Assembly (NCBI GenBank): GCA_965237635.1
Contig: CBDEFX010000001.1
Location: forward strand, 290,176 to 354,175
Reading direction: 5' to 3'
DNA length: 64,000 bases
From: Dehalococcoidia bacterium
Lineage (GTDB): Bacteria; Chloroflexota; Dehalococcoidia; Lucifugimonadales; CAUZJF01
Shown here: positions 1 through 64,000 of the stretch, piece after piece
How positions within the stretch are numbered: position 1 is the first letter of the stretch
Layout: each line of letters opens with the position of its first letter
The notes under the pieces: model-generated
What the model was told of the DNA's origin: nothing
Databases searched by the model: none
Seen by the model: the letters and a program-made list of their open reading frames with translations, nothing else
Translations under genes and position numbers: made by a program

Positions 1-2
1 AG

Positions 3-404
3 TTGTCGTCGAAGGACGACCTACGCGAGCGCACCGTGGTCAACGAGTTGGTGGACAATTTCGACCAGATCTGGCGCCAGTCGTGGGACGACTTCAATTT
101 CGTGCCGCCGGGAGGCGAAAGCTCATTTGACGCGCAACGACGGTTCGTGGCGGCAGTCAATGACATTCTTGCCGGGTACCCGAGAAAAACGATCGGCATC
201 GTGATCCACGGGAACGTGACCGGATTGTTCCTTAATCACATCGATCAGACCTTCGGGAGAGAGGAGGCGGAGGCCCTAAAGAACCCTGATGTGTTGCGGA
301 TTGTGGCCGGCGATCGAATCAATTGGGACCGGGAGTTCCGCCTTCCAGGACTTGAGAGCATCGCCATCGACCAAGATGAGACACCCGTACAACGCCAAAG
401 ATAG
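3..404 (+). CDS. histidine phosphatase (phosphoglycerate mutase-like) family protein, C-terminal part; gene begins upstream of the window
   Basis: ORF open at the window edge. The stretch IGIVIHGNVTGLFLNHI resembles the second conserved His region of the histidine phosphatase superfamily. Confidence 0.5.
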   Translation: MSSKDDLRERTVVNELVDNFDQIWRQSWDDFNFVPPGGESSFDAQRRFVAAVNDILAGYPRKTIGIVIHGNVTGLFLNHIDQTFGREEAEALKNPDVLRIVAGDRINWDREFRLPGLESIAIDQDETPVQRQR

Positions 405-550
405 CTGCCGGAGGAACAAGTGGCGGATCCAAAAGAGATACCTGGCGGCGAGCACGCGCACTGCCGGAGCCTGAGCTATTCAGAGGACACTGCCGAGTTG
501 AGACCTACGGCCTGTCACTTGATATATAATCTTTCTAGAGGTCTACGACG

Positions 551-1072
551 ATGCAGACTAACAACTTCGATACCCATAGGCTGATATCGGTGATCCCGAT
601 TCTTCCCCACGACCATGTAGCCGACATAGGTTGCGGGTCCGGTTACTTTACCGTCCCCCTCGGCAAGTTTCTATTTGACGGCAAAGTCTATGCTCTTGAC
701 AGGAAGCAGAACAACCTAGACGCGACTCGGGAAGCGCTGGAAGCCGTGCGTCTGACCAATGTCGAGACGTTACTCTTGAACGAGAAGAAGCTCCCGCTTG
801 AGGACGAGTCCTTGGACGGCGCTCTTGTCGCCTTCGCTCTGCAAGATATCAAGAATCCCCGGGCGTTACTCAAAGACACGCTCCGTTGTTTGAAAAAGTC
901 GGGATGGCTGGCGATAATCGAGTGGTACAAGCGGGATATGGACGAGGGGCCGCCTCTGGAACAGCGAAGCGACGAGGACAAGCTGAGGGAGATGACCCAA
1001 AAGTTGGGGTTCCGCTCGATAGCCCGGCGTGACCTCAACGGCAAACAGTACCTGATGCTCATGAGAAAGTAG
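551..1072 (+). CDS. class I SAM-dependent methyltransferase
   Basis: Motif [11 protein letters not shown] plus a typical post-I/II layout in a 173-aa ORF. Confidence 0.8.
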
Positions 1073-1080
1073 CCGAGCGG

Positions 1081-1869
1081 GTGCTTACCAAACGGATAAT
1101 TCCTTGCCTGGATGTGAAGGGTGGGCGGGTGGTCAAGGGGGTAAGGTTCCTAGACCACCGGGACGCCGGTGACCCCGTAGAGATGGCTGCCTTTTACGAC
1201 AAAGAGGGTGCCGACGAGATGGTCTTTTACGACATCACCGCGTCCTCCGACGGCCGGGCGATCATGCTCGACGTCGTCGAACGGGTCGCGGACCAGGTCT
1301 TCATCCCGCTCACGGTGGGCGGTGGTCTGCGCACTGTCGGCGACATGCAGCAGATGCTACAGGCCGGGGCAGACAAGGTCTCAATCAACACCGCCGCCGT
1401 AGAGAATCCCGATCTCATTCGACAGGGTGCCGACCACTTCGGGTGCCAGTGCATCGTGCTCGGCCTGGACGCATTGAGGGTGCCGGACAGCGATCCGGTC
1501 CAATGGGAGGTGCGGACACGTACAGGCAAGGACGGAGGTCACTCCGCCGGGTTGGACGCCATCGAATGGGCGGCTCAAGCGGCGGAGCTCGGCGCCGGAG
1601 AGATCGTCGCCAACAGCATGGACGCCGACGGCACCCAGGCAGGCTATGACCTGGACCTCCTGAAGGCGCTCTCCGAAGCGGTCACCGTGCCGGTGGTGGC
1701 AAGCGGCGGCGCGGGTACGCCCGAACACATGTATGAAGCCGTGGCAGATGGCAAGGCCGATGCTGCCCTCGCAGCCAGCATCTTCCATTACAAGACCTAT
1801 CGGGTCGCCGACGCCAAAGACTACCTGCGCGAGAAGGGTATGCCGGTGCGGCCCCTGGAAGACTCCTAG
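1081..1869 (+). CDS. hisF: imidazole glycerol phosphate synthase cyclase subunit HisF
   Basis: GTG start. N-terminus [22 protein letters not shown] and the full-length HisF pattern ([18 protein letters not shown]). Confidence 0.95.
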
Positions 1870-2035
1870 ACGAGGCGGCGCCCCGCCTCACTACAGGCCG
1901 CGCTGGTATTCGGCCGTCGGTACCTCGGGCTACATGCTGGGACGGCGCTCACCCCAAACACACTACAGACAGGGAGGCTGGCCTTCCAGTCCTAAGTCAA
2001 CCGTGGTCTAACGAGCTTCTCACCCTCACCTCATT

Positions 2036-2144
2036 CCTCTCCCTTCAAGGGAGAGGAGGTAATCCCTTCCCCCTCAGGGGGAAGGTTAAAGCCTGTCCTG
2101 TCCTGAGCGGAGTCGAAGGGATGGGGGTCGAGCCGCTCCGCTCA
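2036..2144. repeat. cluster of three REP-like GC-rich hairpins
   Basis: Stems cctctccc/gggagagg (2036..2056), ccttccccc/gggggaagg (2065..2085) and tgagcggag/ctccgctca (2104..2144). They lie in the hisF-hisIE gap and generate the spurious N-terminal extension of ORF 2121. Confidence 0.6.
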
Positions 2145-2219
2145 AGAGACACTTGGCATAGCACACGTGTCTCAAAAGCGAGGTATACCGCGGCGACAGG
2201 CGGACGGCCGGAAACAAAC

Positions 2220-2834
2220 ATGATACAGCTAGACGACAAGGGCCTTGTGCCTGCCATTGCGCAAAACGCTGCTACCGGCGAGGTGATCATGCTTGGGTAC
2301 ATGAGTCCCGGCTCGCTGAAGCGTACCCTCGAAGGGTCTGATGTCTGGTTCTACAGCCGCAGCCGCGCCGACCTCTGGCATAAGGGCGAGGTCTCTGGCA
2401 ACTACATGCGGGTCAAGTCGGCGGCCATCGACTGCGACGGGGACGTGGTCCTCCTGCAGGTCGATCCCGACGGGCCTATCTGCCACACCGGCAATCCCAC
2501 TTGTTTCTTCACGCCGCTTGAAGAGCTTCCGGAGTTCGCGCACTCGACAAAGGGTCCGGGGATCGTAGATGAGCTGTTTGCCCTCATACAGGACCGCAAG
2601 CGCGACATGCCTGAGGACAGCTACACGACGCGGCTTTTCAACGAAGGCGTGGACCGCGTGAGCCAGAAGGTGGTCGAAGAAGCCGCGGAAACAGCGATCG
2701 CCGCGGTAAAGAAGGACAAAGAACAAGTCGTCAGCGAGGCCGCCGACCTCCTTTACCATATCTTAGTGCTGCTGGCGGCCTCGGACGTTAAGCCTGAGGA
2801 TGTGTGGACGGAGCTCAGGCAACGCCGCAAATAG
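2220..2834 (+). CDS. hisIE: bifunctional phosphoribosyl-AMP cyclohydrolase / phosphoribosyl-ATP diphosphatase HisIE
   Basis: Internal ATG at 2220 (MIQLDDKGLVPAIAQ). HisI signature CDGDVVLLQVDP..CHTG and the HisE helical C-terminal half. Sequence upstream of 2220 is REP hairpins. Confidence 0.9.
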   Translation: MIQLDDKGLVPAIAQNAATGEVIMLGYMSPGSLKRTLEGSDVWFYSRSRADLWHKGEVSGNYMRVKSAAIDCDGDVVLLQVDPDGPICHTGNPTCFFTPLEELPEFAHSTKGPGIVDELFALIQDRKRDMPEDSYTTRLFNEGVDRVSQKVVEEAAETAIAAVKKDKEQVVSEAADLLYHILVLLAASDVKPEDVWTELRQRRK

Positions 2835-2970
2835 GGCTCCACGCCTCCGCCGCATCTCATCAAAGCGTAGAGAAAAGGCCGATGACCTCGCACTGGGCGA
2901 TGGTGTATATTCACCTCAACGACTCAGACTAGCTTTGGAACGGCAAGAGGAGCGCGGGGAGAGCGTCCCA

Positions 2971-3873
2971 ATGAGCGCGGTAATAAAGACCGACTATCTC
3001 AGCAAGTCCTACGGTGGCGTTCAGGCTGTCTCCAACATCAACCTGGAGGTCCAAGAAGGCGAGGTATTCGGTTATCTCGGCCCCAATGGAGCCGGTAAGA
3101 CGACCACTATCCGCGCCCTGCTGGACTTGATCCGGCCTACGAGTGGAAGCGCCTCGATATTTGGGCTCGATTCCCGAGCCCACAGCCGCGAAATCAAGCG
3201 GCGTTTATCCTACCTCCCCGGTGACATCATGCTCTACGAAAAGCTGACTGGCCGGGAGGCGCTGGCTTACGCGGCGAACCTGCGAGGAGGCGTGGACTGG
3301 GACTTCGTCGAAGAGCTGGCCGAACGCCTCGAGTGTGACTTGACCCGGCAGATCCGCTCGCTCTCCCGTGGCAACAAACAGAAGGTGGGCCTGGTCAAAG
3401 CGTTCATGGGCAAGCCTGATCTGATTATCATGGACGAGCCCTCGAGCGGGTTGGACCCCTTGATGCAGCAGGAGTTCTACCGCCTGATCGAGGAGGTCAA
3501 GGCCGACGGCCGCACGGTGTTCATCTCGTCACACATAATGCCGGAGGTTGAGCGGGTCTGTGACCGCGTAGGGATCATACGTCAGGGCGAGCTGGTCACG
3601 GTGGAGGACATCAACGCCCTCAGGGAGCGCGCGCTACACCAGCTGGAGTTCCACTTTTCCACATCTGTGCCCCCGGAGGCCTTTGACAACCTGACGGGGG
3701 TACGAGACGTGGCGGTCAACGACAGCGTCCTGACCTGCACCGTCATGGGCAAACCGGCCGCTCTCATCAAGGCTGTAGCGAAATTCGAGGTGGTCAAGCT
3801 GGTCAGCCACGAGCCCCATTTGGAGGACGTGTTCCTATCCTACTATGGCGAAGGTGAGCAGCATGCTGCGTAA
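2971..3873 (+). CDS. ABC transporter ATP-binding protein (ABC-2 exporter type)
   Basis: ATG at 2971. Walker A GPNGAGKTT, signature LSRGNKQKV, Walker B LIIMDEP. Confidence 0.9.
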   Translation: MSAVIKTDYLSKSYGGVQAVSNINLEVQEGEVFGYLGPNGAGKTTTIRALLDLIRPTSGSASIFGLDSRAHSREIKRRLSYLPGDIMLYEKLTGREALAYAANLRGGVDWDFVEELAERLECDLTRQIRSLSRGNKQKVGLVKAFMGKPDLIIMDEPSSGLDPLMQQEFYRLIEEVKADGRTVFISSHIMPEVERVCDRVGIIRQGELVTVEDINALRERALHQLEFHFSTSVPPEAFDNLTGVRDVAVNDSVLTCTVMGKPAALIKAVAKFEVVKLVSHEPHLEDVFLSYYGEGEQHAA

Positions 3874-4660
3874 CGTGTTTCTGAAGACCCTCTGGGACCA
3901 GCGACGCTCACTGATGTGGTGGGCCATCGGCCTAGTCTTGTTCACGGTGCTTAACGTGCTCTTCTATCCCAGCTTCAAGGACCAGTCAGCATTTAACGAG
4001 CTCTTGGGCGAAGAGGACTCCATAGTGAGGGCGTTTGCGGGAGACGTCGACGATTTTACTTCGCCCGAGGGGTTTCTCAATAGCCAGATGTTCTTCTTGA
4101 TGGTGCCGCTGCTGCTGCTGGTCTACGGCATCACGCGCGGGAGCGGTGACATCGCCGGCGAGGAGGAACGCGGCACCCTTGATGTCTTGCTTTCGAATCC
4201 CTTAACCCGCTTCCAGGTACTGGTCCAAAAGTTTGCGGCGATGATCGCTACGATATTCTTGCTGGCACTGGTCATCTGGGCGAGCCTGGCGGTGGGCGCG
4301 CTGCTGGTGGATATGGACATCAGCTTCGTGCGGATGGCGGAGGCGACCCTCAGCGCGGCGCTCCTGGGTGTGGCCTTCGGCTCGGTGGCACTGACGCTCG
4401 GCAGCGCCTTCGGAAAGCGCGGTATGAGCATCGCTGTAGCCGGCGCTATCGCCGTTGTCGCCTATTTCCTCAACTCGCTGAAACCCATCGTGGACGGCAT
4501 CGAACCATTCAGCAGGGTGTCGCCCTTCTACTACTACATCGAGGCGGACCCGCTATCCAACGGCCTGGACCTCGTGCACGCCGCCGTCCTGGTCGGCATG
4601 ACGATCGTGCTGGTCGCCATTGCACTCGTCACGTTCGAAAGGCGCGACCTAGCCGTATGA
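3863..4660 (+). CDS. ABC-2 family transporter permease
   Basis: Multi-TM protein translationally coupled to the ATPase. Start is either ATG 3863 or ATG 3845. Confidence 0.7.
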   Translation: MLRNVFLKTLWDQRRSLMWWAIGLVLFTVLNVLFYPSFKDQSAFNELLGEEDSIVRAFAGDVDDFTSPEGFLNSQMFFLMVPLLLLVYGITRGSGDIAGEEERGTLDVLLSNPLTRFQVLVQKFAAMIATIFLLALVIWASLAVGALLVDMDISFVRMAEATLSAALLGVAFGSVALTLGSAFGKRGMSIAVAGAIAVVAYFLNSLKPIVDGIEPFSRVSPFYYYIEADPLSNGLDLVHAAVLVGMTIVLVAIALVTFERRDLAV

Positions 4661-4678
4661 CCCAGAGACCTACTTTGG

Positions 4679-5013
4679 GTATGCCGAGCAGCCCCCGCTC
4701 CCGATATCCCGAGTAGCCCGTCGGGGCGTATCGAGGGACCAGTTGCGCCACCCGGAAACCTGCTCCAGGGTATGCCGAGCAGCCCCCGCTCCCGATATCC
4801 CGAGTAGCCCGTCGGGGCGTATCGAGGGACCAGCTGCGCCACCCGGAAACCTGCTCCAGGGTATGCGGAGCACCGCCGCTCCCGAGTAGCCCGTCGGGGC
4901 GTATCAAGGGACCAGCTGCGCCACCCGGAAACCTGCTCCAGGGCATGCGGAGCACCGCCGCTACCGAATATCCCGAGTAGCCCGTCGGCCCGTCGGCGTA
5001 TCGAGGGACCAGC
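4679..5013. repeat. tandem array of about four units of a ~91-bp structured noncoding repeat
   Basis: Units begin at 4679, 4770, 4861 and 4943. Core is atatcccgagtagcccgtcggggcgtatcgagggaccag. The unit length is not divisible by 3. Confidence 0.85.
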
Positions 5014-5078
5014 GATGTGAATAGTTGTTGCGGAGGCACACTTAGACCGGGAAATGCTGGGGGAAAGCGAAGATCGGG

Positions 5079-5978
5079 CTAGACGGCTTCGCTCTTGTCG
5101 ACCAGGGACTCGTCAGTTGCGATGGCCTCCTTCATGGCGGCGATGGCCACCTCTATCTGGTCGTCCTCCGGCTGCCGCGTGGTCAGCTTCTGTAGGGCCA
5201 GGCTGGGTGCGGCGATCAGCCGTACCAGCGGGTTGCCCGTATGAAAGCCGCTATATCGGACCGCCTCGTAGCTGACGGCCGCGATAAGTGGGATGAAGAC
5301 AATCCGCGACGTGATCAGCCACCAGAAGGGCTCTCGACTGACAAACGTGAATACGAAGATCGCCACCACCATCACCACCAGGAGGAAAGCCGTTCCACAT
5401 CGAGGGTGGGCGGTGGGGTATTTGCGTATCGACTCTACGTCCAGGGCGTCGTGCCGTTCCTGCGCGTGAACGGTCATGTGCTCCGCTCCGTGGTACATGA
5501 AGACGCGCTCGATCTGGCCCATCCTTCCGATGAGCACGACGTAGGCGAGAAATATCGCGAGCCTGATCACCCCCTCGGCGAGGTTGCTGGCGATATTCGA
5601 GCCCATGAGACCTTCGAGAGGTCTACTGGCCAGAACAGGTATCAGGAAGAAAAGTACGACCGCGAAGAGCAGGGCGAGGGCCAACACGCCCGCCATCGCG
5701 CCCTTGCCGATCTCTTCGCCCTCCTCCTCCATGCCAACGTTGGCCGAGAACATCAGCGCACGCATCCCGAGAGTCAGCGTCTCGACGAGCGTGGCTACGC
5801 CCCTTACTAGCGGGAGTTTCCGGGCTCGTCCCGAAAAGAACGGGCTGATAAGGTCCGAGCGAAGTGCGATGGTCCCGTTGGGGCGGCGGACCGCGACACT
5901 CGCGCATCGCTGACCGCGGATCATCACCCCCTCTAGCACCGCCTGTCCGCCGTAGGTAGAACTGCTCTGAGAACTCAT
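5079..5978 (-). CDS. DUF1385 domain-containing membrane protein (YqhQ-like)
   Basis: N-terminal YGGQAVLEGVMIRG and the YHGAEH motif typical of DUF1385, plus TM segments. Confidence 0.75.
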   Translation of the reverse strand: MSSQSSSTYGGQAVLEGVMIRGQRCASVAVRRPNGTIALRSDLISPFFSGRARKLPLVRGVATLVETLTLGMRALMFSANVGMEEEGEEIGKGAMAGVLALALLFAVVLFFLIPVLASRPLEGLMGSNIASNLAEGVIRLAIFLAYVVLIGRMGQIERVFMYHGAEHMTVHAQERHDALDVESIRKYPTAHPRCGTAFLLVVMVVAIFVFTFVSREPFWWLITSRIVFIPLIAAVSYEAVRYSGFHTGNPLVRLIAAPSLALQKLTTRQPEDDQIEVAIAAMKEAIATDESLVDKSEAV

Positions 5979-6004
5979 GCTCCTCCGGCTACCCGGTCTA
6001 CAAT

Positions 6005-6036
6005 AAAATAGGGGTGAGCGATCTCACCCCTATTTT
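6005..6036 (-). terminator. intrinsic (bidirectional-looking) terminator after rpmE
   Basis: Perfect palindrome aaaataggggtgag-cgat-ctcacccctatttt, 24 nt downstream of the rpmE stop. Confidence 0.7.
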
Positions 6037-6059
6037 TGGGCCCGCGGTCAGCCCCGGTG

Positions 6060-6263
6060 TCACTTGAGATTGAACCTGCGCTTCATCCTTTCGACTCTGC
6101 CTTCGGTGTCGACGATCCGCTGCTCGCCCGTATAGAACGGGTGGCACTGGTTGCAGAACTCGACGCGAAGCGAGGCCTTCGTGGAGCCGGTGGTGAACGT
6201 ATTCCCACAGGAACAGGTCACCTGGGCCTCTGCATGGTAGGTGGGATGTATGCCTGTCTTCAT
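6060..6263 (-). CDS. rpmE: 50S ribosomal protein L31
   Basis: [28 protein letters not shown], with a Zn-ribbon CxC..CxxCH pattern. Confidence 0.95.
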
Positions 6264-6269
6264 GACTCG

Positions 6270-6533
6270 TTAACCTCCTTCGATAGGGTAAACGCTGGCC
6301 CGCTTCTTGTCGCGCGTGACATGCTCGAATTTGACGTTGCCGTCAATAAGTGCGTATAGCGTGTGGTCCCTGCCGAGGCCAACGTTGTTGCCTGGTCGTA
6401 TCCTTGTGCCGCGCTGCCGCACGATAATCGAGCCGGCACTTACCCACTCAGTGTCGTAGCGCTTCACACCGAGGCGCTGACCTTCGCTGTCGCGCCCGTT
6501 TCTGGTACTTCCGCCGCCTTTTTTATGTGCCAT
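6270..6533 (-). CDS. rpmA: 50S ribosomal protein L27
   Basis: [26 protein letters not shown]. There is no N-terminal propeptide. Confidence 0.95.
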
Positions 6534-6876
6534 CCGCTTTGCTCCTGCGCCCGCTCCCCTTCACGGCAATCTCGGTCACCTTCAACTCGGTAAATGACTG
6601 TCTGTGCCCGTTCTTTCTGCGGTACCTGGTCTTGGCCTTGTACTTGAACACGATGACCTTCTTGCCTCTACCGTGCCCTACGACCTGCGCCTTCACCTGT
6701 GCGCCTGGGACCGTCGGCGTCCCCAGGCTGACGTCCCCGTCCTTAGACACCATGAGCACGTCGTCCAGCTCAACAGCGTCGCCCTCGTCGCCAGGCAAAG
6801 ATTCCACTCTTATGGTATCGCCCTCGTGCACCTGGTACTGCTTTCCGCCAGTTTGCACTATCGCATATGTTGCCAA
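6523..6876 (-). CDS. rplU: 50S ribosomal protein L21
   Basis: TTG start. [15 protein letters not shown]. Overlaps rpmA by 11 nt. Confidence 0.95.
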
Positions 6877-6909
6877 GTCTACTACCTCGTCTTTTACTCT
6901 AGCCTAACT

Positions 6910-6938
6910 ATTGTAGATAGGCCGTCGATGCCGGTCAA
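6910..6938 (-). promoter_or_regulatory. candidate sigma70-type promoter of rplU-rpmA-rpmE
   Basis: Minus strand TTGACC-N17-TACAAT, about 30 nt upstream of the rplU start. Confidence 0.45.
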
Positions 6939-7156
6939 GCTACGGGATGCTTCTACAGCCGTCATTGTCGACTCTGAGTAGCCGTCCGTAATACTTAGAT
7001 GCGGATTTGAGCTTTGAGGTGCAGAAAAACAAAACGCCCAACAACCCCGTGAGTCCTCTATTCGGCATGACGCACTGCGCCAGATACGATGGGCAGGGGC
7101 TGAAGGGACTCGCTGCTGAAGTCTAATGAGCGGGAAGAGGCAGTCGAGGGAGGTGC

Positions 7157-7297
7157 CTAAGCTTTCCCGATCCGGAATACCTTGGTGCCACAGACCGGAC
7201 ACGCGCCCTGTGTCGCCGGGCGTCCGTTCTTTAAGGTGACAGACTTAGGGTTGCTAATCTGTCGTTTCGTCCTGCACTTAAAGCAATACGCATCCAT
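7157..7297 (-). CDS. small zinc-ribbon protein, DUF5679-like (46 aa); absent from the ORF track because it is under 60 aa
   Basis: Hand translation gives MDAYCFKCRTKRQISNPKSVTLKNGRPATQGACPVCGTKVFRIGKA. GGAGGTG lies 6 nt upstream of the ATG. CxxC...KNGRPA..G.CPVCGTK.FRIGK matches my memory of the DUF5679 family. Confidence 0.7.
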   Translation of the reverse strand: MDAYCFKCRTKRQISNPKSVTLKNGRPATQGACPVCGTKVFRIGKA

Positions 7298-7358
7298 TCG
7301 AACACCTCCAGGGTTGTATCTAGAACATATAGCGTGTGCCCAGGCCTGTCAATAGGAA

Positions 7359-8327
7359 TTAGCTTTCCGCCTCACTGTAGCGGAGATAGAAGACCCGGTC
7401 TGGTTGCCACTGGCCCGTAGACGCGTTGAAGGACATGATGCCCAGGAACCTTCCATCGACGGCGTAGACGCGGCATTTCTCACTGGGCCGCGAGAAGGGG
7501 ACGCGTACACCTGCAGGGATCGGCCGGCCGTGTCTAATAAGTTCCTCGAGGCGCTTGTCCAGTATGGCAGCGCGAAGATGGGCCACTACAAAGTCCGGGG
7601 CGTGCAGCGACTGTTTCCACGTACCGTCGGCAATTCTCTGTTCCGCAACCTCGAGCGTCATCGCCTTGGAGACGTCGAAGGGGCCGCTCCTCCGCCTCAC
7701 CAGTGATTTTAGATGCCCACCACATCCGAGCGCTTGCCCCAAATCGTAGGCCAGGGAGCGGACGTAAAAGCCCCGGCCGCAGACCACGTTTATCGTGACC
7801 AACGGAGGTGACCACTCCTGAAACTCGATGCTCAACACCTCTACGGTGCGCGGCTTCCTCTCGACTTCAACGCCGGCCCTCGCCAGCTCATACAGTCGTT
7901 TGCCGTCCCTCTTGAGGGCGCTGTACATAGGCGGCACCTGCTCGATGGTGCCCTCAAAAGACTTCAGCGCGCCCTCCACATCCCGCCGGGTCACGGACGA
8001 CGGGTCCTTCTCAATCGTCACCGTTCCCAGCGCGTCGAGCGTGTCGGTCTCCACCCCCAGCTCCACGACCGCGCCATACTCCCTGGTGCCCTCGATCAGA
8101 TACTCCATCATACGTGTGGCCTGTCCGATGCATATCGGGGCCACACCTGTTGCAAGAGGGTCTAGCGTTCCGCCGTGGCCCACATGTCGCTCTCCGCTTG
8201 CTCGCTTGATTCGGCGCACGACGTCCATAGTCGTTATGCCGATAGGCTTATCGATGTTGAGAATCCCGTCCACAGAGCCGTCCCGACTACGGCTTTTAGA
8301 GTCGCGTGCAGTCGTTCGTCGGGACAT
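7359..8327 (-). CDS. truB: tRNA pseudouridine(55) synthase TruB
   Basis: GILNIDKP.G.TTMDVV and the catalytic GHGGTLDPLATG motif. Operon position is after rbfA. Confidence 0.9.
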   Translation of the reverse strand: MSRRTTARDSKSRSRDGSVDGILNIDKPIGITTMDVVRRIKRASGERHVGHGGTLDPLATGVAPICIGQATRMMEYLIEGTREYGAVVELGVETDTLDALGTVTIEKDPSSVTRRDVEGALKSFEGTIEQVPPMYSALKRDGKRLYELARAGVEVERKPRTVEVLSIEFQEWSPPLVTINVVCGRGFYVRSLAYDLGQALGCGGHLKSLVRRRSGPFDVSKAMTLEVAEQRIADGTWKQSLHAPDFVVAHLRAAILDKRLEELIRHGRPIPAGVRVPFSRPSEKCRVYAVDGRFLGIMSFNASTGQWQPDRVFYLRYSEAES

Positions 8328-8329
8328 GT

Positions 8330-8695
8330 CTATGACGTTCCGCCTGTCTCCGGGCCCTGCGTCGAATCTTTGATAAGCCCGAGGACCTCGGCGCCCTGCT
8401 CGATCAACTCGTCTATGTAGAAGCTAACGGACGGGACGGTCTTGAGCGCGACATGTTTGCGCACACTCCTCCGGACGAAGCCCGAGGCCGACTTTAGGGC
8501 TTTCAGCGTCTTGCTCTTGGCGTCGGCGTCCCCTAAGACGCTGACGTAAACCTTGGCCAGACTCAGGTCTGGAGAGGCTTGAACACGGGTGACGCTTACA
8601 AGGGAAGAAAGCCTTGGGTCCCTGAGCTCCACTGAAAGCACTCGGCTGATTTCATCGCGCAAAAGGACATTGACGCGTTCTAGGCGGCGGCTCAT
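8330..8695 (-). CDS. rbfA: ribosome-binding factor A
   Basis: RLERVNVLLRDEISRVL and the VTRVQASPDLSLAKVYVS pattern. Sits between infB and truB. Confidence 0.9.
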   Translation of the reverse strand: MSRRLERVNVLLRDEISRVLSVELRDPRLSSLVSVTRVQASPDLSLAKVYVSVLGDADAKSKTLKALKSASGFVRRSVRKHVALKTVPSVSFYIDELIEQGAEVLGLIKDSTQGPETGGTS

Positions 8696-8748
8696 GGAAA
8701 GGACCTCTTAGTGGGTGTGAGACGGTGGGGGAGGTCGGCGCCTGCCGG

Positions 8749-10593
8749 CTATTCGACCTGCTCTGTAAGGTGAGACTCGAGGATATCGCCTTCCTTGTAG
8801 TCTGCGAATCCCTCGAGCACGATGCCCCCTTCGAGGCCGGTGTTGATCTCTCTCACGTCGTCCTTGAAGTGCTTGAGGCTCGCCACAGGCCCGACAAATA
8901 TAGACTCGCCGTTCCTCAAGACGTGGACCTGCCCGCCACGGGAGATCGTGCCATTGTTGACGTAGATACCCGCGGCCGTCGTCCGGCGCCCTACGCCGAA
9001 TGTAGCACGCACGGTGGCCGACCCCTCTACAAGATCGCGGCTCACAGGCTCCAGAAGACCCTGCAGTGCCTTCTCGATGTCGTCGATTAGGCTGTATATG
9101 ACGTCATAGAAGCGTATATCCAGCCCCTGCTGGTTCGCTACGGAAAGCGCGCCGGGCTCAGGCCGGCTGTTGAATCCTACTATGATGGCCTGAGAGGCTG
9201 CCGCCAGGAGAACGTCGCTTTCAGTTATGCTGCCGCTGGCGGCGTGGACCAAGTTCACTCTTGTCTCTTCGGTGTTCAAGCCTTCCAGAGCATTGCGCAC
9301 CGCGTCGACGCTGCCCTGGACGTCCGTTTTCACGATCAAGTTTAGTGCCTTGACCTCGCCAGACTGTATCCTCGAGTGAATCTCTTCGAGAGAGACTCCC
9401 GATTCCCGACCTTTTTGTAGCTCCGCCTCGCGCTCCATAGCTTCCAACATCTCTCGGGCCGCCTTCTCATCGGCGACCGCGGTCAATGAGTCTCCTGCCT
9501 CAGGAAGGCCGCTCAGGCCAAGTACCTCGACCGGAGCGGACGGGCTGGCCGTCCTTACTCTTTTACCTCCATCGTTTAGCATGGCTTTTACGCGGCCTCT
9601 GACGTTCCCCGCCACCACACTATCGCCGATTTTGAGGGTACCCGTCTGCACGAGGACCGTGGCCACCGGACCTTTGCTCTTGTCCATGCGCGCTTCAACC
9701 ACGACCCCCTGCGCCATCCGATTAGGGTTGGCTTTTAGGTCGCGGACCTCGGCTGCGACTAAAATGTTCGCTAGAAGATCGGAAACTCCTTCGCCTTTCA
9801 GCGCTGAGATCGGCACTGCGATGACATCGCCGCCCCACTCTTCGATCAGGAGGTCGTGCTCCGAGAGCTGGCGCTTGACCTTCTCTCCGTCGGCCGCTGG
9901 CCGGTCCATCTTATTGATTGCTACGACGATCGGCACCTCTGCGGCCTTAACGTGGTCGATCGCCTCCACAGTTTGGGGCATGATCCCATCGTCAGCGGCA
10001 ACCACCAATACGGCAACGTCCGTCACCTGGGCGCCTCTGGCGCGCATTGCGGTGAACGCCTCGTGGCCTGGTGTATCTAGGAAAGTGATCGGGTTGCTCT
10101 CGTACTCAACCTGGTAAGCCCCGATGTGTTGGGTGATACCCCCGGTCTCGTCCGCTACTACCTTGCTGTCTCTGATCGCATCCAGAAGTGTAGTCTTGCC
10201 GTGGTCCACGTGGCCAAGGATCGCGACAACAGGGGCACGTGGCTCTAGTTCTGCCGGGTCTTCATCCTCTCCTGAGATCACCACCGAGCCCGGCCCGCGC
10301 TCCTCTCCGGGCGCGGCCTTCACCTGGAACCCGAACGACTCGACGATCATCGAGGCGGTCTCGAGCTCGACCACGTCGTTGATCGCGAACATGTGGCCGG
10401 CCCTCATCAGCTGTTTGATCACTTCGATCGGGCTGAGTCCCATCAACACCGCCAGATCGTGAACTGTCAGTGCGGCGGGGACCTCCAATACTGTGGGCGC
10501 CGCGACATTGGCCGTGGGAGCGACACCGACTTCCGGCTGGGCCTGGACGGTGCCCTGGGTCGAGTCTTGCGGTTGGACAGGTTTGTTTGCCAT
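8749..10593 (-). CDS. infB: translation initiation factor IF-2
   Basis: G-domain [24 protein letters not shown] and NKMD, followed by the IF-2 C-terminal domains. Confidence 0.95.
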
Positions 10594-10599
10594 TTTTGC

Positions 10600-10890
10600 C
10601 TATGCGGTCTCTGGAATGACTGTGGACTCGATTAGAGCCTCCAGTTTAGCCCATTCCTCGTCTCTCAGTCCTCTTCTGAGCGCGTATTCCAACCGGCCTT
10701 TCTTGAGTGGCGCATGTCCGCCCTTCCTGTCTTTGCAAATGTATGCGCCACGGCCGGAGGCTTTCCCCGTCGAGTCCATCTCCACTGTGCCTTGCGGGGT
10801 TGCCACTATGCACGACAACTCGCTTTTTGTGGTCTTGTTACCGCAAGCCAGGCACGTTCTCAGGGGTACGTGTCGTCGGCCGTCATCCAT
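10600..10890 (-). CDS. ylxR: YlxR/DUF448 family RNA-binding protein
   Basis: PLRTCLACGNKTTKSEL and GRGAYIC motifs. Canonical position between nusA and infB. Confidence 0.85.
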   Translation of the reverse strand: MDDGRRHVPLRTCLACGNKTTKSELSCIVATPQGTVEMDSTGKASGRGAYICKDRKGGHAPLKKGRLEYALRRGLRDEEWAKLEALIESTVIPETA

Positions 10891-10904
10891 CGACGTAACG
10901 CGCC

Positions 10905-12716
10905 TTACCGTCTCTTGCGAGCTTTGGTCCTCCGTGGAGGGCCACGCCGCGCCGCGCCGCCTTGGGATCCTCCGGTACGACGCCCACGCCTGGATCCCAT
11001 TCTGGCCTTATTCAGTTCGTCTATGTCCTCGGCGAACCTGATAACTCCCGGTTCCAGAGTCCTCAAGCCACGAGTAGACCAAACATTGTCTGGCAGCTGA
11101 TCTATCGAAGTAGCGGTGTCGGTAACACCAACCGGCTGGGCTTCCGGCTTCTCTGCTTCTCCGGCTCCAGCAGGCACCGCCACCGGTTCGGCCGGGACCT
11201 TTTTCTCCGCAGGCGCCTCCGCCCCCTCGGTCGCGACCTCCGCAGCGGCCTGTACAGCCGCCAAGACCTCCGCCGCCTCTTCTACAACTGGCTTCTCTTC
11301 GGGCTTGGCTTCCCCAGGCTCCGCGGTGGCGGCCACCGACTCCTCAGACGGGACCTCGACCGGTGCTGCCGCCTCCGGCTCTTCCGCCTCGGCGACCGCG
11401 ACTTCCTCTGGCGCGGCCTCGACCGGTTGCGGAGCAGCATCTACGGGCTCAGTGGGAAGCAGGTTCAACTCCCCAAGCCGGCCATACAAGTCATCCAATG
11501 CTTTCTTGCCAAATCCACTGATCTTGAGCAGGTCGGACTTTTCCATCTCTAAGATCTGCGCTACTTTATCGACGCCCGACTGCTTCAGGACGTTTAGAAC
11601 GCGAGTGGCCAGGCCAACATGCTCCAGTGCCATGTCGGGCCCCACGGCCACTGGAGCTGCCTTGGCGCCCTCTTCGGCAGGCGCGGTCTCAACGTCGCTC
11701 TTTATGTCGACCTTCCATCCTGTTAGCCTCGCCGCAAGCCTGGCATTCTGACCTTCTTTGCCAATTGCTAGCGACAGCTGCCGTTCGGGCACGATGGCAA
11801 CGGCGGTCCCAGCCTCTTCGTCGAGGTCGACGCGCATGACCATCGATGGGCTCAGTGAGCTGGAGATGAACGCAGCGGGGTCCTTGTTCCACTGCACCAC
11901 GTCTATCTTCTCGCCATGTAGCTCGTTGACGATGTTCTGAATACGGATCCCTCTCAGACCGACGCACGACCCAACAGCGTCTACCCCGTCCTGTTTGGCC
12001 CAGACCGCTACCTTGCTGCGCCACCCTGCCTCTCTAGCAATGGCTACGATTTCGACCGAGCCGTTGTAGATCTCCGGCACCTCAATTTCAAACAGCCGTT
12101 TTAGAAGCAGCTTGTCCGCCCGAGAAACGATGATCTCCGGCCCCTTGTTGGACTGCCGGATCGACTGGAGTAGGACCTTTATCTTCTGGCCTATGCGATA
12201 TCGCTCATAGGGGGCCTGCTCGGACGCCGGTAAGATCGCCTCGGCGCGGCCCATCTCCACAATTAACTGCTTGGGCTCCATCCTCTGGACGGTGACGGTG
12301 AATACGTCGCCCTCTTTGTCGGCGTACTCCTGGAATACCAGGTCCCGCTCCGCCTCCCTCAAGCGCTGCATCACCACTTGCTTCGCCGTCTGGGCGGCGA
12401 TGCGCCCGGCAATGTGGCCAAGACTCTGCGTCGCGACCACCTCGCCTACCTGCGCATCCTCCCTTAACTTCCTGGCCTCCGACAGCTCGATCTCCTGGTC
12501 GGGATCAGATACCTCCTCGACCGCGGTCTTTACGGCATATACACTTACCTCTCCGCTTCCAGGGTCCAACTTGACGGAGATATCCTGGCCGAAGGCTACG
12601 CTGTCCCTTTTGTAGGCGGATACAAGCGCAGCTTCGATCGCCGACAGCACGATCTCTCTCGGCAAATTGCGCTCGGCGGCCAATTGTGTCAAAGCAATAA
12701 TGAAATCGCTCTTCAT
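10905..12716 (-). CDS. nusA: transcription termination/antitermination factor NusA with a long acidic low-complexity extension and an Arg-rich tail
   Basis: NusA N-terminal, S1 and KH domains are recognisable (VGEVV..V, IAREAGWRSKVAVW, GSCVGLRGIRIQNIVNEL, AIGKEGQNARLAA). The C-terminus is A/E/P-rich and ends RRGRRTGGSQGGAARRGPPRRTKARKRR. Confidence 0.95.
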   Translation of the reverse strand: MKSDFIIALTQLAAERNLPREIVLSAIEAALVSAYKRDSVAFGQDISVKLDPGSGEVSVYAVKTAVEEVSDPDQEIELSEARKLREDAQVGEVVATQSLGHIAGRIAAQTAKQVVMQRLREAERDLVFQEYADKEGDVFTVTVQRMEPKQLIVEMGRAEAILPASEQAPYERYRIGQKIKVLLQSIRQSNKGPEIIVSRADKLLLKRLFEIEVPEIYNGSVEIVAIAREAGWRSKVAVWAKQDGVDAVGSCVGLRGIRIQNIVNELHGEKIDVVQWNKDPAAFISSSLSPSMVMRVDLDEEAGTAVAIVPERQLSLAIGKEGQNARLAARLTGWKVDIKSDVETAPAEEGAKAAPVAVGPDMALEHVGLATRVLNVLKQSGVDKVAQILEMEKSDLLKISGFGKKALDDLYGRLGELNLLPTEPVDAAPQPVEAAPEEVAVAEAEEPEAAAPVEVPSEESVAATAEPGEAKPEEKPVVEEAAEVLAAVQAAAEVATEGAEAPAEKKVPAEPVAVPAGAGEAEKPEAQPVGVTDTATSIDQLPDNVWSTRGLRTLEPGVIRFAEDIDELNKARMGSRRGRRTGGSQGGAARRGPPRRTKARKRR

Positions 12717-12757
12717 ACTTCAGCCACCTCCTCGGGATCAGTACCCTTTTTAACAAA

Positions 12758-12780
12758 GAAAGTGGGGCCACCCCACTTTC
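12758..12780 (-). promoter_or_regulatory. terminator-like hairpin in the nusA 5' leader
   Basis: Minus strand gaaagtgggg-tgg-ccccactttc (perfect 10-bp stem) followed by tttgtt. It lies between the predicted promoter and the nusA RBS GAGGAGG. Confidence 0.5.
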
Positions 12781-12812
12781 AAAAAAACAACTCCGCGGAA
12801 ACCGATATCGCC

Positions 12813-12841
12813 AGTATACCATTCTCAAATTGGTTGCACAA
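12813..12841 (-). promoter_or_regulatory. candidate sigma70-type promoter of the nusA operon
   Basis: Minus strand TTGTGC-N17-TATACT. Confidence 0.4.
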
Positions 12842-12924
12842 CATGGCAGTTTTCTTTGCCCGCGACCGTTGCCCTGCACCCCGACGCGACCGGAGGCGAA
12901 GCGGGGAACGGCACACCAGCCGTA

Positions 12925-12933
12925 TGCTATAAT
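12925..12933 (+). promoter_or_regulatory. candidate extended -10 promoter element for prs
   Basis: TGcTATAAT about 70 nt upstream of the prs ATG. No good -35 was seen. Confidence 0.35.
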
Positions 12934-13002
12934 TCGGTTGAGTCCGGTGGCTCAAAGATAGTCGTTCCCTTACCACCTCCCAAGCCATGGAATGCGAGGA
13001 AA

Positions 13003-13956
13003 ATGATGCCCCTTTTCGAAGACCTGAAGGTCTTCGCCGGTAACGCCCATCCGGCTCTCGCCAAGGACATATGCGCGTATCTGGGCGTATCCCTCGGCAC
13101 CTGCGAAGTCTTCAAGTTCAGCAACGATGAGACATTCGTCAAGATCCTGGAGAACGTACGGGAAAAGGATGTCTTCCTGGTCCAGCCTATCTCAGCTCCG
13201 GTCAACGATCACCTGATGGAGCTATGGATCATGATCGACGCGGCCAGAAGGGCATCGGCCGGGCGTATCACCGCAGTGATCCCTTACTACGCCTACGGGC
13301 GGACTGATAAGAAGGACCAGCCCCGGGTGGCGATCACCGCGCGTCTGGTGGCCGATTTCACAAGCGCCGCCGGCGCCGATCGAGTGCTAACGATGAACTT
13401 GCACGCCGGCCAGATCCAGGGTTTCTTCAACATCCCTCTGGACGAGCTGAGCGCCATACGGCTTCTGGCCAAAAGATACTCAGATGGTGGGTTTGACAAC
13501 TTGGTCGTAGCCGCTACGGATGTTGGGGCAGCCAAGAGGGCCCGCGATATGGCCGACCTACTGGACGCCCCAATAGTAATCATAGAAAAACAGCGCATGG
13601 GGAACGAGGACCGCGTCGAGGCTGTCAACCTCATCGGGAGCGTCGAGGGCAAGACGGCGCTCATTGTCGACGACGAAATAGACACCGGCGGCAGCGTAGT
13701 GGCAGCGGCCGAGCTGTTGAAAGAGCATGGCGCGGAAGACGTCTATTGCAGCGCTGTACACGCGATATTGTCCGGCACTGCGCACGAACGTCTGAGGAAG
13801 AGCGTTCTCAAGGAGATAGTCGTCACCGATACGTTGCCGGTGCCCGAGGAGAAGCGTGTCCCGAATATGAAGGTCCTGTCCGTAGCCCCGATACTAGGGG
13901 AGGCCATCCACCGGATCCACAGCGGCCTGTCCGTTGGGGCCATGTTCGAGCACTAG
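13003..13956 (+). CDS. prs: ribose-phosphate diphosphokinase (PRPP synthetase)
   Basis: Internal ATG 13003 (MMPLFEDLKVFAGNAHPALA). PRPP-binding loop ALIVDDEIDTGGS. Confidence 0.9.
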   Translation: MMPLFEDLKVFAGNAHPALAKDICAYLGVSLGTCEVFKFSNDETFVKILENVREKDVFLVQPISAPVNDHLMELWIMIDAARRASAGRITAVIPYYAYGRTDKKDQPRVAITARLVADFTSAAGADRVLTMNLHAGQIQGFFNIPLDELSAIRLLAKRYSDGGFDNLVVAATDVGAAKRARDMADLLDAPIVIIEKQRMGNEDRVEAVNLIGSVEGKTALIVDDEIDTGGSVVAAAELLKEHGAEDVYCSAVHAILSGTAHERLRKSVLKEIVVTDTLPVPEEKRVPNMKVLSVAPILGEAIHRIHSGLSVGAMFEH

Positions 13957-13971
13957 AGAGAGCTAGAGGCT

Positions 13972-16617
13972 ATGCTTAGTAGTTTGGCAAAGGTCCTCGG
14001 TGGGTCTACCGAAAGGGCCATAAAAAAGCTGAGACCGGTCGTCGAGACGATCAACGGGCTCGAGGGTGAATTCGAGCGCCTCTCCGATGAACAGCTTCGG
14101 GCAAAGACAGACGAGTTGAGGGAGCGGGTCCAGGACGGCGAAGAGATAGACGACCTGGTCCCCGAAGCCTTCGCAGTCGTCAGAGAGGCGGCGAAGCGGA
14201 CTCTCGGGCAGCGACATTTCGACGTTCAGCTCATGGGAGGCTACGTCCTCCACCAGGGGAAGATCGCCGAGATGAAGACGGGCGAGGGCAAGACTCTCGT
14301 GGCCACCCTCGCCGCATACCTCAACGCGCTCACGGGCGAGGGCGTCCACGTGGTCACAGTAAACGACTATCTGGCGCGGCGTGACGCTCAATGGATGGGC
14401 GCCATCTATCATCTGGCGGGCCTTTCGACCGGGGCTCTGCAGCATGAGACTGCATACATATACGCGCCCGAGGGAGAGGGAGAAGGCGGCGAGCAGGGGA
14501 TGGAGCTCCTTCGGAAGGTGGAGCGGAAAGAGGCCTACGCCGCCGACATCACCTACGGCACGAACAACGAGTTCGGCTTCGACTACCTCCGAGACAACAT
14601 GGTCATCGACCAATCACAGCGCGTGCAGCGTGAGTTGGTCTACGCGATAGTTGACGAGGTCGACAACATTCTGATCGACGAAGCCAGGACCCCCCTTATC
14701 ATCAGCGCCGCCGCCGAAGAGTCGGCGAAGGAGTACCAACACTTCGCACGCATTGTCCCAGGCCTCCAAGAGGGCGCAGACTACACCATCGACGAGAAGC
14801 ACCGCTCGGTCTCCCTAACGGGCGAGGGTACGAGCAAAGTCGAGCGGCTTATCAAGGTAAAGAACCTCTATGACCCCGAGAACTTCCGCCTGGTCCATTT
14901 TATGGAGAACGCGCTGAAGAGCCGCGCCCTCTTCAAACGAGACGAAGAGTACGTGGTCAAAGATGGCCAGGTAATCATCGTAGACGAGTTTACGGGCCGC
15001 CTAATGCCTGGCCGGCGCTACTCTGATGGGCTCCACCAGGCACTCGAGGCTAAAGAGGGTGTCAACATCCAGCGTGAGACCGTCACTTATGCCACCATCA
15101 CGCTGCAGAACTACTTCCGAATGTACTCAAAGCTGGCCGGAATGACGGGGACCGCCGCGACAGAAGCGGAGGAGTTCTGGAAGATCTATAAGCTGGACGT
15201 CGCGGAAATCCCGACCAACCTGCCTATGGTCCGCGAAGACCGGACCGACCTTATCTATAGGGACGAGAAGGCCAAGTACGAGGCGGTGGTGAGTGAGATC
15301 GAGGAGCGTCAGCGCGCGGGGCAGCCGGTCCTCGTGGGCACAACGGACATATCGAAGTCCGAGCTGCTGAGCGAGACCATGGACCGCAAAGGTATCCGTC
15401 ACGAGGTGCTGAACGCCAAGCAGCACGAGAGGGAGGCCGGCATCATCGCCGAGGCCGGACGGACCGGCGCCGTAACCGTCGCCACGAATATGGCGGGCCG
15501 TGGCACCGACATCGTCCTCGGTGGGAATCCCGACGCCCTCGACATCAGTCAGGAACAGTGGGAGGCCGACCACAAGAAGGTGGTGGAACTGGGCGGGCTT
15601 CATATCGTCGGTACGGAACGCCACGAGGCGCGACGGATCGACAACCAGCTCCGTGGCCGTGCGGGCCGGCAAGGCGACCCCGGAAGCTCCCGGTTCTTCG
15701 TGGCCCTCGACGACGACCTGATGCGCCGGTTCGGGGGCGACAAGATCAAGACCGTGATGGGATGGGCCGGGCTCGAGGACGACGCCGCCATCGAGAACAG
15801 GATGGTGAGCAAGTCCATCGAAGGCGCGCAGATCAAGGTGGAAGCCTATCACTTCGACCTGAGAAAGCACCTGGTGGAGTACGACGACGTCGTCAACACC
15901 CACCGGGCCATAATCTATGCCGAACGAGACAAGACTCTCAGCGGTACCGATCTGAAGGCGAACATACAGTCCATGGTGGACCAGGAGTTGAGCGACGTCC
16001 TCTCTCGGTATCTCGACGATAAGGCCCCCGAGAACTGGGACCTGGACCCGATGCTTGGCGAGCTTGAGTCTATCTTCCTGTTGCCCGACGGCCTCTCCGA
16101 CCCTGATAGTCTCGTCCAGATTGACTCGGGAGAGATCGAGCGCCGTGTCCTGGAGTACGCCAGAGAGCTGTACGATGAGCAAGAAGCCAGCCTGACCCCC
16201 GAGCTGATGCGGTCCGTCGAACGCGAGGTTATGCTGCGAATCATCGACGGCCACTGGGTCCAGCATCTCACAGGGATGGAGAACCTGCGCCAGGGGATCG
16301 GGCTCTACGCCTACGGACAACGCGACCCCTTGGTGATGTACAAGAAGGAAGGTCGCGAGAAATTCGACGATCTGCTGGCCCGCATCCAGTACGACATCGT
16401 CCACACCATCTACCACGTGAACGTGGGAGGGACGGGCAACGACGGCAAGTCAAGACGGGCGGGCCCGAAGAGCCCAAACGGCGGCCAGAGCGTAATGACC
16501 CGCGTGATGGGGAATCGGTCTCGCGAGCCGGTGACAGCTGGAGCCCAAAAGGTGGGGCGCAACGAACAGTGCCCTTGCGGTAGCGGCAAAAAGTACAAGC
16601 GCTGCCACGGAGCGTAG
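13972..16617 (+). CDS. secA: preprotein translocase ATPase SecA
   Basis: Full-length SecA pattern ([41 protein letters not shown]). C-terminal zinc-finger tail [14 protein letters not shown]. Confidence 0.95.
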
Positions 16618-16890
16618 GCGGCTCGTCACGTGCGCATGACCGCCAAGTGGGCGTGAACAAAGCATGTCATGCTGAGGCTCGGCGAAGCACCTGGGGTGGG
16701 GAGGCACCCTCTCCAGACCCTTCGGCCTTAGGACGGCCTCAGAGCCTGCACTGAGCTTGCCGAAGTGGTGACAATCGGCTGATTCCTGCTACACCTAATC
16801 AGTGCTAGAGCGGCACCTTCACCTCCGCGCGGCGGCCTACATTGTGTCCAGCGATACCTGAGGCAGTACACCAGAGTTGCGACGCTGCTC

Positions 16891-17358
16891 ATGGACAACC
16901 CCCAAATCGCACAAGTCTTCGCGGACATCGCCGGCCTGCTTGAGATGAAGGACGAGTCGGTCTTCACCATCCGGGCCTACCAGACGGTCGCCCGCACCAT
17001 CGAAGACCTCCCCGCCGGACTGGACCAGATTGTGCGTGAAGGCCGCGATCTGAAAGAAATCCCCGGCATAGGTCAGGCGATCGCCAAGAAAATCACCGAG
17101 CTGGTCACGACCGGCCGGCTCGCGTACTACGACAGGCTGCGGGACGAGTTCCCCGATGGTATCCTGGAGGTCATGCGTCTGCCAGGCGTCGGCCCCAAGA
17201 CGACCAAGAGGCTCTGGAAGGAGCTAGCCATCACGACGGTCTCCGAACTGGAGCAGGCAATCGAGAATGGTAGATTGGCCGCTCTGCCGCGAATGGGAAA
17301 GAAAACGGCCGACAACATGCTTCAGCACATCCGGTCTGCGGAAACTCTCGAGGGTTGA
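16891..17358 (+). CDS. stand-alone DNA polymerase X N-terminal module (8-kDa plus helix-hairpin-helix fingers region) without palm, thumb or PHP domains
   Basis: NPQIAQVFADIAGLLEMKDESVFTIRAYQTVARTIEDLP, IPGIGQAIAKKI and LPGVGPKTTKRL match the PolX/Pol-beta N-terminus. The ORF stops at TGA 17356..17358, about where the palm would begin. Confidence 0.6.
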   Translation: MDNPQIAQVFADIAGLLEMKDESVFTIRAYQTVARTIEDLPAGLDQIVREGRDLKEIPGIGQAIAKKITELVTTGRLAYYDRLRDEFPDGILEVMRLPGVGPKTTKRLWKELAITTVSELEQAIENGRLAALPRMGKKTADNMLQHIRSAETLEG

Positions 17359-17370
17359 GACGGGCTAGTT

Positions 17371-18087
17371 ATGGGCAAAAGCTCACCGAACGCAGGCGGC
17401 TCGTCGTCCATCTCGCAAGAAGCCGTAATAGAGCGTTTACGGAACGCGCTCGCGGACGGCCACGATTGGGCTACGTCCATGGTCGAGGCGATAGCGCTGT
17501 GGACCACCCCGCTGGAGGTATTCCGCGGCAGGCGTTACAACTACTTCGTCGATGGCGAGGCCTTCGACTGGCTGCTCCTGGCGGAGCGACTCTGCCAGGC
17601 CACAGACGGGCTCATCCCGCAGAAAGAAAGAGAGAGCCTGCTATTCTCAGGCAAGTTCCCCTCTTCGTTCGACCACTCCACATTGAAAAGCCTGCTGGGC
17701 GTGGAGAAGTACCGGGCGTACCTCAACTACTACTACGGCGTGACCGTAGAGGAAGCGCTGCAGCTGGCTACCGAGCTAGAAGTCCACAAACGGCATTTAG
17801 GCAACGGCGTCCGATACAGGGACGACTACACCGACGAGGCACACGTCAAGATCTACGGCTCGACCCGGAGAGAGCTACTTAAGACGTTCCGAGAGGAGAT
17901 CGGCTTGCCGTCGCGGCGGTACCTCAGCCTCGGCGAATCGAAGGAGTTCACCTACTGGCTGTTCAAGTACCGGCTGAGGGCCTCGGACAAAGCAAAGACT
18001 GCTAGCGACACCAGAAAGGGTCTCCACCAGCTCGAGCGCATGGGAGAGGCGTTCAGTCCGCAGGCAGAGCCGCTACCCCAACCTTGA
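17371..18087 (+). CDS. hypothetical protein (238 aa), no family recognised
   Basis: Long ORF with coding-like composition. It is in the same frame as the preceding PolX-N ORF, separated by one TGA and four codons. Confidence 0.5.
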   Translation: MGKSSPNAGGSSSISQEAVIERLRNALADGHDWATSMVEAIALWTTPLEVFRGRRYNYFVDGEAFDWLLLAERLCQATDGLIPQKERESLLFSGKFPSSFDHSTLKSLLGVEKYRAYLNYYYGVTVEEALQLATELEVHKRHLGNGVRYRDDYTDEAHVKIYGSTRRELLKTFREEIGLPSRRYLSLGESKEFTYWLFKYRLRASDKAKTASDTRKGLHQLERMGEAFSPQAEPLPQP

Positions 18088-20754
18088 CAGGATCTCCTTG
18101 ACCCTGGCGCGACGGCCCTCGATGTCGTTGAGCCGCTGACGCTCTCGCTCGACCACCTCTTCCGGCGCCTTCCCGATAAACTGTTTGTCACCCAACCTTG
18201 CCGACAGCCTCTCCCGATTGGTGTCGATCTGCTCCAGCTCCTCGTGCAGCCATGCCTTCTCCCGCTCGAGGTCAACGAGACCCCCGAGAGGCACGGTAAC
18301 CGACCCCCTGCTCAGCACCAGCGAGACCTGCTGGGCTGAATCGGCGTCGGCTGCCGCTGGAGCGTCGGCGCCAAACCTTAGCGGGTCCACCCGGGCCAGG
18401 GTCTTAATCGCGTCTGACTCCGCCTCGACCACATCTCTGATCGCCGGCGCGTCTACGATGGCCTCGACCGCCTGGTTGGCCTCAATACTGAACTCGGCGC
18501 GAATATTTCGTATGGCGCGGACTATTTCCATGACGTCGCCAACATTGCCTTCGGCCTCCTCGTCGAATAGCGTGAGGTCAGCCTCCGGATATCCGGCTAC
18601 TATCAGCGCTGACGGTGCGCCCTCCTCGCGCGGAAGCAGCTCGACCAGGTTCTGCCATATCTCCTCGGTGATAAAGGGCATGAACGGGTGCAGGAGCCTC
18701 AAAATCCGCTCCAACACATATGCCAGCACCGGCAACGGCGACTCGTCGCCGCCCCGAAGCCTGACCTTCGACATCTCCAGGTACCAGTCGCAGTATTCGC
18801 CCCACAGGAAGTCGTGGACCTCCCTCTGGGCCTCTCCGAACTGGTACTCCTCCATGAATTTCTGCACTTGCTCGGCGACTCTGTTGAGGCGGCTGAGAAT
18901 CCAGCGGTCCTCGAGGTGTGTAGGCTTTGCGGGAGTCCGGCTCCACTCATCAAACGTCTCGGCCCGGTCTAGACTGGCCATGACGAATCGCGATGCGTTC
19001 CACAGCTTGTTGGCGAAGTTGCGGCTAGCCTCCATCTTCGACTCGTTGAGGCGCATGTCGTTGCCGGGCGACGTGCCCGTAGTAAGTGCAAAGCGGAGCG
19101 CGTCTGCACCGTACAGGTCGATCAGGTCCAGCGGGTCCATCACGTTCCCCTTGGACTTGCTCATCTTGACACCCTCTGGGTCCCTGACGAGCCCGTGCAG
19201 GTAGACAGTCCGAAACGGGACGTCGCCGGTGTTCTCCAGGCCCATCATTATCATGCGAGCGACCCAGAAGAAGAGGATGTCGTGGCCGGTCTCCATGTCG
19301 GTGGTCGGGTAGAAGTAGCTCATGTCTTCGCTCTGGTCTGGCCAGCCCAGAGTCGAGTGGGGCCACAGGGCGGAGCTAAACCACGTATCTAGGACGTCCG
19401 AGTCCCTTGCGAGCTTGCTCGAGCCGCACTCGCTGCAGGCGGTCGGGTCTTCGTAGTCGACCGTGACGCCATCGCATTCTTCGCAGTACCAGACTGGGAT
19501 CCCGTGTCCCCACCAGAGCTGCCGGCTGATGCACCAGTCCCGGATGTTGTACATCCAGTTGTCGTAGACCTTCGCGAACCGCTCGGGGATAATCCTTATC
19601 CGGCCGTCCTTCACGGCTTCGATGGCCGGCTTGGCCAGCGGCTCCATGCGCATATACCACTGCTTGCTGACTATCGGCTCCACGACGTCGCCGGACCGGT
19701 CACAGTGCCCCACCGAGTGGTGGTAGTCCTCCACCTTCTCAAGGAGGCCGTCCCTCTCGAGCTCCTCTACGATCTCACGCCTGGTCTCGAAGCGGTCCTT
19801 GCCCTTGTAGTGGCCGGCGTTCTCGTTCATCGTGCCGTCGAGGTTCATGACGCTTACGATGGGCAGCTCATGCCGCTCGCCTATCTCGAAGTCGTTTGGA
19901 TCGTGACCCGGCGTGACCTTGAGCGCGCCGGTGCCGAACTCCATGTCGACCGCGTCGTCGGCGATGATTGGGATGGTCCGCCCTATTACCGGAAGAACGA
20001 CGTTCTTTCCAACGAGGCCCGCGTAGCGCTCGTCTTCAGGGTTCACCGCAACAGCGGTATCCCCGAGCATAGTCTCTGGCCTGGTCGTGGCGACGGTAAT
20101 CGAGCCGCTCCCGTCTTCCAACGGGTAACGGATATGGTAGAGGCTGGCGCTCTCCTCCTGGTGCTTGACCTCCAGGTCCGACAGCGCGGTCGCACAATGT
20201 GGACACCAGTTGACGATCCGTTCCCCCCGGTATATCAGACCTTTCTTGTACAGGTTGACGAACGTAGTGCGGACTGCGCGGCTTGGCCCCTCATCCAGCG
20301 TGAAGCGCTGGCGCGTCCAGTCGCAGGAGACACCAAGCCGCTTGATCTGCTCGTAGATGGTGCCTCCGTACCGATCTACCCACTCCCACACCTGTTCGAC
20401 AAACTTCTGCCTGCCCAGGTCATGGCGGCTCATGCCATCGGTGGCCAGCGTTCGCTCCACGACCACCTGCGTTGCGATGCCTGCGTGGTCCGTTCCCGGG
20501 AGGTAGAGGGTAGGGTCGCCCTTCATCCTGTGCCAACGTACCATTAGGTCTTGCAGCGCCTTGGTAAGAGCGTGGCCCATGTGCAGCTCGCCCGTGACGT
20601 TCGGGGGAGGCATGATGATTACGTACGGCTGCTTCGAGCGGTCGATCTTCGGGATAAAGTAGCCGCCCGCCATCCAGGAGTCGTAGATGCGCTGCTCGAC
20701 GGCCTTAGGGTCGTAGGCCTTGGCAATCTCTCGCTTCGCCTTTTCCTGGCTCAT
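18073..20754 (-). CDS. valS: valine--tRNA ligase
   Basis: ATG 20754 (MSQEKAKREIAKAYDP) with GGGAGG upstream. HIGH-type PPPNVTGELHMGHA, the KMSKS motif itself, and a C-terminal coiled coil. The track ORF start 20817 would run through a terminator hairpin. Confidence 0.95.
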   Translation of the reverse strand: MSQEKAKREIAKAYDPKAVEQRIYDSWMAGGYFIPKIDRSKQPYVIIMPPPNVTGELHMGHALTKALQDLMVRWHRMKGDPTLYLPGTDHAGIATQVVVERTLATDGMSRHDLGRQKFVEQVWEWVDRYGGTIYEQIKRLGVSCDWTRQRFTLDEGPSRAVRTTFVNLYKKGLIYRGERIVNWCPHCATALSDLEVKHQEESASLYHIRYPLEDGSGSITVATTRPETMLGDTAVAVNPEDERYAGLVGKNVVLPVIGRTIPIIADDAVDMEFGTGALKVTPGHDPNDFEIGERHELPIVSVMNLDGTMNENAGHYKGKDRFETRREIVEELERDGLLEKVEDYHHSVGHCDRSGDVVEPIVSKQWYMRMEPLAKPAIEAVKDGRIRIIPERFAKVYDNWMYNIRDWCISRQLWWGHGIPVWYCEECDGVTVDYEDPTACSECGSSKLARDSDVLDTWFSSALWPHSTLGWPDQSEDMSYFYPTTDMETGHDILFFWVARMIMMGLENTGDVPFRTVYLHGLVRDPEGVKMSKSKGNVMDPLDLIDLYGADALRFALTTGTSPGNDMRLNESKMEASRNFANKLWNASRFVMASLDRAETFDEWSRTPAKPTHLEDRWILSRLNRVAEQVQKFMEEYQFGEAQREVHDFLWGEYCDWYLEMSKVRLRGGDESPLPVLAYVLERILRLLHPFMPFITEEIWQNLVELLPREEGAPSALIVAGYPEADLTLFDEEAEGNVGDVMEIVRAIRNIRAEFSIEANQAVEAIVDAPAIRDVVEAESDAIKTLARVDPLRFGADAPAAADADSAQQVSLVLSRGSVTVPLGGLVDLEREKAWLHEELEQIDTNRERLSARLGDKQFIGKAPEEVVERERQRLNDIEGRRARVKEILSRLG

Positions 20755-20799
20755 GCCGAAGTCCTCCCGCGGGCTGTCCGATCGCTCCCTGCGCCATAC

Positions 20800-20830
20800 A
20801 AAAAAAGGCCCGAACACGACGTTCCGGGCC
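20800..20830 (-). terminator. intrinsic terminator inside the valS 5' leader
   Basis: Minus strand ggcccggaac-gtcgt-gttcgggcc followed by seven U. The U tract ends 45 nt upstream of the valS ATG. Confidence 0.7.
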
Positions 20831-20858
20831 TCGGGTCAACTGCTGGAGTGCGTTGATC

Positions 20859-20918
20859 CTAAGGCTTTGTCCTGAATACGACTACGTTTGATTGAGATCT
20901 ATCGACTTTGTCTGCCAT
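20859..20918 (-). CDS. candidate 19-codon leader peptide with Val-Val-Val
   Basis: AGGA then ATG 20918. Translation MADKVDRSQSNVVVFRTKP, stop TAG 20861..20859. Val codons GTA GTC GTA at 20885..20877. Confidence 0.35.
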   Translation of the reverse strand: MADKVDRSQSNVVVFRTKP

Positions 20919-20938
20919 TGCTTTATCCTAAGGCACAC

Positions 20939-20967
20939 ATTCTAGTAGACGACACAGTCCACGTCAA
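20939..20967 (-). promoter_or_regulatory. candidate sigma70-type promoter of the valS leader
   Basis: Minus strand TTGACG-N17-TAGAAT. Confidence 0.5.
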
Positions 20968-21103
20968 TGAATGATACTCACGCATGGGATGCGGTCAGAA
21001 GCCGTCGGTAAGGTCTCTCGTGGTAGGGGCGCACGGCGTGCGCCCTTGCGATAGCCACTGCCCTTAGAAACAAACCTACGAAATCTGATCACGTCCAGGC
21101 ACA

Positions 21104-21633
21104 CTACTCCGTGGCGGAACCTCGAAGGCCCAGCACCCCCCGCATGCCCTCGATCATGCCCAGGTGGCGGTTATCGTGGTCGAGATTCGTCAAAAGGGCC
21201 CTGGCGACGGTCCGTCCGCCCCACTTCGCGGCCTGCTGGGACCGCTCCTCGTCTAGCAGGCCGGCCATCTCATCTGCGGCGTCGAAAGCGCGACGGCAGT
21301 AGTCGAGAAGGTCACCCTTGCTCGGCCACGGGAGGCGATCCGGGACCTCGGATTCCATGCCAGTTCCAGACTCGTAGATGCCCAAAAGCTCCGGGCCAAA
21401 ACCCCATTGCTCCGCCAGGTTTTCGGCCTGCCAGATCATGCCGCCCTCGAAGCCGACCTGGTCGGGGAGCGAGTCGGCGTACCGGGCAAGGTGCCACAGG
21501 TGGAAGGCGATCGGAGGAGTAGTTGGATTGGGCTGTGGCTCAGCTGATCATCGGTCAGATCTGCAACGACTTCGAGTACCCGTCTGTGTGTTCTAAGATA
21601 GCTTGAAACGACGGTCTCGGGAATGTGGCTCAT
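21104..21633 (-). pseudogene. DinB-family protein interrupted by a 1-nt frameshift
   Basis: ORF 21436..21633 ends ..LTDDQLSHSP. The DinB signature NPTTPPIAFHLWHLARYAD continues in another frame into ORF 21104..21439. The junction is at agcccaatcc, about 21525..21535. Confidence 0.75.
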
Positions 21634-21685
21634 CGGTCACCCCTCGTAGCGGCAAGTGTGGTCCATTCTTGATTCGAGAAGACTG

Positions 21686-22057
21686 TCACAACGCCATGTT
21701 GAGGTGTATCTTTAGAGCGTTTTCTATGCGGGCTCGGTACTCCTCTGGGAGACGGCCGACAACTCTCAGCAACCTTCGTTTGTCTATGGTTCTCACCATG
21801 TTGGCCTTAATGCGGTTGTTGTCCTGCGTGAGGCCTGCCACGCCCTTTGGCACCAAAACCTCGTCAGGGTACGCTCGTTTCGCCGGGGCGGACGTTATAG
21901 GGAGCACTGTGACCGTCGCAGCGTATTGATTGTTCAGGTTGTTGGACACGACAACAACGGGCCGGCGTTTGCCGATTTCGGAGCCCATGACCGGTTCAAG
22001 ATCAGCGAACCACACGTCTGCGTATCTAGGATGATTCGCCAGAGGCTCCTCGCTCAT
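21686..22057 (-). CDS. type II toxin, PemK/MazF family endoribonuclease
   Basis: DVWFADLEPVMGSEIGKRRPVVVVSNN...VTVLPITS pattern. ATGA overlap with the upstream antitoxin. Confidence 0.85.
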   Translation of the reverse strand: MSEEPLANHPRYADVWFADLEPVMGSEIGKRRPVVVVSNNLNNQYAATVTVLPITSAPAKRAYPDEVLVPKGVAGLTQDNNRIKANMVRTIDKRRLLRVVGRLPEEYRARIENALKIHLNMAL

Positions 22058-22314
22058 CCCCCAACCCGGTCCTCTTCGTATTCAGGCCACCCCTGCAAAG
22101 TTGCAGGCTCCCACTCTGCGTTAAGTCCCTTGTCTTCCTCATATCTCTCGATGTACCCGGCGATCAATGACCTTCTAACAGCCTCATTCTCCAAATTCAT
22201 GAGCTTTTCACCAACCGCAGTCGTAACGAACGCGCTACGTTGGCGCTCTACTACAGAGTCTCTGAATTTGCGGGCTATCTCTTCGGGGATCGTGAACGTC
22301 ATCCTGACATTCAT
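22054..22314 (-). CDS. ribbon-helix-helix type antitoxin (MazE/CopG-like)
   Basis: ATG 22314 preceded by AAGGAG. N-terminal beta-strand MNVRMTFTIPEEIARKF, then helices and an acidic tail. Confidence 0.65.
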   Translation of the reverse strand: MNVRMTFTIPEEIARKFRDSVVERQRSAFVTTAVGEKLMNLENEAVRRSLIAGYIERYEEDKGLNAEWEPATLQGWPEYEEDRVGG

Positions 22315-22416
22315 CGGCGTAAAATCTCCTTTTCGTTGATGGGACAGTATGAACAGCATACCATACACTCAGTATGTGCTCTTAGTTAGTATACATCCTC
22401 TCGGGCCCGGGAGTCA

Positions 22417-23286
22417 TCACGGCAGCCTCTCTTTGACCCGACTGGTGAGGTCGACTAGCTGTCCAACTTCCCGCACCGGTTCTTGGTCCTCCGACACAGC
22501 GATGTGCGTCTGGACCGTGTATATCCGCTCCCGAAGCACGACGAAGCTGCCCACTCCGGCCTTATTGACGACAGCCTGAAAGGACTCGGTCCCTAAGACA
22601 CCGGTTGTTACTTCGCTCCCTTGGAAACCGCTCAAGATATTCTCGAAGTGTGCCTTCGCTGAGGGCTCAGAGTCGAAGCTGATCACGGTCACGAGGACGC
22701 CACCGGAGCCGTCGAGGGTCTCGTGGGACGCCTGGCACATGCTCACGATGCTCGGGTCGTCCTCCCTCGCCACCTCAGTGAACTCCCTGGTCTTTAACAC
22801 CATGTTCGAGGGAGGTTCGTCCAGGAACCCATTGCACGTCTTCAGATCGACGCCGAAGAGCTCGGACAACGGCACCTCGGTCACCGCGGCGGCCAGGGGT
22901 GATAGCGTGAAGACCGTGTCGACCGAGAAATCGAGCGTCGAGGTCTCGCCGCTCCTGACTTCCACAGAGTGTTGCCGCAGCACGTTCCCATCGTCGTCGT
23001 ACACGGCCACCTTGAAGGTGCCTGGCTGGATATCGGAGAACAAATAGGACCCGTCTGAACTGGTAAACGGGGCTATCTCTGGAAACGGGACCGTCCCGCT
23101 CACTATTCCCAACCTCAGACCGGCGCCCGGGGCTCCTTCTGTATCTGTTACTTTGCCGCCAATTTGGCCGCTCGGGGTTGGCCCTTCATCGCCGTCCGGC
23201 GCTTCGGGGGTTTCGGAGCACGCCGCTATTGCTGCGAGAGCGGCTGCTACAATCGTCATGGTCCGGAATGCGACGAACTTCTTCAT
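22417..23286 (-). CDS. secreted lipoprotein with a carboxypeptidase-regulatory-like (beta-sandwich) domain
   Basis: Signal peptide plus lipobox AAIAAC. GKVTDTEGAPGAGLRL...SDGSYLFSDIQPGTFKVAV resembles CarboxypepD_reg. Confidence 0.6.
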   Translation of the reverse strand: MKKFVAFRTMTIVAAALAAIAACSETPEAPDGDEGPTPSGQIGGKVTDTEGAPGAGLRLGIVSGTVPFPEIAPFTSSDGSYLFSDIQPGTFKVAVYDDDGNVLRQHSVEVRSGETSTLDFSVDTVFTLSPLAAAVTEVPLSELFGVDLKTCNGFLDEPPSNMVLKTREFTEVAREDDPSIVSMCQASHETLDGSGGVLVTVISFDSEPSAKAHFENILSGFQGSEVTTGVLGTESFQAVVNKAGVGSFVVLRERIYTVQTHIAVSEDQEPVREVGQLVDLTSRVKERLP

Positions 23287-23300
23287 CTCTTGGTTCTACG

Positions 23301-23672
23301 TCAGCGGCGGAGGCGTTTCCGGAGCAAGAACGCGCCCAGCAGCAGTCCGATCAAGAGCGCTCTTATGATCCTGCGGCGCCCCTCGAATGAAACATAGCGG
23401 GTCTCCTCTAGGGTCATCTCGATGAACCCCACGGGGCTGACTTCCACGCCGCCTCCACCGCCACCTCCAACCTGCTGCTGCGGCTCGTCAGTCGCCTCGG
23501 AGTCAGGGCTCAGGTCCTGGGTCCCGCCTCCGCCACCAAAGCCGTAGCGCACCCTCGCGACAGGGATAATAGTCTTCCCTTCGGCCGTAACCGGGTCCCC
23601 GTAGACCGCCTTGACGGAGGCCGTAGTCTGAACGCGCTCCGAGATACTTTTGATCAATTCCTGTATAGACAT
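23301..23672 (-). CDS. GerW/YtfJ family protein
   Basis: SVKAVYGDPVTAEGKTIIPVARVRYGFGGGGG followed by a Gly-rich segment and a C-terminal TM helix. Confidence 0.65.
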   Translation of the reverse strand: MSIQELIKSISERVQTTASVKAVYGDPVTAEGKTIIPVARVRYGFGGGGGTQDLSPDSEATDEPQQQVGGGGGGGVEVSPVGFIEMTLEETRYVSFEGRRRIIRALLIGLLLGAFLLRKRLRR

Positions 23673-23705
23673 GCTCCACCGCCCTCCTACGGTCTAGATC
23701 CAGTG

Positions 23706-24149
23706 CTACTCTGCTGCCCTCTGCTCTTGACTAGCCTTGTCGAGCGTCTGTTGAAGCAACTCCGCCAGATCCTTTGGTAAGGAGCAAACCATCATGCGTA
23801 TGTCGTCCATGCCCTTCCGCTCAGACCTTTTCTGTATCAAATCTCGGAAGCCGGAGTCGGTGAATATCATTATCTTAGAAACATTTTCAGGGAGCTCTTG
23901 CAGCCACCCGATGTCGTCCATGGCTTTTCTGACTCCACCCGTATTTTCACGCCCGGTCCGGGTCTTGGGGCGATTTGAAAGAATTGCTGCGACGATTTGG
24001 TTGTCTTCCGAAACCGCGTCGAATCGATAATGAGAACCTGAAACCAAAGTCACCTGGCGCTCGGTGAATACTCGCCCTGGAAACTGTAAGCTGAGCCACT
24101 GTCTCACGTATGGCTCAATCCGCGTCTTTATTGCGGTGGTATCTGCCAA
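23706..24149 (-). CDS. hypothetical protein (147 aa), no family recognised
   Basis: Clean ORF in a visibly AT-richer stretch, 27 nt downstream of the 87-aa ORF. Confidence 0.55.
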   Translation of the reverse strand: MADTTAIKTRIEPYVRQWLSLQFPGRVFTERQVTLVSGSHYRFDAVSEDNQIVAAILSNRPKTRTGRENTGGVRKAMDDIGWLQELPENVSKIMIFTDSGFRDLIQKRSERKGMDDIRMMVCSLPKDLAELLQQTLDKASQEQRAAE

Positions 24150-24176
24150 TTGAGCCTCCTCTAACCTATGGGGTAA

Positions 24177-24440
24177 TTAGTGCTCATCTGTGTCCACTTC
24201 CTTAAGCATCTCAACGAACGCGCCGCAGGCGCGCTCCAACTCATTGAAAAGGTCAATCAAGGTATCCACAGAAGCACCGGAGGACGCCATCATGCCGGAT
24301 GCTTGGTTTACAGCTTTCTCAACAGCCTCACTTTCTGAATTGCCCTGGGAAAGCCAATACCTCCTAAGTCGAACCGCCGACACCAGCGCTGACTCGGCGT
24401 ACCTATTGACAGCTTCTTCGACCGATTTCACTTTAACCAC
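24177..24440 (-). CDS. hypothetical small helical protein (87 aa)
   Basis: GTG start with AGGAGG 5 nt upstream. Confidence 0.5.
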   Translation of the reverse strand: MVKVKSVEEAVNRYAESALVSAVRLRRYWLSQGNSESEAVEKAVNQASGMMASSGASVDTLIDLFNELERACGAFVEMLKEVDTDEH

Positions 24441-24697
24441 TGAAACCTCCTACGCGGGTAGTCCCCCATCCGACGTGGGTAGGCCCATAGCCCACATGGG
24501 AGGGTACACCTAGGAGATCATTCTGTCAACGCCAACAGCGTCTAGTTGTGACGGGGGTCTATGCCGGCGCAGGCAAAGGCTACACCCGCTTTCTCTGGCC
24601 GGTGTCCGAGGCCCGCGGGATGGCACCGAGTAGCCTGTGGCTCGTGACCGCAGTGTCGAATTATCTATACCGACGCACCATTTGGCAGCCGGGGCGG

Positions 24698-25897
24698 CTA
24701 CCTCAGAAGCCTCGACACCCGGTCAAGAATGCGACTGCCGACCTCGTACTTGGTCAAAAGGCCCAGGTCCTCGACGTCGCCGTTGCGGCCCAAGAGGATG
24801 ACCCTGTTGGTGTCGGTGGCAAAGCCGCTGCCGTCGGCTGTGACGTCGTTGGCGGCGACCAGGTCGAGGCCCTTGCTCGTAAGCTTGGCCCGAGCGTTCT
24901 CTTCTAGGTCCTCGGTCTCTGCCGCGAATCCTATCTTTACGACCCCGTCAGGGACCTCCGACAGGAAATCGGGGTTTTGAGTCAGTTGAAGCGCAAAGCC
25001 GTTCCGGCCTCCTTGCTTCTTGATCTTCTGCCCAGACGGCTCCGCCGCGCGAAAGTCGCTTACCGCTGCTGCCATGATCAGCACGTCCGCGTTCTTGCAG
25101 GCGGCTAGCGCGGCGTCGCGCATCTCGGCTACTGTTTCCACGCTAACAACTTCCACTCCGACCGGGGCCGTGAAAGACGAAGCTGCCGTTACTAGAGAGA
25201 CTCTGGCACCCCGGTCCCGGGCCGCTTCGGCGATAGCATGACCCTGCTTGCCGGACGAGCGGTTCGATATGAATCGGACAGGGTCGATCGCCTCTCGCGT
25301 GCCGCCGGCGCTCACCACGATCTTGCGGCCCGCCATGTCACCGTCACGACCGAGCACAAGCTTTATATGTCCAATGATCTCCGGGACCTCGAGCATTCGG
25401 CCCAGTCCCGTCAGTCCGGAGGCGAGCGGCCCTTCGGCGGGCCCTGCCAGGATGTGGCCTCTGGATTTCAGCTTCTGGACGTTCTCCTGAGTCGCCGGGT
25501 TCTCGTACATATGGCCGTCCATCGCCGGGCAGACGATGATCGGCGCCTGGGTGGCCAGGGCCGTCGTGGAAACCGAGTCATCGGCAAGGCCGTACGCTAG
25601 CTTCGCGATGGTGTTGGCGGTTGCCGGCGCAACGACCATCACGTCGGCGCGCTCAGCGGTCGCGACATGCTCGATCGCGGCGTCCGATTGGGGGTCGAAT
25701 AGGCTGGTCACTGCAGGCCGGTGGGTGATGCTTCGGAAGGCGAGGGCGGTTACGAAGTTGGTGGCAGCTTCGGTCATTACAACGTCAACCAGAGCGCCTT
25801 CCTGGGTCAGCTTGCTGGCGAGGTCGACGGCCTTGTGGCAGGCGATGCTGCCGCTGACTCCGAGGGCGATATACTTACCGTGCAATGGACTTGGCAT
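24698..25897 (-). CDS. coaBC: bifunctional phosphopantothenoylcysteine decarboxylase / phosphopantothenate--cysteine ligase
   Basis: N-terminal flavoprotein domain GVSGSIACHKAVDL and CoaB domain with ISNRSSGKQG. Confidence 0.9.
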   Translation of the reverse strand: MPSPLHGKYIALGVSGSIACHKAVDLASKLTQEGALVDVVMTEAATNFVTALAFRSITHRPAVTSLFDPQSDAAIEHVATAERADVMVVAPATANTIAKLAYGLADDSVSTTALATQAPIIVCPAMDGHMYENPATQENVQKLKSRGHILAGPAEGPLASGLTGLGRMLEVPEIIGHIKLVLGRDGDMAGRKIVVSAGGTREAIDPVRFISNRSSGKQGHAIAEAARDRGARVSLVTAASSFTAPVGVEVVSVETVAEMRDAALAACKNADVLIMAAAVSDFRAAEPSGQKIKKQGGRNGFALQLTQNPDFLSEVPDGVVKIGFAAETEDLEENARAKLTSKGLDLVAANDVTADGSGFATDTNRVILLGRNGDVEDLGLLTKYEVGSRILDRVSRLLR

Positions 25898-25948
25898 CTG
25901 ACGGTCCCTTCCTTTCTCGTGGTAAAGGCCGATGCCTCGGCGGGGTTT

Positions 25949-26731
25949 CTAGTTGTTCAACTCATAGATTATACGCAAGCCGGCGAGTGTTAAGTCGGGA
26001 TTGACCTCGTCGAAGACGTTAGCCTCCTGCTCGATCAGGGCGGCCAGACCGCCTGTTGCCACGACCTTGGCCCCACCGCCTAGCTCCTTGTCGAACCTGG
26101 CGACCATCCCTTTCACCATCTCGGCGTATCCGAGGACGAGTCCCGACTGAAGCGCGTGGACAGTATTCTTTCCGATGGCGGTGGCGGGCCGCACGAGCTC
26201 GACCCGACGCAGCTGAGACGCACTATGGAAAAGCGCGTCTGCGGCCACGGTCATCCCCGGTGCGATTGCTCCACCGATATACTCGCCTTCTGCGGACACG
26301 GCGTCGAAGACCGTGCCCGTTCCAAAGTCCACGACTATGGCAGGGCCGCCGTAGAGCTTCAACGCAGCCACGGCGTCGACGATGCGGTCTGCACCGACGT
26401 CCCGCGGACTGTCGTAGAGCACCTTGATCCCCGTCTTGGTACCGGCGCCTACGACCAGCGGCTCCAGGTTGAGGTAGCCCTTACATACCTCGACGAATGT
26501 GGGAGTGAGGGGAGGCACCCCGCTGCACATCGCCACAGCTGTCAGGTCCGTCGGAGCAACCCCCTTTACAAGTAGGAGATTGCTGAGTATCAGGCCGTAC
26601 TCGTCAGCCATCCGGCCCGGCTCGGTCGCGATGCGCCAGGTGGCCGTCGGCTCATATTGCCGGGACCCAGCGTTGTCATCGAACACGCCGAACGTGATAT
26701 TAGTATTGCCTACATCCAGAGCGAGGAGCAT
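25949..26731 (-). CDS. coaX: type III pantothenate kinase
   Basis: MLLALDVGNTNITFGVF and VDFGTGTVFDAV motifs. Confidence 0.9.
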   Translation of the reverse strand: MLLALDVGNTNITFGVFDDNAGSRQYEPTATWRIATEPGRMADEYGLILSNLLLVKGVAPTDLTAVAMCSGVPPLTPTFVEVCKGYLNLEPLVVGAGTKTGIKVLYDSPRDVGADRIVDAVAALKLYGGPAIVVDFGTGTVFDAVSAEGEYIGGAIAPGMTVAADALFHSASQLRRVELVRPATAIGKNTVHALQSGLVLGYAEMVKGMVARFDKELGGGAKVVATGGLAALIEQEANVFDEVNPDLTLAGLRIIYELNN

Positions 26732-26783
26732 GCCGCCACAATTATAACATCGGCGGAATGCCTGGCCCTCGATCGTGACGGGC

Positions 26784-28034
26784 CTAGATGAAGCCTCTCA
26801 AACGGGCGACGTGTGCGACGCGGCCGACGCCGATGGCAAACGCGGCCTCTCGATAGGTAATGCCGTCTCGTTCGACCATCGCCCGGACGCCGCCATATGC
26901 TTTGGTCATTATCTTGCTGAGCTCCTCGTTGACACGGCTCTCCTCCCACTGGTGCTGGTACAGGTTCTGCGTCCACTCAAAATAGGAGACTACAACACCA
27001 CCTGCGTTCACGAGGATGTCCGGTAGCACCGGTATGCCGCGGTCGTTGAGGACCCGGTCGGCTTCAGGTGTAACGGGATGATTCGCGGCCTCGGCAACGA
27101 CCTTTGCCTTGACGCTCGATGCATTGGCTCCATGTATCACCCCGTCAATTGCAGCCGGTACCAGGAAGTCGCAGTCCAGCTCCAAGAGCTCGTCGTTGGT
27201 TATCCCCTCCGTCCCCGGCATGCCGACGACCGTCCCCGCCTCTTTCTTATGGTTTACAGCGCTCGTCACATCGAGCCCCTCACCGAGAAAGACTCCGCCG
27301 CGAGTATCGCTGACCGCAATCACCTTGCAGCCGATCTCCTGAAGTAGCAGAGCCACCCACTTACCGGCGTTGCCGAACCCGTGGACGGCGACGCGAGCAC
27401 CCGCAGGGTCCATACCGAGGTCCTTCGCGGCCTCTATCATGACAAAAACAGACCCCCTCCCCGTGGCCGATTCGCGGCCTACCGAGCCTCCGAACTCCAC
27501 CGGCTTGCCTGTAACTATCGCCGGCGTGTAGCCGTGAATCTGGCTGTACGCGTCCATGATCCAGGCCATCGTCTGTGCATTGGTGCCGAGGTCTGGTGCG
27601 GGAATGTCGCGGTTGTGACCGAGTAGGTGCTCGATGTTAGTGGTGTAGCGCCGAGTCAGACGATTGAGCTCTCCCTCGCTCATGCCGCGCGGGTCACACT
27701 GTACACCACCCTTGGCCCCGCCAAACGGTATGTCCACCAGCGCCGTCTTCCAGGTCATCAGGGACGCCAGCGCCCGTACCTCTTCCTGGTCCGCCATGGG
27801 ATGATAACGGGTGCCTCCCTTGTAAGGCCCCCTCGCTCCGTTGTGCTGAACGCGATACCCGGTGAAGACCTCAATCCGCCCGTCGTCCATCCTGACAGGG
27901 ACCGACACCCTGAGCTCCCGCCACGGCCTGCGAAGCATCTCCCTTATGCCGTCTTCGAGCTTCAGGCGGTCGGCGGCCTGGTCGAAGAACACGTTGACCT
28001 CATCGAAGGCGGTCATACTGGCGGGCATTGACAT
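26784..28034 (-). CDS. gdhA: Glu/Leu/Phe/Val dehydrogenase family, glutamate dehydrogenase-like
   Basis: GPYKGGTRYHP and IPFGGAKGG catalytic region, and the NAD(P) fold GFGNAGKW. Confidence 0.9.
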   Translation of the reverse strand: MSMPASMTAFDEVNVFFDQAADRLKLEDGIREMLRRPWRELRVSVPVRMDDGRIEVFTGYRVQHNGARGPYKGGTRYHPMADQEEVRALASLMTWKTALVDIPFGGAKGGVQCDPRGMSEGELNRLTRRYTTNIEHLLGHNRDIPAPDLGTNAQTMAWIMDAYSQIHGYTPAIVTGKPVEFGGSVGRESATGRGSVFVMIEAAKDLGMDPAGARVAVHGFGNAGKWVALLLQEIGCKVIAVSDTRGGVFLGEGLDVTSAVNHKKEAGTVVGMPGTEGITNDELLELDCDFLVPAAIDGVIHGANASSVKAKVVAEAANHPVTPEADRVLNDRGIPVLPDILVNAGGVVVSYFEWTQNLYQHQWEESRVNEELSKIMTKAYGGVRAMVERDGITYREAAFAIGVGRVAHVARLRGFI

Positions 28035-28065
28035 CTGCAGACCTCCATCGTTACTACTTTAAAGA

Positions 28066-28206
28066 AGAGAAGACTCAAGACTCTTTTCCCACCCGCCCTA
28101 TCGTTGTTTTGCTGGGGGTTCCCCCAAACCCCCGCCAAGGGGGCGTCGCCCCCTTTGGAAACTCCCTTGGCACCATTTTAATGGGAATGGCTTTTTGTGC
28201 GAAGCC
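28066..28206 (+). repeat. copy A of a ~140-bp dispersed repeat rich in G5/C5 runs
   Basis: gagaagactcaagactcttttcccacccgcc...gctgggggttcccccaaacccccgccaagggggcgtcgccccctttggaaa. Closely matches 30211..30358 in the same orientation. Confidence 0.8.
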
Positions 28207-28223
28207 CCATCAACGGAGAGGAG

Positions 28224-28252
28224 GTAGGGGCGGGTTTCAAACCCGCCCCTAC
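28224..28252. repeat. REP-like perfect palindrome
   Basis: gtaggggcgggttt-c-aaacccgcccctac. Confidence 0.7.
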
Positions 28253-28489
28253 GTCCAGGTTGGAACACCGGGACTGTGGTTCGAGGCGAGCGAGCAAGAC
28301 TCGGATAGGACTTTAAGTGCAAGCCCGGGTGCACGCGCTTGTATTATACGACAGGGCCCTCTTCAATATCGTTGCCGAGGAGCCCTTCGACAAGACCTCC
28401 CGCACAGCCTATCTCGGCCGCTCTCGCGTGCGAGACCGCGCTCAAGGGTCCGGAGTGTCGAGGATCACCCCTCCCTAGACCCTTCGTCC

Positions 28490-28508
28490 CCCCGATGCGG
28501 CATCGGGG
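28490..28508. repeat. REP-like palindrome ccccgatgc-g-gcatcgggg
   Basis: Identical 19-mer recurs at 57995..58013. Related cccgatgccg(a/c)atcgg hairpins are at 32378..32394 and about 58073..58090. Confidence 0.7.
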
Positions 28509-28567
28509 CCGAATCGGGACTCAGGGAAACAGGCGATTCCTGGTGTAAGGTCCCCCCGACAAGCGTA

Positions 28568-28981
28568 TCAGAACGCCTTTCTTCGAGCCCACAGTGCGAA
28601 TGCGTCGTCGAGGCGCTCGATGCGTTGCTGCAACTCCTTGAGGTCGATGGCTTTGAGTCCTAAGGATAGCGCGGCCCGCGCAACACGCACCCTGGCGTGG
28701 GAGCTTGGGTCTTCCATGGCTTCAGCCAGCACATGAGCGCCCTTGAGCATGAGGCCTCTAAGCTCGGTGTGGGCGAAGTCGGCGGCCTCCTCGCGAAGCC
28801 GCTCCAAGGTCGAACGAAACTCGTGGTCGTTCATCCAACGGTAGAGGGTGGAGCGGCCGATGTTGGCTAGCCGGGCGCCCTCGGCCATCGTCGGTGCGGC
28901 AACCAAGTATGGAATGGCCGCGAGCTGGTTCTCGTTGAGGCCGGTCTCGGCGTCCGAAATTTCTGTTCCATTTTGTTCCAT
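28568..28981 (-). CDS. helix-turn-helix DNA-binding protein (phage terminase-small-subunit-like / phBC6A51-type HTH)
   Basis: ATG 28981 preceded by GAGAGGA. LNENQLAAIPYLVAAPTMAEGARLANIGRSTLYRWMND is an HTH. The longer track ORF (to 29275) would overlap the cysH promoter region. Confidence 0.6.
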   Translation of the reverse strand: MEQNGTEISDAETGLNENQLAAIPYLVAAPTMAEGARLANIGRSTLYRWMNDHEFRSTLERLREEAADFAHTELRGLMLKGAHVLAEAMEDPSSHARVRVARAALSLGLKAIDLKELQQRIERLDDAFALWARRKAF

Positions 28982-29127
28982 TGTGTTCCTCTCAGCTTCG
29001 GGCTTTGGTACACCGTGGGACAGTGGGGCAAAGAAATGGGACAGGCCCTGTTGGGTCTGTCCCATAGAACTAGTATAGCACAAGTGTTCGAGGTTGTCGA
29101 GAAGGGGTTGGTTATACGATGCGCCGC

Positions 29128-29156
29128 TTGACACGTTGGGTGCCAGTCCGTACACT
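29128..29156 (+). promoter_or_regulatory. candidate sigma70-type promoter of the cysH leader
   Basis: TTGACA-N17-TACACT. Confidence 0.5.
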
Positions 29157-29165
29157 AGATCCAGC

Positions 29166-29270
29166 ATGTTTGTAGGAACGTCAGCGAATTCCATGGTCTG
29201 CATGTGTTCTTGTCCCCTCAGCTCGGGGGCTCGGGCGGGTCCAACGCCGCCCAGGCACGTGCAGGCGTAG
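29166..29270 (+). CDS. candidate Cys-rich leader peptide (34 codons)
   Basis: ATG 29166 lies about 3 nt from the predicted transcription start, so it is near-leaderless. Translation MFVGTSANSMVCMCSCPLSSGARAGPTPPRHVQA. Cys codons at 29199, 29205 and 29211. Stop TAG 29268..29270. An alternative ATG is at 29193. Confidence 0.35.
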   Translation: MFVGTSANSMVCMCSCPLSSGARAGPTPPRHVQA

Positions 29271-29296
29271 CACACCGCTTAATACTCGGAACCCAG

Positions 29297-29331
29297 CCCC
29301 TCGAGCCCAGACCGCTCGGGGGGTTTTTTTT
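29297..29331 (+). terminator. intrinsic terminator inside the cysH 5' leader
   Basis: cccctcgagc-ccagacc-gctcgggggg followed by eight T. It ends 25 nt upstream of the cysH ATG. Confidence 0.7.
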
Positions 29332-29356
29332 GGCCTTTTCACGGCGAGGAAGTCAG

Positions 29357-30157
29357 ATGCTACAAGAGGATGTTCGAGGAGGGCCTCGCCCTCAAACAGA
29401 GGTAGAAAGAACAGGCGAGGCAGAGCCGCCGGCGGCTACGGATATCGACGCCGTTGCGGATGAATATGAGACCCGCTCCGCCGAGGACGTCATTCGATGG
29501 GCCCTCGATAGATTCGGTCCGATGGTCGCCATATCCACAAGCTTCCAGGCTGTGGGTGCGGTGATCCTGGACATAGCCCACCACGTAGATCCCGACGTTA
29601 GGGTGTTCACAATCGACACCGGTCGGCTTCCGCAGGAAACCTACGACCTTATCGACAGGGTCCGGGAATACTACGGCATTTCTGTTGACGTCTACTACCC
29701 GGACAACGAAGAGCTTGCCCTAATGGTGAGCAAGCATGGCATCAACCCCTTCTACCGGAGCGTCTCTCTGAGACTGCTCTGCTGCAACCTACGCAAGGTT
29801 AAACCCATGAACCGCGCCTTGAAAGACCTGGACGCCTGGATAACGGGCCTCAGGCGGTCCCAGGACGAAACAAGGGCGAACGTGGGCAAGATAGAGGTCG
29901 ACACCGGGCATGGCGGGATCATCAAGATCAACCCGCTTGCCGACTGGAGCAACGACCAGGTCTGGGAGTACATCAAAGCCAACCAGGTGCCCTACAACGA
30001 GCTTTACGATCGAGGCTACACGAGTATAGGCTGCGCACCGTGCACTCGTGCCATTTCACCCGGCGAAGACCTCCGGGCCGGGAGGTGGTGGTGGGAGAAG
30101 GGCATGCCCAAAGAGTGCGGAATTCACCTAGGCCAGACCTGGGGGCGCACCGTTTAG
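29357..30157 (+). CDS. cysH: phosphoadenosine phosphosulfate / adenylylsulfate reductase, thioredoxin-dependent (Fe-S type)
   Basis: ATG 29357 with GGCGAGGAAG upstream. PAPS_reduct fold. CC pair (LLCCNLRKVKP) plus CAPC, and C-terminal KECGIH. The CC...CxxC set is typical of APS reductases with a 4Fe-4S cluster. Confidence 0.9.
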   Translation: MLQEDVRGGPRPQTEVERTGEAEPPAATDIDAVADEYETRSAEDVIRWALDRFGPMVAISTSFQAVGAVILDIAHHVDPDVRVFTIDTGRLPQETYDLIDRVREYYGISVDVYYPDNEELALMVSKHGINPFYRSVSLRLLCCNLRKVKPMNRALKDLDAWITGLRRSQDETRANVGKIEVDTGHGGIIKINPLADWSNDQVWEYIKANQVPYNELYDRGYTSIGCAPCTRAISPGEDLRAGRWWWEKGMPKECGIHLGQTWGRTV

Positions 30158-30210
30158 GCCTGTCCCGGCTTTGCACCAGAAATCTCTGCGACTTGCTACC
30201 CTTAGGAGAT

Positions 30211-30358
30211 GAGAAAACTCAAGGCTCTTTTCCCACCCGCCCACCCTATCGTTGTTTTGCTGGGGGTTCCCCCCAAGCCCCCGCCAATTGGGCGTCGCCC
30301 CCTTTGGAAACCCCCTTAGGGCGCCATTCTTGTGGGAATGTCTTTTTAGTGCTAAGCC
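30211..30358 (+). repeat. copy B of the ~140-bp dispersed repeat
   Basis: gagaaaactcaaggctcttttcccacccgcc...gctgggggttccccccaagcccccgccaattgggcgtcgccccctttggaaa. Direct repeat of 28066..28206. Confidence 0.8.
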
Positions 30359-30476
30359 GGCTATCTCTCAAAGTTCCACAATAGTCCGCCGAGCCTGGTG
30401 CTATCATAGTAGTCCGACATCTGGACGTTCGGCACCATTCTGTCCATACCAGGAAGGCAAAGGAGCGACTCGAACA

Positions 30477-32207
30477 TTGAGTGAAAGAATCACCGAGCAG
30501 ACCCTGATAGCACCCTACGGCGGTACTCTGGTCGACCTGATGGTCCCGCCGGACAAGATCGAAGACGTCAAGGCCGCCGCCAGCCATTTGCCCTCTATCC
30601 AACTCTCGGAACGGTCTATCTGCGACCTGGAGCTACTGGCAACGGGAGCATTCTCCCCACTGGACCGCTTTATGGGGGAGGAGGACCACCGGAGTGTCCT
30701 AGACGAGTTGCGCCTGCACACCGGACACATCTTCCCGATCCCGGTGACGCTGCCCATCGAGCCTGACTCGGCGGTCCGTACAGGAGGCGACATTGCGCTC
30801 AGAGGCTCCCAAAACGAGCTGCTTGCCGTAATGTCCGTAGAAGAGGCGTATGAATGGGACCGAAATGAGGTGGAGGAGCGCGTCTTCGGCACCCACGACC
30901 CCCGCCATCCGCTGGTGGCGGAGATGCACCGTTGGGGCAAGCTCAACGTCTCCGGTAGGTTGAGAGTGCTCAAACTACCGGCACGCCATGATTTCCATGA
31001 GCTAAGACTCACGCCAGCGCAGACCAGGGTGAGGCTTCAGACGTTGGGGACGGGCAACGTTGTTGCGTTTCAGACCCGTAACCCCCTCCATAGGGTCCAC
31101 GAAGAGCTTACCAAGCGCGCGGCCAAAGAGGTGGACGGAGTCCTCCTAATCCATCCTGTAGTCGGACTGACCAAGCCTGGAGACGTAGACCACTACACTC
31201 GTGTACGTACTTACAAGGCCCTGGCCGATGGCTACTACGAGTCCGGCCGCGTAATGCTCGCGCTCCTTCCGCTAGCCATGCGGCTAGCCGGGCCACGTGA
31301 AGCGTTGTGGCACGCCCTAATACGCAGGAACCACGGCGCCAACTTCCTTATCGTAGGCCGAGACCACGCCGGCCCTGGGGTCGACTCCAAGGGTAATCCA
31401 TTCTACGGCCCCTACGATGCGCAAGAGCTCGTCCAGGGCTACACAGACGAGTTGGGAGTGGGTATGGTGCCATTCCGCGAGATGGTATACCTGCCCGACG
31501 AAGACCGTTACGAAGAGGTATCAAAGGTCCCCCCCAAGACGCGCACCGCGTCTATCTCAGGCACCCAGGTGAGGGACGAGTACCTGAGCAACGGCAAATC
31601 CTTGCCAACGTGGTTTACAAGGCCTGAGGTCGCGCAGATCATGGCCGACACCTACCCCCCTCGCCATCAGCAGGGCGTGTGTATCTGGTTTACGGGACTT
31701 AGCGGGTCCGGCAAGTCAACAACCGCAGAAGTCGTCACTGTTCTGCTAATGGAGCACGGCCGGCAGGTGACGGTGCTCGACGGAGACGTTGTACGGACTC
31801 ATCTGTCCAAGGGGCTCGGGTTCAGCAAGGAAGACCGGGACGTCAACATCAACCGGATAGGGTTCGTGGCTTCCGAGATCGCCAGGCACGGCGGTATCGT
31901 CGTGTGTGCAGCCGTAAGCCCTTATAAAGCGGCACGCGACGACGTGCGCAACATGATGGGTCACGAAGGCTTCATCGAGGTGTTCGTGGACACTCCGCTT
32001 TCTGTCTGCGAGGAGCGGGACGTGAAGGGCATGTACGCTATGGCCAGGAGAGGAGAGATCACGGGATTCACCGGCATCGACGACCCGTACGAGCCTCCCG
32101 ACGACCCTGAGATCACGTTGAATACAGTGACTCGCTCAGCGGAGGAGAATGCCCGCTTGATCCTCGAGCTGCTGGCCGACCGGGGTTACGTCAGAAGCGA
32201 GGTATAG
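30477..32207 (+). CDS. sat/cysC: bifunctional sulfate adenylyltransferase / adenylylsulfate kinase
   Basis: Likely TTG start at 30477 (AAGGAG upstream). ATP-sulfurylase motifs VAFQTRNPLHRVH and GRDHAG. C-terminal APS kinase P-loop GLSGSGKST. The upstream part of the track ORF is repeat B. Confidence 0.9.
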   Translation: MSERITEQTLIAPYGGTLVDLMVPPDKIEDVKAAASHLPSIQLSERSICDLELLATGAFSPLDRFMGEEDHRSVLDELRLHTGHIFPIPVTLPIEPDSAVRTGGDIALRGSQNELLAVMSVEEAYEWDRNEVEERVFGTHDPRHPLVAEMHRWGKLNVSGRLRVLKLPARHDFHELRLTPAQTRVRLQTLGTGNVVAFQTRNPLHRVHEELTKRAAKEVDGVLLIHPVVGLTKPGDVDHYTRVRTYKALADGYYESGRVMLALLPLAMRLAGPREALWHALIRRNHGANFLIVGRDHAGPGVDSKGNPFYGPYDAQELVQGYTDELGVGMVPFREMVYLPDEDRYEEVSKVPPKTRTASISGTQVRDEYLSNGKSLPTWFTRPEVAQIMADTYPPRHQQGVCIWFTGLSGSGKSTTAEVVTVLLMEHGRQVTVLDGDVVRTHLSKGLGFSKEDRDVNINRIGFVASEIARHGGIVVCAAVSPYKAARDDVRNMMGHEGFIEVFVDTPLSVCEERDVKGMYAMARRGEITGFTGIDDPYEPPDDPEITLNTVTRSAEENARLILELLADRGYVRSEV

Positions 32208-32369
32208 GGCAGACCGGCGAAGTCCTTAGGGACTGCATCAACCAGGCCCGAGCTCTGGTATCGAAGGATGAGCCGAGCACGAAGGTCAGCGCGGAGTCAT
32301 CGGGGAACGCGGGAGCAGGAAGCGGTGGACGCTAGCGGGGACATACCCGAGCTATGTGGGCCAGCCCCT

Positions 32370-32402
32370 CGAGTAGTCCCGATGCCGAATCGGGACTACT
32401 CG
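32370..32402. repeat. perfect 14-bp-stem hairpin
   Basis: cgagtagtcccgat-gccga-atcgggactactcg. Confidence 0.8.
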
Positions 32403-32409
32403 GAGATAC

Positions 32410-32577
32410 GGTACAGGAGCAGCCTCCCGAATATCCTGAGTAGCCCGTCAGTGCGTATCGAGGGACCAGCGCGGCACCAGAGACCTACTCAGGTGTATAC
32501 GGGGAGTGGCCCCCCCGAATATCCCGAGTAGCCCGTCGAGGCGTATCGAGGGACCAGCCGCGTGAAACGCGGGCTAG
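32410..32577. repeat. two further units of the ~91-bp repeat family seen at 4679..5013
   Basis: cccgaatatcc(t/c)gagtagcccgtc...gcgtatcgagggaccagc occurs twice. The junction ccagagacctact also matches 4662..4674. Confidence 0.8.
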
Positions 32578-33644
32578 TTTGAGGAAGCCGCCTCACCGGC
32601 CGGGCCAGGAGCGGTTGCCAGACCCTTAAGCTCGAGCTCCTTGGCCCTATGGCACCTAACCAGGCGTCCATCCCCCAACTCTTCCAGCAAGGGCGTTTCC
32701 GTAACACACCGGTCGATCACGTAGGGGCATCGGGGGTGAAAGTAGCAGCCCGATGGAGGGTCGGCCGGGTTAGCCACCTCACCTTGTAGTACCATCCGCT
32801 CCGCTCGCGCCCGCGGGTCCGGTATAGGGACCGAGGAGAGGAGGGCAGAAGTGTAAGGGTGCTTCGGCTCGTTGAAGAGCTGCTCCGTCTCCCCCATCTC
32901 TACGACCTGGCCTACGTACATGACGGCGACTCGCTGGGCCAGATGTCTTACCACACTCAGGTCGTGGGCCACGAACAGGTAGGTCAGGTTGAACTCATCC
33001 TGCAGGTCTTCGAGTAGGTTGATAACCTGCGCCTGGACTGACACGTCCAAAGCTGAAACCGGCTCGTCCGCTACGATCAGCCGTGGGCTAAGGGCAAGCG
33101 CACGCGCGATTCCGATACGCTGACGCTCACCGCCGCTGAAGGCGTGAGGGAACCGCCTCATGTACTCTGGACGGAGCCCGACCATACGCATTAGCTCAGC
33201 GACCCGGTCCGTGCGTTCCGTCGCGCTCTTTATACCATTCACCAGCAAAGGCTCGCCAACGATATCGAAAAGCGTCATCCGTGGATTGAGCGAGGCGAAT
33301 GGGTCCTGGAACACCATCTGCATATCCCTGCGGAGCTCGCGGAGCTGGGCTTGAGCCAGCTTGGATATGTCGATCCTCTCCCCTTCGTCTGTACGGAACC
33401 AGATCTCCCCACTTGTCGGGTCGACAGCCCGTAGGATGCACCTGGCTGTCGTCGTCTTTCCGCACCCGCTCTCGCCCACCAAGGCTAAGGTCTCCCCATG
33501 CGTCACAGTGAAGCTGACGTCGTCCACGGCGCGGACATTCCCGACCACGCGTTTGAGGAAGCCCTTGGTGATAGGGAAGTACTTTACGAGGTTGTTAACT
33601 TCCAGCAGTGGGCCGTCTGTCGTGGGAGCGGCTTCAGCTACCAC
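32574..33644 (-). CDS. oligopeptide/dipeptide ABC transporter ATP-binding protein (OppF/DppF-like)
   Basis: Walker [10 protein letters not shown], signature FSGGERQR, Walker B LIVADEP, and the C-terminal oligopeptide-ABC extension with CxFxxRC. Confidence 0.9.
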
Positions 33645-34689
33645 TTCGCACCTCTTCCGGAGGGTGATGGAGGAAACAGTTCACATGTTGATTGGTCCCC
33701 TCCAGCGGAAGGAACTTCGGGACATGGACGTTGCACACTCCCTCCATATAGGATGGGCAACGCGGTCTAAACGTACACCCGGAAGGTCGATTGAAAGGGT
33801 GCGGTATGTTGCCTGTGATGGACGGGAGCCTCTCGACGCCCTTGGCGTAGATGCTGGGTATGGAACGCAAGAGCCCCTGGGTATACGGATGCTTCGGAGC
33901 GTGGAAAACGTCATCTATGGGTCCCGACTCAACCTCTCGCCCAAGGTACATGACCACGACATCGTCCGCCATTTCAGCGATCACTCCCAGGTTGTGAGTA
34001 ATAAGGATAATCGCCATCCCATTCTTTTCCTGGAGCTCACGCATGAGATCGAGAATCTGAGCTTGGGTGGTCACGTCCAACGCGGTGGTCGGCTCGTCCG
34101 CGATCAGCAGCTTCGGATCGGACGAGAGGGCCATCGCAATCATGGCCCGTTGTCTCAGCCCACCGCTGAGTTGGAAGGACAGCTCTCGGAGCCTCTGCTC
34201 TGGGCTAGGGATGCCGACGCTCCCCAGTAGCTGTGCAGCCTTCTCCATAGCTTCCTTTTGGGAAAGGTCCTGGTGAAGCCTGATCGCCTCGACAAGCTGA
34301 CTCCCGATGGTATGAACGGGGCTAAACGAGGACATGGGCTCCTGGAAGATGAGGGCGATCTCCGAGCCGCGGATCGACCGCATCAACCTCCCATTTGGGG
34401 GCTGAGAGGTGATCTCGATCTCCTCTCCTGCCCCATTGCTGCCGTTACGTCGCCAAGTGATTGATCCATCTTCTACCCGGCCTGGCTTGTCCAGTATGCC
34501 CAAGATAGAGCGGCCTATGGTGCTCTTGCCACAGCCGCTCTCTCCGACGATGCCCAGGGTCTGTCCGGGGTATACGTCAAAGCTTACGCCGTCGACGGCC
34601 TGCACCACCCCTTCGTCCGTAGGGAAGTAGGTCTTAAGGTCCTTTACAGACAGCAGCGGTTGCCGGTCGGTCTCGGTGGTGGTGACCAA
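33634..34689 (-). CDS. oligopeptide/dipeptide ABC transporter ATP-binding protein (OppD/DppD-like)
   Basis: [29 protein letters not shown], and a C-terminal CTFRPRC. Confidence 0.9.
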
Positions 34690-34703
34690 GGGGACTCCTA
34701 TCT

Positions 34704-35843
34704 CTAGCCGTAGGGGTCGGCCGCGTCTCGGAGACCGTCTCCAAGGAAGTTAAAGGCAAGGATGATGATGATCACAGGAATCGCCACGAACATTAGCCAC
34801 GGATACAGTGCCACCACCGAGGGGTTCTGGGCCTGCTGAAGCATAATCCCGAAGCTGACAGCCGGCGGTCTCAGCCCAAGGCCGAGGAAGCTAAGAGCCG
34901 TTTCCCCAAGAATCATACTCGGTATCGCCAGGCTGGTCTGAGCGATCAGATGGCTGTAGAACGATGGAAGCATATGGCGGAACATCACCCGGGACTGGGA
35001 AGCCCCGGCCAGCTGCGCCGCCATGACGAAGTCCTCCTCCCGCAGGGCCAGGAACTTGCCTCGGACGACCCGGGCGAGCCCGGTCCAACCGAAGATGGAG
35101 AGTATGACGGTAATCGCGAAGTATACCTGCAGTACGCTCCACTCCCTCGGTACTGCAGCCGACAGCCCCATCCACAACGGTAGCGTGGGCACGGCGCTCA
35201 TTATCTCAATAATACGCTGGATTATCGTGTCCACAACCTCGCCGTAATAGCCAGATATGCCGCCCAAGATAACACCGATGACCAGACTCAGGACCACGCC
35301 GACGAGGCCTACCGACAGCGATATTCGAGTCGCCAACATCAGCCGGGACCACTGGTCCCGTCCCACGTTGTCGGCGCCCAAGAAGAACAGAGACGGCCTA
35401 TCTTTAAGCTGCTCCGAGTCCGCGAAGCCGATCAGATGACGGTTGGACTCGATGAACCCCATGAACTTGTAATCGTATCCCTCGACGAAGAAACCGATCG
35501 GCAGCTTCTCACCCGTTAACAATCGGTAGTCCTTCTTGAACGTCACAGGGTCCCTGAACCCCTTCAGCCCGTTAACGTGGGGGCTGAACCTGCCATCGTC
35601 AAGAATGCGAATAGGCTGCGGGCGGAGGAAATGGAACGCCGTGGCAGTCTTGGCAGGGTCGCCGACGCCCAGAAACTCCGCGGTGGGAAATATCATATAG
35701 AAGAAAGCCAGAACGATGGCGGACACCATCGCCGGCTTGTGTCTCCTGAACCGCCACCACATCAGTCGCCACTGGGAGGCGACTGAAAACTCCTCTTCCT
35801 CCTCTAGCCGGGCCCCGGTATCGAGTGTAGCTTCCTCTGCCAT
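34704..35843 (-). CDS. ABC transporter permease, OppC/DppC type with an enlarged N-terminal periplasmic loop
   Basis: One N-terminal TM, then a long loop, then a BPD_transp_1 core (LGETALSFLGLGLRPP). Confidence 0.85.
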   Translation of the reverse strand: MAEEATLDTGARLEEEEEFSVASQWRLMWWRFRRHKPAMVSAIVLAFFYMIFPTAEFLGVGDPAKTATAFHFLRPQPIRILDDGRFSPHVNGLKGFRDPVTFKKDYRLLTGEKLPIGFFVEGYDYKFMGFIESNRHLIGFADSEQLKDRPSLFFLGADNVGRDQWSRLMLATRISLSVGLVGVVLSLVIGVILGGISGYYGEVVDTIIQRIIEIMSAVPTLPLWMGLSAAVPREWSVLQVYFAITVILSIFGWTGLARVVRGKFLALREEDFVMAAQLAGASQSRVMFRHMLPSFYSHLIAQTSLAIPSMILGETALSFLGLGLRPPAVSFGIMLQQAQNPSVVALYPWLMFVAIPVIIIILAFNFLGDGLRDAADPYG

Positions 35844-36124
35844 GTCAGTACCCCACCCTCGTCCGTCTACCTAGACAACCAACTGCTGTCTCACAAAGCA
35901 TAATGTTCCGACAACGTGTCGCGGGGAGCCCGTACCAGGCGATTTGGGGGCCGCGTGCTCTAGTACTAGGGTCGACCTTGGCCAACTCGGCAGTGGAACG
36001 GTGAGCACGAGGGGCCGATACGCAGCGCATTTCTATCATATTGCGTTTGTGGTGTCAAGGCCACTGGTGCGCTATATCTCCACGCTGACGGGTGAGCGTG
36101 GTTACGACACTCTGAAGGAAAGCG

Positions 36125-36160
36125 CGAGGCCCCCCCGAACACAACATCGGGGGGGCCTCG
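36125..36160 (-). terminator. strong GC hairpin after the substrate-binding protein gene
   Basis: cgaggcccccccga-N8-tcgggggggcctcg, 30 nt downstream of the stop. The U tract is weak (cgctttcc). Confidence 0.5.
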
Positions 36161-36190
36161 TCCTATCGTCGTCCTTTCAGGCGACCGACT

Positions 36191-38641
36191 CTAGTCGTAC
36201 GTCAGTCCGGTCAGGAAGCTCTCGCTGCTGTACTTCGTGGACTTGTTCCCTCGGTTGTTCATGTTGTCCTTGCCGTCCTCGAAGTAGGTCTGGTACATGG
36301 AAAACCCAATGGCGTCCCAGTTCTGATGCTTGACCACGTTCCTGAAGTTGTTCCGCTTGAGCATGATTCCCCGGAACGCCGGCGCAAAGTGCACCAGACC
36401 GATGTTGTACTTGCTCTCGGCGCCAAGCTGGAAATACTTCTTGCCCTCGGCTACCCGCGTAGGGTGCAGCAACTCGAAGTTTTGGCCTGCCGTAAGAGTT
36501 TCACCCAACTGACTGAGCACGCCGGCTGAGTCGGCCGGCCAGGTGCCCGCCGGCGCCAGCGGCTGGTATGCCGGGTCCGAACCCGTCTTGGCCATCCCCT
36601 CTGCGCCCTGGGTCCTGAGGCTAAGGTCGATCAAGGGAGCAACCAGGCCAGGTCCGTGGACAGTCCCAGTAGGGTAAGCGTGGAACGGGTTCGGGTTGCC
36701 GTGGCCTCCGCCTACGCCGAAGTAGTTGGTATTGTCATTCCAGTGCGTAGCTGAGTTGTCGTCGGCCCGCCAGTCTAGCGTGATACCGATGTCCGCGAAG
36801 TTCGATACCAGGATGTCCCCCAGCGTGTACCACCGGTCGCTGTTTATCTCCAGGAACAACTCTATGTCGCTCCCTCCGGGGAAGTTCCGGGTACCGTTGC
36901 TGTCCGAGTCCGTGTAGCCCAGGCCGTCCAGTAGGGCGTTGGCCCTGGTAACGTCACGCACAGCGTCCACGTTCCGGTAGGGGACCTCGCCCGGAGAGTA
37001 GGGTGTTACGGGATTGGGTATCATGTTGCCGGGCGAGCCCAGGCTCAGGAACACGAGCTCATTGACCTCTTCCCGATCGATAGCCAGAGACAGCGCGATA
37101 CGGAAGTCCTTCGTCCTCAACGCCCTCCCGATGTCGGGGTCATCGTTGTACGTCTGGTTCGTCCGGAACCAGGAATCACTCCCTGCCATGTCGGGCCAGG
37201 GGTACAAGCTGTAGTCGCCGCTCACCAGGTTCTGCTGGTATAGCGGTAGCTCGTCGGTCCGATAGATCTGTGTGTGCCCGTCCGACTCACCGGCCATGGC
37301 ACGGAAGACGGCCACCTCCCTGCTCTCAAAACCGACCGATGCCGTCCCGTCCAGGTAGGGCATCTGGTTCCCTTCCGGGTCGAAGACGTGGTAGAAGGGG
37401 TTGGCCTCGCTGTACAGATGGTCCCCCACGCTCACGCCGGAGGTCTGGACCCACGCCCCGACTACCGGCTGAAGTCTGTACCAGGCGCCATGCACGCTGA
37501 CCCTTGTCCTGAAGTGGCTGGGCCAGTCGGAGATATCCGCCGCGGCCATCAACGAGTTCAGCGTGGCCGGATCAGCGTATCCCGGGTGGAACTGCTTCAG
37601 GTAGTCGCTGGCGTAGATGCACGTACCTCTGCACTGGTAGTGGCTCGCCGCGGCCCCCTCTCCCTCCATGATGATGAAATTCGGTGTGTCAAAAGTGTAG
37701 CTATAGTTCCAGTCGTCGATGTAGTCAACCGTGCACGTGTTCCCGGTGACTAGGTCCACGCAGGGGAAAACCGGGCTCGTTCTGTACTCCCGGTTGTTCA
37801 TGATGTCGTCATGGGCGAACCTGATGTTCTCCATGTCCAAGTCCGTGCCATCCGACCACTTCAGCCCCTGACGCAGCGTGCCAACCATTTTCCGGCCACC
37901 ATCTTCGAATCGCCAATCCTTCAGAATGTAGGGCGTCATGGTCACGCCGTCGTTGCCCCACTTTACGACTCCGGCAAGGGACAACGTCCTCATGTCTATC
38001 TGCCACCCGCTGTTGGCCATCCGCCAGATGCCGCCGTACGCCCCTATTTCATCGGGTACCTGGTGGACCAGCCGGTCCGCCACTATCGGTACGCGGCCAT
38101 CCAGCCCTGGAAGGGCACCCTCGTGATTGCCGTAGTGTCCTTCGGCCTGGCCCCAGTTCGCTCCGCTCGCTGCCGCGGCGGCGAACCTGGGGTTCTCCTG
38201 CCACGTTGACGGCATTGGGCCATCATACAACGCCGGCATGAAGACCTCGCCCGGGAACTGCTTCGGGGACTCATACGTCCCCATCTTGGTCCCGGTAGGA
38301 GAGAGCACACTCATCGCTCCCACTGGCACGACAGGCCCTGTCCGCACAGGCTGCGCAGCAGGCCCTGTCACCGGCGGCGCCGCATCGGGGGCCATAGCCT
38401 GCTCTGCGGGCCTGGGAGCCTGTGGCTGTTCCGGCGCCATTGCCGGCTCCGGCGCGGCTGCAGGCTCTTGCGGCGCACCGGCCGGGGTCGGGAAGGCCGG
38501 CAGGGCGGGCGCGGGAGCCGCGGGTGCCGCGGGCGCTACAGGCGCGGCCGGGTCCTCCTGGCCACAAGCCAGCGCCGCCACGATCAACAGCGCTACGGCC
38601 ATGGCGACTAACAACTTAATATCGGCAATTCTATACCACAT
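36191..38641 (-). CDS. ABC transporter substrate-binding lipoprotein (family 5-like), unusually long, with a Pro/Ala-rich linker
   Basis: Signal peptide and lipobox LIVAALAC, about 90 aa of P/A-rich tether, then a large solute-binding-like body. Adjacent to the Opp-type permease and ATPases. Confidence 0.7.
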   Translation of the reverse strand: MWYRIADIKLLVAMAVALLIVAALACGQEDPAAPVAPAAPAAPAPALPAFPTPAGAPQEPAAAPEPAMAPEQPQAPRPAEQAMAPDAAPPVTGPAAQPVRTGPVVPVGAMSVLSPTGTKMGTYESPKQFPGEVFMPALYDGPMPSTWQENPRFAAAAASGANWGQAEGHYGNHEGALPGLDGRVPIVADRLVHQVPDEIGAYGGIWRMANSGWQIDMRTLSLAGVVKWGNDGVTMTPYILKDWRFEDGGRKMVGTLRQGLKWSDGTDLDMENIRFAHDDIMNNREYRTSPVFPCVDLVTGNTCTVDYIDDWNYSYTFDTPNFIIMEGEGAAASHYQCRGTCIYASDYLKQFHPGYADPATLNSLMAAADISDWPSHFRTRVSVHGAWYRLQPVVGAWVQTSGVSVGDHLYSEANPFYHVFDPEGNQMPYLDGTASVGFESREVAVFRAMAGESDGHTQIYRTDELPLYQQNLVSGDYSLYPWPDMAGSDSWFRTNQTYNDDPDIGRALRTKDFRIALSLAIDREEVNELVFLSLGSPGNMIPNPVTPYSPGEVPYRNVDAVRDVTRANALLDGLGYTDSDSNGTRNFPGGSDIELFLEINSDRWYTLGDILVSNFADIGITLDWRADDNSATHWNDNTNYFGVGGGHGNPNPFHAYPTGTVHGPGLVAPLIDLSLRTQGAEGMAKTGSDPAYQPLAPAGTWPADSAGVLSQLGETLTAGQNFELLHPTRVAEGKKYFQLGAESKYNIGLVHFAPAFRGIMLKRNNFRNVVKHQNWDAIGFSMYQTYFEDGKDNMNNRGNKSTKYSSESFLTGLTYD

Positions 38642-38678
38642 GCCTCATTATCCTCCGGTGCTGATTTGGAGTCTCAGC

Positions 38679-38708
38679 ATTCTAATCACATCGTGTACAT
38701 CGTGTCAA
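38679..38708 (-). promoter_or_regulatory. candidate sigma70-type promoter of the substrate-binding protein gene
   Basis: Minus strand TTGACA-N18-TAGAAT, about 35 nt upstream of the ATG. The spacer contains a direct repeat of acgatgt. Confidence 0.45.
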
Positions 38709-38885
38709 CCCCTCGGCCGACTAGGCACGCGTCCCTGTGATCTCGGCTCCCAGGAGTGCCTCTGATGTCTCGAAAAGGCATGCCAAAGCCATCAAGAGAC
38801 GGTCTTCGGACGACTGTTGCTGGACGCCTCACCAGCCTCTACGGCCCGATGAACAAACAAAAACAGCGGAGCTAGGGCTCAGATA

Positions 38886-38929
38886 GGGGAGTTCAACGTG
38901 GGGAGTTCAACTAGGGGCGTTGAACGTGG
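38886..38929. repeat. three 12-bp iterons at exact 14-bp spacing
   Basis: ggggagttcaac (38886), ggggagttcaac (38900) and ggggcgttgaac (38914). The core GTTnAAC is palindromic. Confidence 0.6.
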
Positions 38930-38950
38930 TAACCGGTCTGAAGGTACGTT

Positions 38951-39640
38951 TCAACCCAGCCGGCCGAGGAATGACTCGGACCCCAGTGCTACGACAGCCA
39001 TGACCGCCACAGACAGAATGGCAGCCATCGCCCAGGTGCCGTACTTGGCCGTAGTTGGGTCCTCTGACAGATTCAATCGGTCTATGGCCCACCCCCCAAC
39101 CGCAAAAAGCCCCCCTGCCAGGATCCCAGTAACGAGCAGCCGGAATCCCAGGATCACAGCGAAGGAGAAAAAGAGGCCGATCAGGTCGACGCTTTTGGTC
39201 AGCAGGCCGGGCACGCTGACGATTCCTGCGAGAAAGCCCTCAACATGCTGAGCCGTAGGTAAAAAGACGGCCCCCATGACGATCGGCAACATCACTCCAA
39301 AGCCGAACCCGAGCGTGAGCCATGTCATGAGGCTGCGCGGCCGTCGTCGATGCCTGCTGCGATAGAACTTCGGGAGGCCGCCGAAGATCAAATAGGCCAG
39401 GGGCCCGGCAACGGCGACCCCGGCTAGGGCACCTCCGGTGCCGAAGAGTAACGAAGCCCCGAAGGACAGATGCTGCGCTACCTCGAAGTCTTCAAACCGC
39501 GTTAGGAAATTGACCAGGATCACAGCAGCCCCGAGGGTGCCCCCGTAGAGGGCTAGGGCGACCGCGAACCGGATGCGCGGCCAGTCGGTCTCGACTGCGG
39601 GCGCCGGACCCGCTTCCGCCACTTGATCGGTCGACGCCAT
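38951..39640 (-). CDS. hypothetical polytopic membrane protein (229 aa) at the distal end of the ACIII-like cluster
   Basis: Several Gly/Ala-rich hydrophobic segments. Starts 39 nt downstream of actE. Confidence 0.6.
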   Translation of the reverse strand: MASTDQVAEAGPAPAVETDWPRIRFAVALALYGGTLGAAVILVNFLTRFEDFEVAQHLSFGASLLFGTGGALAGVAVAGPLAYLIFGGLPKFYRSRHRRRPRSLMTWLTLGFGFGVMLPIVMGAVFLPTAQHVEGFLAGIVSVPGLLTKSVDLIGLFFSFAVILGFRLLVTGILAGGLFAVGGWAIDRLNLSEDPTTAKYGTWAMAAILSVAVMAVVALGSESFLGRLG

Positions 39641-39679
39641 TTTCTTCGCTCCCCTCCCTGAAACTCGGTCCCTGGTATG

Positions 39680-40357
39680 TTAGGGCGATGACTGCTGCGA
39701 TCTGAGGTACATAACGAGTATCCAGCGCTCATCTTCGGTGAGCAGCCGCTGGAACTCGGGCATCGGAGAGACCGACGCTCGACCGCGCTCTATCGCCGCG
39801 AAGCCCTGCCTTCCGCCCTTCGATATGAAAGCAAATAACTCTCCATCCGTCGAGTCCACGGTTATATCGCTCGTAAGGTCCGCAGGCAAGGGGCCCCGCT
39901 CGGCGAAGCGGAGGATCTTCGCCCTGAGAGTCTCATCCTCCTCTTGCTGCCCCCTCAAGGTCGGCCCATGGCACACTAGGCAGTTGATTGAGTAGAGGTC
40001 CTGCGCCCCTGACTGCACATACTCAGCAGCGAAGCGATCAGGGACTGCGAACTCCCGGTACTCGTCCAGCGTAGTGTACCTCAACTCCCGGCCGGTAACA
40101 GGCACGGAGTCCAGGGGAGGGAGCAGCCTGGGGCCTTCCTGGAATCTGTACGAAGGCTGGTAATGCATTTCGTTGAACAATTGGACCTTGTGCGTTCCAG
40201 TCTTCGGGAAGGCAGGCAGCTTGAACTTGACGATACCTTGTATCTCGACGTCCCCCGTCCTGAGGTTCGCAGAACACGCCGTGGCGATCAATGCCAGCGC
40301 CACAACAAGCAGCGCGACAGCCGACAGACGCCTACGCCTTGTCCAGGACGTTGCCAC
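39680..40357 (-). CDS. actE: monoheme cytochrome c lipoprotein, ActE-like
   Basis: Signal peptide and lipobox IATAC. Single CLVCH heme motif. Confidence 0.75.
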   Translation of the reverse strand: MATSWTRRRRLSAVALLVVALALIATACSANLRTGDVEIQGIVKFKLPAFPKTGTHKVQLFNEMHYQPSYRFQEGPRLLPPLDSVPVTGRELRYTTLDEYREFAVPDRFAAEYVQSGAQDLYSINCLVCHGPTLRGQQEEDETLRAKILRFAERGPLPADLTSDITVDSTDGELFAFISKGGRQGFAAIERGRASVSPMPEFQRLLTEDERWILVMYLRSQQSSP

Positions 40358-40361
40358 AGCC

Positions 40362-40901
40362 TTACTGCTCCCAGCTCCGCTTTACGTCCTCTGCCCCAGC
40401 TTCATTGAGCACCTGCTCGGCGTTGGGCATCCGCTCCTCCTCGGCGGTCACGGCGACGCCGATGTACCCCTCTGTTATTCGTGTATCGTAGGCGCCCATG
40501 TACAGCCGTGGAAGCCTCGACTCGAATATGATTCCAAGAACGGTGAGTAGTATCGCCCCCAGCAATGTAGCCTCGTAGAGGATAATCGCCATAGGGGGGA
40601 TAGACAGGATAGGCTTGCCCCCGGTGACGAGCGGGAATGCGAGCTGGGTTGCCACCGTGGCCGCCAGGCCCACCGTAAAGCCGCACACAGCCCCGATCAG
40701 CGGGAACCTGAAGAGCTTATGGACCGGCTCCGCCTCACCGAACGTGCCTTCCGGGTAAGGAGTCCCAGTCAACACCTCGAACTCACCCTGGCTGAAGCCC
40801 GCGGCCCTCAGGGCGTCCATCGCGTCGGCCGCCGAGTCCTCTTCAATGAACAGTCCGACAACACTCCTCTGTCCGATAAGAGAGCGCATCACTCCCGCCA
40901 T
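40362..40901 (-). CDS. actD: DUF3341 membrane protein, ActD-like
   Basis: ATG 40901 with GAGAGGAG upstream. VVGLFIEEDSAADAMDALRAAGF...EVLTGTPYP, then two TM helices. Confidence 0.75.
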   Translation of the reverse strand: MAGVMRSLIGQRSVVGLFIEEDSAADAMDALRAAGFSQGEFEVLTGTPYPEGTFGEAEPVHKLFRFPLIGAVCGFTVGLAATVATQLAFPLVTGGKPILSIPPMAIILYEATLLGAILLTVLGIIFESRLPRLYMGAYDTRITEGYIGVAVTAEEERMPNAEQVLNEAGAEDVKRSWEQ

Positions 40902-40917
40902 ATCGCTACTCCTCTCG

Positions 40918-42303
40918 CTACTCTCGGATCGATGCCGGAACCTTGCGCCTGCCAATCCTGACTTCATCCCGACCCACCATAGCCTCTTTCATGTCGAAGA
41001 GAGGGATGAGCGGAAAGATCTTTGAGAAGACCAGTAGACCAAGGATCACCCATGCGAACGTTGCCACGACCATCAGGATCTCGATGATGCTGGGGGTGTA
41101 GCTACCCCAGTCAAATATCATGGGTTGCCTTCGCATGAGGCCTGGGATGATGATAAGGAAGCGCTCCAGCCACATCCCGACGTTGACCGACAAGGTCGTG
41201 ATGAACATCCAAAGGAGGTTGCGGCGAACACGCTTGAACATCCACAGTGGCACAGGGAAGAAGAACGCCGTCACCAGGAACAGGACAAACAGGCCGTTCC
41301 AGGGCCATTTGAAGATCTGAAGCTCCCTCAGTGCCGTCTCGGGACCCTCAAGCGTATATAACGCAAAGACCCACTCCAGGAAGAAGAAGAAAAACCAGGT
41401 AACGGCGACGACGATCAGAAGCCTGCCGATCGCGTCCAGGTGATCGGGCCGAATGTATTTGTCCCATCGCCAGAGCCAGACCATCACCACCATCATCGTG
41501 GCTACTGCCGCGACCCCCGAATGTATCGCGCCTATGACGAAGTATGGAGCGAAGATCGTGGAGTGCCACCCCTCGGGCCCTATCTGGACCGCAAAGTCCC
41601 ACGACACGATGCTATGGACCGAGACGAACACCGGCAGGACCAGAGCCGAAAGCAGAATCCCGGCAACAGCTTGCAGCTTCCATTGCCTGGGGCTCCCACG
41701 CCATCCCAAGCTCAGGAACGAATATATGACACGCCGGACCCCTTTGCTCCGGTCTCGGATGACGGCCATATCCGGCAATAGCGCGATCGCCACAAACAGG
41801 GAGCTTGCCGTAAGGTAAGTTGAAATCGCGGTAGGGTCCCAGAGGAACGGCGAGCGGATATTCGGCCAAATGCCCCTGGCGAAGTCCCAGGGCAGGATCC
41901 AGGGAGTGGGCATGAAGGCGCGCCATGGCCTGCCTTCGTGGACGATCGGCGCCGCCAGCAGAGCCGCAATCAGGGAGAAGACCGTTAGAACCTCTGCCGC
42001 TCTCGTAACAGGGCGACGCCACTCGGCCTGGGTCAGGCGCAGTATCGCCGAGATCATTATTCCGGCGTGGCTTATGCCGATCCAGAACACGAAGTTGACG
42101 ATGTAGACGCCCCACATCACGGGGCGGTTCAGTCCGGTAACCCCCGGACCCTTGTTGAGAAAGTAGCCCCAAGCACCGGCGCCGGTAGCGAATACCAGGG
42201 CGAGTAACACAACCGCCGCGATCCACCAGAAAGGCGTCTGCGTGATACCTCTCAGCAGGTCTCGGTTGATGCTCTTCTGATCGAGTTGAACGTGCTCCTG
42301 CAT
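40918..42303 (-). CDS. actF: NrfD/PsrC-like integral membrane subunit, ActF-like
   Basis: About 10 TM segments and an NrfD-type N-terminus (WGVYIVNFVFWIGISHAG). Paralogous to the upstream ActC-like gene. Confidence 0.75.
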   Translation of the reverse strand: MQEHVQLDQKSINRDLLRGITQTPFWWIAAVVLLALVFATGAGAWGYFLNKGPGVTGLNRPVMWGVYIVNFVFWIGISHAGIMISAILRLTQAEWRRPVTRAAEVLTVFSLIAALLAAPIVHEGRPWRAFMPTPWILPWDFARGIWPNIRSPFLWDPTAISTYLTASSLFVAIALLPDMAVIRDRSKGVRRVIYSFLSLGWRGSPRQWKLQAVAGILLSALVLPVFVSVHSIVSWDFAVQIGPEGWHSTIFAPYFVIGAIHSGVAAVATMMVVMVWLWRWDKYIRPDHLDAIGRLLIVVAVTWFFFFFLEWVFALYTLEGPETALRELQIFKWPWNGLFVLFLVTAFFFPVPLWMFKRVRRNLLWMFITTLSVNVGMWLERFLIIIPGLMRRQPMIFDWGSYTPSIIEILMVVATFAWVILGLLVFSKIFPLIPLFDMKEAMVGRDEVRIGRRKVPASIRE

Positions 42304-42335
42304 TTATGCGTCCCTTGAGACTCTCCAGCTCCTCG

Positions 42336-43739
42336 TCAATCCGGCTTCGCCAGCACCAGCACCTCGGCCCTGTGGAAACGCTTGTGGACCTTGTAGAGTA
42401 GCAGTTCTTTCTGCTCCCAGATATTGATTGGAGGGAACACCCTGCTAGCGAGCATGTAAACGAGGATAACGCCGGCGATAGCCCCTACCCAGACGAGTAT
42501 GTCGGCTGCTTCGGGATAGACCGTCGACGGAATCGAGTGCAACTCATGCTTGTCTACCTGCGGGTCGCCGACGCCGGGGACCGAGTACGCGGCCACGTAG
42601 ATCCTTATTCGGTCCAGGAGTGTGCCTATGAGGACCCCGGTGGCGACGATCGTCGGCCCCCAGACACTCTTGCGCACCGGGTTCCAGATCATAGATAGAA
42701 GGGGTCCAACGAAATTGAGAATAAACATGACCATAAAGGCCGCGAGGTAGGGACCTGTCATCAAGAGTTCCAGCGCGGCCTGCTCGGCTGGCTTTCCCCC
42801 ATACCACAAGACGTTGAAGCTGGAGAACCAGAACCAGAACCAGAGAAGCGAAAGAGCAAACAGCAGCTTGCCCAGTCCCCAAAACTGGTCCAGTCCAATG
42901 TAGTCTCCGTATCCCCCGAACTTGCGCAGAACGAACATGGTGACAAGCACCGTAGCTACGCCGGCCTGGAGGGAGTTGACTGCGTGTCTCGCCGGGAAGA
43001 GGGCGTCGATCCAGCCCGGCACCAGCGCCATAGCGAAGTCCACGCTGATGAGAAAGTGAACGCAGACGAGCATCAAGAAGTAGAAGGCTCCAAGAATTCC
43101 CAATCGGTGATGCAACATGTGCCACTGCCGCGATGTGCCATGCCAGCCCCACGCCAGACGTGCAAACAGGCGCTGCCGACCGCCTACGGAGCTATCCCTG
43201 ATGGCCGCCAGGTCCGGAAGCGAGGACACCCATAGCAGCGCTACGCCGCAGACTACTAACAGAACAATACCAACTGTAGCCCAGATATGAGGACTATATG
43301 CGGAGGTCCCAACGTACTCACCGTAGAACCAAAGAGACCGACGTCCGTCCTCCAGACTCGGCAGGACCCAGATCAGAGGGATGAAGAGCAGGAGGTTCAG
43401 AAGGCCCACGGCCGTAAACAGCTCGGCGGCGCGGGATATGGGACGGCGCCAGTGGCCTTTCGCGATCCTAAGGGTGATGGCGACTATCGGGGCGGCCTGG
43501 GCTGTAGTGAGGATAAAGGCGAACAGGGCCGCATAGTAGCCCCAGACCGCCGTGTCGCTCACTCCGTCCCCGAGACGGATCACGAAGCCGATCACGCCGA
43601 GAATGAACAATGCTCCACACAGCAACGCGGCGTTCCTAAACAGGCTCCCGCTCTTGCGGTGTCTTTCCACAAGGTCGTGTGTCACCTGAGCAGGCGTCTC
43701 TAGTGCCGCGGGCCCGTTGTGGGCCGGCGCATCACGCAT
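42336..43739 (-). CDS. actC: NrfD/PsrC-like quinol-interacting membrane subunit, ActC-like
   Basis: ATG 43739 overlaps the actB2 stop (ATGCGTGA), with AAGGAAG upstream. Polytopic membrane protein. Confidence 0.8.
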   Translation of the reverse strand: MRDAPAHNGPAALETPAQVTHDLVERHRKSGSLFRNAALLCGALFILGVIGFVIRLGDGVSDTAVWGYYAALFAFILTTAQAAPIVAITLRIAKGHWRRPISRAAELFTAVGLLNLLLFIPLIWVLPSLEDGRRSLWFYGEYVGTSAYSPHIWATVGIVLLVVCGVALLWVSSLPDLAAIRDSSVGGRQRLFARLAWGWHGTSRQWHMLHHRLGILGAFYFLMLVCVHFLISVDFAMALVPGWIDALFPARHAVNSLQAGVATVLVTMFVLRKFGGYGDYIGLDQFWGLGKLLFALSLLWFWFWFSSFNVLWYGGKPAEQAALELLMTGPYLAAFMVMFILNFVGPLLSMIWNPVRKSVWGPTIVATGVLIGTLLDRIRIYVAAYSVPGVGDPQVDKHELHSIPSTVYPEAADILVWVGAIAGVILVYMLASRVFPPINIWEQKELLLYKVHKRFHRAEVLVLAKPD

Positions 43740-44469
43740 GGGAGGCTTCCTTAGCCGTCTTGCCAACTTTCTTTAGGTACGTAACGTTGGGCTCGGTCCC
43801 CAGCTCCTCCAGCATCCTATAGGCGCGCCCGCCCTCGCCCGTCTCTTTCTCACGGAGCTTCGCGACCTTGCTGTCCGGGTCGTTGACGTTTCCAAATACA
43901 AGCGTGTCGGTGGGGCAGGCGTTGACGCAGGCCGGGTTTAGCTCCCGAGCGCCGTCCTCAAGCTCCTCGCCGTCCCTTTCGGCCTCGCGAGTCGAACGGC
44001 GAATTCGCTGGATGCAGAAGGTGCATTTTTCCATGATGCCGCGGCTTCGAACAGTAACGTCGGGATTGAGCTGACTCTTGAGGTCTTCCGGCCACTCGGG
44101 CTCCCAGAAGTTGAAGAACCGGACGTGGTACGGACAGTTGTTGACACACAATCGCGAGCCTATGCAGCGGTTATAGACCTGAACGTTCAGGCCCTCCTGA
44201 TTGTGGTACGTCGCGAACACCGGACACACCGGCTCGCATGGGGCGTCGCCACAATGTTGACACAGGATGGGGATAAACCTCGCCTTGACGTCCGGAAACT
44301 CGCCCTCCCAATAGCGTTCTATGCGAATCCACTCAATAGCCCGGTTCTGACTGAACAGTTCCTCGTCGTTTATCGGGATATTGTTTTCCGACTGGCAAGC
44401 CACGACACACGCCTGACAGCCGATGCACTTGTCGACGTCGATCACCATGCCCCATTTTTCTTGTGTCAT
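43732..44469 (-). CDS. actB2: 4Fe-4S ferredoxin-type iron-sulfur subunit, ActB2-like
   Basis: ATG 44469 with AGGAGG upstream. CIGCQACVVAC, CQHCGDAPCEPVC, CIGSRLCVNNC and CVNACP cluster motifs. Confidence 0.85.
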   Translation of the reverse strand: MTQEKWGMVIDVDKCIGCQACVVACQSENNIPINDEELFSQNRAIEWIRIERYWEGEFPDVKARFIPILCQHCGDAPCEPVCPVFATYHNQEGLNVQVYNRCIGSRLCVNNCPYHVRFFNFWEPEWPEDLKSQLNPDVTVRSRGIMEKCTFCIQRIRRSTREAERDGEELEDGARELNPACVNACPTDTLVFGNVNDPDSKVAKLREKETGEGGRAYRMLEELGTEPNVTYLKKVGKTAKEASHA

Positions 44470-44504
44470 TCGCGGCCCTCCTACCGGGGGGGATACTCCG
44501 GGCC

Positions 44505-46766
44505 CTAGCCCGCGGGTGGAGTGAGCTGTATGATCTTCTGCTCCTCGTCCGTCGCAAGGTCCGGCGCGGAATTCTCGAACTTGGGAAGCCTGGTCCACCG
44601 CTCAGTCTTCTGGATAGTGACACGGGTCGCGGCCCATGCCAGCGCGTCCGTGTTCTCAACGGTCGATGGTGCGAGAATGGAAAGGACGTTGAAGCCACGC
44701 CCCTCGGCGTATCGACCGCCGGCCCTGTGTCCCTGGCCGATCGGGATGGAAACCACATCCGGAGACACGCCGGGGTGCGGGTACGCCAGCGCCTCGATCT
44801 CCCCGTGAGGCGAGACTACCTTGATCACGTCCCCTTCCTTGATATCCATCTCTTCGGCCTTCTTGAGGTTGATCTCGACCCAGGTACGCCAGGTGGCTGT
44901 GGTTATCGGGTCAGGGGTCGCCTGAAGCCACGGCAGGTGGGCGCCCCGACCGTCTGTCAGCGACGCTGACGCGAAGGGTATGAGGTAGAAGCCGTCCGCG
45001 CCACGAGGACCGTCGAACGACGGCTTCTCCCATGTGCGTGGCAGCTCAGGTGGGCTGGGGGCCGGACCCGTGTATCGGGCCGACGTGTCCCACCATCCGC
45101 CGCGCCGTAACACTCCGTTCCAGAACAACCTGAAATTGGGCGCCCTCACCGAACCGGTGCCCTTCTCGAACAGCTGTCTCGCCCCGTCCTCGAGGATTTC
45201 CTTGAATGTTTCGCCAGGCAGGTCAAGGTCAAGGCCCAGCTCCTGCGCCACCGCCATGAGAACGTCAGGGAAGCTCCTGGTCCCATGCAGCTCGTGTTTC
45301 CTGGGAGGCTCAAAGACCGGCCGCACGACTGGCTGCTGGAAGCCGACGGTCTGGTAGCCGGGACCCGGGTCCGGGACATCGCTGCCCCAGTCCTCCAGGT
45401 AGTTGTGCTCAGGCAGGACCAGGTCTGCCATGGCGGTGGTGTCGTCCATGTGCCCAGAGAAGCTGACGATGAGCGGGACGTTGTATGAAGCGTCCCTGAA
45501 CCCGACCCTTCCAGGAATTCCATACATGGGGTCGGCACCTCGGACCATCAGCACCTCTACCCCACTCTGCCTCATCTCATCCGATAGCTCTCGCCAGTCT
45601 GCGAATGGCGAGGTATCCGACGCACTATCTCCGAGAGCCGGGGGCGGGTTGAAAACGATCCCCCCAGGCTTACCGACGCTGCCCACCAGGTAGTTGAGGG
45701 CGTATATCGCGTTGAGGTTGAACAGGCCGTTGGTATGAGCGGCCGATGAGCCGCCTCCGATGGCAAGGCTGGGCCGGTGAGTGGCAAAGTCCCTTGCTAT
45801 TTGGCGAATCCGCTCGGCGTCAGTGCCGATCTCGCCGGCAACAACCTCAGGGTTTGCGAAGCTGAGGTCGACTGTGCCGCCCCCTGTAAGAGCGCTTTTA
45901 GCCTCAGCATCGCCCAGACGATCATCGGATATGATCACCTGGGCGATGCTGAGGGCGAGAAGTCCCTCCTGGCCAGGCTGTACGTAGAGCCATTCGTCGG
46001 CGTTGACACCAGTCATGGAGAGCCGCGAGTCCACGTGCACCATGGTACCGCGTGAGCCGTTGCCCTGTCTGAACTTGCCGTAGCCTCGAGCGTACCGGAT
46101 CGGGGATACCCAGGTGTTGAGGAAGTCGGCGCCAAAGGACAGGATGTACGCGGCGTTGTCGATATCAAAGTCAGGCATCACATCCTGCTGGAACACCTGT
46201 TTCATCGAGGTACGGAGGGTCGTCCGCTCCAGCGGCTCGTAGGAGAAATGACGCCCGTCGATCCCGGAAACGAACTCTCTTACCACCATCCCGAGGTGGG
46301 CGCCCACAGGGTCGGTCGCCATCACGACCGATGCTGGGTCCTTGACCTGTTGTAGCCCGTGGCTTAGGCGTGTGATCGCGTCCCGCCAGCTTATCTCGTC
46401 CCACCGGCCCTCGCCGCGCTCGCCCACCCTGACCAGCGGCGCGCTTATGCGGTCGGGGTGATACAGCGCCTGGAGCCCAGCGTCACAGCGGGCGCTGTGC
46501 TTGCCACGGTTTATAGGGTAGTCGACGTTGCCCTCGATCTTTTTCGCGCGCCCTTCGATCACCCTGACAACGATGCCCTCGCTAGTCGGGCACTGGCGGC
46601 ATAGGGTCGCGTACCAGTTGACGATACCGGTGACCATGTCCTCGGGCATTTGCAGCGGGGCCTGGACTAACAGCTCGTCTTCGGGCACGCCGCACGCCTG
46701 GAATATGACGGCTGTAGCCGCCGAGCCACCCATCAGTTTCAGGAACTGTCTTCTGGTTAACGGCAT
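44505..46766 (-). CDS. actB1: molybdopterin-oxidoreductase-like subunit with Tat signal, ActB1-like
   Basis: Twin-arginine signal TRRQFLKLMGG. Mo-bisPGD-family fold, but the N-terminal Cys cluster looks incomplete (CRQCPTSEG...ARC), as described for ACIII ActB. Confidence 0.8.
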   Translation of the reverse strand: MPLTRRQFLKLMGGSAATAVIFQACGVPEDELLVQAPLQMPEDMVTGIVNWYATLCRQCPTSEGIVVRVIEGRAKKIEGNVDYPINRGKHSARCDAGLQALYHPDRISAPLVRVGERGEGRWDEISWRDAITRLSHGLQQVKDPASVVMATDPVGAHLGMVVREFVSGIDGRHFSYEPLERTTLRTSMKQVFQQDVMPDFDIDNAAYILSFGADFLNTWVSPIRYARGYGKFRQGNGSRGTMVHVDSRLSMTGVNADEWLYVQPGQEGLLALSIAQVIISDDRLGDAEAKSALTGGGTVDLSFANPEVVAGEIGTDAERIRQIARDFATHRPSLAIGGGSSAAHTNGLFNLNAIYALNYLVGSVGKPGGIVFNPPPALGDSASDTSPFADWRELSDEMRQSGVEVLMVRGADPMYGIPGRVGFRDASYNVPLIVSFSGHMDDTTAMADLVLPEHNYLEDWGSDVPDPGPGYQTVGFQQPVVRPVFEPPRKHELHGTRSFPDVLMAVAQELGLDLDLPGETFKEILEDGARQLFEKGTGSVRAPNFRLFWNGVLRRGGWWDTSARYTGPAPSPPELPRTWEKPSFDGPRGADGFYLIPFASASLTDGRGAHLPWLQATPDPITTATWRTWVEINLKKAEEMDIKEGDVIKVVSPHGEIEALAYPHPGVSPDVVSIPIGQGHRAGGRYAEGRGFNVLSILAPSTVENTDALAWAATRVTIQKTERWTRLPKFENSAPDLATDEEQKIIQLTPPAG

Positions 46767-46781
46767 AGTCGTGTCAAGAGT

Positions 46782-47483
46782 CTAGTAGTGGCACGTCGTG
46801 CAATCGGTCGGCGCGCTGTTGTCCCTGTGGCAGTTTACACAATCGCCCATCTTGAGAGGGCGGACCTGCTTCACCTTAACCATACCCGCCACGTCGCCAT
46901 GACAGATCGAACATGTGGCTGACGGGGCAACGTCGATGCTCTGGCCGAGCCTGATATCGGGGTCTATTCTGCCGGCCTCGTCCAACCTCAGCTCAGTGTT
47001 TGAGTCCTTGACGTCTTTCACGACCGTTTTAGACCCGGAGAAGAACCTGATATGAGCCTCATGGACGAAGTGCACATGGTCGGGCAACCTGTGCACGCGC
47101 ACCCAATCGATAGGGTTGCCAGCGGCGTGGATCTCTCGGAGCGTCTCGACCTCGGGCTTGTCGTCACCGACGGTCTTGTGGCAGGTCATACACAGGCCGA
47201 CCGCAGGTACCGTTGCCGCCGCCCCTTTGGTAACGTTTCTATGGCAGAAAGTGCAGTCTAGCCCAAGCTCCCCTACGTGGACAGTGTGGGGAAATGCGAT
47301 GGGTTGGTCGGGGCCCTCGTTGAAGCCAAAAACGTTCAGCGGCATGCCTAACCACGCGGGGATAACGAACGCCACAACGACTAACCCGACAACTGCGCTG
47401 CCAAGGCCGCCGAGGCTCAGAACCCCAAGGATGAGGAGCCGCTTAATGGAGAGCTTCGGTAACTTTGGATCCCCTGGGAGCAA
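46782..47483 (-). CDS. actA: membrane-anchored pentaheme cytochrome c, ActA-like
   Basis: N-terminal TM helix and five CxxCH motifs (CTFCH, CMTCH, CSICH, CVNCH, CTTCH). Confidence 0.85.
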   Translation of the reverse strand: MLPGDPKLPKLSIKRLLILGVLSLGGLGSAVVGLVVVAFVIPAWLGMPLNVFGFNEGPDQPIAFPHTVHVGELGLDCTFCHRNVTKGAAATVPAVGLCMTCHKTVGDDKPEVETLREIHAAGNPIDWVRVHRLPDHVHFVHEAHIRFFSGSKTVVKDVKDSNTELRLDEAGRIDPDIRLGQSIDVAPSATCSICHGDVAGMVKVKQVRPLKMGDCVNCHRDNSAPTDCTTCHY

Positions 47484-47648
47484 AGCCAGCCTGTCCTAGT
47501 TGCCAGATCGATTCTGTAGCGCCATTCCGCCCTAGTTCAACGCCTTTCACTAAAGGTCTGCCGAGGCGCCTCTCATCCGTGTCCCTGACATGGTCATCCA
47601 CGGCCAGGCCTAAAGCAAGTCTCGGACAGTGGACCGCCAACGACGGCC

Positions 47649-47939
47649 CTAGATCCAGTAGTCGTCCCAGAACCTCGACAGGACGTCAGAGAGGTCTATC
47701 GCAAGAATAAGAAAGAAGACCGCGAAGCCAAACAAGGCGACGGCCATGGCATAGAACACCGGCCTCGTTTTCTGCAAGATTTGAGGGAGGTGGAAGGTGG
47801 CCACCAGAGAAGGTATGAAGATATGGCCGATAGTCATGCTTACGCCCGCCGACACTACCAAACCGGCCATTATCCACGTATACCGCAGGAGCTTGCCGAT
47901 ATCCGACCATTCCGCGTTAGCCAACCCGGTGGGGTCCAT
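47649..47939 (-). CDS. small hypothetical membrane protein (96 aa) upstream of actA
   Basis: ATG 47939. Three hydrophobic segments. Function unknown. Confidence 0.45.
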   Translation of the reverse strand: MDPTGLANAEWSDIGKLLRYTWIMAGLVVSAGVSMTIGHIFIPSLVATFHLPQILQKTRPVFYAMAVALFGFAVFFLILAIDLSDVLSRFWDDYWI

Positions 47940-48189
47940 CAACTGCCTTTCTGTGGAGTCAAATGGAGCGCGAAGGCACGCGTTGGGACGCAAGCTTAGT
48001 GAAAATTATCACACCGGAATAGTAGTGTCAAGGTAATCACGACTAGGGCCCAGGGCCCCCACCGATACGCCCAAACCTCCCGATCTTGGGACCTTCAGCC
48101 TTGCTAGAATGGGCGAACGATTGCCTATGTTATGATCGGCCCTTGCAACCCCCGAGACGGTACCGGCGGCACTTGCGAGGAGACCAACA

Positions 48190-49077
48190 ATGAAGACCAA
48201 GATCAGCTTCATCGGGCTAGGGCTCATGGGCAATCCGATGAGCAAGAACTTGATCAAGGCCGGCCACGAGGTCACGGTCTGGAACCGCACAGCCTCCCGG
48301 ATGGACGACGTGGTGGACGCGGGCGCCCAAAGGGCAACGTCCGCAAGGCAGGTGGCCATGCAGTCCGAGGTCATCATTACGATGCTGTCCGACTCACCCG
48401 ATGTTGAGGAAGTAGTCCTGGGAAAGGAAGGGGTAATCGAGGGAGTGACACCAGGCTCCGTGGTCATCGACATGAGCACAATTTCGCCATCCACAACGAG
48501 ATCGATCGCCGACAAGCTAAAGGAAGAGGGCGTCGAGATGATGGATGCCCCCGTCAGCGGCGGCGTCAACGGCGCCGTAAGCGGGACGCTGTCGATCATG
48601 GTAGGTGGTCCGAGACCCGTCTTCGATCGCTGTCTGACGATATTCGAGGCGATGGGGAAAAGGGTCACCTACTGTGGCGACGCCGGTATGGGCCAGATAA
48701 CGAAGCTTGCGAACAACATCGTTGCGCTGGGAAACCTCGCCGCGGCTTGCGAGGGGCTGGTGTTCGCAAAGCGGGCAGGGGCCGACCTCGACACTGTCTT
48801 GAGTGCAATTTCGGGCGGGGCAGCTGACTCATGGATGCTCGAGAACCTTGCGCCGAAGATCCTGGCGCAAGATTTTGAGCCAGGTTTTATGATCGACCTG
48901 GCGGAGAAGGACATGCGCCTTGTCCTTGAATCGGCTGCCGACATGAAGCTGCCGCTTTTCACTACGCCCCAAGTCAGCCGACTGTTCCGGTCGGCCCAGC
49001 AGGCCGGATTCGGCCAGGAGGGGACCCAGGCCTACTTCAAGGTGCTCGAGAAGCTCGCGGACAACGACGCATCGTGA
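48190..49077 (+). CDS. NAD(P)-dependent oxidoreductase, 3-hydroxyisobutyrate / 2-hydroxy-3-oxopropionate reductase family
   Basis: ISFIGLGLMGNPMSKNL Rossmann motif and DAPVSGG. Confidence 0.85.
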   Translation: MKTKISFIGLGLMGNPMSKNLIKAGHEVTVWNRTASRMDDVVDAGAQRATSARQVAMQSEVIITMLSDSPDVEEVVLGKEGVIEGVTPGSVVIDMSTISPSTTRSIADKLKEEGVEMMDAPVSGGVNGAVSGTLSIMVGGPRPVFDRCLTIFEAMGKRVTYCGDAGMGQITKLANNIVALGNLAAACEGLVFAKRAGADLDTVLSAISGGAADSWMLENLAPKILAQDFEPGFMIDLAEKDMRLVLESAADMKLPLFTTPQVSRLFRSAQQAGFGQEGTQAYFKVLEKLADNDAS

Positions 49078-49105
49078 GAGTTGCGGTTCGGCCCATATCG
49101 GGCAT

Positions 49106-49155
49106 ATGTGCCATAATGGCACATACTTGACGGGACGGTTACGATGATATACAAT
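49106..49155 (+). promoter_or_regulatory. perfect palindrome (likely antitoxin operator) abutting a candidate promoter of the HTH-PIN pair
   Basis: atgtgccat-a-atggcacat (49106..49124), then TTGACG (49127..49132)-N17-TACAAT (49150..49155). Confidence 0.5.
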
Positions 49156-49173
49156 GCGAAAGGGTTCAGCTCA

Positions 49174-49578
49174 ATGAGTCGAAAAGGCTATCTCAGTATC
49201 AAGGAAGCGGCGGTCCAGTACGAGGTAAGCAGGGCCAAGCTTCACCGTCTAGTCAGCCTAGGCCGCCTGCACTCGTCAAAAGACCCGCGCGATGAGCGCG
49301 TCACCCTGTTGCGGCTAGAGGAGCTGGAGTCGCTCTTTATGTTCCCGATGGAAGAGGGACCAGATATGGACTACGAGGCTCAAAAACCCGAGACCGGGCA
49401 GACTCCCGGGCGGCTGACCGCAGAGTTGCTGGCCGAGATCAACGCCTTCCGCGTACGCGTTTCGCGGGGCCGAAAGCTGAGCGACAGCACCGAGATCATC
49501 CGCGAGGGAAGGGAGCAGCGCAGCCGGCAGGTGTTTGAGGCGGCGTTCGGCAGGAGTGACGAAGAACCGGACAAGTAG
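49174..49578 (+). CDS. excisionase/MerR-type HTH protein, putative antitoxin of the downstream PIN toxin
   Basis: ATG 49174 (the track start 49144 lies inside the promoter). YLSIKEAAVQYEVSRAKLHRLVSLGRL is an HTH. Confidence 0.6.
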   Translation: MSRKGYLSIKEAAVQYEVSRAKLHRLVSLGRLHSSKDPRDERVTLLRLEELESLFMFPMEEGPDMDYEAQKPETGQTPGRLTAELLAEINAFRVRVSRGRKLSDSTEIIREGREQRSRQVFEAAFGRSDEEPDK

Positions 49579-49581
49579 AGC

Positions 49582-50013
49582 GTGGCGATCGTAGTCGACG
49601 CGAGCGTAGCTCTCAAGTGGGTCCTCGAAGAGGAAAACACGGAGGATGCGATCGCCCTGTTGCACCGGTGGCGTGAGTTGGCGGAGCTGCTACTCGCGCC
49701 TCCTATCTTCAGACCTGAGGTAACGAACGCTCTCCATCGGAGAGTTGGTCGTCAGGAAATCACCCGCGCTCAGGCGATAGATGCCGTGGGCTTCCTCACC
49801 TCTGCAGTCGCGATCCGCGAGCCCCCAGGGATCTACAAAGAGGCCCTCGCGCTGGCCCACGAATTTGGGCTGAAGTATACGTACGATAGTCTGTACGTAG
49901 CGCTGGCCAGGGCAGAAGACTGCGAGCTGTGGACGGCCGACCGTCAGATATTCCGGTCGGCGCAGCCACGATTCCCGCTGGTCCGCTTGCTCGGAGCGCC
50001 CGCGCAACTTTGA
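49582..50013 (+). CDS. vapC: PIN-domain ribonuclease toxin (VapC family)
   Basis: GTG start. AIVVDASVALKWVLEEE and YDSLYVALA...LWTADRQ acidic PIN residues. Begins 3 nt after the upstream stop. Confidence 0.8.
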   Translation: MAIVVDASVALKWVLEEENTEDAIALLHRWRELAELLLAPPIFRPEVTNALHRRVGRQEITRAQAIDAVGFLTSAVAIREPPGIYKEALALAHEFGLKYTYDSLYVALARAEDCELWTADRQIFRSAQPRFPLVRLLGAPAQL

Positions 50014-50093
50014 CCGAATTGGCGGCCGGGACCTCTCGGAACGCCCGCGCACCACACACTTTACCTCCGACAAAGCGGCTCTCCACCCGATTA

Positions 50094-50121
50094 TTGCGTA
50101 TTGTGGACCCGCGGCTATAAT
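50094..50121 (+). promoter_or_regulatory. candidate sigma70-type promoter of the aminotransferase gene
   Basis: TTGCGT-N16-TATAAT, about 48 nt upstream of ATG 50169. Confidence 0.4.
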
Positions 50122-50168
50122 AAACTCGCCCGCAAAGCCGCCACCGTCTTCGGATCGAGAGGAGCTCC

Positions 50169-51497
50169 ATGGTCACAGCTATCGAGCAGCAATACATCGA
50201 CTTGCATCCAAAGTCGGCTGAGTACTACGCCACGTCCAAGGACATCTTCCCTAACGGGGTCACCCACGACGCCAGGACCCTGAAGCCGTTTCCTCACTAC
50301 GTCACTCACGCTTTGGGTCCACACAAATGGGGCGTCGACGGCCAACGCATAATCGACTATCGGACCGGCCATGGGGCGCTGATTCTCGGACACTCGCACC
50401 CAGACATAGTGGCCGCGGTCACGGAGCAGATGGGCAAGGGGACTCACTACAGCGCCTCCACGGAGCTTGAGATACTGTGGGCCCAGTGGATCCAGGAACT
50501 TATCCCATGTGGGGAGAAGGTACGCTTCCACAACTCCGGGACCGAAGCGATCATGATGGCCCTTCGCATGGTAAGGGCATATACAGGCAAGTCCAAGGTT
50601 ATCAAGTTCGAAAATCACTTCCACGGTTGGAGCGACTACATGGTGGTCGATGCAGCTGGGACCGGGGGACTGCCGCCAGAGACCGCCAGCACGATTATCG
50701 TCCTGCCGCCGAACGACGTCTCGATAGTGGAGAAGACACTCAGGGAAAACGACGACGTGGCTGGGATCATCCTAGAGCCAACGGGGGCTCATATGGGGGA
50801 GCAACCTGTCAGGCCCAGCTTCCTCGGAGAGCTCAGAGAGGTCACCGAGAGGTATGGCGTATTACTGATATTCGACGAGGTAGTCACCGGATTCCGTACG
50901 TCCAAGGGCGGCGCGCAGGCACGTTATGGCGTTACGCCCGACCTCGCTACTCTGGCGAAGATAGTCGCCGGTGGACTGCCGGGGGGCGCGGTGACCGGGA
51001 AAGCCGAGCTTATCGACATGATCCAAGTCAGGAACGATCCTGAGTTCAACCGCGAACGTCGCATAGCCCACAACGGGACGTTCAACGCCAACCCCCTGTC
51101 GGCAGCGGCAGGCGGCAAGGCCCTCGAGCTGGTGGCAACGACACCCGTCAATGAGAGGGCCGACGCGATGGCCACCCGCCTGAAGGACGGCCTGAACGAT
51201 CTCCTGTCGAGAATGGAGATTCCCGGCTGCGCCAACGGAGTTGCCTCACTCGTCTTCCTGAACCTCGGAGCGGACCATGAGTGCGACAAGGAGGTCTGCA
51301 TAATGTCCGAGGAGGACCAACAGGTTGTGGAGGACCCCACTCGTGCACACCAACTCCAACTTGCACTCCTAAATCACGGCGTGGACGCCGAGAGGCGCTT
51401 TATCCTGGGCGCGACCCATACTGAGAAGGACATCGACGACACGGTGGATGCTGCCGGGAGGGCTCTGACCGAGCTCAGGGCGGAAGCCCTGGTCTAG
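50169..51497 (+). CDS. class III PLP-dependent aminotransferase (glutamate-1-semialdehyde aminomutase-like)
   Basis: HNSGTEA, DEVVTGFRTSKGGAQARYGVTPDLATLAKIVAGGLPGGA with the PLP lysine. Confidence 0.85.
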   Translation: MVTAIEQQYIDLHPKSAEYYATSKDIFPNGVTHDARTLKPFPHYVTHALGPHKWGVDGQRIIDYRTGHGALILGHSHPDIVAAVTEQMGKGTHYSASTELEILWAQWIQELIPCGEKVRFHNSGTEAIMMALRMVRAYTGKSKVIKFENHFHGWSDYMVVDAAGTGGLPPETASTIIVLPPNDVSIVEKTLRENDDVAGIILEPTGAHMGEQPVRPSFLGELREVTERYGVLLIFDEVVTGFRTSKGGAQARYGVTPDLATLAKIVAGGLPGGAVTGKAELIDMIQVRNDPEFNRERRIAHNGTFNANPLSAAAGGKALELVATTPVNERADAMATRLKDGLNDLLSRMEIPGCANGVASLVFLNLGADHECDKEVCIMSEEDQQVVEDPTRAHQLQLALLNHGVDAERRFILGATHTEKDIDDTVDAAGRALTELRAEALV

Positions 51498-51537
51498 GGA
51501 CACGTGCCGTGGTCACACGGCTCAGGGTGGATAGCCT

Positions 51538-52437
51538 TCAGACAGCGGCCGCCCGCCACAAGAGAAGCGCTCCTACCACACTTAGAACGACACCCATCGT
51601 CATCAGCAGTTTATCCACAGTTACGCGTCCGGTCAGCGTTGCCCCTATGTAGCTACCGACCATCGCGCCGGCCCCCATCAGCACTACCAGCGGGTAGTCA
51701 ACCTGCCCGCCGATCACGTGGCCCATCCACCCCATAGACCCCATCGCAAAGCCGATCAGCAAGTTGGTCCCCGCCGCCGCTCGAGGGTCGAGACGCAAAA
51801 TCCGCATGAGTGCCGGTAGTCGCACGCTGCCCAGAATAAGGCCGACCGCGCCCCCGAGCACGCCCACTGCGAGTCCAACGACCCCTCCGGCGAAAACGCG
51901 CCTGCGACTCAAGACGGCCAGAGCATCTGAGACGCCCTTCAGCATGTTCTGTCCCGTGCCGGTTGCCTCCGGGTGAAGACCTCTGCCGCGTGATATCAGC
52001 TCGACCCCCTGCCACATCACCAACAGCCCCACTAGCAGCACCAGCAAGGACTCAGGCGCCCGCTCGCTGCTGAGTCCACCTAAGAGGCCTCCGACCATGC
52101 TTGGCACGCCCACTGCGAGCGCCACGCGCACGTCTACCCGGCCTTCCCGAAGATGACGCACCGCTCCCGTGAGTGCGCTGGCGGTGCTGACCGCGATGTT
52201 GATACCGGCGGCGACCTGTGGGGCAATCCCAAGCCCGAGCAGGACCGGCAAACGCATCGTCCCCAGAGCCAGGCCCACGAGTCCGCCCAGGATGCCGACA
52301 GCGAAAGAGACGAGTGTGAGAAGCACTGCCTGCCATACGAGGACGTCAGAGGGCAGGCCAAGCTCATCCAGATGCAGGGTCACAGGTCTATCGCCCCGCC
52401 AAGGGACGTCAACCTGCGTCTTGAGGCGGCGAGGCAC
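51538..52437 (-). CDS. sulfite exporter TauE/SafE family membrane protein
   Basis: Two-fold repeated 4-TM pattern with Gly-rich helices. The start is uncertain (a GTG at 52383 is an alternative). Confidence 0.7.
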   Translation of the reverse strand: MPRRLKTQVDVPWRGDRPVTLHLDELGLPSDVLVWQAVLLTLVSFAVGILGGLVGLALGTMRLPVLLGLGIAPQVAAGINIAVSTASALTGAVRHLREGRVDVRVALAVGVPSMVGGLLGGLSSERAPESLLVLLVGLLVMWQGVELISRGRGLHPEATGTGQNMLKGVSDALAVLSRRRVFAGGVVGLAVGVLGGAVGLILGSVRLPALMRILRLDPRAAAGTNLLIGFAMGSMGWMGHVIGGQVDYPLVVLMGAGAMVGSYIGATLTGRVTVDKLLMTMGVVLSVVGALLLWRAAAV

Positions 52438-53908
52438 CGAATCCCGGGCGTCGGCCGCTGGCGGGTCCGGCTGTCGTCCTTATGCTTGCGAAAGCAGACT
52501 GCATCTGGCCGATCTCTTCCTCGGTGGCCGGATGGTAGCCGTAGCAGGCGCGATTGAAGGCGGCCGTAGCCATACGAACGAGGCTCACGGGGAATATTCG
52601 CTCCAGTGTTCCCTGGAACTCACCAGGCGTCGCATTCGGGGGTCGCGGGTAGCCCTTTTCCTTGGCCAGTGTTAGCAAGTCATAGTACATCCGCAACACG
52701 GTCACTGCGCCGGGTGGACCGTCCGGAAGCCTGAAGCCTGCCTTTTTTCTTCCCCCCAGCCGCCAATCGGGGATCAGCTTCCTGAGTAGGTCGCCGATAT
52801 CGGCAGCAAGGTTTACACCTTCGTCTATCGCTTCGGGGGCGCCCCTGCTGCTTCGACGTCCCCACGCAGAGCTGAATCGCCGAAACGTTATGGTCAGCAG
52901 CAGTAATAGAACTGCCAGGACCAGGACCCCAGACAAAAAAATCGCGATCTGAGTCACGACCTCGAAAGTCTCATCGTCGCGTTCTGGGTCGACAACGTCC
53001 GACGTGGTTGTTATCGATTGCAAGGTGTCTAGGAAGAGCTGAGTAGTGGTAGCCGGATCGACCAACGGAAACGGAGCCCCCTGAGCCAGAAACTCTTCGC
53101 TATCACGGCCGAAGAAGCCCGTCACCAGGTTCACGAACTGCTCGAGCAGGAAAAAGAGGGGCGCCGCTATTACAAAGAGAGCCCCCTCAAGCACCGAGGT
53201 CAGCGAACCTGTTAAGAGTGACTGGAGGCCTCCGTGGAACAGTGCTGCGACCAACCCGATAAGCACAACTCCCGAGACCATGGCTGCTATCAGCCTGGGC
53301 CAGGTCCCCGACCTGGCAGACTCCCGAGATTCGGGCATAAGGTGACCGACCGTGAGGCCGCCAAGTGCAGCGGCGAAGAATATGAAGCTCATTGGGAGCG
53401 TGTCGAGCTCCGCGGGATGAAAGACGTCGATCACCATGGCAGGCGCCAGGGCCACCAGCCCGATTCTGAAGCGGAACATCAGGCTGCCGACGGGATCGCC
53501 AGCCTCCGCCATCCTGGAACCCCACCACAAAAGCAGCACCGCTGTGAAGGTGCCAGCTAAAAGCCTCAGCGTGAGATCGTCCGGCGCCGACTCTGAGGCC
53601 AACCTAAAGATCCACCCCAGATCGACGCCTGCCGAACCCAGACCAAAGTGCGCCCCGACCACGGCATAGACAACGACAGCCCAGACTCCCGCTCGAGACA
53701 GGTTTGCGACCCTGGTACCTGCGAAGCGCCCGCGTGCGAAGCGTGCGACGATCATCGATAGCCCTAGAATCGCGAGGACGGACAACCAGTTCAGCGCGCT
53801 GTCTTCCAGTCCTATCGCCAGCGAGACCACGCTCAGCACCGCGAAGAGCCAGGCGCTCTCCGATACCGCGGTGGCCGCGCGGACTAGACTATCCCGCGAG
53901 AATCTCAC
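52409..53908 (-). CDS. polytopic membrane protein with C-terminal DUF4129 domain (copy 1)
   Basis: Likely GTG 53908 with GGAGGA upstream, overlapping the DUF58 stop by 20 nt. C-terminal FRLPDGPPGAVTVLRMYYDLLTLA...AAFNRACYGYHPAT. No transglutaminase Cys-His-Asp core recognised. Confidence 0.7.
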   Translation of the reverse strand: MRFSRDSLVRAATAVSESAWLFAVLSVVSLAIGLEDSALNWLSVLAILGLSMIVARFARGRFAGTRVANLSRAGVWAVVVYAVVGAHFGLGSAGVDLGWIFRLASESAPDDLTLRLLAGTFTAVLLLWWGSRMAEAGDPVGSLMFRFRIGLVALAPAMVIDVFHPAELDTLPMSFIFFAAALGGLTVGHLMPESRESARSGTWPRLIAAMVSGVVLIGLVAALFHGGLQSLLTGSLTSVLEGALFVIAAPLFFLLEQFVNLVTGFFGRDSEEFLAQGAPFPLVDPATTTQLFLDTLQSITTTSDVVDPERDDETFEVVTQIAIFLSGVLVLAVLLLLLTITFRRFSSAWGRRSSRGAPEAIDEGVNLAADIGDLLRKLIPDWRLGGRKKAGFRLPDGPPGAVTVLRMYYDLLTLAKEKGYPRPPNATPGEFQGTLERIFPVSLVRMATAAFNRACYGYHPATEEEIGQMQSAFASIRTTAGPASGRRPGFGASPPQDAG

Positions 53909-55232
53909 CGGTCTCCTCCATCCTGACGAGGTGGTCGCGTAGCTCGTGGAGCACGATGCCTTCTGCCAGCTCGGGGCAGAGCTCCTCCCCAACGTAGAAC
54001 ACCGCGATCTTGTGGCCACGGTCCTTCAGATCGCCGAGGACGTCCACGAATTCGGGCGGCATGAACGCAGTCGCGACGGCCAGAGTCGCCCCCAATGGGA
54101 ACTGGCGTGAATGGGTGCCAAGCCGGTCGTACATCGCTTCGAACGCATATGGACGGACGGTGGCAAGGGCCCCGAGAACGAGAGCCAGCTGGTCACGATC
54201 GGTAGCGGGAGGCACGGTCATAGTTTGCCCGGCCGGAACAGGCAGGTCGTTTGTCAGCAACCCGATCGTGTACTCCTTTTCCGCCGCATAGCGCGCGACC
54301 GACGCAGCCGCGATCAAGACCCGCTCGAGGACCTCCGGGGCAAAGGTCTCCCAGAAGGGCGATCTCGTGTCCACGGCGACGACCAGAATAACCGTTGTCG
54401 AGGTGCTCGGTTCGAAGGTGCGCACTTGAAGCTGTTGCACTCTGGCCGTTGCCTTCCAATCGATTATTTTGAATGGGTCGCCACGCTCATAGTCCCGCAG
54501 GCCGGCTAGCCTCGTGGGGTCTTGAAAAATCCTGAGCCCTCCCCGTATCTCACCCAGCGGCCTCGCGGCCGGTATGCCGAGCTCTTCCAGAGGGACTACC
54601 TGAGGATAGACCACCAGGGTGTCCTGCCGTGGCTCGCTCACTGTACTTCTGAGAAACCCAAACGGGTCCCCGCTCTGGATGCTTGCGGGGCCTAGTCTGA
54701 ACAGTCCACGTTTAGTGCACCGCAGTCGGTACTCCCAGCGCAGCCGTTCATACCACTTTATCGCCGCCCTATGGCGGAGGGTTTGAACGTTCAGGAGGAA
54801 TTTCCAGGGTGTGTCGCCCGATACCACCTCAAGCTCATCGGGGATTTCGTCCTCCAGTCGGACCCACGTTAGGGGCAACGGCTTTTTGTTGCTGAGCGCC
54901 AGGGTCATCGAGATCTCTTCGCCCGTGAAGGCGAATCGCGCCGGAAGCTGGCGTTCGTACGAGAGTTTCTCGAGCGCCAGCCTGTTCCAGGCCACGGAAA
55001 TGGCGCCGGCAACGAGTCCCATGACGCCGAACCCGGTGACCAGTCCCTGGCCGGTGACCGCCCCGAGGACCATCAGGGCCAGGAAGCACGCGACCCAGAG
55101 AGTCTGCCAGGGATGTCTGGTCAGGATCGACTCTTTGACCCTGCTTTCCTTGCGGGCGTCGCTCAGTATGGTATCGGTAGGGTCACCCTGGACAGGGGCT
55201 TTTCGGCTAGATGTTTCGGGCTCGTTGCTCAT
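53889..55232 (-). CDS. DUF58 domain-containing protein (copy 1)
   Basis: N-terminal TM hairpin and a DUF58 core (GDPFGFL, RIFQDP, LRDYERGDP..IDWKATA, vWA-like ILVVAVDT). Confidence 0.8.
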   Translation of the reverse strand: MSNEPETSSRKAPVQGDPTDTILSDARKESRVKESILTRHPWQTLWVACFLALMVLGAVTGQGLVTGFGVMGLVAGAISVAWNRLALEKLSYERQLPARFAFTGEEISMTLALSNKKPLPLTWVRLEDEIPDELEVVSGDTPWKFLLNVQTLRHRAAIKWYERLRWEYRLRCTKRGLFRLGPASIQSGDPFGFLRSTVSEPRQDTLVVYPQVVPLEELGIPAARPLGEIRGGLRIFQDPTRLAGLRDYERGDPFKIIDWKATARVQQLQVRTFEPSTSTTVILVVAVDTRSPFWETFAPEVLERVLIAAASVARYAAEKEYTIGLLTNDLPVPAGQTMTVPPATDRDQLALVLGALATVRPYAFEAMYDRLGTHSRQFPLGATLAVATAFMPPEFVDVLGDLKDRGHKIAVFYVGEELCPELAEGIVLHELRDHLVRMEETGEILAG

Positions 55233-55234
55233 CG

Positions 55235-56698
55235 TCAGTCCCTTGGCTGATAGGTCCCGGACCCTTGAGCTCGCCCGCCCACGATCCGGACTGCTGCCCT
55301 AACGCTCGCGAGAGAAGAGCTCATCTGGGCTATCTGTTCTTTGGTAGCCGGGTGAAGGCCGTAACATGCGCGGTTAAAGGCGGTCGTGGCCATACGCACA
55401 AGGTTCCGCGGGAATAGTCGCTCGAGCGTGCTCTGGAACTCAACGGCGGTCTCGGCCGGGCGCCTGAGATGGCCCTTGTCCTCTGCCAGAGTGAGGAGAT
55501 CGTAGTAGACCCGCAGGACAGCCACGACGCCGGGCGGACCGTCCGGGAGCCTGAAGCTCGGCTTGCGCTCGCGTCTTTTTATCCACTCGGGTATCAACCT
55601 CCTCACAAGCCCCGCGATGTCGGTGACCGGGTTTGCGTCCTCTTTTACGGACTCCCGGTCACCATCTGTGTTCTTGGGGCCCGCCGACAGGAAGCGTCGT
55701 AGCGCCCGTGCGAGCAGAAGCAGAAAGAACAGGGCGATCACGCCGAGAAACACCCACTCGACCACCTGGATAACGAAGTAGAACGACGTGCCCGCCTCTT
55801 CCGCTTCCTCGATTGCTCTTGCCGCCTCTTCAACCAGCTGCTGACTTCGTAGGCCGGTCTCACCTGCGCCCGGCTCGTAGGGGCGGTCGAAAATGGCGAT
55901 GAGTAGCTCCACAAACCAGTTGAAGACGACCGCTATGGGGAGGACTATTGCCCAAAAAGCCCCTTTCACCGCGGCCCCTAGCCCCGACACCGCGGGGGTC
56001 GAGAAGTACGACAGCAGGCCACGGTGCAGTAGACCGAAGGCGAAGCCGATCAGCACAATGGCCGACACCACACCAGCTATGACCTTATGCCACGTCATAG
56101 CCCCGGCAGACTGACTGGACTGTGGCAGCAGGTGCCCTATGCTGAGTCCTCCGAACCCCGCGGCGAAGAAGATAAATATCATCGGGAAGGTACCGAGGTC
56201 CGCCGGCTGGTTGATGTCCACGACCGCCGCCAGCGCCAGTCCCAGCAGGCCCACTCTGAAGCTCAGCTTCAGACTGTCTGTCGGGAACTCTGCCAACGCG
56301 AGCCTGGACCCCCTCCACCAGAGTGCCGCTCCAATGAAGCTGCCGGCCACGGCCCTGAACGCATAGTCTCCGTCCGCTGACCCTGACACCAGCCTCGCGA
56401 CCCAGGCGAGATCGAGACCTCCGGCCTCGGACGGGACCTGGGTGCCGACTGTGACATAGATTGCGCCGAGCCCGACCAGGGACCGGAGCAAGTAGACCGC
56501 CTCCATCGCGGCAACCTTGGCCGGTGACATGCGGGCGACCACCAGCGCGAGGCCCAGTATCGCCAGAATGGCAAACCAGCTCAGCGGGCTCTCACCCCGT
56601 CCCATGACCACGGCCGCGACTCCGCCAACGGAGAATAGCCAGGCGCTCTCTGAAACCGCGGTGGCCGCGAGTACCAGCCTATCCTGCGAGACGCTCAC
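55235..56698 (-). CDS. polytopic membrane protein with C-terminal DUF4129 domain (copy 2)
   Basis: Likely GTG 56698 with GGAGG upstream, giving the same 20-nt overlap with its DUF58 partner. FRLPDGPPGVVAVLRVYYDLLTLA...AFNRACYGLHPAT. Confidence 0.7.
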   Translation of the reverse strand: MSVSQDRLVLAATAVSESAWLFSVGGVAAVVMGRGESPLSWFAILAILGLALVVARMSPAKVAAMEAVYLLRSLVGLGAIYVTVGTQVPSEAGGLDLAWVARLVSGSADGDYAFRAVAGSFIGAALWWRGSRLALAEFPTDSLKLSFRVGLLGLALAAVVDINQPADLGTFPMIFIFFAAGFGGLSIGHLLPQSSQSAGAMTWHKVIAGVVSAIVLIGFAFGLLHRGLLSYFSTPAVSGLGAAVKGAFWAIVLPIAVVFNWFVELLIAIFDRPYEPGAGETGLRSQQLVEEAARAIEEAEEAGTSFYFVIQVVEWVFLGVIALFFLLLLARALRRFLSAGPKNTDGDRESVKEDANPVTDIAGLVRRLIPEWIKRRERKPSFRLPDGPPGVVAVLRVYYDLLTLAEDKGHLRRPAETAVEFQSTLERLFPRNLVRMATTAFNRACYGLHPATKEQIAQMSSSLASVRAAVRIVGGRAQGSGTYQPRD

Positions 56699-57929
56699 CG
56701 GCAGCCTCCAGACTGGCAAAGTGGTCCCAAAGCTCGTAAACCAGAATACTCTCAGCTAGTTCAGGGCAAGGGTCTTGCCCCACATAGAGAACGACGATCT
56801 TGAAGCCCCGGTATTTCAGGTCGTTCAGTGTGCTGACGAACGCCGGCGGCAGGAATGCGGTCGCGACGACCAGCGTCGCTCCCATCGGGAACCGGTGCGC
56901 GTTCTTGCCGAGATGATCGGCCATGGGACCCAACGCGAACGGACGAATGGTCGCCAGGGCGCCGAGGACCAGGCTCAGCTGGTCCCGGCCTCCGCCGGGG
57001 GGGACCGACATCGGCCGGTTGGAAGGGGCAGGCATGTCGTTCGAGAACAGCCCCACCGTGTACTGTTGCTCAGCCGTGTAGCCGGCCACCGACGCAGCAG
57101 CGGTAACGACTCGTTCGAGGTCGTCGGGCCGGTAGGCTGCCCAGTAGGGCTCAGCCGTGTCGACCGCGACGACCAGAATTATCGTGGAGGAGGCGCTTGC
57201 CTCGAAGGTGCGGACCTGCAGGCTTTCCATCTTGGCGGTCGCCTTCCAGTCCACGATCTTCAATGGATCGCCCCGCTGGTAGTCGCGAAGGCCGGATGAC
57301 CTCGAGGGGTCCTGGAAAATGCGCATCCCGCTCCGCACGTCCCCCAGAGGCCTGGCTGCCGGCAGGCCAAGCTCCGGCAACGGCATGACACGGGGGTATA
57401 CCAGCAGACTGTCCTGGTGAGGCTCCGTAGCTCGACTGTGGAGAAACCCGAACGGGTCGCCACTCTCGATCTGGGCCGGGCCTATGCTATACAACCCACG
57501 CTGCGTACAGCGCACCTGGTATCCCCAGTGTATCCTCTCGTACCACGCCATCGAGGTCGAATGGTGCAGACTCTGAACGTTGGGGCGGACGTTGACTTCC
57601 ACGTCACCCTCGACCACCTCGAGAGCGTTCGGCATCACGTCGTCCACCCGTATCCACGGCAGGGGCACCGGCTTCTTGTTGGTCAGTGCTACGGTCATCG
57701 TCACCTCTTCGCCGAGGAAGACGCGCCGCCTGGGTAGATGTCGAACATACGCTATGTCCTCGAGCGCCAACCTGTTCCAGAACCAGGCGATGCCGGCGGC
57801 CACCAGCCCCATCACACCGAAGCCGATAACCACCCCCTGGCCCATGAAGAAGCCGGCGGCAACGATGATGGCGAAGAATACGAGCCAGGCGTCGTGTAAG
57901 AAATGGCCGGACGAGAATGTGGGTCTCAC
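56679..57929 (-). CDS. DUF58 domain-containing protein (copy 2)
   Basis: Same architecture and motifs as copy 1 (GDPFGFL, RIFQDP, LRDYQRGDP..VDWKATA, ILVVAVDT). Confidence 0.8.
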   Translation of the reverse strand: MRPTFSSGHFLHDAWLVFFAIIVAAGFFMGQGVVIGFGVMGLVAAGIAWFWNRLALEDIAYVRHLPRRRVFLGEEVTMTVALTNKKPVPLPWIRVDDVMPNALEVVEGDVEVNVRPNVQSLHHSTSMAWYERIHWGYQVRCTQRGLYSIGPAQIESGDPFGFLHSRATEPHQDSLLVYPRVMPLPELGLPAARPLGDVRSGMRIFQDPSRSSGLRDYQRGDPLKIVDWKATAKMESLQVRTFEASASSTIILVVAVDTAEPYWAAYRPDDLERVVTAAASVAGYTAEQQYTVGLFSNDMPAPSNRPMSVPPGGGRDQLSLVLGALATIRPFALGPMADHLGKNAHRFPMGATLVVATAFLPPAFVSTLNDLKYRGFKIVVLYVGQDPCPELAESILVYELWDHFASLEAAGERLAG

Positions 57930-57985
57930 GGCGTACTCCCGCGTGACTGACTCGGCATCTAAGGTCGCAATTCCGCCGCGTGGTT

Positions 57986-58025
57986 CGACAGGTCCCCCGA
58001 TGCGGCATCGGGGCGACTCCTGTCG
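57986..58025. repeat. nested REP-like hairpin between moxR and DUF58
   Basis: cgacagg-t-ccccgatgc-g-gcatcgggg-cgact-cctgtcg. The inner 19-mer is identical to 28490..28508. Confidence 0.7.
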
Positions 58026-58173
58026 GAGCTCACCACGAACGTAGGTTCAAGACCACCGTTCGCCCTGAGTAGTCCCGATGCCGCATCGGAACGTATCGAA
58101 GGGAGCTTGTCGAAGGGCAATTCGGGTCACCTCGACACCTTTCGTGCAAAGCCCGCGTGGCTGACCCCTCGGA

Positions 58174-59133
58174 TCACCTTTCGATGGGCACGGGGAGGGA
58201 CGACAGGACCTCGTCGATTAGCTGATCGGCGCTATTCCCTCTTAGTCGGGCCGTGGAGCTGAGGATCATCCGGTGTGGCAGGACCGACGGCGCCAGTACC
58301 TTGACGTCGTCGGGAGTCACAAAGTCCCTACCGTGGATGGCCGCCCAGGCCTGCGAGGTCTTGTATAGGGCCAGGCCAGCGCGCGGACTTGCGCCCAACG
58401 AGATCCCGTCGTGCTCCCGCGTCGCGCCTACGATAGCGACAATGTACTGACGGACTTGGTCGTCCACTCGTACGGCGGGAGGCACCTTCTGCATAAGCCC
58501 CAGCTCATCGCTGCTCACCACCGCTTCCAGTGGGGGCAAGTCGATATCCTGCTCGAACCTCAGGAATATCTCGGACTCCTCTGCGGGTGACGGGTAGCCG
58601 ATCTCGACGCGCACCATGAACCGGTCCAGCTGGGCCTCTGGAAGCGGAAAGGTCCCCTCCATCTCTATCGGGTTCTGAGTGGCCATCACTAGGAATGGCT
58701 CCGGTAGCGGCCTGGTAACGCCGTCCACCGTCGCCTGCCCCTCCTGCATCGCCTCCAGGAGGGCCGACTGCGTTCTCGGAGTTGCGCGGTTGATCTCGTC
58801 GGCCAGTAGCACCTGGCTGAATATCGGCCCGGATCGAAACTCGAACTCGGACGTCTTCTGATTGAAGAAGTTGACGCCCAGAACGTCGCTGGGCATGAGG
58901 TCAGGCGTTGCCTGAATACGTCTGAAGGTGCAACCGAGAGACTGGGCCAGAGCTTTGGCAAGGGTGGTCTTGCCGATGCCCGGCACATCCTCCAACAGAA
59001 TGTGACCCCGGCAGAGTAGCGCCACCAGGGCCAGGTTGATGGCATTGTCCTTGCCGACGATTACGCGCTGCACATTCTCGCGTATGCCAGCCGCCTGGCC
59101 GGAGACTTGATCGACGCTTGGCGTGTCAGCCAT
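58174..59133 (-). CDS. MoxR-family AAA+ ATPase
   Basis: Walker A DVPGIGKTT, Walker B VLLADEINR, and the AAA_3-type C-terminal lid. Confidence 0.9.
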   Translation of the reverse strand: MADTPSVDQVSGQAAGIRENVQRVIVGKDNAINLALVALLCRGHILLEDVPGIGKTTLAKALAQSLGCTFRRIQATPDLMPSDVLGVNFFNQKTSEFEFRSGPIFSQVLLADEINRATPRTQSALLEAMQEGQATVDGVTRPLPEPFLVMATQNPIEMEGTFPLPEAQLDRFMVRVEIGYPSPAEESEIFLRFEQDIDLPPLEAVVSSDELGLMQKVPPAVRVDDQVRQYIVAIVGATREHDGISLGASPRAGLALYKTSQAWAAIHGRDFVTPDDVKVLAPSVLPHRMILSSTARLRGNSADQLIDEVLSSLPVPIER

Positions 59134-59328
59134 GTTGAACTCCTAATTCCGGTCGGCTCAGCCTACTTCAAGTATAGGTTATCCCAGTATGCCCCCGCAA
59201 AGGCCGCGACCGGGTCCCGGCGCTCTTCCCGCGACTCCTAGGGTCTTTCGTTTGTGGATTCTTGTCATTCCGAGAAGTCCTCGACGAGGAATCTAAGTGG
59301 TCGCGGTAAGTTAACGTTGGTTAATGAT

Positions 59329-61203
59329 GATTCCCTCGCAAAAAGGCCTGTTTGAGATGAACCCTGGCGTGCGAAGGGGCCTGGAAGGGAGGAGGCCACG
59401 GGATGCCGGCTGCTGGCCTCACCGCACCATCTGCCGCGCTCAGGACAAGCGTGATCCCGTTGCGGTACCCCTTCCGTGGCTCAGGGCACCCGGTGGAAGC
59501 TGTGGAGCGGCGCCCTCATGCGGCCGCGACCGCAGGTACCGTCCCGACCGCCCGCTGAGCCGTGTTCTCCATCTCCACCAGGCGTGCATGGACCATCCGC
59601 TTGAAGTTGCACGCCAACGCCTTCAGGTAGACGGCAAGCCGCACCCGACGGCCCCCTCGCACCCGCAAGCGCCCAAGCCCGTGGGCGCGCTTCAGCTCGG
59701 AGTTCGTTCCCTCGATCCCGGCCCTTATGGCATACCGCTTGCGCCACTCCTCGGTGGCCTCGGCCCTCCGCCGCCGCTCGATGTTCACCTCTACCCGCTC
59801 CGGCGCATCCTCCAACTCGTACTCCTCGATGGACGGGTGGCCGGCGGGGCACACCGTGGCCTGCTCCCCTGTGACGTCGATCTGAAAGTCCGCGGCGGTG
59901 AGCGGCGGTGGTCCGTCACGCTCTCCTTCGTGCGAGTTCCCCGGCGCCGACCCCGCCACCGGGCTCACCAGTTCCGTTCCCCGGCGCGAGGCTTCGAAGG
60001 CGTTGCGGCCCGACCCATACGCCGTGTCGACGAAGAGCTCGTCCGGTCGGACCTTCCGCTCCGCGAGCCCGTCAACGACCGGCACGCTCACGTCGGTGTC
60101 GCTCCCACTCGAGGGGGTCACCTCCACGTGGGTGATGAGCTGGGTGGCGTTCTCCTCGTGGCAGGTCTCCGCCACCTGCACCTCGTACCCCTTCCCCTTG
60201 TGGCCGCTGTAGGTCACATCCGGGTCGTGGGGCGATTGCAGCGAGTCGGCGGACACCTGCTTCGGGTCCTTCAGGGCCACGGGCACCTTGCATTCCCCAG
60301 CATCGTCATCATCGTCCCCCGGGCGCCCGTCCCGGTGTTTGCCCACATGGCACTGCTCCCGCAGCAGCCGCTCCAGCAGCCGGTACTCCTCCAGCTGGGC
60401 AGCAGTCGTGCCATGGAACCGGTCCACCAGCCGGTAGAGGTCCCGGGCACAGACCGAAAAGCGTCGCCGACCCTCCCCCGTGTGGGCGTCCTCGTAGTGG
60501 GTCGCCTCGTCTTCTTCCTTCAAATAGCGCCCCAGGAGGCCCTCCGGAACCACAGGGCGAAGCTCTGGGTGCTCCCAGCGCAAGGCCCGCAGGAACAACC
60601 GCATCGTCTCACAGAACAGGCCCAGCCGGGTGAGTGTGGCGATGTTGCTCATGATGTGGGTGGAGTCCAGCCGTTGCTTTCCGGTGCGTATGCCCAGCGC
60701 CTGGATGATCCGGTCCGTGGTCTCCTGGAAAGCCAGCCGGCCACCGTCGTGCTGCATCAGGCGAACTCGGAAGTTGTGGAGGGTCTTCTGGGGCAAGTGG
60801 GTCTCCTCGATGTCCAGCCGCAGGGCGTGGTGCCAGAGCAGGTTGAACTCTAGCTGCTCCAGGGCTTCACCGTCGGTGAGATTGAACATCTCTTTGAGAA
60901 GGTGGACCCCGAGGACGGTCTGCACCGCTCGGTTGGGACGGCCGTTGTCCGCGCAGTACATCGGAGCAAAGAGCTCCTCGTCAATCAGGGGGAGCGCCTC
61001 GTTTCGGAAAACCTCGGCCCAACTCCCCTCCAGGCGCTTAGCCTTCTTCGGCGTCACCAGGAACTGGGACTGCCAGAGGCTCTCTTGCGGGTCTCGCGCT
61101 CGGAACATCCTCCCCTCCCTCGCCCGGGCGCGGCCCCAACGCCCTTTCCCCACATTATCCTCCCATTGCCCCCGGAGGACGAGGGGTTTTTACGAGAGAA
61201 TCA
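59329..61203 (-). mobile_element. intact IS5/IS1182-superfamily insertion sequence (1875 bp)
   Basis: Imperfect terminal inverted repeats gattccctcgcaaaaaggcc (59329..59348) and the reverse complement of 61184..61203, gattctctcgtaaaaacccc (16 of 20 match). Flanked by the direct repeat AATGAT (59323..59328 and 61204..61209). Confidence 0.8.
59516..61108 (-). CDS. IS1182-type DDE transposase
   Basis: N-terminal DUF772-like region (FAPMYCADNGRPNRAVQTVLGVHLLKEMFNLTD) and C-terminal IRAGIEGTNSELKRAHGLGRLRVRG. Uninterrupted ORF. The start may be 61108 or 61153. Confidence 0.85.
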   Translation of the reverse strand: MFRARDPQESLWQSQFLVTPKKAKRLEGSWAEVFRNEALPLIDEELFAPMYCADNGRPNRAVQTVLGVHLLKEMFNLTDGEALEQLEFNLLWHHALRLDIEETHLPQKTLHNFRVRLMQHDGGRLAFQETTDRIIQALGIRTGKQRLDSTHIMSNIATLTRLGLFCETMRLFLRALRWEHPELRPVVPEGLLGRYLKEEDEATHYEDAHTGEGRRRFSVCARDLYRLVDRFHGTTAAQLEEYRLLERLLREQCHVGKHRDGRPGDDDDDAGECKVPVALKDPKQVSADSLQSPHDPDVTYSGHKGKGYEVQVAETCHEENATQLITHVEVTPSSGSDTDVSVPVVDGLAERKVRPDELFVDTAYGSGRNAFEASRRGTELVSPVAGSAPGNSHEGERDGPPPLTAADFQIDVTGEQATVCPAGHPSIEEYELEDAPERVEVNIERRRRAEATEEWRKRYAIRAGIEGTNSELKRAHGLGRLRVRGGRRVRLAVYLKALACNFKRMVHARLVEMENTAQRAVGTVPAVAAA

Positions 61204-61366
61204 ATGATGACCGTCTAGGTTCCTCGCGGAGCCTCGGAATGACACCGCCTCCAGGTATTTCAGGGAAAACCGAAAGGCCCTGCCGCGACTCCCTCACCGA
61301 GTGGTGTCGAGCCAGGCGATAGGCTATATTAAAGACAGCGCCGAGCCTGGAAGCGGGAGGTCGGAA

Positions 61367-61663
61367 ATGGGCAGAATGAGCACCTGGCGGACCATAACAA
61401 CCGCATTCACGGTGGCGGCTATCGTCTACGCCATAAGGACCAAGCAGCCTGAGGGGACGTTCCTCAAGGTGCCCTACGACTTCCGAATGCCGACCCTTCA
61501 CAGGCTTCGAGAGCGTTTCTGGAACCCGGATGACCCGAGAATCTTCACTCCCCACTTCTTCGGCGTCGGCTGGTCGCTGAACGTCTACCAGCTGCTCGAG
61601 TGGCTTCGAACCGACCGCCGCCAGGACGACCAAGCTGTCCCCCTCGAGGGACCCGACCGCTGA
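61367..61663 (+). CDS. DUF5808-like small membrane protein
   Basis: ATG 61367 with GGGAGG upstream. One TM, then VPYDFRMPT...NPDDPRIFTPHFFGVGWSLN. Confidence 0.55.
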   Translation: MGRMSTWRTITTAFTVAAIVYAIRTKQPEGTFLKVPYDFRMPTLHRLRERFWNPDDPRIFTPHFFGVGWSLNVYQLLEWLRTDRRQDDQAVPLEGPDR

Positions 61664-61679
61664 TCCCGACCTTAAGCAT

Positions 61680-61753
61680 TGCCCGGTGGTGTAGTGGTAG
61701 CACACGGGACTTTGGATCCCATGACCCAGGTTCGAATCCTGGCCGGGCAGCCA
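61680..61753 (+). tRNA. tRNA-Gln (anticodon UUG), CCA encoded
   Basis: Hand-folded cloverleaf. Acceptor tgcccgg/ccgggca with the U1-A72 pair. D stem gtgt/acac. Anticodon loop cuUUGga. T arm ccagg-ttcgaat-cctgg. Discriminator G plus CCA. Confidence 0.9.
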
Positions 61754-61837
61754 GGGCCTTTGATCGCCTGTTAGACGGCTCAGTCTTACCCGCTTCGTGA
61801 CGCTTTGCCCGCTATCGCAGCTACCCGTCAGCATGAC

Positions 61838-63197
61838 CTATCTCGCAGCCTGCGTAGACGGCGTCCAGGTATCGGCTACCGGGTCGTAGACCGCCGCAGA
61901 AGTGGTGGGGAACGGTTGGCCGTTGGTGCCGCTCGCGCCGCCCACGACCAGCACCCTGCCATCCTTGAGAAGCGTTGCCGTGTGCTCTTCGCGGTCTTCT
62001 ATCGTATCGGCAGCCTTTGACCAGATACCTCTAGAGGGATCATATATCTCCGTCGAATTGCCGCCACCTCCCACGACCAGCACTCTCCCGTCCGAGAGTA
62101 CTGTCATCGTGTGGAGGATGCGGAGCGCTGCCATTTGCCCGGCCTCTGACCAGGTCCCGGACGATGGATCGTATATCTCTGCTAGGGCGGGAGGGGACAG
62201 ATTCTGTGAAGAGGCCGGCGTCGCCACCGGTGACAAGCACCCGGCCGTCAGCAAGGACCGTTGCGGTGGACCGGGACCGGCGCTTGATCATGCTGCCGGT
62301 GCGAGACCAGGAGCCCGTGAGCGGCTCGTAGAGGTCCACTGTTTCCGTAACCCGACCGCTGTCAAACCCGGCTATATACAGCGCCTTTCCGCTCGCGAGT
62401 AGCGAGCTTGTATGCCACTCACGTGTTGTTGATGCGGCCGGTCCGCCAACGGAGGCCCATGTGCCGGAAGACGGGTCGTACAGCGCAGCCGAGGGCCCGA
62501 GCCCGCCCACTCCCAGGACCTTGCCGTTGTCTTGCCTCTCCAGTAAGATGGCTGGTCTGTTGTACTCCCAAGCGGCGAGGCGGACCGTCTCCTCGGGCAT
62601 CTCGCCGACCCTTGACCACGTCTCGGTGGACGGGTCGTAGACCTCTGAGGAGCCTGTAGAGCCCACCCAGATGATCGCATTGGACGCACTGAGGTCATGC
62701 TCATCGGTCAGCCCGCCGGCGACCAGCACACTCCCGTCCTCGAGAAGGATCGCACCGTGATATCTGCGTGGGTCGAACATGGGAGCCGTCAGCGACCAAA
62801 GGCCAGTAGATGGGTCGTAAATCTCCGCCGAAACTACGCCGGTCGGAGGTGGGGGAAGATCCATTATTCCCCTCTGAGCGCTTTCTGTGGTATGACCACC
62901 GGTAATCAGCACGCGGCCGTCCTCGAGAAGCGTAGCGGTGTGGTTGTACAGAACGGGCTGCGTCATGTCCCCCTCTATCCTGGGTATTGAGGTCGGTGTG
63001 GGCCGTGGGGTGCGCGTCGGAGGGAATTGGAATGTGGGTGGCACATTAGCCGGAGCTACCGCGGCTGCCGGTGCCACAGTGGGAGCGGGCATCACCGTTG
63101 GCCTGGGCTCGACCGTGGCAAGGGGCGGTGGGCCGGTCTCCGTACCGCAGGCACCACCCAGCACTGCGGCCGCAATAGCTGCCGACGCCTGCCGCAT
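61838..63197 (-). pseudogene. Kelch-repeat beta-propeller lipoprotein, interrupted by a frameshift
   Basis: ATG 63197, signal and lipobox AVLGGAC, P/T-rich linker, and repeated DGRVL..GG...E.YDP blades. Frame A reads ..VLVTGGDAGLFTE. The blade continues as SQNLSPPALAEIYDPSSGTW in ORF 61838..62254. The shift is near 62205..62215. Confidence 0.7.
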
Positions 63198-63261
63198 ACA
63201 CCCGACCCAGAGCCGGCTGTGGAGTCCCCCGATTATCAAACGATTGTACTCTTGCGATCGC

Positions 63262-64000
63262 TCATCGCGCCGCCTCCGTGGACGGTGTCCAGGTATCGGC
63301 TACCGGGTCGTAGACTTCCGCCGAGGTGACGTCGAATGGCTGGAGGCGGCTGCCGCTGGCCCCGCCCGCTACCAGGACCCGGCCGTCCATGAGCAGTGTT
63401 GCTGTGTGCCCGTCGCCGCGGCGTTCTATCGTATCGGCTGCCTTTGACCAGTTTTCCGTCGAGGGATCATATATTTCCGTCGCCCGGTTCGATACGCCTC
63501 CCACGACGAGTACTCGGCCGTCCGAGAGTAGTGTCGCCATGTGCTGGACGCGGCCGGTTGCCATTCCCCCAGTCCCGGACCAGGTCCCGGACGACGGATC
63601 ATATATCTCCGCTGAGGCGAGCGACAAGGCTGCGGCGCCGCCTCCGAAGCCGCCGGTGACAAGCACCCGGCCGTCCGCGAGGACCACTGCCGTAGGCAGG
63701 GCCCGACGCCCAATCAGGCTGCCGGTCGGAGACGACGAGCCCGTCATAGGGTCGTAAAGCTCCACCGAATCCAATTAGCCCCTGCCGCCCCACCCGCCTA
63801 TGTACACCACCCTTCCGCCCCCAAGAAGCGCACTTGTGTGCCACTGACGTGTCCGAATATCAGGAGATGTGGTCGGTCCTCCAGCAGAGGCCCATGTGCT
63901 GGACGACCGGTCGTAAAGCGCAGCCGATGGCCCGAGCCCGCCTACTGCGAGGACCTTGCCGTTCTCCAGCGACTCTAGCAAGATGGAGGGTCTGTTGCCT
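63262..64000 (-). pseudogene. second Kelch-repeat paralog, 5' end outside the window, with an in-frame TAA
   Basis: ..YIGGWGGRG-TAA(63775..63777)-LDSVELYDPMTG aligns residue for residue with YIAGFDSGRVTETVDLYEPLTG of the neighbouring paralog. Confidence 0.65.

Follow-up and report, generated by a model that had tools for sequence, protein, structure and literature searches.

The valS gene of this Dehalococcoidia bacterium is probably controlled by a ribosome-mediated (leader-peptide) transcription attenuator that reads valine codons, an arrangement that would tie valS transcription to the supply of charged tRNA-Val. The leader lies on the minus strand of the window, the 64,000-nucleotide stretch of DNA analyzed here, and has the structural hallmarks of an attenuator: a short ORF that could be translated, cognate codons that relatives retain, and a terminator with no promoter behind it. 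From the sequence, its comparison with related valS loci, and RNA folding, we infer that the ORF is translated, how far ribosomes cover the RNA, that an antiterminator acts, and that the system responds to valine.

Anatomy of the valS leader

Re-reading the minus strand recovered, in the same order, the elements listed by the initial annotation: promoter, Shine-Dalgarno sequence, ATG, 19-codon ORF, hairpin, U tract, and valS. Together with the structures proposed below, the leader comprises the following features.

20962..20967, minus strand: -35 hexamer TTGACG of the valS/leader promoter; ATTGACG is invariant across five aligned leader-bearing loci
20939..20944, minus strand: -10 hexamer TAGAAT, separated from the -35 hexamer by a 17-nt spacer
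20926..20929, minus strand: Shine-Dalgarno-like AGGA, 7 nt 5' of the leader ATG
20859..20918, minus strand: leader ORF, MADKVDRSQSNVVVFRTKP followed by a stop; 19 codons plus TAG (ATG at 20918..20916, TAG at 20861..20859)
20877..20885, minus strand: three Val codons in a row, GTA GTC GTA, proposed to act as the sensor (comparative alignment)
20859..20865, minus strand: GCCUUAG, consisting of the last base of a Lys codon, the Pro codon CCU, and UAG; the most conserved block of the leader
20861..20865, minus strand: GCCUU, proposed 5' strand of the antiterminator; copies GGGCCUU, where the terminator 3' arm meets the U tract
20833..20859, minus strand: middle hairpin GG.UCAACGC...GC.GUUGA.CC (RNAfold), beginning at the final base of the stop codon
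20828..20832, minus strand: GAGGC, base of the terminator 5' arm and proposed 3' strand of the antiterminator; the segment common to the two exclusive structures
20800..20832, minus strand: intrinsic terminator, a 10-pair stem (20832..20805) overlapping a run of seven U (20806..20800)
20763..20768, minus strand: valS ribosome-binding site GGGAGG (sequence reading)
18073..20754, minus strand: valS, valine-tRNA ligase of 893 aa with its ATG at 20754; the proposed regulated gene

The TTGACG-17-TAGAAT promoter scored 10/12 and was the top sigma-70-like match in 18000..23000, a region that held four promoter-like sites versus 1.3 expected from shuffled sequences. Transcription would start near 20932, about 7 nt 3' of the -10 hexamer, placing the leader ATG about 14 nt past this putative start. 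The terminator hairpin follows the TAG after 28 nt and folds alone to about -17 kcal/mol in the window, and the valS ATG lies about 45 nt farther on. The sources of its homologues call them valyl-tRNA synthetase, and these proteins carry the Pfam domains tRNA-synt_1, Anticodon_1, and Val_tRNA-synt_C. The window has few strong U-tract terminators, and the top three are all located in 5' leaders, those of nusA, valS, and cysH.

Searching the whole window with Rfam at gathering thresholds returned a tRNA at 61680 as the sole match. The initial annotation had seen no T-box consensus here; in agreement with this, no RF00230 match was found in 20700..21150 even at E<=10, whereas the same model, as a positive control, gave 104-114-bit matches 5' of valS in Anaerolineae relatives (loci L024, L027, L028, and L034). 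The whole leader folded no better than shuffled sequence (z = +0.6), so global stability counts neither for nor against a regulatory structure.

Distribution of the leader among relatives

Related valS loci were gathered by ValRS similarity alone, from one genome per species, from JGI metagenomes, and from eleven individual homologues with about 80% ValRS identity that are spread across the ValRS similarity clustering. Since leader features played no part in this search, the Val run was not selected for and the sample is unbiased towards leader features. A homologous leader was present in nine lineages (the window, L002, L007, L026/L061/L062, L111, L112, L114, L119, and L120) among about 40 valS loci of close Dehalococcoidia (SAR202-like) relatives, and was missing in about three quarters of the close relatives sampled. 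Most of the new leaders came from the individually examined ValRS homologues; scanning the JGI metagenomes with ValRS added only near-duplicates of L026 (L061 and L062). ValRS proteins of the leader-bearing lineages are about 75-82% identical to that of the window. The window's own ValRS assigns it to uncultured Dehalococcoidia (Chloroflexota), and related proteins are labelled "SAR202 cluster bacterium" by their sources.

A covariance model reaching from the Val run to the terminator scored the ten valS leaders at 68-90 bits and found no other copy in the 464 kb of window and loci. The same ten, and no others, were recovered from the window and loci by a regular-expression scan that did not require Val codons. 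These results exclude a dispersed repeat and confirm the other loci as leaderless.

Runs of three identical residues within five occur in dozens of random intergenic short ORFs in the window, so that a Val run in one genome is weak evidence, and within-genome enrichment was not used. Their frequency is also the point in favor of a chance pairing of a short ORF with the terminator of the upstream gene. This explanation is contradicted by the comparative data: nine lineages share the arrangement, their upstream genes vary from locus to locus, and in the window a strong promoter separates the hairpin from the end of the upstream gene, 272 nt away. Absence of the short ORF or the Val run from relatives had been named beforehand as the finding that would speak against an attenuator; the ORF is kept in all nine lineages and the uninterrupted Val run in eight of them. 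We therefore consider chance to be effectively excluded by the comparison of these sequences.

The leader as part of the valS transcript

The spacers between terminator and valS range from 23 nt (in L119) to 97 nt, and at none of the ten loci do they contain a promoter-like site. Close relatives without the leader (L001, L004-L006, L113, L116, L117, L121, and others) have a similar TTGACG / TAGAAT-type promoter and a short untranslated region directly before valS. Furthermore, the upstream neighbor varies (DFP/YtfJ-like, acetyltransferase, or ABM), and the leader adjoins valS in every case. The lack of a spacer promoter, the layout of the leaderless loci, and the constant adjacency to valS together imply that, as far as these sequences can tell, valS transcription has to pass through the terminator.

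Alternatively, the element could be an independent small gene that happens to lie beside valS, producing a small RNA or a 12-19-residue peptide, with valS expressed by unregulated leak-through or from an unrecognized promoter. The promoter-to-terminator unit is indeed compact (about 130 nt), and at E<=10 the leader has sub-threshold similarities to Rfam sRNA families, though these come from the terminator alone and reach 20 bits at best against a cut-off of 50 bits. The promoter-free spacers and the position of the promoter in leaderless relatives both argue against a separate transcription unit, as do the invariable association with valS, whatever the upstream gene, and the lack of any other copy in the 464 kb. 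A functional peptide would be an odd fit as well, given that its sequence and length vary, the Val run and the closing Pro excepted. The independent small RNA that the initial annotation had offered as an alternative thus appears unlikely, and we favor a leader through which valS itself is transcribed.

Valine codons, terminal proline, and the GCCUUAG block

The predicted leader peptides are as follows, each ending at a stop codon, with the central three residues set off by hyphens.

Window: MADKVDRSQSN-VVV-FRTKP
L002: NKSRQANQ-VVV-TGTRP
L007: RKN-VVV-SREWP
L026: MRKN-VVV-TREWP
L111: MTATVQMLALN-VVV-SGAKP
L112: MVETVNSPELT-VVV-PVP
L114: MSQPAVSHRLD-VVV-WGAWP
L119: MTTNTQRQDRT-VVV-PRP
L120: MTITAHRSDLN-VEV-SRAWP

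Outside the Val run and the terminal Pro, these peptides differ in length and have unrelated N-terminal sequences. V-V-V occurs in 8/9 lineages and V-E-V in 1/9 (L120, on a contig with about 6x coverage). In the alignment, codon positions 1 and 2 of the Val run are invariant, with GAA in L120 as the sole exception, and the third positions of all three codons vary. Variation restricted to third positions marks the selection as acting on codon identity, not on RNA sequence. The 26 leader Val codons of the nine lineages comprise 15 GTA, 10 GTC, and 1 GTG, and the earlier impression that GTA is an unusual choice in this DNA is borne out by the 32 long ORFs of the window, where GTA makes up 13% of Val codons versus 41% for GTC and 34% for GTG. 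The distance is also fixed: five codons separate the Val run from the UAG in GCCUUAG in each of the nine lineages, the two with an earlier stop (L112 and L119) included.

Translation of the ORF is predicted from its start signals. The ORF begins with ATG or GTG across the nine lineages, and purine runs of the AGGA/GAGGA/GGAAG type precede the start in L007, L026, L111, L112, L114, and L119. L120 and L002 have a weak Shine-Dalgarno sequence or none, and L002 is also without a clear ATG.

Two lineages help to separate the peptide from the RNA. In L112 and L119, a TGG-to-TAG change, probably of one shared origin, introduces a stop two codons earlier, and (G/C)CUUAG is retained there despite being untranslated; the GCCUUAG block is thus conserved at the RNA level. 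All ten ORFs close with a Pro codon followed by TAG, these two included, where the codon before the new stop is CCA, compared with GCA or ACA in their relatives.

The constant Pro could indicate a different kind of sensor, in which a small molecule such as free valine holds the ribosome at Pro-UAG through the nascent peptide or by arresting termination, the parked ribosome sets the choice of terminator or antiterminator, and Val-tRNA is not the signal. Release at Pro-UAG is slow, as a C-terminal Pro slows peptide release, and in E. coli TnaC the ribosome is held at Pro24-UGA; the CCA codons at the early stops of L112 and L119 would also be consistent with selection for a terminal Pro. However, the CCU of the other eight ORFs belongs to the RNA-conserved GCCUUAG and need not be selected as a codon, and the early stops of L112 and L119 probably count as one event. 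The peptides share only V-V-V and Pro, unlike known arrest peptides, and the sensing of Val codons accounts more simply for the link to valS. An arrest sensor is therefore, in our view, very unlikely, and we return to the Val codons as the probable point of sensing.

RNA structures and the strength of the switch

The terminator stem is conserved throughout, with 10/10 pairs standard in all 10 sequences (100% of alignment cells) and two pairs changed on both sides. RNAfold predicts the middle hairpin in the window, L002, L007, L111, L112, L114, L119, and L120, and a weak version in L026 and L061. It is based on UCAAC/GUUGA in six lineages; in L002 and L007, the stem is replaced and the pairing kept, and three pairs have changes on both sides (compensatory). 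The folds suggest that the middle hairpin may be the core of an antiterminator, and it may also serve as a pause hairpin.

No convincing antiterminator had been found by eye. A candidate can now be proposed in which GCCUU (20865..20861) pairs with GAGGC (20832..20828) and encloses the middle hairpin. The outer GCCUU/GAGGC helix pairs in 49/50 alignment cells, although a segment that copies the 3' arm of a terminator is bound to pair with its 5' arm, so this pairing is not independent evidence. We modelled ribosomes with each Val codon in turn in the A site and a footprint extending 12-13 nt downstream. The exposed RNA was then folded as far as the emergence of the terminator 3' arm. Whichever Val codon held the ribosome, the antiterminator formed in all ten sequences, and no stronger or alternative antiterminator beyond the GCCUU helix appeared. 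Folding the RNA 3' of a ribosome at the stop codon gave the terminator only.

These folds are consistent with the following sequence of events. The TTGACG-17-TAGAAT promoter would fire, and the 19-codon leader would be translated while the polymerase advances. With ample Val-tRNA, the ribosome would reach Pro-UAG and mask GCCUUAG together with the 5' half of the middle hairpin; nothing would then oppose the terminator (20832..20800), and most transcripts would stop before valS. With scarce Val-tRNA, the ribosome would stall with one of the Val codons in the A site, its front edge about 12-13 nt downstream and short of GCCUUAG. The freed GCCUU would then pair with the base of the terminator 5' arm atop the middle hairpin, the terminator stem could not close beside the U tract, and the polymerase would read into valS.

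The weakest step of this case is the shortness of the antiterminator, which overlaps the terminator by 3-6 pairs at the base of a 9-12-pair stem. The minimum-free-energy fold of the full-length leader is the terminator in every sequence, and the computed barrier from antiterminator to terminator is 3-7 kcal/mol. We also compared "antiterminator plus upper terminator stem" with "middle hairpin plus full terminator" at the decision point, when the RNA-DNA hybrid still contains the U tract. Their energies differ by 0-1.4 kcal/mol in 6/10 sequences, including the window, and the terminator is favored by 6-9 kcal/mol in L002, L112, L026, and L061. Intrinsic termination hinges on closure of the stem base beside the U tract, and in the B. 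subtilis trp leader (TRAP), an overlap of about four nucleotides at the base of antiterminator and terminator still decides termination. Given this requirement and the trp precedent, we regard a putative switch with so short an antiterminator as plausible. The likeness to the trp leader is confined to the small overlap at the base, as the trp switch is set by TRAP binding to RNA and not by a translating ribosome.

A weak RNA-only antiterminator would benefit from a stabilizing factor, and control might accordingly be free of ribosomes, with a protein (e.g., ValRS) or an uncharged tRNA binding the middle hairpin and the Val codons being incidental. The conserved position of the hairpin would fit such a binding site, and E. 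coli ThrRS binds its own leader. More generally, autoregulation through their own leaders is documented for tRNA synthetases and other RNA-binding proteins (PMC2965389). Against this explanation, the hairpin loop is not conserved, and a search of it for a tRNA-Val mimic found no consistent Val anticodon-like triplet across lineages. There is likewise no T-box signature here, whereas the valS T-boxes of Anaerolineae were readily detected, and binding to the hairpin would leave the third-position variation, the spacing from Val run to UAG, and the start codons unexplained. We consider ribosome-free control quite unlikely and a ribosome stalled on Val codons the probable regulator.

No classical anti-antiterminator (region 1:2) is visible in the leader. 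One could imagine that the valS leader is a minimal three-part attenuator that does without this element, with a ribosome held at the slowly terminating Pro-UAG acting as its substitute and the terminal Pro selected as a timing device. Slow release at Pro-UAG could give the polymerase time to complete the terminator. We put this forward as an unlikely refinement; in a stronger version, termination at Pro-UAG would itself be modulated, as with TnaC.

Comparison with known attenuators and T-boxes

Among aminoacyl-tRNA synthetase genes, E. coli pheST (pheM) is an established case of leader-peptide attenuation. Both there and here, a short ORF rich in cognate codons is followed by an intrinsic terminator before the synthetase gene, and the expected logic is the same: low charged tRNA would stall the ribosome and lead to read-through. 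The two leaders have no sequence relationship and differ in amino acid, gene, and phylum. Furthermore, pheST has classical alternative hairpins, in contrast to the short antiterminator overlap of the valS leader, in which no anti-antiterminator was seen. Further leader-peptide attenuators are predicted at trpS2 and leuS of Streptomyces (PMC1262725) and at hisS paralogues of bacilli (PMC2965389). These resemble the valS leader in their runs of cognate codons, their terminators and antiterminators, their occurrence outside Proteobacteria, and the comparative-genomic nature of the evidence, but concern other synthetases and phyla. The initial annotation was not aware of a leader peptide described for valS; our text searches likewise returned none, nor any leader-peptide attenuator in Chloroflexota/Chloroflexi, although literature coverage was limited and this is absence of evidence only.

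Within the phylum, a functional counterpart of the valS leader is the T-box of Anaerolineae relatives, which occupies the same place before valS and, in L024, has GUC at the position that we read as the specifier. Both would make read-through of a terminator before valS conditional on the charging of tRNA-Val. The T-box binds uncharged tRNA directly and involves no translation, and the leader in the window has neither T-box sequence nor T-box structure. The same control point thus occurs in the phylum with a different sensor, in line with documented sensor swaps between T-boxes and leader peptides (PMC2965389).

A similar leader upstream of cysH

The initial annotation had pointed to a like arrangement before cysH, and this proved to be accurate: a promoter (29128..29156), an ORF (29166..29270) encoding C-M-C-S-C, and a terminator (29295..29325) follow one another as they do at valS. 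The gene was identified as cysH by PF01507. The Cys codons of the ORF lie as follows.

29199, 29205, and 29211, within the ORF at 29166..29270: Cys codons of the cysH leader

The cysH terminator has 12 pairs and eight U. When a ribosome is placed on the Cys codons, folding pairs GCUCGGGGGCU with most of the terminator 5' arm. In a relative with 72% CysH identity, the promoter and terminator are kept and the ORF is different but again Cys-rich (…VCVC…VCRC…). The cysH leader is, on these grounds, a second putative attenuator like that of valS, in this case using Cys codons and having a predicted full-length antiterminator. Its closest relatives are the actinobacterial Cys leaders, short ORFs with clustered Cys codons before sulfate-assimilation genes (PMC1262725). 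Those leaders are without recognizable terminators, whereas the cysH leader of the window has a strong U-tract terminator and a long antiterminator.

Implications

To our knowledge, described leader-peptide attenuators are confined to Proteobacteria, Actinobacteria, and a few Firmicutes, and the synthetase cases among them are pheST (experimental) and trpS, leuS, and hisS paralogues (predicted). An attenuator at valS would add a new pairing of amino acid and gene, as well as a new phylum, to this classical mechanism. The valS leader is unusual in having a very short antiterminator without an anti-antiterminator and an invariant Pro-UAG, and these traits could make it a compact model for the minimal RNA needed in ribosome-controlled termination. 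It also carries a warning for annotation, since ORFs of 12-19 codons such as these would be regulatory and not protein genes.

For the biology of this lineage, the data suggest that sensors of tRNA-Val charging have been swapped within one phylum, since Anaerolineae have a T-box where this lineage has a leader peptide, and many close relatives have neither of the two. If the minimal three-part reading were true, the valS leader together with the Cys leader of cysH would point to a lineage-specific set of ribosome-sensed attenuators in SAR202 Dehalococcoidia, replacing the T-boxes found elsewhere in the phylum. In either case, the valS leader offers a directly testable regulatory element for an uncultivated lineage, one that could be assayed in a heterologous host.

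Cys-codon leader upstream of cysH

The region preceding the cysH-sat/cysC genes is, judging from its sequence, a putative Cys-codon leader-peptide attenuator, consisting of the following features:

29128..29356 (+): whole leader unit, with a counterpart at 760..1000 of L122/L123, the loci compared with this leader
Within 29128..29356 (+): promoter, TTGACA-17-TACACT
Within 29128..29356 (+): leader ORF, peptide MFVGTSANSMVCMCSCPLSSGARAGPTPPRHVQA followed by a stop
Within 29128..29356 (+): terminator, 12 pairs followed by U8
29221-29231 (+): predicted antiterminator strand, long, GCUCGGGGGCU against the terminator 5' arm

In the relative at 72% CysH identity, the Cys-rich ORF differs in sequence (MLTSRLVGSLVCVCMSAVALGTGLSPGSPVCRCVHV, then a stop), while the terminator is retained. 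Recognisable terminators are absent from the Cys leaders described in actinobacteria (PMC1262725), whereas the cysH leader carries one of 12 pairs with U8.

Two intergenic repeat families are also present in the window:

28063..28168 and 30207..30317: family 1, ~110 nt at ~90% identity, flanking the cysH unit on both sides
4616..5007 and 32423..32562: family 2, ~91-nt tandem units with core CCCGAGTAGCCCGTCGGGGCGTATCGAGGGACCAG

The ~91-nt family has additional copies 27 kb away. Both families resemble REP or MITE elements, and they swell the number of spurious ORF calls at these places.

Sequence features upstream of valS in the window and in relatives

Four valS loci from Anaerolineae (Aggregatilineales/Phototrophicaceae; L024, L027, L028 and L034) carry a T-box leader (RF00230) scoring 104-114 bits. 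In L024 this leader spans 2716..2946 ahead of valS at 3001, GUC stands at its presumed specifier position, and a tRNA gene (about 2605..2677) lies directly upstream of it.

Leaderless valS loci, with no Val-codon leader ORF and terminator between promoter and gene, show other features. An (A/T)TTCGTA(G/A) motif is conserved inside the promoter spacer just upstream of valS in L001, L005, L006 and L113 and is not present in the promoters of leader-bearing valS loci; it may be a protein operator that takes the place of the attenuator in these leaderless relatives. Upstream of valS, the window and one leaderless relative share a near-identical GC-rich hairpin:

About 21022..21045 (-): hairpin GGGCGCACGCCGTGCGCCC without a U tract, upstream of the valS promoter
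L110, about 955..975: near-identical hairpin, upstream of valS

This hairpin could be the terminator of the upstream gene or, alternatively, a repeat element. Furthermore, transposase, integrase or methyltransferase genes directly adjoin valS on its upstream side in leaderless L003, L115 and L118, which suggests that rearrangements had a part in the patchy loss of the valS leader.

A hairpin in the nusA leader

All three of the strongest U-tract terminators in the window lie in 5' leaders, those of nusA, valS and cysH. The nusA features are:

10905..12716 (-): nusA, behind the hairpin-bearing 5' leader
12758..12780 (-): perfect 10-pair hairpin, GAAAGTGGGG-TGG-CCCCACTTTC, then TTTGTT

Located ~40 nt ahead of the start codon and 3' of a TATACT -10-like box, the hairpin with its TTTGTT tract could stop transcription within the leader as part of NusA autoregulation.

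Follow-up and report, generated by a model that had tools for sequence, protein, structure and literature searches.

The cysH and sat-cysC genes studied here are preceded by a promoter, a short Cys-rich ORF and an intrinsic terminator, and this arrangement raises the question of whether the operon is controlled by a leader that reads the supply of cysteine. To our knowledge, almost no gene regulation is known in SAR202/Dehalococcoidia, which are abundant and uncultured; the leader provides a concrete regulatory element for their sulfur assimilation. The pathway fits, as the reduced sulfur that goes into cysteine comes from the steps encoded by cysH, sat and cysC. Judged from sequence and its comparison, the leader is quite likely to attenuate transcription of the cysH-sat/cysC operon through a leader peptide with Cys codons, in step with the supply of charged tRNA-Cys. 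The features are collected in Table 1, in coordinates of the window, i.e. the whole 64,000-nt stretch of DNA that was analysed.

Table 1. Features of the cysH leader and the downstream operon in the window
Feature	Position	Strand	Details
Sigma-70-type promoter	29128..29156	+	TTGACA 29128-29133, 17-nt spacer, TACACT 29151-29156
Leader ORF, 34 codons	29166..29270	+	ATG 29166; translation MFVGTSANSMVCMCSCPLSSGARAGPTPPRHVQA, then stop; without Shine-Dalgarno sequence
Cys codon cluster, proposed ribosome stall site	29199..29213	+	TGC 29199, TGT 29205, TGT 29211; codons 12/14/16
Segment A (GGUCUGCAUGUGU)	29196..29208	+	Spans Cys codons 1 and 2 of the cluster; MFE fold without ribosome: paired with segment C (29254-29266)
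CCCCUC, local partner of the B1 G-run	29214..29219	+	MFE folds; candidate anti-antiterminator
B1 (GCUCGGGGGCU), proposed antiterminator strand	29221..29231	+	Copy of the terminator 3′ arm
B2 (GCUCGGGCGG), second arm copy	29229..29238	+	Local partner CGCCGCCC 29244-29252, or terminator 5′ arm
Segment C (GGCACGUGCAGGC), ORF end	29254..29266	+	Pairs with segment A; in relatives also local hairpin P3
Intrinsic terminator	29295..29331	+	5′ arm 29295-29306, loop 29307-29313, 3′ arm 29314-29325, T8 29324-29331
Shine-Dalgarno sequence of cysH	29343..29349	+	GAGGAAG
cysH (APS/PAPS reductase), first regulated gene	29357..30157	+	PF01507, E 2.3e-49
sat-cysC fusion (ATP sulfurylase and APS kinase), second gene of the operon	30252..32207	+	PF14306, PF01747, PF01583

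In a consensus scan, the leader promoter matched at 10 of 12 positions, and promoter-like sites occurred at 3 per 3.5 kb versus 0.9 expected. The ATG lies 9 nt downstream of the –10 box, and from this distance we infer the start site: the leader mRNA is probably leaderless or has a 5′ UTR of 2–3 nt. The terminator 3′ arm is duplicated within the ORF, once as GCTCGGGGG (equal to GCUCGGGGG) at 29221–29229 and once as GCTCGGG at 29229–29235, and the stop codon follows 39 nt after the duplicated arm. The terminator stem (29295–29325) has 12 pairs, 8 of which are G-C, and a 7-nt loop; the T-run ends 25 nt before the cysH ATG, a gap with no evident space for another promoter. The promoter, ATG, 34-codon ORF, Cys codons, duplicated arm, terminator with its eight T and the spacing to cysH were all found at the coordinates given in the original prediction. 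The short ORF is not annotated in public records, and in a near-identical strain the public gene call of the upstream neighbour was extended antisense across the leader. The true start of sat-cysC lies later than its mechanical ORF start.

The window peptide reads C-M-C-S-C at the cluster, without a consecutive Cys pair. Because a six-frame translation of the window contained the C.C.C motif nine times, the motif is by itself weak evidence, and an assessment of its significance from the window alone was dropped. What raises the cluster above chance is its conservation in 14 other loci. The window was compared with these further distinct cysH-upstream loci from Dehalococcoidia/SAR202 metagenome-assembled genomes, and all 15 loci were found to have the promoter, a nearly leaderless start, a short ORF whose frame is preserved, the invariant Cys codons and, before cysH, an intrinsic terminator. 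TTGAC(A), a spacer of 17–19 nt and a TAnnnT –10 box occupied the same place in 14 of 14 full leaders. The start codon was located 7–10 nt past the –10 box, without a Shine-Dalgarno sequence, in 12 of the 14; the leaders L004 and L106 had no ATG at the usual distance. In the leader alignment (A2) TGY-NNN-TGT was invariant, at codons 12 and 14 in the 11 of 14 leaders whose first Cys is codon 12. Clusters contained 2–5 Cys codons, compared with a Cys background of 0.6% in the long ORFs of the window; apart from the invariant C.C pair, the leaders differed in how many Cys codons they had and in where these lay, with CC or CCC in some relatives. The original prediction had also pointed out two Met codons among the Cys codons; Met positions were not conserved in the alignment, which ruled them out as co-sensors and left a sensor of Cys only.

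All gaps inside the leader ORF were multiples of three (3, 6 or 21 nt), and those past the stop codon were mostly 1, 2, 4 or 5 nt. The position of the stop codon was conserved, with variable peptide length and C-terminus. This pattern is evidence of selection on the ORF to keep its reading frame. The order cysH-sat/cysC was kept in all fetched relatives with gene calls. The upstream neighbours differed (prs-secA, gdh/HTH, an amidase, a transposase or a LON-domain gene), implying that the leader element travels with cysH. Direct repeats of 150 nt flank the HTH-leader-cysH block of the window; as a part of the attenuator they were rejected, being absent from all other fetched loci. A covariance model of the leader (R1), searched against the window and 43 loci (310 kb), scored cysH leaders at 100–175 bits and matched nothing else. 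The leader was absent from L001, which has the closest CysH fetched (82% identity). Members of the family in metagenome-assembled genomes could be annotated with R1, and in metatranscriptomes cysteine limitation could be read from coverage upstream of the terminator relative to that downstream.

The terminator was 93.5% paired over 14 sequences, with three pairs changed on both sides, and all relatives had terminator hairpins of –19 to –32 kcal/mol with U-rich tails. It lies ∼20–60 nt upstream of cysH across the relatives, so that cysH is apparently transcribed by read-through only. These observations bear on whether control might instead be translational, with ribosomes stalled in the Cys tract remodelling the RNA that governs the cysH ribosome-binding site, and the hairpin and U-run being secondary. 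The closest experimentally studied system, the leaderless polycysteine ORFs of mycobacteria, does unmask a downstream Shine-Dalgarno sequence, and the start of the cysH leader likewise looks leaderless. However, a canonical intrinsic terminator with a U-rich tract was present in 14 of 14 full leaders, and the Shine-Dalgarno sequence of cysH was outside every helix of the predicted MFE folds, which makes translational control very unlikely.

A transcription attenuator needs an alternative partner for the terminator 5′ arm (E), and the pairing of the G-rich segment B with this arm (B:E) was assessed for B1 by alignment-free duplex scans in place of fixed alignment columns. On fixed MAFFT columns only 70% of the B1:E cells were paired, because differences in G-run length shift the register. 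In the window, no upstream site paired with the terminator 5′ arm as well as B1 (–20.9 versus –10.0 for the next-best site); shuffles gave –11.6 ± 2.7, and only 0.3% of them equalled B1. The duplex of B1 (29219–29233) with the arm was calculated at –22.2 kcal/mol and that of the second copy, B2, at –19.0 kcal/mol; the window terminator hairpin in isolation gave –21.6 to –23.0 kcal/mol. In 13 of 14 leaders a G-rich segment 17–29 nt downstream of the first Cys codon was the best partner of the arm, and the best-partner duplexes beat shuffles with a mean z of –1.7. Single-nucleotide differences of near-identical strains in B1 (29222) and E (29302) retained the pairing as G.U. A covariation test of B:E was not significant (cognate –17.6 versus non-cognate –17.0 kcal/mol, permutation p ∼0.12), because the C-rich arm hardly varies. 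The idea of a Cys-codon attenuator with a ready-made antiterminator was thus supported by the 15-locus comparison and by the complementarity to the terminator arm; in the alignment of relatives that had been proposed as a check, the Cys codons were conserved and the G-rich, arm-complementary segment was present.

The effect of a ribosome was modelled by masking it in equilibrium ensembles of nascent transcripts. According to the original prediction, a ribosome stalled at the Cys codons would free the duplicated segment to pair with the 5′ arm, and this was borne out in the model: the predicted P(B:E) in the window was 0.90 with a ribosome on the Cys codons and 0.03 without a ribosome. The family means were 0.72 on the Cys codons, 0.44 without a ribosome and 0.50 with a ribosome at the stop codon, the excess of the stalled state across the family giving a one-sided Wilcoxon p of ∼0.01–0.02; in the relative L099 the antiterminator never formed in these ensembles. 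It had further been proposed that a ribosome reading through would occlude the antiterminator strand. This step found no support: the stop codon lies well past the duplicated arm and P(B:E) in the window with a ribosome at the stop was also 0.90, equal to that of the stalled state. For the window and roughly half the relatives, equilibrium folding did not separate the two states, which implies that any discrimination between them must be kinetic. A comparison of fold energies had also been proposed as a check. For the full-length transcript, the fold with the terminator was favoured over that with the antiterminator by ∼19 kcal/mol, so that the switch itself must be kinetic.

The element that would sequester B in the absence of stalling was not consistent across the family. 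CCCCUC at 29214–29219 might be the anti-antiterminator of the window, since a ribosome stalled on the Cys codons would be expected to cover it; this role is not conserved as such among relatives. Among the other helices, A:C was 77% paired, A:B1 was weak and B2:D was 76% paired, where D (GCCGCCCC) is the partner of B2 located directly past the stop codon in most relatives. In B2:D, seven of the eight pairs had changed on both sides. The hairpin P3, formed by segment C, was 90% paired, and three of its six pairs had changed on both sides.

The same helices help to judge whether the ORF might encode a functional Cys-rich micropeptide and have a terminator of its own, cysH being expressed by constitutive leak-through and no sensor being involved. 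Such a peptide would agree with the preserved frame and with recurring non-Cys residues, for example the MIVKK N-terminus and (W/R)GTGAAPG. Nevertheless, the conserved non-Cys stretch coincides with B1 and B2 in the RNA, and these have their complements in the terminator arm and D; the double-sided changes in B2:D as well as the variation in peptide length, C-terminus and further Cys codons point away from a conserved protein. Moreover, a strong terminator in front of a promoterless essential biosynthetic operon is sensible only if read-through is regulated, and a micropeptide without a sensor was considered highly improbable.

With Rfam 15 at gathering thresholds, the whole window gave no family match other than one tRNA, and for the region 28950–29450 with E up to 10 only chance-level matches to unrelated families were obtained, with no riboswitch, T-box or leader among them; this agrees with the original prediction, which had noted no SAM-riboswitch or T-box consensus. 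A ligand- or protein-binding structured RNA, riboswitch-like and responding to a sulfur metabolite, with the terminator as expression platform and the ORF incidental, would account for a leader more structured than shuffles (z –2.7) and for the compensatory changes in P3 and B2:D, but it is extremely unlikely, given the missing Rfam match even at E up to 10 and gaps in multiples of three only inside the ORF, a conserved stop codon and invariant in-frame Cys codons, all unexpected of a non-coding aptamer.

For the Cys-codon attenuator, the following sequence of events is proposed. Transcription would begin at the conserved promoter, with the 5′ end of the RNA at, or nearly at, the AUG of the 34-codon ORF. 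When Cys-tRNA is plentiful, the ribosome would pass the Cys codons (29199–29213), and B (29221–29238) would fold with CCCCUC (29214–29219) and CGCCGCCC (29244–29252) inside the A:C stem. The terminator (29295–29331) would form once its 3′ arm has been made, and RNA polymerase would halt 25 nt before cysH. With Cys-tRNA in short supply, we infer that the ribosome would stall at codons 12–16. The footprint of the stalled ribosome would cover segment A and CCCCUC, so that B1 would stay single-stranded. B1 could then pair with the terminator 5′ arm while the 3′ arm is still to be transcribed, no terminator would form, and cysH-sat/cysC would be transcribed in this presumed response to low cysteine.

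A broader proposal is more tentative. Sulfate assimilation in SAR202/Dehalococcoidia may possibly be under a previously undescribed family of near-leaderless Cys-tRNA attenuators with a two-part antiterminator, consisting of an outer pairing of B1 with the terminator 5′ arm and an inner pairing of B2 with D; we regard this as somewhat doubtful. Since D lies directly past the stop codon, a terminating ribosome would mask D and tip the fold to termination. If this is true, the two-part cysH family and the similar leader with Val codons that precedes valS in the window would together suggest that amino-acid regulation in this ocean lineage, which is abundant and uncultured, follows a ribosome-read, ‘ribulon’ style.

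The classical leader-peptide transcription attenuators are those of E. coli trp, his, leu, thr, pheA and ilv. The cysH leader resembles them in having a promoter-near short ORF with a cluster of end-product codons, followed by a terminator before the first structural gene, and in that, past the regulatory codons, there is a stretch able to pair with the 5′ arm of the terminator. In both, thermodynamics favours the terminator, indicating that the switch is kinetic. In contrast to the E. coli attenuators, the cysH leader would sense cysteine, starts apparently leaderless and without a Shine-Dalgarno sequence, and has alternating (C-x-C) rather than consecutive regulatory codons. About 20 codons follow its Cys cluster, the stop codon being far past the antiterminator strand, and its host belongs to the Chloroflexota (SAR202/Dehalococcoidia).

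The original prediction had mentioned computationally predicted Cys-codon leader peptides in some Actinobacteria, in agreement with Seliverstov et al. 2005 (PMC1262725); mycobacterial experiments followed later (bioRxiv 10.1101/834739). In the former, candidate Cys leader peptides were found before the cys and cbs operons of Actinobacteria by comparative genomics. Like the cysH leader, these candidates are short Cys-codon ORFs upstream of a cysteine biosynthesis operon; however, no obvious hairpin of a terminator accompanies them, and they were suggested to be Rho-dependent (PMC1262725), whereas the cysH leader has a conserved canonical terminator and a complementary antiterminator strand. The experimentally studied polycysteine leaderless short ORFs constitute the mycobacterial ‘Cys ribulon’ (Canestrari et al. 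2020, bioRxiv 10.1101/834739 / Mol Microbiol 114:93). In that paper, they are unannotated, leaderless, Cys-clustered first cistrons of cysteine or sulfur operons, an arrangement shared by the apparently leaderless cysH leader ORF, and ribosome pausing at the Cys codons is the sensor, as would be the case in the cysH leader. The selection criterion given there was at least two consecutive Cys codons, and in the examples described these are consecutive and near the C-terminus, whereas the window leader has no consecutive pair. The mechanism demonstrated for Ms5788A is described as translational, with a downstream Shine-Dalgarno sequence unmasked and no intrinsic terminator (bioRxiv 10.1101/834739). 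By comparison, the cysH leaders all have a canonical terminator, with the cysH Shine-Dalgarno sequence unpaired in the predicted folds. The mycobacterial ORFs belong to another phylum, and no sequence similarity was seen between the cysH leader and what is described in that paper.

A third system is the uORFC-8-2 motif upstream of cysS in Rhodobacterales, for which ribosome-mediated Cys-tRNA attenuation was proposed (Brewer et al. 2021, PMC8632094). It likewise consists of an upstream ORF with conserved Cys codons inside a stem, followed by an intrinsic terminator and a U-run. It differs in controlling a tRNA synthetase gene instead of sulfate assimilation, in its tandem Cys at positions 14–15, and in its sequence, structure and alphaproteobacterial host (PMC8632094). 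Cys leader attenuators have therefore already been described in other phyla, and the cysH leader would be a further case of a well-known kind of control. It would add Chloroflexota to the Actinobacteria and Alphaproteobacteria as hosts of Cys-codon attenuators, combining an apparently leaderless, mycobacteria-like start with an enterobacteria-like terminator/antiterminator switch.

Upstream of cysH, the original prediction had described a promoter, a start codon, a short ORF with Cys codons, two copies of a terminator arm and an intrinsic terminator with eight T, and all of these elements were recovered in place (see table). The cysH product is a PAPS/APS reductase (PF01507), and the gene after it encodes an ATP-sulfurylase/APS-kinase fusion (sat/cysC). 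Because the gene upstream of the leader is divergent and on the minus strand, the terminator does not mark the end of a preceding gene on the plus strand. The Cys run by itself was statistically unremarkable in the window, since the C.C.C pattern occurred nine times in its six-frame translation.

Coordinates of the cysH leader, the divergent upstream gene and the valS leader
Feature	Position	Strand	Basis or remark
Promoter	TTGACA 29128–29133, 17-nt spacer, TACACT 29151–29156	+	read from sequence and consensus scan
Leader ORF, 34 codons, MFVGTSANSMVCMCSCPLSSGARAGPTPPRHVQA	ATG 29166, TAG 29268–29270	+	sequence
Cys codons of leader ORF	29199, 29205, 29211	+	sequence
Terminator 3′-arm copy 1, GCTCGGGGG	29221–29229	+	sequence
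Terminator 3′-arm copy 2, GCTCGGG	29229–29235	+	sequence
Terminator hairpin, 12 pairs	29295–29325, 3′ end overlapping T8 29324–29331	+	sequence
cysH start	ATG 29357, 25 nt past T8, GAGGAAG ahead	+	sequence
Small, weakly HTH-like protein gene	28568–28982	-	divergent to leader
valS leader	20800–20970; valS ATG ~20754	-	same design as cysH leader

Loci of cysH were gathered from genome and metagenome collections, plus contigs of CysH homologues, and the CysH relatives placed the window in Dehalococcoidia/SAR202, phylum Chloroflexota. It was found that the same leader precedes cysH in 14 further distinct loci (L002, L003 (=L065), L004, L045, L053, L095, L096 (=L097), L098, L099 (=L100), L101 (=L102), L103, L104, L105 and L106; that of L045 is incomplete at the contig end), whose CysH proteins are 60–79% identical to that of the window. 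The genes 5′ of the leader vary (prs-secA in many, gdh and the HTH gene in the window, elsewhere an amidase, a transposase or a LON-domain gene) and the order leader, cysH, sat/cysC is constant, indicating that the leader belongs to cysH. A covariance model made from the 14 full leaders scored them at 100–175 bits and gave no further matches over 310 kb (window plus loci). The leader was missing in L001, the locus with the closest CysH fetched (82% identity). In the 3870–4000 region of this locus, a same-strand gene lies upstream of cysH and the spacer holds a tRNA 3′-end-like fragment (GGTTCAAGTCCGAG); loss of the leader through rearrangement or integration is suggested. Nor did the model find a leader in the other relatives scanned, mostly more distant, including an AT-rich SAR202 group with 57–58% CysH identity. 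In that group (loci L005, L006 and L048–L050), the prs-cysH spacer of ~350–400 nt has a TTGACC-type promoter and no Cys-codon leader, and cysH may be under a different, unrecognised control element.

Every leader contained TTGAC(A), a spacer of 17–19 nt and TAnnnT. In 12 of the 14, the start codon follows the –10 box at a distance of 7–10 nt (9 nt in seven; L004 and L106 are the exceptions), where a Shine-Dalgarno sequence is impossible, so the mRNA is probably leaderless or has a 5′ UTR of 2–3 nt. Alignment gaps within the ORF were 3, 6 or 21 nt without exception, those past the stop codon were mostly 1, 2, 4 or 5 nt, and the stop codon itself was aligned in 13/14 leaders; judged from the alignment, this pattern marks a translated frame. 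TGY-NNN-TGT was invariant, with 2–5 Cys codons per cluster and the first Cys at codon 12 in 11 of the 14, and the Cys content of long ORFs in the window was 0.6%. The Met codons, which the original prediction had counted with the Cys codons, were not retained, as Met residues vary across the leaders of relatives.

All leaders had a terminator hairpin (–19 to –32 kcal/mol) with a U-rich tract behind it; the hairpin was 93.5% paired across leaders, with both-side changes at three pairs. Between it and the cysH ATG are about 20–60 nt, with no evident space for a promoter of cysH itself. In 13/14 leaders, the upstream sequence that pairs best with the terminator 5′ arm (E; 29295–29306 in the window) was the G-rich segment B, located 17–29 nt downstream of the first Cys codon and made up of B1 and B2 (29221–29231 and 29229–29238 in the window). 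For the window, the B:E duplex was predicted at –20.9 kcal/mol versus –10.0 for the next-best site. Compared with shuffled B segments, the mean z was –1.7, and the window value was matched by 0.3% of shuffles. Covariation of B1:E was not significant (cognate mean –17.6 versus non-cognate –17.0 kcal/mol, p ~0.12), and this helix was 70% paired on fixed alignment columns. The helix of the Cys-codon segment A with the ORF end C was 77% paired, the P3 hairpin in the 3′ part of the ORF 90% (both-side changes at 3/6 pairs), and the helix of B2 with its partner D 76% (7/8 pairs). D (GCCGCCCC) lies immediately 3′ of the stop codon in most relatives; its window equivalent (CGCCGCCC, 29244–29252) is within the ORF. 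Two near-identical strains (L107 and L108) were 98.5–98.7% identical to the window over the aligned 2.1 kb and differed by 9–12 SNPs, mostly C-to-T, in the 261-nt leader region (29100–29360), indicating that the flanks are better conserved than the leader. Their SNPs at B1 (29222) and E (29302) are C-to-U and retain pairing as G.U, which is compatible with the antiterminator model, not proof of it.

The cysH leader is most likely a leader-peptide transcription attenuator reading charged tRNA-Cys, as originally predicted, a reading supported by the conserved leader architecture and the predicted folds. When cysteine is plentiful, the ribosome would clear the Cys codons, B would fold locally, its G-run with CCCCUC (29214–29219) as the presumed anti-antiterminator, and the terminator would form, ending the transcript at ~29331. 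Under cysteine shortage, the ribosome would stall at codons 12–16, covering A and CCCCUC, and B1, free just past its leading edge, would capture the terminator 5′ arm, letting RNA polymerase continue into cysH-sat/cysC. For most relatives a composite antiterminator is suggested, with B2:D as inner and B1:E as outer helix, which would be broken up when a ribosome at the stop codon masks D; this refinement is not directly applicable in the window because D is displaced into the ORF.

For the ribosome-free window leader, the predicted fold (–72 to –75 kcal/mol; z versus shuffles –2.7) comprises the A:C stem (29196–29208 with 29254–29266), the terminator and two inner hairpins (CCCCUC...GGGGG and GGGCGG...CCGCCC). 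Forcing B1:E at full length carried a predicted penalty of ~19 kcal/mol, so the antiterminator would win only kinetically, by pairing while the terminator 3′ arm is still to be synthesised, as in other attenuators. The ribosome was modelled on a nascent transcript ending before the terminator 3′ arm, with its footprint masked. In the window, the probability of E pairing with B rose from 0.03 in the ribosome-free transcript to 0.90 when the footprint lay over either the first or the second invariant Cys codon. Placing the ribosome at the stop codon (39 nt past B1) likewise gave 0.90, and the model gives no account of how a ribosome there would prevent antitermination in the window. Averaged over 14 leaders, the probability was 0.44 for the ribosome-free state, 0.72 for a stalled ribosome and 0.50 for one at the stop (one-sided Wilcoxon p ~0.01–0.02). 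Equilibrium discrimination was absent in about half of the 14 leaders, and in L099 the antiterminator never formed in the nascent-transcript model. The direction of the modelled ribosome effect fits attenuation.

Mycobacterial-type translational attenuation is an unlikely main mode, given that the canonical terminator is universal among the leaders and the cysH Shine-Dalgarno sequence was unpaired in the predicted folds. That the short ORF encodes a functional micropeptide is also unlikely, since the non-Cys residues conserved in it fall on the RNA pairing segments and a promoter-less biosynthetic operon behind a strong terminator calls for regulation. Nor is a ligand-binding riboswitch likely, as the gaps preserve the frame and no Rfam family matched, in line with the original failure to see a SAM riboswitch or T-box.

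Several features were observed around the divergent gene. Its HTH_Tnp_1_2 and HTH_17 matches were weak and under curated cut-offs. Its start is most plausibly at 28982 (MEQNG...); the public call in a near-identical strain, reaching the equivalent of 29203 and thus antisense over the cysH promoter and leader ORF, is probably over-extended. In the 29018–29100 region, a divergent minus-strand promoter (TCGACA, 17-nt spacer, TATACT; 29100–29072) is followed by three GGGACAG motifs that include an inverted repeat (29036–29048/29053–29065), which may serve this gene as an operator or as a 5′ UTR hairpin. Direct repeats of ~150 nt (28063–28206 and 30207–30358; 86% identical, 2.14 kb apart) bracket the HTH gene, leader and cysH, one copy between gdh and the HTH gene and the other between cysH and sat-cysC. 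They hold short GC-rich palindromes (GGGGGTTCCCCC, AAGGGGGCGTCGCCCCCTT), were found in none of the other fetched cysH loci, and may be a MITE- or REP-like element.

The parallel drawn originally with valS was borne out by the same design upstream of that gene: a promoter (TTGACG and TAGAAT, 17 nt apart), a short ORF (MADKVDRSQSNVVVFRTKP*) containing three Val codons in a row, and a hairpin (GGCCCGGAACGTCGTGTTCGGGCC) followed by T7. This leader is a candidate Val-codon attenuator of valS.

Cys-codon leader peptides without terminators have been predicted before cys and cbs operons in Actinobacteria (PMC1262725). In Rhodobacterales, uORFC-8-2 has been described before cysS and consists of an upstream ORF with Cys codons plus an intrinsic terminator (PMC8632094). 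Leaderless polycysteine short ORFs of mycobacteria were shown experimentally to be cysteine-responsive translational attenuators (bioRxiv 10.1101/834739, cited by a 2026 M. tuberculosis paper, PMC13236596). Full-text literature searches found no such element described for Chloroflexi or SAR202. The kind of regulation is well known, and the phylum and operon are new; the leader family is well supported and mechanistically unsurprising, and it can help to annotate and interpret an uncultured lineage. It would operate like classical attenuators. With the mycobacterial elements it shares the probable leaderless start, but they use Shine-Dalgarno masking where the cysH leaders have a terminator, and they carry consecutive Cys codons, of which the window has none. 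Since gene, phylum and sequence are all different, the cysH leader family is outside both described Cys families.
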